DNA from: Aplysia californica
Lineage: Eukaryota
Assembly (NCBI RefSeq): GCF_000002075.1
Contig: NW_004797862.1
Location: 394,992-458,991, forward strand
Direction: 5' to 3'
DNA length: 64,000 nucleotides
This document shows positions 1-64,000 of this stretch, piece after piece. Both the position numbers and the translations under genes were made by a program. The notes under the pieces are model-generated. The model was not told the DNA's origin and searched no databases. It saw only the letters and a program-made list of their open reading frames with translations. Numbering within the stretch: the stretch's first letter is position 1; every line of letters begins with the position of its first letter.

Positions 1-12676: not shown

Positions 12677-15553
12677 TGAGATATGATTTGAAAGACCTTT
12701 GGCCCATATGTCCACACGGAGACAGATATAACTTCGAAAGAAAGACAGCGAGCTTACGTCCACTGTTTTAGCAATCTCATTTTGACGAAGTCTCTCCCTG
12801 TACTGCAGCTCTATCTTCTTGGTTCTCTTCAGGAACTCTGGCAGGGATCCCTCCTGCAGCATACCAATGTGCTTCTTGATCTGTGCAAGCTTGTCTTGAT
12901 ACATCCTGTAACAGAAGGCATCTCTTGTTCATTGTTGTTTTTGTAAGTGTTTTACGGGGCTCGCAACGACATAAGGTCATATGAGCGCGCGGGACACATT
13001 AAACTTTTTCAGTTGGTAGGAAATTTTGAATTTTGTCCGGGTGGCGGCCGAAGCCTACTCTTATCGATTTTAGACCACCGAGGGATCTTCAACGTGCGCG
13101 ACTTGCACACAGGCCCTCCGAGATTTTTCGCCCTTGTCCGAGAAGGCTAGGTGTAGATCTTTCCTACAAGAAGATCAGAGGTGTGGCTGAAAGACAGCAG
13201 TAAGAAGAAGCCAAGGAGTAACAGTAGAAAGGCTGTAGAAAGAATCAGGAGCCCACAGGGGGGGGGAAGGGGGGGAGAGCAAAGGAGATGAGGGAGTGGG
13301 GGAAGAAAGAGGAGACTAAAGCAGACGACAGAACATTGCTAGAGAGCAGGAAAGGAGGTGAAAGGAGACAAATTTAAAGAAGAAAATTTTCCAGCCACTA
13401 CCGGGATTCGAACCCGGGACTTTTGAATGAGAGGCCAACACCTTAACCTCTAGGCCACGAGAGCCCCTCATCTCTTGTTGCATCATGGCAATAATTAGAA
13501 CACTTGTTCTGGTCCTGATTGCTTCAGGTTTTGTAGTAAGAGTTTTACCGTACTTGCACCACAATAAGGTCATAAAGTGCCCGAAGATTAGAAGTGTTAC
13601 AAAAGATTAACAAACGCCAAAAAAAAAAAAGACAGATAAATAACAAACCACACCAGAGCACCCGCCAACCACCCACGTTCTAGTCCTGGTATATATCAAC
13701 ATCTCTTACAATGCCAAGAAAGTTGTCTGAGTACGTACAGTCCAAAATAATCACCTTTCGGTCACCTACATGCCTTGTAACTACGGTAAATGTATCCTCA
13801 AGGGATGTACAGTAATAAATACTTATGACCTCAGGAATGAATGAGTTGTGCTGAAAAACTAATCAGCTGCTGGACCAGTTTTATCATTCACGTCAAAAGT
13901 TGACTTCTTCCCCCTAAAGCAAGCCTGCGTCTGATTATAACTTGACGACCATTTATAATAAACCTATCCCCGTCGTTTTATGCAATAAAAATTCTGAAAC
14001 TATGCAAACTGAGCCCAAAAATGTGAAATTATGCGATTCTGTTAATTTTAACAAAGAATAATAAAGAAAAATAATCAGAAATTATGCAAAGATTAAATTT
14101 TGGTAAATTATGCGGGGTGCATAAAACCACGGGGACAGATAAACTAATACATTTCTTTTCTAGTTTTAAGAACAAACCAATTAGAAGTACCTTCTTCATC
14201 ATAAACAGGTTCAATCACTGTGCATCAAGTTTTTTGTTTTAGTAGAGGGTTTTACGGAGTTCACAACTGCATAAGGTCATATGAGCGCCAAGGGGTGGGT
14301 GTCAACAGAGAAGTCCTTACAGGGAATCAGACTTACTCCGCTGACCTTCTAGCTTCAACAGCACAAGGTCTGCTTCGACCATCAAGGCACCCAGGAAATA
14401 GCAGATCACAAGAGTGACAAACATATAAAAGAAGTAGAGGAAAAATGACAATAGTAAGGATTAGGAAAGAAAAAGCAGCAGTTCACTGTTGCAGATCCGG
14501 CACAGTTATATGAGCGTGACATGATGAATCAGAGCATTTACAATTCTACTGTGCTTGAACGAGAAATGTCCCCCCTTTGGGAATGGCCTAAAGACACTTC
14601 AGTCAGTGGCACTGCCCCGGGGGGTATGGAGATCAGAGGAAAAAAGGATGATAGATGTTTGACAGGAAAGAAGAAGCAAACCACACCAGAGCATCCGTCA
14701 ACCACCCACTGCGCATCACTTTAAAAATATAATTTGAGCCCTGCAGCCTGCATAACAAGCTAGTGCTTTATCAGCTTCACGTTCACATTCAAAAGTCTTG
14801 GAAGTTCACACTTTAAAGTCACTGACTGCAAATACCATCACTCACTGCGTTTGTACGCCTAGGCGTACGAGAAACCCAGATACCACACCCCTGTCGGTTT
14901 CCATTGCTTTACTATTTTCACACTATCTACACAGCCATGACCAGTCTCTGCAGCTGAGGAAAGGGAATGCTTGCTATATAATGCCTCTTTAATTCTGTTT
15001 TTACATCCCTTGATCCCTATAGGGTCGGAGGGGGGTTGTGGTATTTTTTCAGTGAGGAGAGTTACAATAGGTTTGGTTTTTTTAGATCTGGCACAGTGTT
15101 TTGCAAACTTTATGTTGAATTAAGAAAACGTCCAGCCTCTGAATGAAAAAAAACCCCGTTCATTTCTATGTGTTCTGATTATGAACAAGGTGTACCAGAT
15201 GGCCACCAAAGTGACTTATCCAATTATTATTCTGTGGAAAAATGAAAAGGGTTCTAAAAAAAGTGCCTCAGAGGCTGTTTTTTGTACTTCCTCAACTAAG
15301 AGCTCAAGAAATTCCACGTTTACTTTTGTTCATACATATGTACGCTATATTTCAAATAATCATACAAAAACAAAAAATAAATATTGAAAATGTTTTCACC
15401 TCAATTATACATGACATAAAAAATAGTGCAAATTATAAGTGCCTACTTTGAATGCTTATCCGACAATAAATATTCTCTAACACCCGAAAAGCTGGCAGAC
15501 AGGGTTAAATTGAGATTATTTAATGAAGACAGTGAGGGTAAGACTTAAATGAA

Positions 15554-15608
<55 letters not shown>

Positions 15609-18600
15609 CTTACTGTTCTTTTATCTCAGTCCTTTGGCCCCCATTGGGTGTGGTATTTTGATGGTTCTTACGTTTGTCCTCTGTCTCACTGGCATCTGCA
15701 GTATCTGTAAAAGATTTGTGAAGGAAAATTTGTGAGCCTTTCTTTTCCTGTTAAAAAAACCTCACTAAAAACATCTAAACTCAGCAATGGGAACTTCATT
15801 TTAGTTAGTCACCCTCAAAAGATTCGGGAATGATTTGACTTCTGACAATTCCAGTGGCCATATCAGATGGATCTACGTCATGTGTGATCTGCAGCAACAA
15901 ATACAGCCGTCTGTCCGGTGCAAGTACTTGCCATTCTTGCCCCATTTTGCTTGCGTAGATTTACAAGAGCCTGGCGCCCCAGAGTGATCTACTCAGACTA
16001 AATAATTGCGCCAACTGCACAGATGCACAAGATTAATAAGCGATCTGGATGATGTAGGCTAGGCTTCAGCTGTGAGACCCACCGGAAGGCGAGGGTGCTC
16101 AAACAATAAAATACATGCTTATCGGTGAGAGAATCTACAGGAACTGCAGGACAGGGGGCGGTCGACCTGACGCGACTCAATCCGCAATGGACACCTGGCA
16201 GGCCTAACTAGCGGATAGCTAGAGAACGACAACTAAATGCCATTGGCCGATATTTATAGAAACAGCCATCTTGTTTAACCTTAACGGGGGATGCCCGCCA
16301 CGTTATTGGATCGTGATTCTAAAAATTAGTGATGATTTTGCGCAGCGCGCGGTTTGCACCTGCAGTTTCCAAGTTCCTTCAGCGGTCTGCACTTTGCATC
16401 CTTACACCAGCAGTTTCAAAGCTCCTTCAGCATTTACTATTACATATTATTATATTTTCTCCTTTATTTGTCCATCCCCCTTTACAACATCACCCCTCCA
16501 CCCTGCCCCTCTTCCTTCACTGCTTTCTGCTCCTTCATCTTCCCCCCACCAGCAGCCCCCCCCCCCCTGAGTTTCTCCTAGTGCCAGTGGTTCCCCCTAG
16601 TACACTGCATTTGTACCTCACAGTATCCATTTGCAAACCTTGCAGTCTCGAATTACTCCATTTGCAGCTCAGCGTATTATCGAGTCCAATCTCTTGTAAG
16701 CGCTTAATTTCTTGTGCTTTCAAAACTTTAAAAGAAATGATCCGGATCGAAACGGTCGATCATTAGCACGGCGTTGATGAACTTTGTTTGAACTTGCTTT
16801 CGTACGCAGGCCTACCGAACAGTTCTGCAAAGAATTTAAAAAATAATCAGAGTCGACAGGCGGCCCTCGTGTACAATTGTGGTCCTGTTTGCACTAAATC
16901 ACACTAGGCCCAAGTACCCCCTGACTGTAATAATTCTCACGTGTTTCTTATAGAACTAAACTGAATTAAAATCATATCTAATCTAGAATCTAGATATGGC
17001 CACCTATATTCTCACCCATGGTGAGAATAGCTCGTGACTCCCTACCCCCCCAACTGGACATTGACAGTGAGACATCTGTAGAACATTCTAACCCTGTCAC
17101 CCTGTGTCTCGAGCCACTATTCTCACTCCCCTTAGGTGTGCTATAGCACAAACACACACAGAATAGCACACAGAATAACTCATAAGTTAGTTGTACAGAC
17201 ATAGATAAGCTTCAGGTTTAGTTTATTTAATGGGCTGGGAGAAGGCCACTTCACACCATGAACAGAAAACAACAGTGAACAAAAAATAACAAGCTACAGA
17301 TCTAGCCTATGGTTATAATTACAAAGTGACAATTTCTCGGAACAGTCGGGAAATAAACTGATCAGTATTTCGCTGAACGGTTTCCATTCTCGAGATTATT
17401 TGGTTATTTCGAGAGTTCGGCGTCATCTTTCATTCTGCCATTCTGCATCGACAGGGAAGAAGCATTTTTTACATCGAATTCGATTTCTAGAGCTAGAGTT
17501 TTCAGATGTCTAAATATTCAGATACTTCAATTGTGGTTGGGGCAATGTTCCCGGACTGTTAGTATATGGCCGTCGTTATTCGGACTCGAGTCCGAATAAC
17601 ATAGTTTCATATTCGGACTCGAGTCCGAATAAAAAAATTTCTTATTCCGGACTCGAGTCCGAATATGAAAAAATGTTATTCGGACTCGGGTCCGGAAAAA
17701 GGAAGTGTCTTCGTTCTATAGATCTAACGTTCAGTGCTTCCAATTTTCCACCATTTTTTAGTTTCCCAAACACCTTATCTGCCGATCCAATGCCCGTCGC
17801 CTCATATACGCCCCCCCCCCCCCCCCCTTCCATCAGTGAACATTAGTTTTCGACGTAAAGTGAAAGCTAAGAAAATCTATCATCTCCCTCATTCTAGGTA
17901 AACTTGCCCTGTGTAAAAAAAAAAAGACCGATTCGATCAAATACGCATCCCGTGCTCCTCATATCGATTGTTTACCAAGAAAAAGTTGTGTTGCTGTGTA
18001 GAGCTGAGCATACAGCAACTTTTGATTCCATAGACCAGCGCACAATTCATTACGCAGATCTACGTCAAGACTAGCTTATTATTGTAATAATGATCAGTTG
18101 CCGGGGGGGGGGGGGGACTGACGCGTATGCGACTTTCAACGCCCGGACCGATAGTGCCCCCCCCCAACCCCTCCCTGACACGCACTCAGCCACACGTGTG
18201 CAGGCCGCCCATCCGACCCCGACACATGCTAACGAGCCATCTTTAATTGCTTCTGATGACCTCTTGACAAATAAACATTTATTAGAAGCCCTATAACTTT
18301 TCAGGCCGGCCTCAAATTCATCATAAGATTAAAACTCGGCTCCTGCACAAAACGCCTTTTTGCCTGAAGTGATCCTGGTCTCTCCCCAGCCTGAGGCGAG
18401 TCATGAGTGAGGCAGGACAGGAAGCCGGATTCACGAGTCACAGGAAGTTGGAAGTCGGAAGTGATGTCATGCTGGACAAGAATCAGAGTCCGAATAACAT
18501 TTTGGCCACCTCTATTCTCACCCGGGATGAGAATAGTGCAGGCGAGTCTTTTGGCTATTCTCACCCAGTGCGCGTTCACCGTTATAATAGCCTAGATCTT

Positions 18601-18739
18601 GGCCAACAAATTTTGCGTTCACCCTAAACCACAGAATTCTACACTGTGATAACAGAAAAATTGTAGAATTCTGTGCCGTGAACAAACGTTCCATTACAAC
18701 TGTAGCCTACTAAAAGCGTACAATTTTGTCTGTGGGTAG

Positions 18740-18806
<67 letters not shown>

Positions 18807-19715
18807 GAGTAGCGCGAGAACTTCTCCGGTCAAAACAAAATGGCGACCCGCGTAGTTCGGCTCGATTCGAAAAGTTAAATAGCCGTAGCATCTTTGTAGA
18901 CAACCAAATTAATTTACTTTTGTGTTTTAACATCATTTTTTAACTTTGTTTTGGTCAATTTGATCGTCCACACCGATAGACAGTATTCAGAAAGAGACAG
19001 AGAGAGAGAGAGAGGGGAGGAGTAGATCTTGCGAGAACTTCCGGGCAAAACAAAATGGCGACCCACGTAGTTCGGCTCGATTCGAACAGTGAAATAGCCA
19101 TAGCATCTTTGAAGACGATCAAATTAGCTTACTTTTGTGCTATAACGTAATTTTTTCTTGGCTTTTATCAATTTGATCATCCACACCGATAGACAGTATT
19201 CCAAAATGAGGAAAAGCGGGTCTTGTTTCGCACCGGGTGAGAATAGCCTACGCTGGCAAGTCTCACCCGGGATGAGAGGTAGATCGTTTTTCTATTCTCA
19301 CCCCGGTTGAGAATAGCCACTTCCTAACATTTTTTCATATTCGGACTCGAGTCAGACTCAGAATAGTCACTTCGTAGTATCATACTTCATTTGAAAATGT
19401 CTACAAAAGGTAACGCAAGGAAAACAGACAGCTCGACTTTGGCAGTAGGCCTAACATATTTTGCAATAAGTCAAACCTAAAGCAAAGACTACAAAATATT
19501 TGTATAAAATCCTCCACCCCCGTTCACACGACACACACACAAACAGAATCTACAGACACTGATACTGAGATGGCGACGACGCCGACGGGGGAGAGTAAGG
19601 AACACTTGCCTTCATCAGAGACATTTCCATCAGGGTCCTTTTCTTCTTCAGCATCTGAACTCTCTGCACCATCAAAATCATTGACACGTCTTGGTGAATT
19701 GGTATAGGACGACAT
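515..19715 (-). CDS. SUDS3: Sin3 histone deacetylase corepressor complex component SDS3, 9 coding exons, ~319 aa
   Basis: Exons 19610-19715, 15614-15704, 12758-12905, 11950-12009, 4551-4647, 3835-3933, 3287-3461, 1864-1951 and 515-610 join in frame (960 nt, all phases compatible). Peptides match SDS3 as I recall it: [82 protein letters not shown]. Confidence 0.95.
1864..1951 (-). CDS. SUDS3: SUDS3 exon 8 ([13 protein letters not shown]...IGNQE)
   Basis: Acceptor ttttcag, donor gtatgc; phase compatible. Confidence 0.88.
2327..2707 (-). mobile_element. Short retroposon family B (~380 bp); other copies at 840-1090(+), 1095-1225(-), 5597-5993(-), 14238-14625(-), 32875-33160(+) and 33497-33856(-)
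   Basis: Shared 5' start CCCCGGGGC[G/A]GTGCCACTGA and shared tail GGCGCTCATATGACCTTATGCAGTTGCGAGCGCC. Confidence 0.8.
3287..3461 (-). CDS. SUDS3: SUDS3 exon 7 ([17 protein letters not shown]...[13 protein letters not shown])
   Basis: Preceded by the U12 branch site TCCTTGAC; donor gtgagt. Confidence 0.93.
3462..3834 (-). other. U12-type (minor spliceosome) GT-AG intron of SUDS3
   Basis: 5' splice site GTATCCTTT; branch site TCCTTGAC (3471-3478) 9 nt before the end of the intron; no polypyrimidine tract. Confidence 0.9.
3835..3933 (-). CDS. SUDS3: SUDS3 exon 6 ([32 protein letters not shown])
   Basis: Near-identical to the SDS3 signature; followed by the U12-type donor GTATCCTTT. Confidence 0.95.
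4385..4530. mobile_element. MITE, probably Harbinger/Tourist-like
   Basis: TIR TACGG[A/G]GTGCCCACTACG with long internal symmetry; TAA on both sides (a TA TSD reading is also possible). Confidence 0.75.
4551..4647 (-). CDS. SUDS3: SUDS3 exon 5 ([17 protein letters not shown]...DLNG)
   Basis: Acceptor tttccag, donor gtgggt; aligns to DKKVELKENLIAELEEKK. Confidence 0.92.
6835..6879 (-). CDS. Candidate 45-nt cassette exon in SUDS3 intron 4 ([15 protein letters not shown])
   Basis: Acceptor tttcag|GAG AAA, donor AAG|gtacac, phase 0/0; resembles the first 15 aa of exon 5. Confidence 0.4.
7905..7983. repeat. (AT)n microsatellite; others include (GAT)n 5059-5101, (GA)n 12597-12675 and 18742-18805, (CA)n 36733-36815 and 60442-60513, and (GT)n 55495-55571
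   Basis: Direct reading. Confidence 0.95.
8693..8912. mobile_element. hAT-like MITE with a 6-bp TSD
   Basis: TIR CAGGGATGCCAAAT; TSD ATTAAC/ATTAAC. Confidence 0.75.
9013..9188. mobile_element. ~177-bp MITE, CTGTCCCC family, copy 1
   Basis: ~21-bp TIR; flanks CATAAT/CATGAT. Confidence 0.7.
10037..10445. mobile_element. hAT-like MITE with a 6-bp TSD
   Basis: TIR CAGGGCTGCC[A/G]ACC; TSD GATAAG/GATAAG. Confidence 0.75.
11950..12009 (-). CDS. SUDS3: SUDS3 exon 4 ([20 protein letters not shown])
   Basis: Acceptor cag, donor gtcagg; aligns to ERNY...KEFE. Confidence 0.85.
12758..12905 (-). CDS. SUDS3: SUDS3 exon 3 ([11 protein letters not shown]...AKTVD)
   Basis: Acceptor ttacag, donor gtaagc; Sds3 coiled-coil motif. 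Confidence 0.95.
12930..13468 (-). mobile_element. tRNA-derived SINE, family A (Meta-domain-like body)
   Basis: A box TGGCCTAGAGG, B box GGTTCGAATCC, hairpin tail, TSD CATCTCTTGTT. Confidence 0.85.
13964..14138. mobile_element. CTGTCCCC-family MITE, copy 2
   Basis: Same sequence as copy 1; perfect TSD ATAAAC. Confidence 0.75.
15614..15704 (-). CDS. SUDS3: SUDS3 exon 2 ([11 protein letters not shown]...TEIKEQ)
   Basis: Acceptor ttttacag, donor gtaagt; matches SDS3 DTEDASET...EMKEQ. Confidence 0.9.
17575..19370. mobile_element. Nested non-autonomous element with palindrome arrays (ATTCGGACTCGAGTCCGAAT; TATTCTCACCC...GAGAATAG)
   Basis: Interrupts a repeat (17380-17558 plus 19378-19430) that occurs without this insert at ~20750-21025. 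Confidence 0.55.
18630..18675. mobile_element. 46-bp TIR-only scar, same family
   Basis: CACAGAATTCTACA...TGTAGAATTCTGTG; flanks CCCTAAAC/CCGTGAAC. Confidence 0.55.
19610..19715 (-). CDS. SUDS3: SUDS3 coding exon 1 ([10 protein letters not shown]...GNVSDE)
   Basis: ATG at 19715 and an acidic N-terminus ending SDE-G. The donor is G|GCAAGT (GC type), and its phase matches exon 2. Confidence 0.85.
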
Positions 19716-20110
19716 AATGTCCAAAAACAAATGAGAGTAAAAGGTAACAAGAAAATTCGGGCTTCGACTGTTTGTCGTTGGATATCAACTTCAAGCTCGC
19801 AACCGGAAGTGGTTTACATTGAATAAAAAAGTAAAATTCAATTTCAGATTAGGCATCTATGACTCGGATCAATCACTATCAAGAGTTTCAATTGATACTT
19901 TTCCATTGAAACAGTTTCGAGCTACAATTTATTTCTACAAAAAATATATTTATTATTTATTAATTTCTAGATATAAAATAATGAATTCACGGTCTTACTT
20001 TTATAGAAACATTGATTTGTATAATAACGGTTTTCTCGAAGGTCTTCAATGTTTTTAATGTTTTCGATAGCAGACGAAACGAAAAGTAGCCTAGGCCTAG
20101 TAAGATTGAC
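19716..20110. promoter_or_regulatory. Putative bidirectional promoter for SUDS3 and the Harbinger-derived gene
   Basis: Divergent ATGs 395 bp apart; ETS/GABP-type motif CCGGAAGTG at 19803-19811. Confidence 0.7.
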
Positions 20111-20677
20111 ATGGCTGCGCCAACAGAAGAACCGAAAACGTACATTACTCTCAAGAGAAAACTTTCGCCTCAAAAGACTACATTTTCTCAGAGTGCGTTT
20201 CCTGTGGAAACTGGTGATGGTCAGAAACAGTCGTCCTTGTCGAGATCATCTGCAGAATATGATACGGTAGTTACAGGAGGAATGGGAAGTTCGCCCAAGA
20301 AACGACTGTTTGTAACGGTCGATGCTGATGGTAATCAAGTCCAAGTGGAGGTTCCCCACAACACTTTACCAGAAGGTGTAAATCCTGATGACGCCAGTTC
20401 TTACATAGTTCATGCTGAAGACATTAATCTTGACTTGTCTTCTTATTCCTATTCAGTGGTAGTTGATGGCATTGTTGAAGATGTGGAGTTGAATGACTGT
20501 CAATACCCTGAAGAGTCTGTGAAACTTGTGAAAGGAGACCTAAAACCTGTTGACATAGACAGTGAAAGTGATGATCATGATGCTGAAGACAGCAAGGAAG
20601 ATTATATTCTTGCTGAGCCAGAGGATGCAGACCCACTTTTCAAGTCGCACTACAGGATGAGTCGCATTGTTGCATCT
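20111..20677 (+). CDS. Harbinger-derived gene exon 1 (acidic N-terminal extension plus FKSHYRMSR motif)
   Basis: ATG at 20111, 189 codons, donor TCT|gtaagt. Confidence 0.85.
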
Positions 20678-23600
20678 GTAAGTATTTTTTTACAAAGTGA
20701 CTATTTCTCTGAATGCTCGGGAAAATTTAATTTGACCTCTATTTTACTCAAAACTGTTTCCGTTCTCGAGATTTTTTGGTTAGGGCCTATTTGCGAGAGT
20801 CCAATGTCATCTGTCTTTCATTGTGCCATTCCGCAGGGACTGGGGAGAAGCATTTTTTGCATCGATTTTTAGAAGTGTGAATATTCAGATACTTCATTTA
20901 TGGTTGGGGCAACTTTCCCGGACTAGAATCTAGATCTAGAGTATAGATCTAGAAAATCTAGATCTAGACTCTATACTTCATTTGAAAATACCCTCAAAGG
21001 GTAGCCTACTGCGAGAAGGAAAAACTTTATCACAAAAAAGTCCCTGCGCACGCTGGCGCCTCCATTCGCCAATTATAACCAAAAAATGTTGAGAACTGAT
21101 TAATCCGTTTGGAGAAATAGGCTAGAGTTCAAATTCAAGTTTATTTTCCAGAGCGTTCTGGGAAATAGGGCATTCATTGTGTTTACTAAACATGATTTTT
21201 TCCTTTTGACATTAGAAATAGATCTACAGTAGCCTATTGTATAACACGGATAGCTCAAATTCGTCGGGACCAGCCTCTGTAGTTCAAGGGATCCGTAGCC
21301 ATAGTTCCAAGGGATACGTGAACAGTAGGCCCTATGTATGTGTCAGAGAATCAAGGAGCTACAAAGATTGGGTCGGAACAGAGATTTTACTGTGTGTGCG
21401 TGTATCTGGGGGATGTGGGGGGAGGGGGTACAAGAAGCGGTGCAGGCCTGAAACGTCAGTAGAGATGCAAACACGACACAGTTATTTTTTTCCAGGCTAA
21501 GATCAATATTGTATAAATACAGTCCACGCCGGCTTTGAGCACGGTCATCGGGAGAAAACTTTTAAGCGCAATTAATGCCGAAGCGTGCTTGAGTGCGAAA
21601 AGTAGACATAATCCAGAGATTTTCATGTAGAAAATTTCCCGTGCTATTTCCCTTTGTTTGTAAGTAGGCCTATAGCGGTCCCGCAAAAGTGTGCGCTGTT
21701 ATTTTTACCCGCCATTGTAGTTTTTGTTTGCTTGTTTGTTTTTGTTTTGTGGTCGAACGGGAAATGAAAACTTAATTTAGACAGCCAGTCACGATACAGC
21801 ACACTGGGTCTACACACTGCCTGTGCTTACCACTGCCCTCTGTGCCACATTCATACCACTGCCTTTATCCACCTCGCGCGTAATACACAATCAGGATTAA
21901 TGGATAGCGAGGGTCAAAGGTGAAATCGCAGCCAGCCTCCCTTTTTCGTCTCCACGACTCTCTTCGTATTTTTTGTGTCTGTGTGTAGCTTTGCCCTAGG
22001 CTAGATCCAAAGTCCACGCGTGCGGCTGTGTGCATCTCTCTGCCTTCCTCTCCGTTCGTGTGAGTGTGTGTCTCCATGACCATCACTTGCGTTCTTTGTG
22101 TTTCTCTTAACACACTCCACTGCTGCGGTGTAGACTGTTCGAACTTCGATTGGTCGTCATGAAAGTACTGACTGTCTTGTAAAAGAAGCGTGCCTGAAGC
22201 CGAAGTTACCGTGCTTAAAGGCGTGTCATTTATACAGCAAAAATTCGGTAAGAGCCGTTTAGCGTGCTTGAATCCGAAACGTGCTTAAAGCCGGCATGGA
22301 CTGTACTTAATGAAAAGCTGGTCTTGACATAGATGTAATAATAAATTGCGCGCTGGTCTTTGGAATTCAAGGTTGCGTACACACGGCGTCACTTTTCGCC
22401 CGATTTTGTTACTTTTAGTTAGCGTGACTCAGCAGCCCGCCGGAGCTCCCCGGCTCGGGGTCACGGGTTTAATGAGCCCTGAAGCGACTTTGCCGGTGTC
22501 GGTCAGGAAGTTCACATTTTTGACTATGTTTAAAACGATATATACTTCTTCCCCATCCCACATAGCAAACCATAACGCGGATGTACTAAAAGCTCAATGT
22601 CTTGAGATTTGTTCTGCGTTAGAATGGTTAATTTCTGTGCCTTAGTTTTTGTTCTAGACAAGTGTTTGTAGAGTACGCAAGTTGTGCTATTTTAGTTACA
22701 AACTTATGAATTGAATAAATAATTGTTAATTTTAAAAAGGCTCGACAGATCTCTCCAAAATCTGTGTTAAACTGACTACGAATATCATGTCTTTTACCAT
22801 GAGAAATCTTAAATCTGCGCTAGTAGAGTCAACAGTTATAAGAGAAGAAAGATGCACATCTGCATTTTTTAACTAAAGACGATCAGCGTTAGCTCTTATT
22901 TCACTATTAAAACAAGAGAAAGTTACTCTGCGTTTGTTCATGAATCAATATCATGCTGTGTCTGTGGCAGGCTGCATACAACTAAAAAGATGTAATATAA
23001 GCGTTTTTAAAAACTACAAAACCGTGTAAATACATGGGTAGAGATAAACTTCTTGTATGGAATAAAAATAATGACAGCTAACACATTCATTCTTAGTTTT
23101 TGTGTCGGAAATATGCGCGGACACAATTATGAATGTAAAGAAATCAGTCACATTGTCAGTTATAGCGAATGGTCATAGAAACGAAAAATAAAGCTGGAAA
23201 AGTCTGGTGCTGATTCAGTGTCCCTAGAAAGCTAGAAATCATTCTTATAAGCCAATTACGAGACGTCATCCCTGTTATTCAGTCAACTTACAAAACCTAG
23301 ACTTAGCGTTTTAAGAAAAGTAAGGAATTTCTGGAGTGTAACGGGTACTGTTCGTGTATTAGATCTACATTGAAGAAGTATTCTAGCACTAAAATCGATT
23401 TGTATTTTTCATAGAGAAACTTCATGGTAACTTTTATAGACTTTCGAGAAAATATGCGAATATTCAAGATTATATTAGACACATAAAGTTGTATTTGGAG
23501 GAATTACTTCTTAGCGAATTGTGTGCCCGATGGATAAAATTGCAAAATTACAGCTTTCTATTATATGCGCAGATACCATCTTTTCTGAGTATCTACACCA

Positions 23601-26600
23601 ATGCTATGTCGTTCATGTTCCAAAAGTTCGAAAGATTTAGACGAGGCCTTTTTTTTATATTGATTTTTTTTCATTCATGCTAGTCCAAACAAAATTACAA
23701 TTTAGCATTGCCGACTCCAGCGCGTCTAACGAAATAACCAGACAAGTTACAACGTCTGTTCTTTTTTGAGTCTCAAGAGCAGAAATGCATGCTTTGGGTG
23801 CACTAAATAAATGAGAATTACCATAAATACAAGAATATACCTTAAATTGTATGTTGAAAAGTACCAAAAATTAAGTCGGCCCAGACAGAGCGGCGACGGG
23901 GAGGTGACCCCGACGTGATAAGGCCCCCACGGCAACTAAAATTCCCCTGCCGGTGCGTCGTGTTGAAGGAATCTGCCCTTTTTCACAGTGTGTCCTTGGT
24001 AGAGTTCAGTGTATTTTCCTGGAATTTTCCCTGTATTTCTTCGGTATCAAAGAAATGAAAATGTCTCTCATTTATTTTGAAACCCACCTACTTTTGATTG
24101 AGGAAATATTACTTGCGCTGGTTTGCTATCGCAAACTCTCGGATTCAACTTAATTAAAGGCCAGGCTCGACGACTTCGTTAAATCCAAGTTCCACTATAT
24201 TAATTTATATAGTAAAAATGATTAGTAGTTACAAGTTTTATTATAACATGTCTTCTTTCCTCTGCTGTTATTCGTGGACTCGTAAGTGCACATATTTTAT
24301 ATATATATAGACTTCACAATTTTACCTTTCAATACTTTGATTAAACTACAGTGGAATCCTGTTATAACGAGAGGGAGGGGACTGGTGTGAAGTGTACGTT
24401 ATAGCAGGGTTCTCGTTATAAGGGATCCAGTAATAAATTCAAGGGAAATATAGTGAAGTAGGCCTAATCTATGAGTCTTTTGTTCTGTTTATTTCTTTTT
24501 GTTATCTCCCTTGATTTTGATTTGGTTCAACATGATCTCTGCCTCTAATTCTTATTTCATCAAAAATCAAATCAGGTTTCTTTCTCAAGCACTAGCGATG
24601 TTGACTAGCCCGCTGTGTTGTCCCCCACCCTACCACACCCTGTGGTGCGTTCCGTCTTCTTGGGCGTGAGAGGCGTAGTAGGCTTAGATAATCTAGACTA
24701 GGCTGCCCTATCTTGTGATGCGTTTTGCTTGTCTGCGCATGCCACACCCTCCCCACTCTTTCTCTCCAGCCTTCATTGTTGGCACACGTGGGCTCTTCCA
24801 TTCTTTGTTTAGCTGGATCACCAACAACTTTCTCTACTGTCAAAGTTTTACATGTGAATAAATGGCCTATATGGGCTGTGCTCAGCAGTAGCAATATTCC
24901 GCTATAACCGTCTCACATGTTTGTCTGATTGCGCTATAGCAGTATTTTATTTACAAAGATAAAGAAGGGGAAAAAACAGGGTTTTAGAATAGTGTCTTTA
25001 TAACAGGCTTCTCGTTATTTCAGGACTCGTTATAAATTGATTCCACTGTACTTCTAATGACTGTTTACTTAGTAGAAGACTAATTTTTTTTTTCAAACAT
25101 TCTTTTGTTCCCCGTTTTATGTAGAAACATTTTAAAAACAGGTCGTGGTGTAGTGTAAAAATAAAGGTTAATTAAATTTGCCCTGTGTATTGAAAGATGT
25201 ACAGACATGAATTCTATGGTTTAATCACAACAAATAGATTTGCCACCATATTTGCTCATGATAGAGATCATGTTCCCTGGAGTATTTCTCAGAGTGGGAC
25301 ATGACTTAATATATTCATGTAACGTCATGCAAACCAAAAGTACGGTATATAAAATCTTCATTCAAGAGAGCTCAGGTCAGGATTGAATAATAGAAAGGAA
25401 GCAACCATGGTTTGTAATATAGTGGACTCCACTCGTGTTGAACTCGCTTGAGTTGATCTTCGGTTAAGTTGATCTTTTTCTCGGGTCCCAGCACCTCTTC
25501 TTCTTTTTATACTTCGGATGAATTTATCTCTTTTTTTTCACTCCCCCCCCATGACTTCAACTCATCCATAGTCAACTCTATGTACATTGCCAATATAGCT
25601 CTCCTTTGAAATTAATTTTTTTAAATCAAAGGAGCTAGTACTTCTGCAGTTGTGAAGAAAGATGTCCAACATAGCAACTGTTGCGATGAATAAAGTCACA
25701 GAGATCTTCTTATTTGGGGCTATTATAATCATTATTTATGCTCTCTGATGATTGTGGGGGTTTTTTGTTTGACTGGTAACTGAATTTTATTTTTTATACT
25801 CACAGGAGCTGATGGACAAAGTGGGAGCTCATCCTAAGATGATTGGAAGGGTGCAGACTCTTGAGCAAAAGGTCTTAGCATCTCTCTTTCTCCTTGGCAA
25901 TAAGACCAGCTACATCGTAGCCTCGGACAAATATCATATGTCTAAGGGATCGCTGTATCTGACTCTTAAGAATTTTTGCCAGGTGAGCTCTACTCGCAGA
26001 TAAAATTATGTTCCATTCTTCCTTGAGGCACCCCATGTTAATCTGAGCAATCTACAAAACAAATGGTATAATTAATTGCGTACATGTTGCTGCTTTTAAT
26101 TGTTTTCCTCATCACGAATTTGCAGAGTGCTTACTTTAACTTTAACACTTTGCCCCTGCGGGACGCGCGATCGGCGACGGTAAGAAGCCGTACCTTTTCC
26201 CCACGGGATGCTGATCAGCGACGGTGTGATGTATATATATATAGCATGTACCGCATCTGTTTCCTGGTCTATGGAGATAAGTGTTGCGCGCTCTGCTGCG
26301 TGGGTGGATAGTGTTAATGAATCACAAGAAAGATGATTAATTGAATATTTTTTAAAAGAACAATTCTTTTTTTTTGTATTATGAACCATCATACTGNNNN
26401 NNNNNNNNNNNNNNNNNNNNNNNNNNNNNNNNNNNNNNNNNNNNNNNNNNNNNNNNNNNNNNNNNNNNNNNNNNNNNNNNNNNNNNNNNNNNNNNNNNNN
26501 NNNNNNNNNNNNNNNNNNNNNNNNNNNNNNNNNNTACAGTTTGAAGGACTTAGGTTGTGGGAGTCTTTATTTAGCTTTTGTTAGATATTATTTGTTTTAT

Positions 26601-28726
26601 GATGTGCAGTTAATACAGTATTTCACTGATAGGGCGCACACAGAAGACTCGAAATCATGCATCTGTCGAACTGTGCCTTTGGTCCCCTTTTTTTTTCCTG
26701 CTTATTTTTCTTTGAAAGATTATATCCCTCGAACTACCGAGGCCGGTCCTGACAAATTAATTTGAGCTATCCATGTTATACTATTCTATGTAAGAACAGT
26801 CAAACACAGGTAACTCGAATTCGTCGGGGTTTGGAAATAGTGGTCGAGATTTCCGTAATTTGTCATGTCCATGAAAGCCCCAAATACAAAGGAAATAGAG
26901 AGAAAATCAAGGGAGGTAACGAAAAGAACATGAAAACAATCAATGTGGTTAACTCCCCTGATGATCGTGTTGATGGTGTGAAAGCAAGAAGATGCGAGAA
27001 AGTTTTGAAAGTGGAGAGCAGTAAATTTCACCTGTGCCCAGCCGACACCTATTTCGTTCCTTTCCTCTCATTTCAATGTCTTACAAAAAGTTACACCTCT
27101 TGCCATCTCTGCAACGCGCGCGTCCCACAGCATGATTGCACGCATGGCGAGCCAGTCATGCGGTGCGGTCAGCATCACTCCCCAACCCCCTTCCCTGCCC
27201 CCCCCCTTCTTCCAGCCTCTTGTGGTAAGACAAGGACCACGTTTTGGCTGTAACAATAATTAAATATAACAAAGAATCACCTATCCGCGGCCAGAGAGGC
27301 TTTAAAGCTGGGTCTTTTTTTGAGAATGCGAAGTGGATTTGTTTGAGTTCGAGCTTCGAGTGTTGCGTGTTCCGAGTGTACGGGAACTCCGTGAAATCAA
27401 TACAAAGAAAACATGGGGACTAAAACGGGACCAAACGTTATGTTCGACATACCCGAGAATTCGGGATTTTCATGTTCGGGATTCGTGTACTCTACTGTAG
27501 TATTAGTATGGATTATTAATATTAGAATAGCGCATCGATTTGAATAGGTGAAAGAGATTTTTATAATGTTATGATTTTGATTTAATCATTGAATCTGGCC
27601 AGTGCATTTGGATAATATCGTTTAATATATGCGCACATACACTGCATACATCTGTGTCTTCGTTCCTGTGTGTATTCTTGTTTGTGTGAGTTTTAGTAAG
27701 ATGAAGAGCAGAATCAGGGAGATGGGGGGGGAGGGGAGATTCTTAGTTTTATTTGCCACATAATAGAACTGTATGTAAAACATTGTGAATTTTTTTTTCA
27801 TGAAATTAACTGCAATGGAGGGTTCACTGCAATGCAGTTTTATTTCCTTACAATCTTGCAAAGATGTATTGAAAATAATACACAAGTACAGATGAAATTC
27901 TGTGTTGTCTGCTAGAGGTAATCATGTTGGCTGCTTGAAATTCATCTCTTGTAGTTTTGTCTTTCACTTTCAGGTTCTGACGGAGATGAGAAGTGACTAT
28001 ATCAAATGGCCAACTGATCAAATTGGACTTCGTAAAATTGCTCTTGAATTCGACCAAGAGACGGGGATGCCAGGTGTTGTAGGAGCCGTTGACGGAATAC
28101 ACTTTCCCATCAAGCAAAAATCTCGCCTAGGCCATGCATACAGAAACAGCCAGGGCTATCTCAGTATCCATATGCAGGCGGTATGTGATGCAAACTTTAT
28201 GTTCCTCGACGTCCACTGCGGCAATCCAGGGTCTGTGGATGACGAGACTGTGTACAGGTCGTGTGACCTGCGAGCCAAACTTTTGCACGACCCTCTCCCG
28301 GCCGATCTCCACCTTGTGGGGGATGCGGGATACCCACTGGAGCCGTTCATGCTCACTCCGTTCCCAGGTGATGTCCGTCGCCTCACTCGACAGCAGAAGG
28401 AATTCAACGACCGGCACACGAACGCTGTGCTGGCCGTGAAAATTTCCCTACAGCTCCTCCAAGGTCGTTTTCAGCGCCTCAAGTTCCTGGACATGGAGCG
28501 GGAGTCTGACATTCCGGTGACCATTGTGGCCTGCTGCGTTCTTCACTGCTTCCTGTTGCAGGAGGAGAACGATGAGGAAGAAGAGGAGTTTCTAGATTTG
28601 TCCGAAATTGACCCGACTCCAGATATCAACAAATCAGAGAAGGAGTTGAGAGCCTTGTGCAATCATTATCAACCGGAGGCAGCTAGTAAAAGAGATGTTC
28701 TAGCTAACCTTATAACTCCTGTTTAG
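20111..28726 (+). CDS. PIF/Harbinger transposase-derived protein (HARBI1/ALP1-like, DDE_Tnp_4), 3 exons, ~498 aa, probably catalytically dead
   Basis: Exons 20111-20677, 25806-25982 and 27974-28726; GT-AG, phase 0, no stops. Motifs FKSHYRMSR, HTH-like EQKVLASLFLLG...SKGSL, GAVDGIHFPI, GSVDD, LVGDAGYPL and FNDRH...LLQGRF. Confidence 0.9.
21520..22303. mobile_element. pogo/Tigger-like MITE
   Basis: TA|CAGTCCA[C/T]GCCGGCTTT[G/A]AGCACG TIRs with a TA TSD. Confidence 0.8.
24349..25048. mobile_element. pogo/Tigger-like MITE
   Basis: TA|CAGTGGAATC...GATTCCACTG|TA; a second copy lies at ~31660-32439 between gaps. Confidence 0.8.
25806..25982 (+). CDS. Harbinger-derived gene exon 2 (HTH region)
   Basis: Acceptor tcacag, donor CAG|gtgagc, 59 codons. 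Confidence 0.88.
26797..27498. mobile_element. Degenerate pogo-like MITE
   Basis: CAGTCAAAC...ACTCGAA left end and TTCGGG repeats...CTACTG|TA right end. Confidence 0.5.
27974..28726 (+). CDS. Harbinger-derived gene exon 3 (DDE_Tnp_4 nuclease-fold domain)
   Basis: Acceptor tttcag; D and D retained, with E replaced by K at 28439-28441; stop TAG. Confidence 0.93.
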   Translation, partial: VLTEMRSDYIKWPTDQIGLRKIALEFDQETGMPGVVGAVDGIHFPIKQKSRLGHAYRNSQGYLSIHMQAVCDANFMFLDVHCGNPGSVDDETVYRSCDLRAKLLHDPLPADLHLVGDAGYPLEPFMLTPFPGDVRRLTRQQKEFNDRHTNAVLAVKISLQLLQGRFQRLKFLDMERESDIPVTIVACCVLHCFLLQEENDEEEEEFLDLSEIDPTPDINKSEKELRALCNHYQPEAASKRDVLANLITPV

Positions 28727-29196
28727 CAGAGATAGGGCTGAGAGCTATATATGATATACAAGTAATCAAACCCCCTTTCTTCAAACTTACTTGAAGTAGT
28801 CTATTAAACTAAAGTAAGCTGGCATCAGGTAGTAATTCTATATTGGATCGTTTGAACTCTGACCATCTGAACCCTAGAAAATGCCTCAAACTTTGGATTC
28901 TGCAGTCAAGACATGTTTTAAATCAAACTCTAAAAGAGAAAGACTCATTTGTAATATATAATATAAAAAAACAAAAGAGAAGGAAACTCTTATTAATTAT
29001 ACTAAAAATGAACGATAAATGCAGTTTTATAATGGGCAAACTCCTGCTCACTTTACCTGTTTTTCCAGTGTATCAAACTAACTTTCTTTCGAAGAGAGGC
29101 AGTGGCTACAGTGTGCTCACTAGAGCTGGCTTTTTTCTAGCTTTGTATAACCAGTTCCTGTACGTCATGTCAGCTAAAACATTAGTGTTTATAATA

Positions 29197-29375
29197 CTGT
29201 CCCCGTCGTTTTATGCAAGAAAAATTCAGAAATTATGCAAACTGAGCCAAAAAATGTGAAATTATGCGATTCTCTTAATTTTAACAAAGAATGATAAAGG
29301 AAAATAATCATCAATTATGCAAACAATGATCAAATTTTGCTAAATTATGCAGGGTGCATAAAACCATGGGGACAG
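29197..29375. mobile_element. CTGTCCCC-family MITE, copy 3
   Basis: Same sequence; flanks ATAATA/ATTATA. Confidence 0.75.
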
Positions 29376-30203
29376 ATTATATATTTTTGTAACCGACTGC
29401 ACACATCTCAAAGCTGTTTTCCTGTATCATCTTTTGGAGAATGCTATAGGAGATGTAGGTCCCATTGAGAAGGCTTTTCTGAGACAAGCACTGACCAGGG
29501 AGAGACAGGTCTGCTCTGTGATCATGCCCAATATATCTTTGGTTGTTGTTTTTTTCTGTTGGGGAGATTGTCGGAATTGATGATTAAATATGGATTAATG
29601 ATTAAATATGGATTAAAACATGTCTACGTTAAACATTTTTAACAAAACTGATGCAGAGCTATCGCAAGTGATGTCATTACTTCTTGAGGTGGTCGTTTGA
29701 ATTGTTGTGCCCGCCCTCCAATGTTGGCATTGCAGTTTTTGACGATAAGTTATTTTTATAAGTGAACATGCAGTCGTTTCCAGCGTCTTATGGCAGCTTT
29801 CTTTCCTGTCAACAGTACCTCTATACATGATACGATGTCTTAGTGGCACAGGTGATGTGAATCTCCCCTACTACTCATGTTTAGTCAAGTTAATCAAAAA
29901 AGGAAATGCTGCTGTAGAAATTGTAGATATAATGTGGACATGTTGTTTGTGCTTTATGGGTCAAGAGGTCAAGTGCAACAGTTCCCGCAATCCTGACTTC
30001 AGGAATAATAGTATTATAATCACAAACATATCTCTCTGTATGATTTTACGTCAGCATTCCCACCGATGTGAGAAAGTTAAATTGTTATCTCCGTCTTTCT
30101 GCTGGGGTTCTATTTCAGATTCGGCAGGGAAGAAGCTGCCCACCCCCCTTAAAATGATCTCAATGGTGTTAATGGAGCACGTGAAACATGTACAATAACA
30201 AAT

Positions 30204-30639
30204 GTGAGGCAGCCTGGTGAAATGAGGGGCTCGTCAAAATACAGAAATCGGAGAAACAGGCTTTTTTTCCCCCCAGTTTGGAAATGTTGATCGAATTTTT
30301 ATTTTTTGGCTCCACCTCTTTAATGTCCATATAAAAACACGTTTCTGTGTGAATTTTACTTACTCTAAATCTAAAACATTGATTAAATGCACAAAATTTG
30401 TCATTTTTCTTTTTTCAGCTATTGGAGTTACTAAACTTTGGTGGCCATTTTCTCACTGATTTCACGACTGAAACCCGCTAAACTCACTTCCTTCAATCGT
30501 GAATATCTTGAGTTCTATTCAAAATAGATGGCTATTTATCTCTTTGAAAGCAAGGCAAATAAATTGGCTTTCAGATGAAACCAATAACTCCTCATGCCCA
30601 AAAAATTGATGAGCGCCTGTTTCCACCGCGTCGTGACAC
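30204..30639. mobile_element. Diverged member of the same AWWT-target MITE family
   Basis: AAAT|GTGAGGCAG...GACAC|AAAT. Confidence 0.6.
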
Positions 30640-30929
30640 AAATAATTATACTCAGTCTCTTTAACTAAGCCGTCAGCATGTGTGCCTTCCTGTGATATTA
30701 AGGTTTGGATTTCATATTAAATTGTTTTGATTTTATGGTGCTATTGTGATTGGCAGCAATGTAGCCTACATGATAATCACAATGTTGTTTTGAAAGAATT
30801 TTTTCATCCTGTTTATCGAGTTCCCAAAGTCAAAGCATTATGTTTATTACTATGAGGTTCATTGTTACTTCCATGTTTTGTTGCATTTCAGTTGGAAGCA
30901 GCATTGTTTTACTAGACTTGTGTGCGTGT

Positions 30930-30960
<31 letters not shown>

Positions 30961-31659
30961 GGGGGACATGTTTGTTGTAGCTGAACTAGAAAAGAAATAA
31001 CATTTATTTACAAGCATGTGTCAGGAAGGTCTTTCTTATATGATGCTAAACAATACTGTAGATGTGAGGACAAAATATTATATATAAAATATATCTATAT
31101 ATAATGTGTGAAGTTTGTTCACCTCTCCAGGATTTCAGCGGGAAAGTGTAAAAAGAAGAAACAGAAAATGTGGCCATTTGATTGGTTAAAATGAGCAGCC
31201 AAACTGTTTAAGCAGTTGATCAGACAGAGAATTCACCCATAGTCATGCTGCATGTATGAGTGAGTGCCTTCTTTTGTCTCTGTTCTTGAATGTTTTGTAA
31301 TTGTAAGAAAAATATAATGATAATGGAATTTTGGTTGGAACAGGGATCAGTGTTGCACACAGTGTGGTCAGTAAGAATCTTTGTGTGGATGCCAAGCATA
31401 TTTTACAAAGTGTTTAGTGGTCATAACTTGACCTTTACTACTATGTTGATAAAATCTAAAAACAGTTTTAACAATTCTTAAAAACTCTCCTTCTGGGTTT
31501 TCTATTGATCACCTCTTGCTGGCTGGTNNNNNNNNNNNNNNNNNNNNNNNNNNNNNNNNNNNNNNNNNNNNNNNNNNNNNNNNNNNNNNNNNNNNNNNNN
31601 NNNNNNNNNNNNNNNNNNNNNNNNNNNNNNNNNNNNNNNNNNNNNNNNNNNNNNNNNNN

Positions 31660-32439
31660 TAACGAGAGGGAGGGGACCGGTACTAAATGTCCGGTATAGC
31701 AGGATTCTCGTAATAAAATCAAAGGAAATGATAAAGTAGGCCTAATCTATGCATTTGGTGTTCTGTTTATTTCTTTTTTGTTATCCCCTCTACCTCTGAC
31801 TATGGCTTTGTTCAACATGACCTCTAGGTCTTACTTGATCAAAAATTGAATCAGGTTTCTTTCTCTAGCATTAGCGATGTTGACAGCTTGGCGTTGGCTA
31901 TCAGAACGAAAGTTCTCTAGGCTAACTCGCCCGCTATGTTTTCCCCCCACCCCACCACACAATGTGGTGCATTCCTGCGTCTGTTTGCGCTCGTTATACA
32001 TTCACTCCATGATCCGTCTCAGCACCTTGACTTTGACCTCTCCATCCCCGCTTCAGAAGTGAGAGGCATGATAGGCCTAGATAATCTAGACTAGGGAGGC
32101 CTTCACTATCGGGCAATGCGTTCTGCTTCACAACGGCTTGTCTGCGCGTGCCACACCCTCGCCACTCATTCTCTCCGGCCTTCGTCGTTGGCATACGTGG
32201 GCTCTCCCATTCTTTGTTTCGCTTGATCACCAACAAGTTTCTCAACTGGTGAGGTTTTCATTATAAAAAAAAAGGCCTATGCGCTGTGTACAGCAGCAGC
32301 AATATTCCGCTATAACCGACTCGCGCGTTTATCTGATTGCGCTACAGCAGTATTTTATTTACAAAGATAAAGAAGGGAAAAAAACGGGGTTTTAGAATAA
32401 TGTCTTTATAACAGACTTTTCGTTATTTCAGGACTCGTT
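31660..32439. mobile_element. Second copy of the 24349-25048 MITE, with both ends in gaps
   Basis: Colinear similarity along its length. Confidence 0.75.
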
Positions 32440-34277
32440 NNNNNNNNNNNNNNNNNNNNNNNNNNNNNNNNNNNNNNNNNNNNNNNNNNNNNNNNNNNNN
32501 NNNNNNNNNNNNNNNNNNNNNNNNNNNNNNNNNNNNNNNNNNNNNNNNNNNNNNNNNNNNNNNNNNNNNNNNNNNNNNNNNNNNNNNNNNNNNNNNNNNN
32601 NNNNNNNNNNNNNNNNNNNNNCAGGGACCCCCCAGATGTTTCCAAGCATTATCATAGTATTCATAGAGTGAAATATCTATTTCAAACAATATCATGGGGA
32701 TCTCTTTTTTCCCGTCAATTTAGCATTATATCATATTATATGTGAACCAGATTGCTTTGTTGAGACCAGCTGCTATGATTTCTTCTTAGCGTAAATATTT
32801 ATTTGTTCTATGGCCATGTAGTGCTGTACAAAAGCAAGGCAAGAACGGCAGAGGGAGAGAATACCCCCCCCCCCTCCCCCGGGGCAGTGCCACTGATTGA
32901 AGTGTCTTTAGGCCATTCCCAAAGGGGGGGACATTTCTCGTTCAAGCACAATAGAATTGTAAATGGGCTGACTCATGTCACGCTCATAACTACTGTACCT
33001 GATCTACAACAGGGAACTGCTGCTTTTTCTTTCCTAATCCTTACTATTGTCATTTCCTCTACTTCTTTTGTATGTTTGTCACTCTCTTGTGACCTGCTAT
33101 TTCCAGGGTGCCTTGATAGTCGAAGCAGACCTTGTGCTGTTGAAGCTAGAGAGGTGAGCTGTCTAAAAAGTAGCATGTGTGTGAAAGAGATAAAATGTCA
33201 CATCTTGTTGTTTAACTTATTTTAATGAGGAAGATGTAGCAACATTTTACACTTGTGTTCATTTAATTAATAAAGTATTTTGACAACGTACTTGTTTCAG
33301 TTTTTGTTAAAATTTATAGCTTTACTACTTTACTGGATCATGACTCTTATTTCAAAGGCAGATTGTCCACTGTCAAGGTACCGTACAGAGGAGAGAGACG
33401 AGAACTAAACCAGACCCCCCACCGCTGCCTCTCCTTTATAAATGTTTCCAATTCACCATCACAGTCCTTCAAGTCTCAGTCTCAGGGATTTTTATGTTTT
33501 AGTAGAGGTTTTACGGCGCTCGCAACTGCCTAAGGTCATGAGCGCCAAGGAGTGGATGTCAACAAAGAAGTCCTTACAGGGAATCAGACTTATTCTGCTC
33601 ACCTCTCTACTTTCAACAGCACAACGTCTGCTTCGACTATCAAGGCACCCCGGAAATAGCAGGTCACAAGAGTGTGAAAAACATACAAAAGAGAGGAAAA
33701 TGATAATAGTAAGGATTAGGAAAGAAAAAGCAGCAGTTCCCTGTTGTAGATCAGGCACAGTTATGAGCGTGACATGAGTCAGCCCATTTACAACTTTACC
33801 GTGCATGAACGAGAAATGTTCCACCTTTGGGAATGGCCTAAAGACACTTCAGTCACTGAGTCTCATGGATTTGCACCGTAGGAGCTTGTTAAAATCACTA
33901 TCACTCCCATACGTCTGTTTTGTTTTGTTTGTCTAGCATCTGCGTCTGTTGCCTTTTTTGTGTTCAAAAGTTGCCACAAAAAATGACAAAAGTTGCCTTT
34001 AATTTTCAAGATTTCAACTTTCTGTGACGACTTATGGCACTATGTTGATAGAGGTAGCTTAATCTAAAGCACCAGAATCTCTTTTGCTCTGTTTTAAGCA
34101 TCCAGAATATCATTTGTAGCCACACACAGTGTAAAAACCTGAAAAAAAAGGTTTCACAACAAAATGAAATCGAAATTAGAACAGCACATGCACATATATA
34201 CAATTACAACCACAAAAATTAACAAATAAAGGAGTGTGTCAACCTATCCGAAGACAGACCGTTTTAACCCTAAACGT

Positions 34278-34457
34278 TGGTGGTTGGCGGGTGCTCTGGT
34301 GTGGTTTGCTTCTTCTTTCCTATCAAACATCTATCGTCTTTATCTCCCCTCCTTCTTTTTGGTGTTTGTTATTCTCTTGTAACACTTCTAATCTTCTGCA
34401 CTTATATGACCTTATTACGCTTTGCAAGTGCCGTAAAACACTTACTAAAACTAAAAC
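34278..34457 (+). mobile_element. Short retroposon family C (~180 bp); other copies at 2002-2182, 4098-4263, 12120-12296, 13530-13676 and 14626-14710 (all minus)
   Basis: 13-bp TSD TAACCCTAAACGT; common 5' end G(T)GGTGGTTGGCGGGTGCTCTGG; same tail as families A and B. Confidence 0.8.
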
Positions 34458-35257
34458 TAACCCTAAACGTGAGTAATTCAAGAAAAAGTACTGGATATTA
34501 CATGTAAATTATGGAATCGCACACAAGGGGCCTGCCAGTGTTAGTATTCCATTTTGGTGGAGACATGATATAGATTCTACTAACACATTTTTTTTTTTAA
34601 AGTAGGAACAGCATCATATAAAATGACATTACGCTATATAAACACTACACAAAAAATAGAAAAACAACACATCAGAACGCTAAAAAAAAAAAAAATAATG
34701 ACACACCAACAAAGAGGGAAAAATAAAAGACAAACCGCTATAGATAGAAATAGTACGTAATGTACAATTTTTATTCTTTGCTTGAAAATAGCCACACACA
34801 GACACCTTAAAATTATCAATACATGTCTAATATGTTGTGAAGTATCTTTTTCTTGGTGAAAAGTACAAAAATCGCGGGCTAAAAAATGGGAAAAATTGCA
34901 GCCGCGGCAACAAACGCTGATGTTGGGCTAGCATCTACATTTGTTGCCATTTTTGGTTCAAAAGTTGCCACAAAAATGGCAAAAGTTGCCATAATTATTT
35001 TCAAGCTTTCAACTCTCTGTGACGACGTACATAGCACTACCTTGATATAGGCAGCTTAATCTAAGGCACCAAAATTTCTTGTGCTCTGTTTTAAGCATCC
35101 AGGATATCATTTGTAGCCTCGCAGAATGTAAAAAAGTGAAAAATAAAGGTTTCACTACAAAATGAAATTTAAAAAATAGAACAGAACACAGACAACCACT
35201 AAATATTAACAAATAGGGGCGTGTGTCCACCAATGCGAAGATTGGACGTTTCCCCCC

Positions 35258-35298
<41 letters not shown>

Positions 35299-35585
35299 GG
35301 CCAGATCTGCAACAGATATTGACGATCATGGTTCTCCATTCATTCCTTTGCTCCGATGCTCTCAAAAAAGCTATGTTCCCTGATCTTTCCCTGTTACCCA
35401 TTCGTTTAGGTTCCCTAAGTATGTTGTTCTGGGCCTTCCCCTGCCTCGTTTGCCCTCACTTTTGCCAGTCTACATGGGTGGACCTAGACTTAGATTTACA
35501 CATGTTCAAAAACCTCATGTCTATTTATGAGTCCCAAAAACTGCATTTGTCGTTTCCTGATTATTTTTAACATTGAGCGTCCCAG
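35258..35585 (-). mobile_element. RTE LINE 3' end with a (TGA)n tail
   Basis: Similar to 50445-50710 and 58750-59040. Confidence 0.8.
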
Positions 35586-35938
35586 TTTTCCCCCTAAGCG
35601 TGTGTAAATTCAAGAAAAAGTGCAGGATATTACATGTACATGTAAATTATGGAATCGCACACAAGGGGCCTGCCAGTGTCAGTATTCGGTTTTGGTGCAG
35701 ACACGCTCTGATATAAAACTAAATAAACTCATGTATTATATATAATAAAAAGGTAGGAACAACATCTAATTAATTGACATTACGCTATATAAACACCAAA
35801 AATTAACAAATTAACACACCAACAAATTTAAAATAAAAAAAGAGGGTAAAATAAAAGAGAAACAGCTATATATATGTATAGAGTGTATAGAGTGTAATAT
35901 ATTCTTCACATGAAAAGAACAAATCAATGTGGTGTCAA

Positions 35939-35970
35939 CATAGATGTATCTAAAAGGAAATAACTCTATG
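35939..35970. mobile_element. 32-bp CATAGA...TCTATG scar with an 8-bp TSD
   Basis: Flanks GGTGTCAA/GCTGTCAA. Confidence 0.45.
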
Positions 35971-36611
35971 GCTGTCAACCAAGGAGCTTAAAACAACTTC
36001 ATCTCCTTGGTGTCAACAAGTGAGAAAGAGACGATGTGAAGCGGAAGTGAAAATAAACTTTCTTTCTAAAAAGGAAAGAGGTTGGTTCAGTTCTTTTTTT
36101 TTTTTAACCCCCGCTTTTTATTCCGCGGGGGGGGGGGGGTGTTGATTTTTTTTTTTTAACACGCCCGGGGGGGGGGGGGGGGTTTTTTTGGGGGTCCTTT
36201 TCGCCTCTTGGGGGGGGGGGGGGGGTTTTTTTTTGGGGGGGGGGGGGGTTGTTGGAAAAAAGCAAAGATCGCGGTCGCAATTCACGGATCAAAAAATGAC
36301 AAAAAATCGCGGCCGCAACAAACACAGATCAATAATTCTTTTTTTTCCTCTGTAAACGCTTTTTTAAAAAAGAAATATTTGACTTTATTCTGTGAGCTAC
36401 ATTTCATTTGCAAGGTAACACATGAAGACATCCTTGAAGCATTATGCAAATTTTCATGAGTTATGGTATTCAATAATAATAATCATCATCATTATCATCA
36501 AAATAATAATACTGTGTAACAATAATACTGTAACAATAATAACAATAATAATAATACATTTGTAAATAATAATAATAAGGCATGTAATAGGCCTAATAAT
36601 AATATAATATA

Positions 36612-36728
36612 ACATTTATATAGCGCATTTCCAAAAAAAGTAGCTCAATGCGCTTTACATTGGAATACCCATTTATCAAAAACCTTTCTTTCTACTTCCT
36701 TTCTTCTCATGCAATATATATTAATGCA

Positions 36729-36810
<82 letters not shown>

Positions 36811-37722
36811 TACACACTATTTTCATCCAGACATAGGAACAGAACAACTATATAACTATAATGAAAAATAACGTTAAAAACTTATAAAGGATAGGCCTGT
36901 AGGAACACAAAATGTTTAAGGTGTCTTTTGAAGCAATCAAGTGTTTTTATTTGTCTTAGTTTCATGGGTAATCTGTTCCACATAAATAGACCAAGATATG
37001 AGAAAGATCTCTCTCCATAGAATTTCTATGATTTTACAGGTGTCACAAGTAGGGTGTTATAGTTTGATGATATTAGGTTTCTCCCAGGCTAATATATACT
37101 GATAAGTTCTTGTAGATAAAAAGGAACAGTTTTACATTTGAAACACATGACGCAGATTTTAAATATTATTCTTTCTTTTACAGGGAGCCAATGCAGTTCT
37201 TTTAATAATGGAGTGACATGGTCTCGTTTTTTAGGTCTTGTTATCAGTCAAGCTGCATTGTTTTGAATTACTTGTAAACGATTCAAATAGTTGTTGTTCA
37301 GACCTGCTAGGAGTGAGTTACAATAGTCTAATCTAGATAGGATAAGAGATGTTACCAGTGTTTTTGTGGTCTCTTCGTTTAAGTACTTTCGAACTAGGCC
37401 TATCCTTCTCAGCTGAAAATAATTGATTTGGACAGAGATCCTATAAATGAGCCCATTGATAAGTGGTGGTCAATATATAGATCTACACCAAGATTCTTGA
37501 CAACTTCTTTACTAGATGTCAAATGCCCATATAAATCAAAGTTGACACTTTCCAAATCTTTATTTAATCATGGATTTTTTATCAGAATGATGTCTGTCTT
37601 TTCTTCGTTTAGTTTCAATTTGTTTACTGCCATCCACTTTTAGTGATAGAAATCATGTTTGGCAGATCTTGAATGGTGCCATTAACATACATTTGGGAAT
37701 CATCGGCATAAAAATGATAATT
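36612..37722 (-). mobile_element. L2/CR1-group LINE 3' fragment (RT remnant)
   Basis: YHFYADDSQMY, WMAVNKLKLNEEKT, SRLDYCNSLL, LHWLPV; tail TGTAAAGCGCATTGAG...GCGCTATATAAAT. Confidence 0.85.
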
Positions 37723-38718
37723 CAACAGGGGCGAAGCGTCTATATAATCAAATAATCACTGCTTCCCTTCCTAATTTTGAAACATTGTCGCTGTCAAATT
37801 CATCCATAAACGTAAACCTCTTAAATTAAATGTCAAAAGACGTTCGTAATCAACAATGAACAGTATGCCTAACATTCAAAACGGTTTCACGGCCACAGAA
37901 ATAGCCTCCTCACCCCTCTCGGGCCACTCCATAAGCAGTCGCAAGCTTTGATTAAGTAAGCTTAAAGTGAGGCTGGAAGAGTCCACCAATATAGTTGAAG
38001 GGAACATGTGCATAGCAGTCTTAGCTGTTTCATTGCCACATATACCCTGTTCACCCCTTTGGGGTCACAGTTAAAATCAATCTCAAGCCCTGATTATGTA
38101 AGCTAACTAACACTGGTCGAGTCTACCTCACAAATCTAACAATCTCTTCACTGTTGCAAGTACTTGCTTTTTTTCCTCGACTTTTTACCGTCCTATAATC
38201 AGATCGTGACCTCGATTATGACACCAGCTCCTGGCTGCGGAAGGCTAACAAAAACAGCCAAATGTAAAATTTTAAAAATGATAATTGTCATGTTCTACCA
38301 AAGAGTTAGACTCACTGGTAGATCTATAACATATAGATTTAGTACTGACGTCTCTGCTTCTTTGCTTTGTGTTTATGTAATCACATCTAAAGTTAAATTT
38401 AATTTTAGTTGGAACTGATATTTAATAAGATACTTTCCCGATTATTTTGGCGGTTGAACATACAATATGAATTCCGGATTTGTTTTCATTCACAACTCAG
38501 AGTCGCCGCCTCGAGTAAGATTCTTGTGTCATATCTACAGGCCATATCTGGTCCCGTTTCACTTTGATTACCCTGTCAAACAAGTCAGCCTTCGCCCCTG
38601 TAATTCAATCCATGATTTTGTCAAATGTTTGGTAAGGGCTGTGTATATAGTGTAAAGAGCACTGGTCCAAGAACGGACCATTATAATTATAATAATAATA
38701 ATAATAATAATAGAAAGC

Positions 38719-38756
<38 letters not shown>

Positions 38757-38923
38757 CCTAATAATAATAAAGATAATAAACAACGTCAGCATCTTGCCTT
38801 TATGTAAGAAAATAAAAAAGGAAATTTAGCATAATAAACGGAACTTTAAATACCTGTGCCTGATAAAGGATAATAGAAAAAACTCTTCACTTTACTTCAA
38901 CTTATACTTATAATTCTCCTTAA

Positions 38924-39163
38924 TCCTATCCGTACGCCCTGGGGTCATTTTGTACCCCCGGGGTTGTATGCTTCACATTTTAGAATACTTCTAGTACAAA
39001 AATCTCTTTGAAACTCTCAGTATTTCTCAAAAAATCATTTTGACAGACTGCTGTGCAAAGCTTGCGGATCAGGTTAACGAGTAAATTTCCGCTTTGGAAA
39101 GTGGTGGCACAGAGTTCTCCATGTCGTACGGATACGATAGAAAAAACACGACGTACGATAGGG
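38924..39163. mobile_element. piggyBac-like MITE
   Basis: TTAA|TCCTATCCGTACG...CGTACGATAGGG|TTAA. Confidence 0.6.
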
Positions 39164-39444
39164 TTAAACTAACTTGTACATGAGGGCAGCACAGTTTTCA
39201 AATGAATCAAACATGTAAAAATACTGAGTATTAATATTAATTATTATTAATTATAATTGTAGGAGGAGTCACACTAAGGAGATTAAAAGTTGTCTTCTCA
39301 CCTCGTCTTGTCCTCCCATGTTTATCCCCTCCGTGTTCCAAGCTCCTTGAGTCACACCGATACACTTCAACATCAATGGTATCTTGGTTTCCTAGTTCCA
39401 TTAATACAATGTACTACAGTAGGCCTACCGGTACGATAGGCAGC

Positions 39445-39995
39445 ACAAGGACACTCAAACATACCTGGAAATGACAGAGCAGACACACTCGCCAAAAGGG
39501 GATCTAGACAGGAACAACCCAACATTTCAACTTCATACAACACTGCAAAACAAATCATTAAAAGCAACAGCAAACAAGATTGGAAGAACAGAGATAGGCC
39601 TTGGGACAGACAGGCAGAACAGTCTTCAAACATGACTACAACAAAACGAAACGACAATATCAACCACCTACAGAGAAAGAAACAGACCACGCTCTTCCGT
39701 CGAACAGAACATATAGGCCTACAGCTCAACTTTCACTTGAACCGAATAAAACCAGAACTTCCCCCAATATGCCCTTTGTGTGACTATGCATATGAGACAG
39801 TGGAACATCACCTTTTCCATTGCACAGCCCTAAATGACATCCAGAGCTACACTTGTCTCTCCGAGATGTAACTTCGACAACACACTCTACGGAACATTAC
39901 AGCAACTGCAGCAAACCTGCACTTATCACTACATGGCATTGGACAGAAAGGCGAGAGCCCAGCTGTTGCTGGATCGATAACAACAACAACAACAT
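39445..39995 (+). mobile_element. 3' fragment of an RNase H-bearing LINE (I/Nimb/Ingi-like)
   Basis: GHSNIPGNDRADTLAK (end of RNase H), CPLC...ETVEHHLFHC zinc knuckle, (AAC)n tail. Confidence 0.8.
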
Positions 39996-40198
39996 AGACA
40001 GCACAAGTAACAAGACTGAGGAAAAGATGGCTTCCAGCAAGGACAAAGGGAAATGCTTCTCTCTCGAATTAATTAAGGCCAAGATAATCAATAAAGTTGA
40101 GAAGAAAATTTTACGGATATGGAAGGGAGGTGATCATGTGGATTTTTAGAATTTTTTCAGTAATTCCCCTTCACATTCCTCCTGTAGCGGCAACTTGC

Positions 40199-40570
40199 CT
40201 AATCCAGGATTCTTCTCCTGGCACCAGCAGTCCCTCTGGCACCAGGAGTCCCTCTACAGCCATGATCTGCCACAGGAGAATTTAATGATAATGTTGTCTC
40301 CCTTGTGAGGTTCCCAAAACTGGCCTCAAACAGAGCAACATTGCAAAAGTTTTCCGCAATCAAGCTTTGTTCACGAGGAAGGTCCCTGAGCTTATGTGCT
40401 ATGGTTTTTCCGTAGGAATCGAACTGATCTTCTTCTGTGGCTACACGGGGGCTGTGCAGTCTCGGCCGTTTGGAGCTGGATCCTGGTCTTGGCTCAGGAC
40501 TCGACCTAAAGTCCTCAGCATACTGTGACTGTATGTTGTCAGAATCATCAGTTGAACCAAGGCTGTATAT
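40199..40570 (-). pseudogene. Remnant of the Harbinger ORF2 (MADF/Myb-SANT partner) C-terminal exon with a BESS-like motif
   Basis: Open 124-codon frame after a gaccag acceptor: EEDQFDSYGKTIAHKLRDLPREQSLIAENFCNVALFEASFGNL. Confidence 0.65.
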
Positions 40571-40757
40571 CTGGTCAAGAAAGTCGGAGTGGCAAAATAA
40601 AAATGGAGTAAATTAAGGTTAATAAATTATTATGTGTTTGTTGCTGTTGTTTTTTGTTTGTTTGTTTGTTTGTTTGTTAGTTTGTTTTTATTGACAAGAA
40701 TTGCTTAGGTAATGATAGATCTAGTATATCCTTTTTTTTCTTTCAAATTTTCCCCAG

Positions 40758-41310
40758 TTTCCAAGAAATTCGGATGAATGGCAGCAAATGTAACCCCAAC
40801 AGTTGGACATTAAATGGCAGTTATAAAATCCTAACTATTTGGGTGCTGTAGATGGCAAGCATATTATAGAGAGCTATATCTCCACCCCTGGCTCTAGCTC
40901 CTATTATCACAATTGCAAGGGATTCCATAACATGGTACTGTTGGCTATTGCTAATGCTGAGATTATGAGCTGTTGTATGTGAATTTCGGAACAGATGGAC
41001 GGGTTTCTGATGGTGGTGGGATTGACCAGATAGATTCCAACGAACTGAAGAGTAAAGATCTACCTTTGCCACAGCCAAACGATTCAAATTGCCTTCCCTA
41101 CGTGTTCATTGCAGATGAAGCCTTGCTCTACGACTGAACTTTTAGAAGCCTTACAATGAGAGGGTGCAAGATGGCAAAAAGAATATTTAATTACCGACTC
41201 TCAAGGGGTAAGAAGAATTGTGGAGAATGACTTTGGTATTCTTCTAGTTTCCAGATTTGGGGTACTGAAGTCTGAAATAAAGCTCAAACCAGAGAACATA
41301 TCGACTCTGT
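40758..41310 (+). pseudogene. Degenerate Harbinger transposase, last exon
   Basis: Frameshifted and stop-containing motifs LGAVDGKHI, YHNCKGFHNMVLLAI, GRVSDGG, LPYVFIADEA and IFNYRLSRG-RRIVENDFGIL. Confidence 0.85.
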
Positions 41311-41924
41311 TGTTTTCGGCCTTTTCTTACCTCAATCGGCCGTTTGATCAAAATGTTATTTTCACACACTTTAATATCCCATTTTTCTGCTCTGTTTCGT
41401 ATTTGATTTTAATGTAACTTTCACAGAATGTTAACGAGACACCTAGTTCTAAAAAAGTTCTGAGGAAATTTTGATTGCTTTAACTTTTGATAAAAAATTG
41501 CCTCAGAGAAAGTTAGATTTTTCCCTAGGTTTTTTTTCACAATTATGCAATTAGCCGATAATTTTAATGTGCTATAAAATGAAAACTAAAGCATATACCA
41601 AAAATTCCTCAACACAAATTTTTTATCTGTACTTTTACTACGTACTGTAAAATGTAAAATTAAAAGTGAATTTGTACATTTAAACAAATTTAAAAAACAG
41701 GATAAAAAAAGGTAAACAAAATCCAATATGGCGCCGTTAACGTTTCCAGAGCAACTGAACCATAATATTTACTTTTTAAACAATAATGGACGCTAAATTC
41801 TCAGCGATACATGATGTCCCACAGCAAATAATATGTGCTCTCTAGGGTTTGTAAAATTGTAATAGCTTATGAAACCGATCTGAACCTGGGTTGAACTAGA
41901 GAGAGACGAGAAGAAGTATAACAG

Positions 41925-42462
41925 AATTTGTTTTTGTAAATAAAGTGTTTTACGGCGCTTGCAACTGCATAAGGTCATATGAATATGAGCGCGCGGGACA
42001 CACCTAATATTTTCAGTTGGTAGGAAATTTTGAATTTTGCCCAGGTGGGGGCCGAAGCCTACTCTTATAGATAATCGATTTTAGACCACCAAGGGATCTT
42101 TAATGTGCGCAACTTGCACACGGGCCCTCCGAGATTTTTCGCCCTTGTCCGAGAAGGCTAGGTGTAGATCCATCCTACCAGAAGATCAAGGGTGAGGCAG
42201 AAAGACAGCAGTAAGGAAGAGCCAAGGAGTAGCAGTAGAAAGGCTGCAGAAAGAATGAGCCCACAGGAGGGGGCAAAGGAGGTGAGGGGGTGGGGGCAGA
42301 AAGTGGAAATGAAAGCAGACAACAGAACATTGCTAGAGAGCAGGAAAGGAGGTGAAAGGAGACAAATTTAGAGAATAAAATTGTTCTGTCGCTACCCAGA
42401 TTCAAACCCGCGACCTTTGAATGAGATGTCACCACCTTAACCTCTAGGCCATGAGAGCCCCC
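41925..42462 (-). mobile_element. SINE family A copy
   Basis: Colinear with the 12930 copy; TSD GTATAACAG. Confidence 0.85.
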
Positions 42463-42533
42463 GTATAACAGCTAGAATGTTAGGTAAAGAAATCCAGAGA
42501 GCATATTGAACAAACAGAAGCAAGACCGCCCAT

Positions 42534-43373
42534 TCAATCTACCTGCTCAGGAAATTTCCTCTCCCCTCCTGTTTCGAACAGGTCGGAATCAAGATCCTTG
42601 CATTCATCGTCGAACCAAATCCGCAAGTCATCTGCCTCTTTCAGGTTAGGATTCATCCTCAGTGGGCTCTCCACTAGCACTGAAAGGGTCTTTTCATTAA
42701 AATACGTAACTTTAGCTCTTTTCACAGCTACCACAGGGCTGTTCTCGCCGTCAAACGTCTTCGCTGTCTCTCCCCACAAGGTCAGAGTAACTCTCATTTT
42801 AGACCCATCAATGATCCGGAGGTCTCGCTTCATGCTTCCCAGTTTCGACGGTACTGGGACAACGTCGTCGCACCCTACGACAACACCAATAACGTCTACA
42901 AGGGAGTCGTTCTCATATTTCTCCAAATCAGATAGCTTCACAAAGTTAAATTTCATATCTGGCACAGTTGATCTACTATAATCAGGACAAATCTCAATCC
43001 TTGAATCACGACCCAATGTCATCTGGTTCTTGTTTTTCACAGTGTCATATTTTTGCTTCGCATTCTGCAGTAGGCAGTTGGAAATATAATACACTTCGCC
43101 CACAGTGAACTTGTCAAAGTATGCGTGTGCCCATTCATTAAATCCTGTGCAACAAATCTCTCCGCTGTCATCCAAAAAAATAACTTTGAAGAAACAGCCC
43201 GGGCCTTTATCATTGCTATAGTGCTGCATGTCGGATCTGTGGATCACCCGAGCCCGAATTTTCCATCCTTTTTTGTTAAGATCGAGGCTTGCAATCGAAT
43301 GGACGCCACGTTTGGAAGAGTCTTGTGAGGACCTCTTCAAACCCGGGGTCGAAGAGCTACCCTCCACCTGACT
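42534..43373 (-). CDS. RPA1/RPA70-like ssDNA-binding protein, DBD-A plus DBD-B only (terminal exon; 5' exon probably in or beyond the gap)
   Basis: WKIRARV, DDSGEICCTGFNE, VGEVYYIS, VDVIGVV, VTLTLWGETA, VVAVKRAKV and LRIWFD match RPA70 OB-A and OB-B. Polypyrimidine acceptor tttttcag at 43374; stop just after DBD-B. Confidence 0.88.
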   Translation of the reverse strand, partial: SQVEGSSSTPGLKRSSQDSSKRGVHSIASLDLNKKGWKIRARVIHRSDMQHYSNDKGPGCFFKVIFLDDSGEICCTGFNEWAHAYFDKFTVGEVYYISNCLLQNAKQKYDTVKNKNQMTLGRDSRIEICPDYSRSTVPDMKFNFVKLSDLEKYENDSLVDVIGVVVGCDDVVPVPSKLGSMKRDLRIIDGSKMRVTLTLWGETAKTFDGENSPVVAVKRAKVTYFNEKTLSVLVESPLRMNPNLKEADDLRIWFDDECKDLDSDLFETGGERKFPEQVD

Positions 43374-45210
43374 CTGAAAAAAAAAAGAAAAGAAAATCCC
43401 GAAGTGAGAGTGGTGTCTGAGGTTGGCGGAAAGGTGGTTGTTTTGGTTTTTGGTTTGATTGGGGGGTTTTTGGGGTTTTTTTTGTTTGTTTGTTTGTTTG
43501 TTCGTTCGTTGTTGTGGTTGTTTTTAGGGGGTTAGTGGTGGTTTTCTTTGTGCTTTTTGTTTTGTTTTGATTTTTTGNNNNNNNNNNNNNNNNNNNNNNN
43601 NNNNNNNNNNNNNNNNNNNNNNNNNNNNNNNNNNNNNNNNNNNNNNNNNNNNNNNNNNNNNNNNNNNNNNNNNNNNNNNNNNNNNNNNNNNNNNNNNNNN
43701 NNNNNNNNNNNNNNNNNNNNNNNNNNNNNNNNNNNNNNNNNNNNNNNNNNNNNNNNNNNNNNNNNNNNNNNNNNNNNNNNNNNNNNNNNNNNNNNNNNNN
43801 NNNNNNNNNNNNNNNNNNNNNNNNNNNNNNNNNNNNNNNNNNNNNNNNNNNNNNNNNNNNNNNNNNNNNNNNNNNNNNNNNNNNNNNNNNNNNNNNNNNN
43901 NNNNNNNNNNNNNNNNNNNNNNNNNNNNNNNNNNNNNNNNNNNNNNNNNNNNNNNNNNNNNNNNNNNNNNNNNNNNNNNNNNNNNNNNNNNNNNNNNNNN
44001 NNNNNNNNNNNNNNNNNNNNNNNNNNNNNNNNNNNNNNNNNNNNNNNNNNNNNNNNNNNNNNNNNNNNNNNNNNNNNNNNNNNNNNNNNNNNNNNNNNNN
44101 NNNNNNNNNNNNNNNNNNNNNNNNNNNNNNNNNNNNNNNNNNNNNNNNNNNNNNNNNNNNNNNNNNNNNNNNNNNNNNNNNNNNNNNNNNNNNNNNNNNN
44201 NNNNNNNNNNNNNNNNNNNNNNNNNNNNNNNNNNNNNNNNNNNNNNNNNNNNNNNNNNNNNNNNNNNNNNNNNNNNNNNNNNNNNNNNNNNNNNNNNNNN
44301 NNNNNNNNNNNNNNNNNNNNNNNNNNNNNNNNNNNNNNNNNNNNNNNNNNNNNNNNNNNNNNNNNNNNNNNNNNNNNNNNNNNNNNNNNNNNNNNNNNNN
44401 NNNNNNNNNNNNNNNNNNNNNNNNNNNNNNNNNNNNNNNNNNNNNNNNNNNNNNNNNNNNNNNNNNNNNNNNNNNNNNNNNNNNNNNNNNNNNNNNNNNN
44501 NNNNNNNNNNNNNNNNNNNNNNNNNNNNNNNNNNNNNNNNNNNNNNNNNNNNNNNGAGGTCGGTAAGCCATCAGGTGACTGATGCCCCGCACCTCCGACT
44601 CCATCACTAAAATCCAGAGCTATAAAGGCACCGCGTAGCACCACTCGTGAACGCATCAAAACCTTGTCTTACAAGCACGGGTGACAAAGGAGGTATCAAG
44701 ATACAGTCTTGACTTCAAGTGCGCAGGTTTTATACGTCGTATGAGACAAATAAAAGAGGCGCACAGACAGATTATTATAACGTTACTTAGTAAAAAAGCA
44801 ATATTGTGGATTTTAAAGGAGTAAAGAGAAACGTATAATTATATCGACTCAATAACGTTCTTAGAGAGTTAGGGAAAAGACGAGCTTTTAATTATCTATT
44901 CCCGGTCAGTTTTCCATGTAAAAACACGAGCTTTGTAAAATACGTGGGCGTTATAAGACCTCAAAACTGAGGGTGTCTCCGTTTTGGTTGTAACAACAAC
45001 AACAGCAACAACATCAACAACAACAGCAACAACATCAACAACAACAGCAACAACAAGATAACGACAACAACAAAAACAACCAAAGGAAGAAAATAGTTCA
45101 GTAGAGCCTGCCTGAGGCGCCCTCCAACCGCCCAACAGAGGACATCAAGACCTGGTCGATTCAGAGTAGATAACAGGAACCGTTGCTCGGAACAAACGGC
45201 GACGACGACG

Positions 45211-45241
<31 letters not shown>

Positions 45242-45572
45242 ACAGCTTCGCAGAGCCTGCCAGAGGCGCCCTCCAACCGCCCAACAGTGGACAACATATC
45301 ACGAGCTGGTCTAACAAGCCCGGAGACTAAGTAGGTATCAGGAACCGTTACGAAGAACAAGCGGCCGGAGTCAGGACAGATCTACATGGCTCCCAGGCCC
45401 AGGTCTATGCGTTGTGTATCCGGCCGGTCATCCATCACAGGAGATTGGCCGTTACAAGATAGGGGGGGGGAGNNNNNNNNNNNNNNNNNNNNNNNNNNNN
45501 NNNNNNNNNNNNNNNNNNNNNNNNNNNNNNNNNNNNNNNNNNNNNNNNNNNNNNNNNNNNNNNNNNNNNNNN

Positions 45573-48500
45573 GGGGGGGACTGTTAAGTTCACAGAGACC
45601 CAAGCCTGTGCGCCTTGTACCTGCTCCATCCTTTTCTTCATTGGGGTACTGTAACCTTCTGTACTCATGTTTCCCTCGTCTGGCTTCTCAGAAGATTGGG
45701 AGCAGTTTGCTCGGTTTGAGATGGAATTCGGACTGGAGCTAGATTCCCAGTACAGTCTTCAGCATCTAAAAATAGAAAAGTGATACAGTGTTAATTTAGT
45801 GTGGCTTCACTAGCGCACAGACTTTGAATGAACTTTGGTGAACCCAACAGGCACTCACAATGTGATGCGAAAGCACAGGTTCACTGACCGGTCACGATGG
45901 CGAGCCCAACAATTTAAGACGCTTGTGTATGACTTTTTTTTTTCAGCAAGTGACTGCACAGTACAAATATTGATTTATAATATATTCATTTCCGTTACCG
46001 TGTACGTAGATACCAAGACTAGGTGCCCGTTTACCGTGTACATAGACACTCCATAATAATTATTATGCAATAGGTCCCAGCTAGGTTTGCATCCGGACAA
46101 CGACGGAAAATGTTCTTCTCTAAAATATAGGCTGACATTATTCTCCTTTCTCCACCTCTGCTCTCTAACTCTAACAACGTATTTTTCTGTCTCTGCTTTC
46201 GTCTCCACTTTCTGCCCCCACTCCGACACCTCTTTTGACTTTTGTCCCCTCCTCACAGGGGCTCTTAAAAAAACAAGTAGTATATAGGCCTAGCTTACAG
46301 TTAAATGCAGAAATACATGAGAGTACAAGTACTTGTTGTCTTACTAACAGCAGTCAAGCCTGCATTTGTGAGGCAGCGTGGTGGAATCAGGCTCTCGTCA
46401 AAATAATCACAGTGAAGAAACTTGCATTTTTCCGCAGGTTTGCGAATTTTTATCAAATTTTTGTTTTTGGGCTCAATACCTTTTAAAGGCCATTAAAGAA
46501 CTCATTTCTGTGTGGATTCTACTGAAAAACGTCGATTAAAGGCACAAAAGATATACATTTTCAGTTACCACAGACTCTATCGTCATCAGTATAATATAAC
46601 CTATTATTTTAATTCTTCTTCTTCTTCTTTTATTATATATATCATTATTATTATCATTTTTATTATCATTATATATTGTATTGTGTTACGTTGTGTTGCT
46701 TTGTATGTAAACAAGAGGGTATAGTATATATGGGGAATATTCTGTTAACATGTGATACGGAGACACCAAAGTAATTAGGCTACATTTCCTAAAACTCTCT
46801 CTGAAGACAATAAATAGATTTTTAAAATGGCAGTGAGCCAATCATTGGAAAACACAAGAGAGTACATACTGATACCCAAGAATTACAAAGTTTTATCAGC
46901 TCAGTATCTAGTATCAAGAGATTTGACATTAAAACTTTTGAGTTTCATAGCACATGACCAGCTTTTTCGAAAGCAATTCTTTGAATAATATAGATCTACT
47001 GAATGTTTCTGAGTGTTCTCAGGGGGTCTGCTAGGGTAATAATAGTTGTAAAGCGCATAGACCATGGTTCTTGAGCATGGATACGCGCTATATAAATGCA
47101 ATTATTATTTTTTTATTTTTTAAAAATTATTATTAGGACTCTGGATGATCTTACGATTTTGGTAGAGCAGAAAGAACATTTAATTTGGTTTCCAACCTCA
47201 TGACCTTATAGTAACTCGACAAACAGCCACAAATTTCAGATAGAACTTTGTATACTTGCATATTATGTACTTCTAAAGTAGCGGTACATGTACGTCCAAA
47301 CAGCAGTGATCGCGGAGGTTAACCAAAAGACGCAGTGACTGATCTGTATATATGGAATTAAATTGTGACTGCTGTTTGGGTGAGCCAATATATATATATG
47401 GTCCACACAACCACATGCATGGCTACCATATACCACAACGCTAAATATAGACCAGGTGTCACCAAAGTATAATAACCCACGGGACAGATCCGACGCCCAA
47501 GGTCAGTTAAATCGTCTGGCCTGCCGCCATTCCACCATGTAGGAGGGGGGGGGGTCGACTTGGAAGAACTGTTCGTTGGGTGCTCAGGACTTAGTCACTA
47601 AAACAATTTAGTCTTACCAATTACTAATATAAGGAAAAAATTGAGACTCATGTCAATGTCAAAAGCGCCTTAGTTACAAATAATACAAACAGTGAAATTC
47701 TGATAAAGTCAACACCTCGGGACCGAAAGAAAAGTGGGGGGGGGGGGAGGGGGGGGACTGTTAAGTTCACAGAGACCCAAGCCTGTGCGCCTTGTACCTG
47801 CTCCATCCTTTTCTTCATTGGGGTACTGTAACCTTCTGTACTCATGTTTCCCTCGTCTGGCTTCTCAGAAGATTGGGAGCAGTTTGCTCGGTTTGAGATG
47901 GAATTCGGACTGGAGCTAGATTCCCAGTACAGTCTTCAGCATCTAAAAATAGAAAAGTGATACAGTGTTAATTTAGTGTGGCTTCACTAGCGCACAGACT
48001 TTGAATGAACTTTGGTGAACCCAACAGGCACTCACAATGTGATGCGAAAGCACAGGTTCACTGACCGGTCACGATGGCGAGCCCAACAATTTAAGACGCT
48101 TGTGTATGACTTTTTTTTTTCAGCAAGTGACTGCACAGTACAAATATTGATTTATAATATATTCATTTCCGTTACCGTGTACGTAGATACCAAGACTAGG
48201 TGCCCGTTTACCGTGTACATAGACACTCCATAATAATTATTATGCAATAGGTCCCAGCTAGGTTTGCATCCGGACAACGACGGAAAATGTTCTTCTCTAA
48301 AATATAGGCTGACATTATTCTCCTTTCTCCACCTCTGCTCTCTAACTCTAACAACGTATTTTTCTGTCTCTGCTTTCGTCTCCACTTTCTGCCCCCACTC
48401 CGACACCTCTTTTGACTTTTGTCCCCTCCTCACAGGGGCTCTTAAAAAAACAAGTAGTATATAGGCCTAGCTTACAGTTAAATGCAGAAATACATGAGAG

Positions 48501-48755
48501 TACAAGTACTTGTTGTCTTACTAACAGCAGTCAAGCCTGCATTTGTGAGGCAGCGTGGTGGAATCAGGCTCTCGTCAAAATAATCACAGTGAAGAAACTT
48601 GCATTTTTCCGCAGGTTTGCGAATTTTTATCAAATTTTTGTTTTTGGGCTCAATACCTTTTAAAGGCCATTAAAGAACTCATTTCTGTGTGGATTCTACT
48701 GAAAAACGTCGATTAAAGGCACAAAAGATATACATTTTCAGTTACCACAGACTCT
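45573..48755 (+). repeat. ~1-kb near-identical direct duplication (45573-46578 = 47750-48755)
   Basis: Identical translated ORFs at an offset of 2177; copy 1 abuts a gap. Confidence 0.9.
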
Positions 48756-48980
48756 TATGCTAAAGAAATAACTAATCTTTTTCAGCCATTTTCTCACTAA
48801 TTTTACCTCTGAAAACAGGTGACCCCCACCTTCTTTCGCAAATATCTCGACTTGTATTCAAGACAAATAGATACTTTTTTCATCCAAATAAAGACAAGTG
48901 AACAAGCTTTAAGATGATGATACGAATAACTCTACATGCCCAAAAACTGACGAGAGCCTGATTCCACCACGCTGCCTCAT
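48545..48980. mobile_element. MITE with a 32-bp perfect TIR and an ATTT TSD (Sola1-like AWWT target)
   Basis: TGAGGCAGCGTGGTGGAATCAGGCTCTCGTCA is inverted at both ends. Relatives lie at 30204-30639, ~2790-3090 and a half copy at 46368-46578. Confidence 0.75.
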
Positions 48981-61760: not shown

Positions 61761-63419
61761 GTTGCATCCGGCACGGCAACGTAGTGAATCCTGCGCTTAG
61801 GATTCGAGTACTCGAGTATTCTCTGCCTTTAATTACTCGGACTCGAGTCTTAAAAAGCCCAACAACACCCCGACTGGCACATCCCCAATGTGTGCATAAA
61901 TAAATTGAAGCATTTCTGTTTATGTGTTATTACCTAAATAAAAACATTTTTGTTATTTCTGTTGAAAAGTTTTGGGTGAAATTAAACAGAAGTTTTTATC
62001 TAGACAAGTCGAATCTCCCGAGCATAATGGATAAAAATTTCCAAGGAGCATGGTGTTCCTTTTGGATTTCGTTTTGGAGGATGAAAATGATAACAAGATT
62101 ATACAATCTCTACTTTGATAACAATTACAGAGTAGGCTACATCAGAGAACCTTTATCGTATAGGCCTAAAATAGGCAATACATTATGTGGGCTACTCAGT
62201 CGGCGAGGATCATTATACACGGATTTTGAATTTACTCGGCTCCGTCGTCCCTGGGTCGATACCAGCACTGCGCTCGATAATAAGACCGCTTTGCCTGTTG
62301 GCACACACCGGCAACATGCCGACGTACTCATTTCTGATGGAACCACCTTGGAAAAATCGCCTATTGCCTTGCTAATAATATTGTCTTCTCTCGTTTTCCC
62401 AATCCAAAACTCAGATAATTTAAACTACAAACTCAACTCCCTTAGGGATAAAAGAAAGCAACAAACCAACAAAAGTGCCATCAGCCCTCAACAGATACAA
62501 ACAATTCTTTCAGCGTGCAGATTAAAGAGCAATCGAATTAGCATGCCTGAGGCCTCGACCATTCTAGCTAGTAAAAATCCCTAACAAAAACATTTGTATG
62601 TCTTCAGGTTTCTAGTTATTAGTAAACGTATTGTGATCCGATGGACAGAACACACTGCTCTGATCTCTTTAGGTTCTAAGGAACTCTGCACAAGAACTTA
62701 GTACTTTTTGTAATTTTATGTTGCACCTTTAATTCGTTGTTGTGTATTACAGCTTTATATTCTTAAAGTACGTTATTCATTCAAGGCATTATTGACAGAT
62801 TTTCTTTTCTTTTATGATCTAGAGGGTCTTTGCCATCCTTTAACTATTTAAAAATTCTTAGATTCCCCACTTCGGCTAACTCGGAAATATTGACACAGAT
62901 CGTTTTAAATGATGGCCACGTCTTTGGCAGATCAACTGTTGTCAGTCCTGGCAACCCCGTAAAGCGACTGTTGTTGATGATCACTACATGTACTCTACTA
63001 CTTTCTCTATCATCAGACGTCTGCACTGTTGTAGTTTGTAATTGCAGCAGCCTTTATTTTCAGACGGAGTTGTTACTGCACAGTAAGCCAGTTAACTACA
63101 AAACCTCACTTGTGCTATTATTATTCCGTTTTCGAGCAACGTGCGCTTGGATTCTCCTGTCAGATCAGTCTGAAATCTGCAAACGAGAATCTATTTTCTC
63201 GTGTGTAGTTGTAGTGTACAGTGTAGACTTGCTTCTTGAGAGACGAGATCATCTTCTTAGACAGAAGAGAAACTGTGATTTGTCTGAATTAGTGAGATAG
63301 GATAGAGATTCATAAATCTAGAATCTACCTCTGAAAGTAGCTAATTGTAATGCGACTGAGGGTAATGCTAGATCTAGTACTACTAGATCTACTACTACTT
63401 TTAACTAATAATAAACTAA

Positions 63420-63696
63420 TAATAATCCATGCTCATGAGCTTGCTCTGGCTCTATGCCTCTATGCGCTTTACAACTATTATTACCCCAGCAGACCCTCTG
63501 AGAACACTCAGAAATATTCTCGGCTTCCGCGGAAGCATACAGTGCAAGCCGGGTACCCATTTCCACCTGGGTGAAGTGAGGAAAATTTGTGCAAAGTGCC
63601 TTTCCCAAGGACACAACGTCGAGCCCCTGACGGGATTCGAACCCACGACCTTACGGTTGCGAGTCCGAGAGCCTAACCACTAGGCCACCGACACCA
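63420..63696 (-). mobile_element. tRNA-derived CORE-type SINE with an L2-like tail
   Basis: A box TGGCCTAGTGG, B box GGTTCGAATCC, CORE-like TGTGTCCTTGGGAAAGGCACTT, tail TGTAAAGCGC. 3' fragments at ~47005-47110 and ~8440-8520. Confidence 0.8.
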
Positions 63697-64000
63697 CTAT
63701 TTAAAAGTATTAGTGACTAGATCTGGATCATTCGATTTCTTTTCGAGGCCCTTGGCCTTGGGATCTCAGAATACTTGGACTTGTTGATTGTAAAATATAG
63801 AATCTCTAGACTCTAGAACTCTAGATTCTGATGAGCCTGAGCCTGCTGAGCCATAAAATCAATTCAAATTTTGTCTAGATCTAGATTTCTAGATTTCGAG
63901 TCCGAATAAGCAAAACCCATCTTCGGGCTCGAGTCCGAATAGGAATAGAGCACTGGCCTTTTAAGCTTTTTAATACTCTGTGCGAGTGAACTCTTATTCC

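Follow-up and report, generated by a model that had tools for sequence, protein, structure and literature searches.

The window, a stretch of 64,000 nucleotides of the Aplysia californica genome, carries on its minus strand an open frame of 279 codons (43373-42537) that is identical, except for its final two residues, to the database protein XP_005107378/9 (Aplysia californica, 416 aa). In the database this protein bears the plain name RPA70. The gene is compared below with the parental RPA1 (XP_005109695, contig C799) and with a sister paralog (XP_005102684, LOC101858348, contig C332; the C332 paralog). Its features are as follows.

49631..49658, minus strand: candidate five-unit GAAA-NN array of IRF/ISRE type, directly upstream of likely 5' exons shared with the C332 paralog
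49179..49300, minus strand: likely 5' non-coding exon, suggested by its AG...GT borders and 70% likeness to the C332 paralog
47798..47942, minus strand: second, identical copy of the first coding exon (sequence duplicate)
45621..45765, minus strand: first coding exon with its ATG at 45668; a homologue of the RPA1 linker exon, though in a different frame
42543..43373, minus strand: DBD-A and DBD-B exon of RPA70, 277 codons, equal to the parental RPA1 exon
42534..42542, minus strand: start of the intron, with the GT donor and the TGA earlier called the stop (junction 42543/40570 in 7 of 8 runs)
41860..42542, minus strand: RPA-derived intron, homologous to the C332 paralog, with a common repeat inserted at about 41920-42462
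41314..41854, no strand assigned: high-copy repeat on the junction of Harbinger-derived and RPA-derived intron
40740..41316, plus strand: decayed Harbinger transposase core of the same element as the tail, antisense in the intron; frame shifted by 7 of the 9 indels specific to the window
40199..40570, minus strand: terminal coding exon, 123 codons long, derived from the final exon of a Harbinger MADF gene
40007..40198, minus strand: 3' UTR; 40007 is the end of 5 of 7 transcript contigs
38803..39393, no strand assigned: more Harbinger sequence beyond the captured exon, parted from it by an insertion that includes the LINE 3' fragment 39440-39868

Splicing was checked in 8 of 24 listed runs, comprising seven contig runs and one raw-read run. 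Position 42543 was joined to 40570 by GT-AG in 7 of the 8, that is, in all seven contig runs, which come from six studies, and the contig was unbranched over the junction. The raw-read run, X21, had an exon cover of 0.2-3.7x and no junction listed. The library type of the contig runs was guessed, none being recorded as RNA; the joined form is nevertheless spliced. Contigs lose rare isoforms, and minor read-through or other forms are possible. In the three contig runs followed that far, the first exon at 45621-45765 lay in the same contig, together with 368-415 unplaced 5' bases. Joining 45668-45621, 43373-42543 and 40570-40199 across GT-AG introns gives XP_005107378 exactly. The product is a 416-aa chimera of RPA70 DBD-A/B and a 123-aa transposon tail, encoded by a three-exon coding sequence. 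The TGA at 42534 falls 7-9 nt into the intron (exon ending CAG, intron beginning GTAGATTGA), and the splicing onward to 40570 rules out 42534 as a real protein end. The first-pass annotation had described a minimal two-OB protein in a single exon, with a 5' exon to be sought inside the N stretch 43578-44555. About 280 open, intron-free codons are indeed there, but the stop is intronic, the exon is the ordinary parental RPA1 exon, the tail makes the protein more than two OB folds, and the first coding exon lies elsewhere, at 45621-45765 with its copy at 47798-47942. Both copies are contained in a 1006-bp duplication (45573-46578 and 47750-48755, 100% identity) beside a 100-N gap. This duplication is likely an assembly artefact behind the two identical-protein isoforms of RefSeq, and colinearity with the C332 paralog favours the 47798-47942 copy, over the one at 45621-45765, as the probable original.

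The two OB folds and the stacking aromatics had been recognised correctly from the start. The open frame matches REPA_OB_2 (PF16900) at E 6e-24, with a weaker OB match in addition, and the best PDB match of the predicted model is human RPA70 AB (1jmc, E 9e-24). The predicted structure is made up of two OB folds, mostly at pLDDT 70-92, of a linker predicted as disordered and of two helices, 339-354 and 359-381; the helices follow a Ser/Pro-rich stretch with KRPR in the terminal coding exon. The equivalents of F238, F269, W361 and F386 are F94, Y125, W216 and F241: all four stacking aromatics are present. The DBD-A polar contacts R210, R234, K263 and E277, named in PMC4269926 and PMC3438722, are replaced by Q, C, Q and Q; 9 of 9 non-paralog RPA1 rows of the alignment have R, R, K and E at these positions. 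Polar mutations can sharply lower affinity and aromatic ones modestly, and the polar contacts are not conserved through evolution (PMC4937323). Because all four are altered here, the retained aromatics are no proof of strong ssDNA binding, which is likely weakened or retargeted rather than proven lost.

The reported lack of DBD-C was also borne out. No DBD-C exon was found in the window or in 20 kb on either side, and the transcript contigs pass into the transposon exon without a branch, so that a hidden DBD-C exon was rejected. A genome search of the fragmented assembly gave no third DBD-C exon, the two that were found belonging to the other RPA1 genes. DBD-F is missing as well, and a search for a decayed upstream DBD-F exon gave nothing above shuffle. 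With neither DBD-C nor DBD-F, the protein therefore likely stands outside the RPA trimer. To that extent the stand-alone binder proposed earlier is supported.

Genome searches gave at least three DBD-B exons and at least two DBD-C exons, which are lower bounds in a fragmented assembly. The parental RPA1 has four coding exons, corresponding to DBD-F, the linker, the large DBD-A/B region and DBD-C. The single DBD-A/B exon of the window gene is the parental state, since the exon recurs in parental RPA1 with identical boundaries, and both introns flanking it are at parental positions. The window gene is 44% identical to parental RPA1 and, in the OB exon, 63% identical to the C332 paralog, which consists of a linker-derived exon, an A/B exon and a DBD-C exon. 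The first coding exon and intron sequence are common to the two paralogs. This first coding exon is the parental linker exon read in a new frame (scores of 60.5 and 80 against shuffles near 29; in the window gene 60.5 against 28.9 +/- 4.9). In a quick tree of 21 rows the two paralogs are sisters (SH-aLRT 100) and stand next to Aplysia RPA1 (93), with terminal branches of 1.05 for the window gene, 0.40 for the C332 paralog and 0.03 for parental RPA1; the placement is less sure because long branches may distort such a tree. Judged by its exon structure, the gene is a DNA-level duplicate of RPA1 and not a product of retroposition: the two parental introns and the parental linker exon rule out a retrocopy. 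The view of the locus as an intact, diverged RPA70 paralog is upheld by its kept frame and spliced transcripts. The parent could be located on C799 as had been advised, and RPA1 proved to be multiple, with at least three genes in the genome. Searches of the genome for the RPA2 and RPA3 families found nothing and were uninformative. No ortholog of the chimera turned up in three word-based searches of limited sensitivity, which included no related genomes.

A search with the tail exon, up to E 0.001, gave 214 relatives. A MADF domain is present in 25 of 147 aligned relatives, many of the others being short single-exon fragments, and the tail matched at 8 other genome places. The Harbinger family at C360:373932-378206, also seen on C77, C517 and C639, has interleaved antisense genes: the MADF intron houses the transposase core exon, and the transposase intron houses the last exon of MADF. 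The order in the C360, C77 and C517 copies is MADF exon 1, transposase core exon on the opposite strand and MADF last exon, with the transposase first exon further out in the C360 and C77 copies. At the locus, the transposase core is present, as is the last MADF exon, still with its native acceptor, while MADF exon 1, or the right end of the element, was not found in the window; the position of the MADF DNA-binding exon is hence taken by the OB exon. MADF exon 1 would have suggested capture inside an element, and that origin was set aside with its absence from the window. Private substitutions in three copies of the transposase stretch number 32, 27 and 30 in 479 sites, about 7% each. This value is close to the 9% divergence per lineage since the paralog split, and the fusion is therefore likely about as old as the duplication. 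Pfam BESS (PF02944) is absent from the hits of the protein and from the 25 families shown for the 147 relatives. Comparison of BESS with the tail motif gave an hhalign probability of 5.9% and P 0.006, in register, and BESS clusters appeared as Atlas feature matches at 0.88-0.90, which serve as a lead only. By sequence, the conserved tail motif resembles BESS weakly. In-frame deletions in the tail at 40459-40490 (minus strand) preserved the KR of the MADF basic motif, making KRPR, which we take to be a possible nuclear localisation signal.

Structure prediction supports homodimerisation of the tail. Two copies of residues 325-395 gave a predicted complex with a dimer score of 0.56, against 0.00 for the best of three controls; the runs agree in at least 80% of contacts, with pLDDT at least 71, and the predicted contacts fall on the family-conserved G347, A351 and A376. 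The dimer mark is reached by 7 of 16 animal homodimers and by 0 of 30 eukaryote monomers. Among eukaryote dimers for which no older relative had been solved, just 1 of 7 reaches it. A sequence search found no solved relative of the tail.

The record of the window gene in the PMC8195618 supplement is LOC101853118 / XM_005107321. The gene is expressed in two sensory-neuron clusters with no significant age trend (PMC7522570), which lends no support to the germline factor suggested earlier. Its transcript belongs to the 'greenyellow' module of PMC8195618 (membership 0.84, hub ZNFX1), described by the authors of that study as the response to RNA viruses that interferon mediates. Parental RPA1 falls into this module too (0.87), and a second annotated transcript of the window gene is in another module at 0.26 (PMC8195618). 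The C332 paralog is grouped with RPA2, RPA3 and SOCS2 in another immune-enriched module, with RPA2 as its hub (PMC8195618). According to the published tables, the antiviral modules include piRNA factors, and the module of C332, RPA2 and RPA3 is rich in DNA-damage genes. In PMC12871377, the window gene shifts by 2.7-3.3 log2 in three contrasts and the C332 paralog by 5.1-6.9 log2 in six; TREX2, IRF5/IRF8 and DDX58 shift the same way as the window gene, and parental RPA1 has no row among the rows listed. The lab cohort of that study had a low viral load, and its authors read the shift as hypoxia repression; we infer an antiviral programme. Taken together, the window transcript is co-expressed with IRF/RLR genes in published tables, as a correlation. 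RPA2 and RPA3 also shift, and oyster RPA1 is listed as responsive in published tables. With the parent in the same module as well, the regulation may therefore be inherited.

The C332 paralog (C332:738575-745583) resembles the window gene in its DBD-F-less origin, first coding exon and immune-linked expression, and differs from it in keeping the Zn-finger DBD-C, in belonging to the RPA2-hub module and in having no transposon exon. It could trimerise because DBD-C is retained. Its shifts of 5-7 log2 and its covariation with RPA2, the module hub, and RPA3 suggest an inducible alternative RPA trimer.

A search for IRF-type motifs was prompted by the expression data. The array at 49631-49658 is presumably of IRF type, by the consensus. 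The exact five-unit array occurs at 3 genome places, including the window, and the reversed control at 0, for a pattern refined after the sighting. The window array is more perfect than the homologous site of the C332 paralog; that paralog carries, at 730808, a STAT-type site in whose place the window copy shows an insertion together with a longer IRF-type array. In 490 kb searched, the single other five-unit array lies in parental RPA1 intron 1 (C799:44903-45085), beside four STAT-type TTCNNNGAA sites, and this cluster might serve as an inducible internal promoter from which an RPA1 isoform without DBD-F is made. Such a promoter would account for the start of both duplicates after DBD-F. When the window promoter was aligned with RPA1 intron 1, the best local matches fell on the parental array, with scores of 67.5 against 62.8 +/- 6.7 and 86 against 72 +/- 6 for shuffles; being near shuffle and not significant, the homology is suggestive at most.

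How can these observations be accounted for? The gene encodes a spliced and expressed fusion of RPA70 OB folds with a Harbinger MADF tail; we propose that it acts as a self-pairing nucleic-acid binder of the antiviral response outside the RPA trimer, a reading to which we give about even chances. RPA1 was duplicated as DNA without the DBD-F exon, and then again. One copy lost the DBD-C exon and came to use the transposon's own splice acceptor, the order of these events being conjectural. The IRF-type promoter array would turn the gene on along with the interferon-like programme. Homodimerisation through the tail, as in the predicted dimer, would replace trimerisation with RPA2/RPA3 and bring four OB folds together. 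The altered DBD-A surface would bind ssDNA more weakly, or bind another nucleic acid, and the rapid amino-acid change may stem from conflict with viruses or mobile elements.

The strongest competitor is a transcribed duplicate under relaxed or no selection, with an inherited inducible promoter and a DBD-C deletion, in which the next good acceptor happened to be in frame. The frame of the gene is preserved, and its amino-acid change proceeds at the neutral rate or faster. Indels between the paralogs in the OB exon (51, 6, 9, 9 and 3 nt) are all in frame, against 9 of 9 non-triplet indels in short, hand-picked flanks (p 0.0005), where an alternative alignment has one 6-nt intron gap. Those in the tail, relative to the C517 copy, measure 3, 21, 36, 3 and 3 under four gap settings, while over 500 nt of the same element's transposase, frameshifts make up 7 of the 9 indels specific to the window (p 0.015-0.045 against the tail; p 0.11 when just the two window-specific tail events are counted). 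The coding sequence runs for 1,131 nt with no frameshift or stop, against about 16 frameshifts predicted from the same-locus transposase rate, and the chance of no stop under neutrality is 0.014-0.057. This, the clustering of adjacent changes within the same codon (37 of 45 pairs, p 0.016), the one dominant spliced form across six studies and the more perfect IRF-type array speak against a relaxed duplicate.

The substitution data lean the other way. Pairwise omega between the paralogs is 1.28, not different from 1 (p 0.33), and the unconstrained branch omega is 0.95. Tail omega against the closest transposon copy is 1.56 (not significant), and 0-fold against 4-fold divergence is 20% against 14% (p 0.22). 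Omega is about 1 in OB exon and tail alike. Sites invariant in other RPA1s are not clearly spared (26 of 89 changed, against 23 of 57 variable sites, p 0.21). Variant positions among the runs are non-synonymous in 6 of 6 cases (p 0.18 under neutrality, 0.003 for an omega of 0.2); five of the six lie within 65 nt of DBD-B (42793-42857, residues 189-210), in two runs of one study. The loss of four polar contacts and the presence of parental RPA1 in the same module fit a relaxed duplicate as well. Other figures speak for positive selection: lineage-specific amino-acid changes stand at 33 against 13 (p 0.0045), omega comes to 1.78-1.87 (p 0.016-0.024) assuming equal synonymous rates, and the in-codon clustering points the same way. 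Site models prefer M2a over M1a (p 6e-9). This result is not taken as proof, since the fit also gained from a neutral rate-mixture and a like signal can arise from multi-base mutations. The first-pass annotation had named an unexpressed locus with dN/dS near 1 as evidence against itself; omega is indeed near 1, yet the locus is expressed and its frame kept. On balance we consider a relaxed duplicate unlikely, but by no means far-fetched.

A bolder form of the antiviral proposal, possible though doubtful in our estimation, holds that the RPA70 duplicates form an inducible antiviral arm and that the window copy is a positively selected homodimeric nucleic-acid sensor or restriction factor, in which a dimerisation motif of transposon origin has taken over from the trimerisation domain; a core replication protein would thereby have reached a HIN-200-like design by an independent route. 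HIN-200 proteins (AIM2, IFI16, p202) are interferon-induced. They would work alike in combining tandem OB folds (E about 1e-10 to 1e-8) with a self-association module; they differ in showing 10-13% identity, in originating independently from RPA70 and in that the window protein has no pyrin domain.

Alternatively, the fusion could be a decoy in transposon control, its tail heterodimerising with Harbinger MADF proteins or binding transposases, and its OB folds tying them to ssDNA or sequestering them. In the Harbinger-derived HDP2, the C-terminal part is needed to bind the transposase-derived HDP1 (PMC5339849), and Harbinger ORF1 binds the transposase and carries it to the nucleus (PMC2836001); the 8 other matches to the tail and the piRNA factors within the antiviral modules would suit such a role. 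An intact transposase of the captured-tail family is present in 0 of 10 copies examined, however, and the OB exon changes as rapidly as the tail, which makes a decoy improbable. A stress-induced modulator of host DNA metabolism, a RADX-like competitor or helper of RPA with no immune role as the first-pass annotation proposed, has a slim chance. The aromatics are kept, RPA2, RPA3 and the sister paralog co-vary in the DNA-damage-rich module, and the RADX fold is among the structure matches; against this, a terminal branch of 1.05 beside 0.03 for the parent is hard to square with a host-DNA target, and DBD-F and the polar contacts are gone. The retrocopy or Helitron-captured single-exon two-OB gene once favoured has, despite the repeat-rich region, a negligible probability in view of the parental introns and linker exon, the spliced three-exon coding sequence and the lack of any Helitron family, Rep/helicase domain included, in 103 other window ORF stretches (19 + 84), from which short decayed remnants could escape. 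The 84 were scanned out of 109 ORF stretches of at least 68 aa from 28 kb on, leaving out low-complexity stretches, frames overlapping known genes and those already scanned.

We return to the antiviral fusion and its place among known systems. Like canonical RPA1/RPA70 (XP_005109695; 1jmc), the gene has the DBD-A/B fold, the F/Y/W/F aromatics and the exon boundaries; unlike it, it is without DBD-F and DBD-C, carries R210Q, R234C, K263Q and E277Q and a transposon tail, and evolves far faster. Judged by its sequence, the window protein fails as an RPA70 subunit and in its working would resemble a stand-alone tandem-OB binder. MEIOB is an RPA-related OB protein with a specialised role. RADX, Teb1, plant RPA1 paralogs and primate RPA4 are likewise RPA-related OB proteins in specialised roles (PMC4731521, PMC10779431), but all of these are old and conserved or act in a trimer, whereas the window gene is young, lineage-restricted and transposon-fused. 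In host-transposase fusions (Cosby et al., bioRxiv 10.1101/2020.05.07.082677) a host exon is spliced to a DNA-transposon exon to give a new protein, and in the window gene a host exon is indeed spliced in frame to a DNA-transposon coding exon. The transposon usually supplies the DNA-binding domain in the fusions described there; here the roles are reversed, the host supplying the nucleic-acid-binding part and the transposon an interaction module, and the tail comes from the accessory MADF gene rather than a transposase. With NAIF1, HDP2 (PMC5339849) and MADF-BESS proteins the gene has in common a helical interaction motif from the C terminus of a Harbinger MADF protein; it differs in that RPA OB folds stand in place of the MADF DNA-binding domain and Pfam BESS is unmatched.

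In animals RPA1 as a rule exists in one copy, and an RPA1 with DBD-C deleted is considered non-functional, as stated in PMC4731521. Of the three RPA1 genes in Aplysia, two evolve fast and are linked to the antiviral programme, and in one the assembly domain has given way to a transposon exon. If the fusion is functional, the transposon would supply an oligomerisation module and not the DNA-binding domain, and a core replication factor would have been recruited to innate immunity. The 'RPA1' strongly regulated in the Aplysia hypoxia study corresponds to the two paralogs, not to the replicative gene. The literature searched gave no account of the fusion, nor any of the paralogs in their own right; the protein is annotated as ordinary RPA70.

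Elsewhere in the window, LINE remnants were seen at 39440-39868 (plus strand, zf-RVT), in the insertion beside the 3' end of the gene, and at 51220-51903 (minus strand, RVT_1). A weak Sds3-like match at 12500-12928 (minus strand, E 6e-5) is probably a host-gene exon. An open 276-codon DDE_Tnp_4 (HARBI1-like) frame at 27896-28726 (plus strand) belongs to a different Harbinger family and is possibly active or domesticated.
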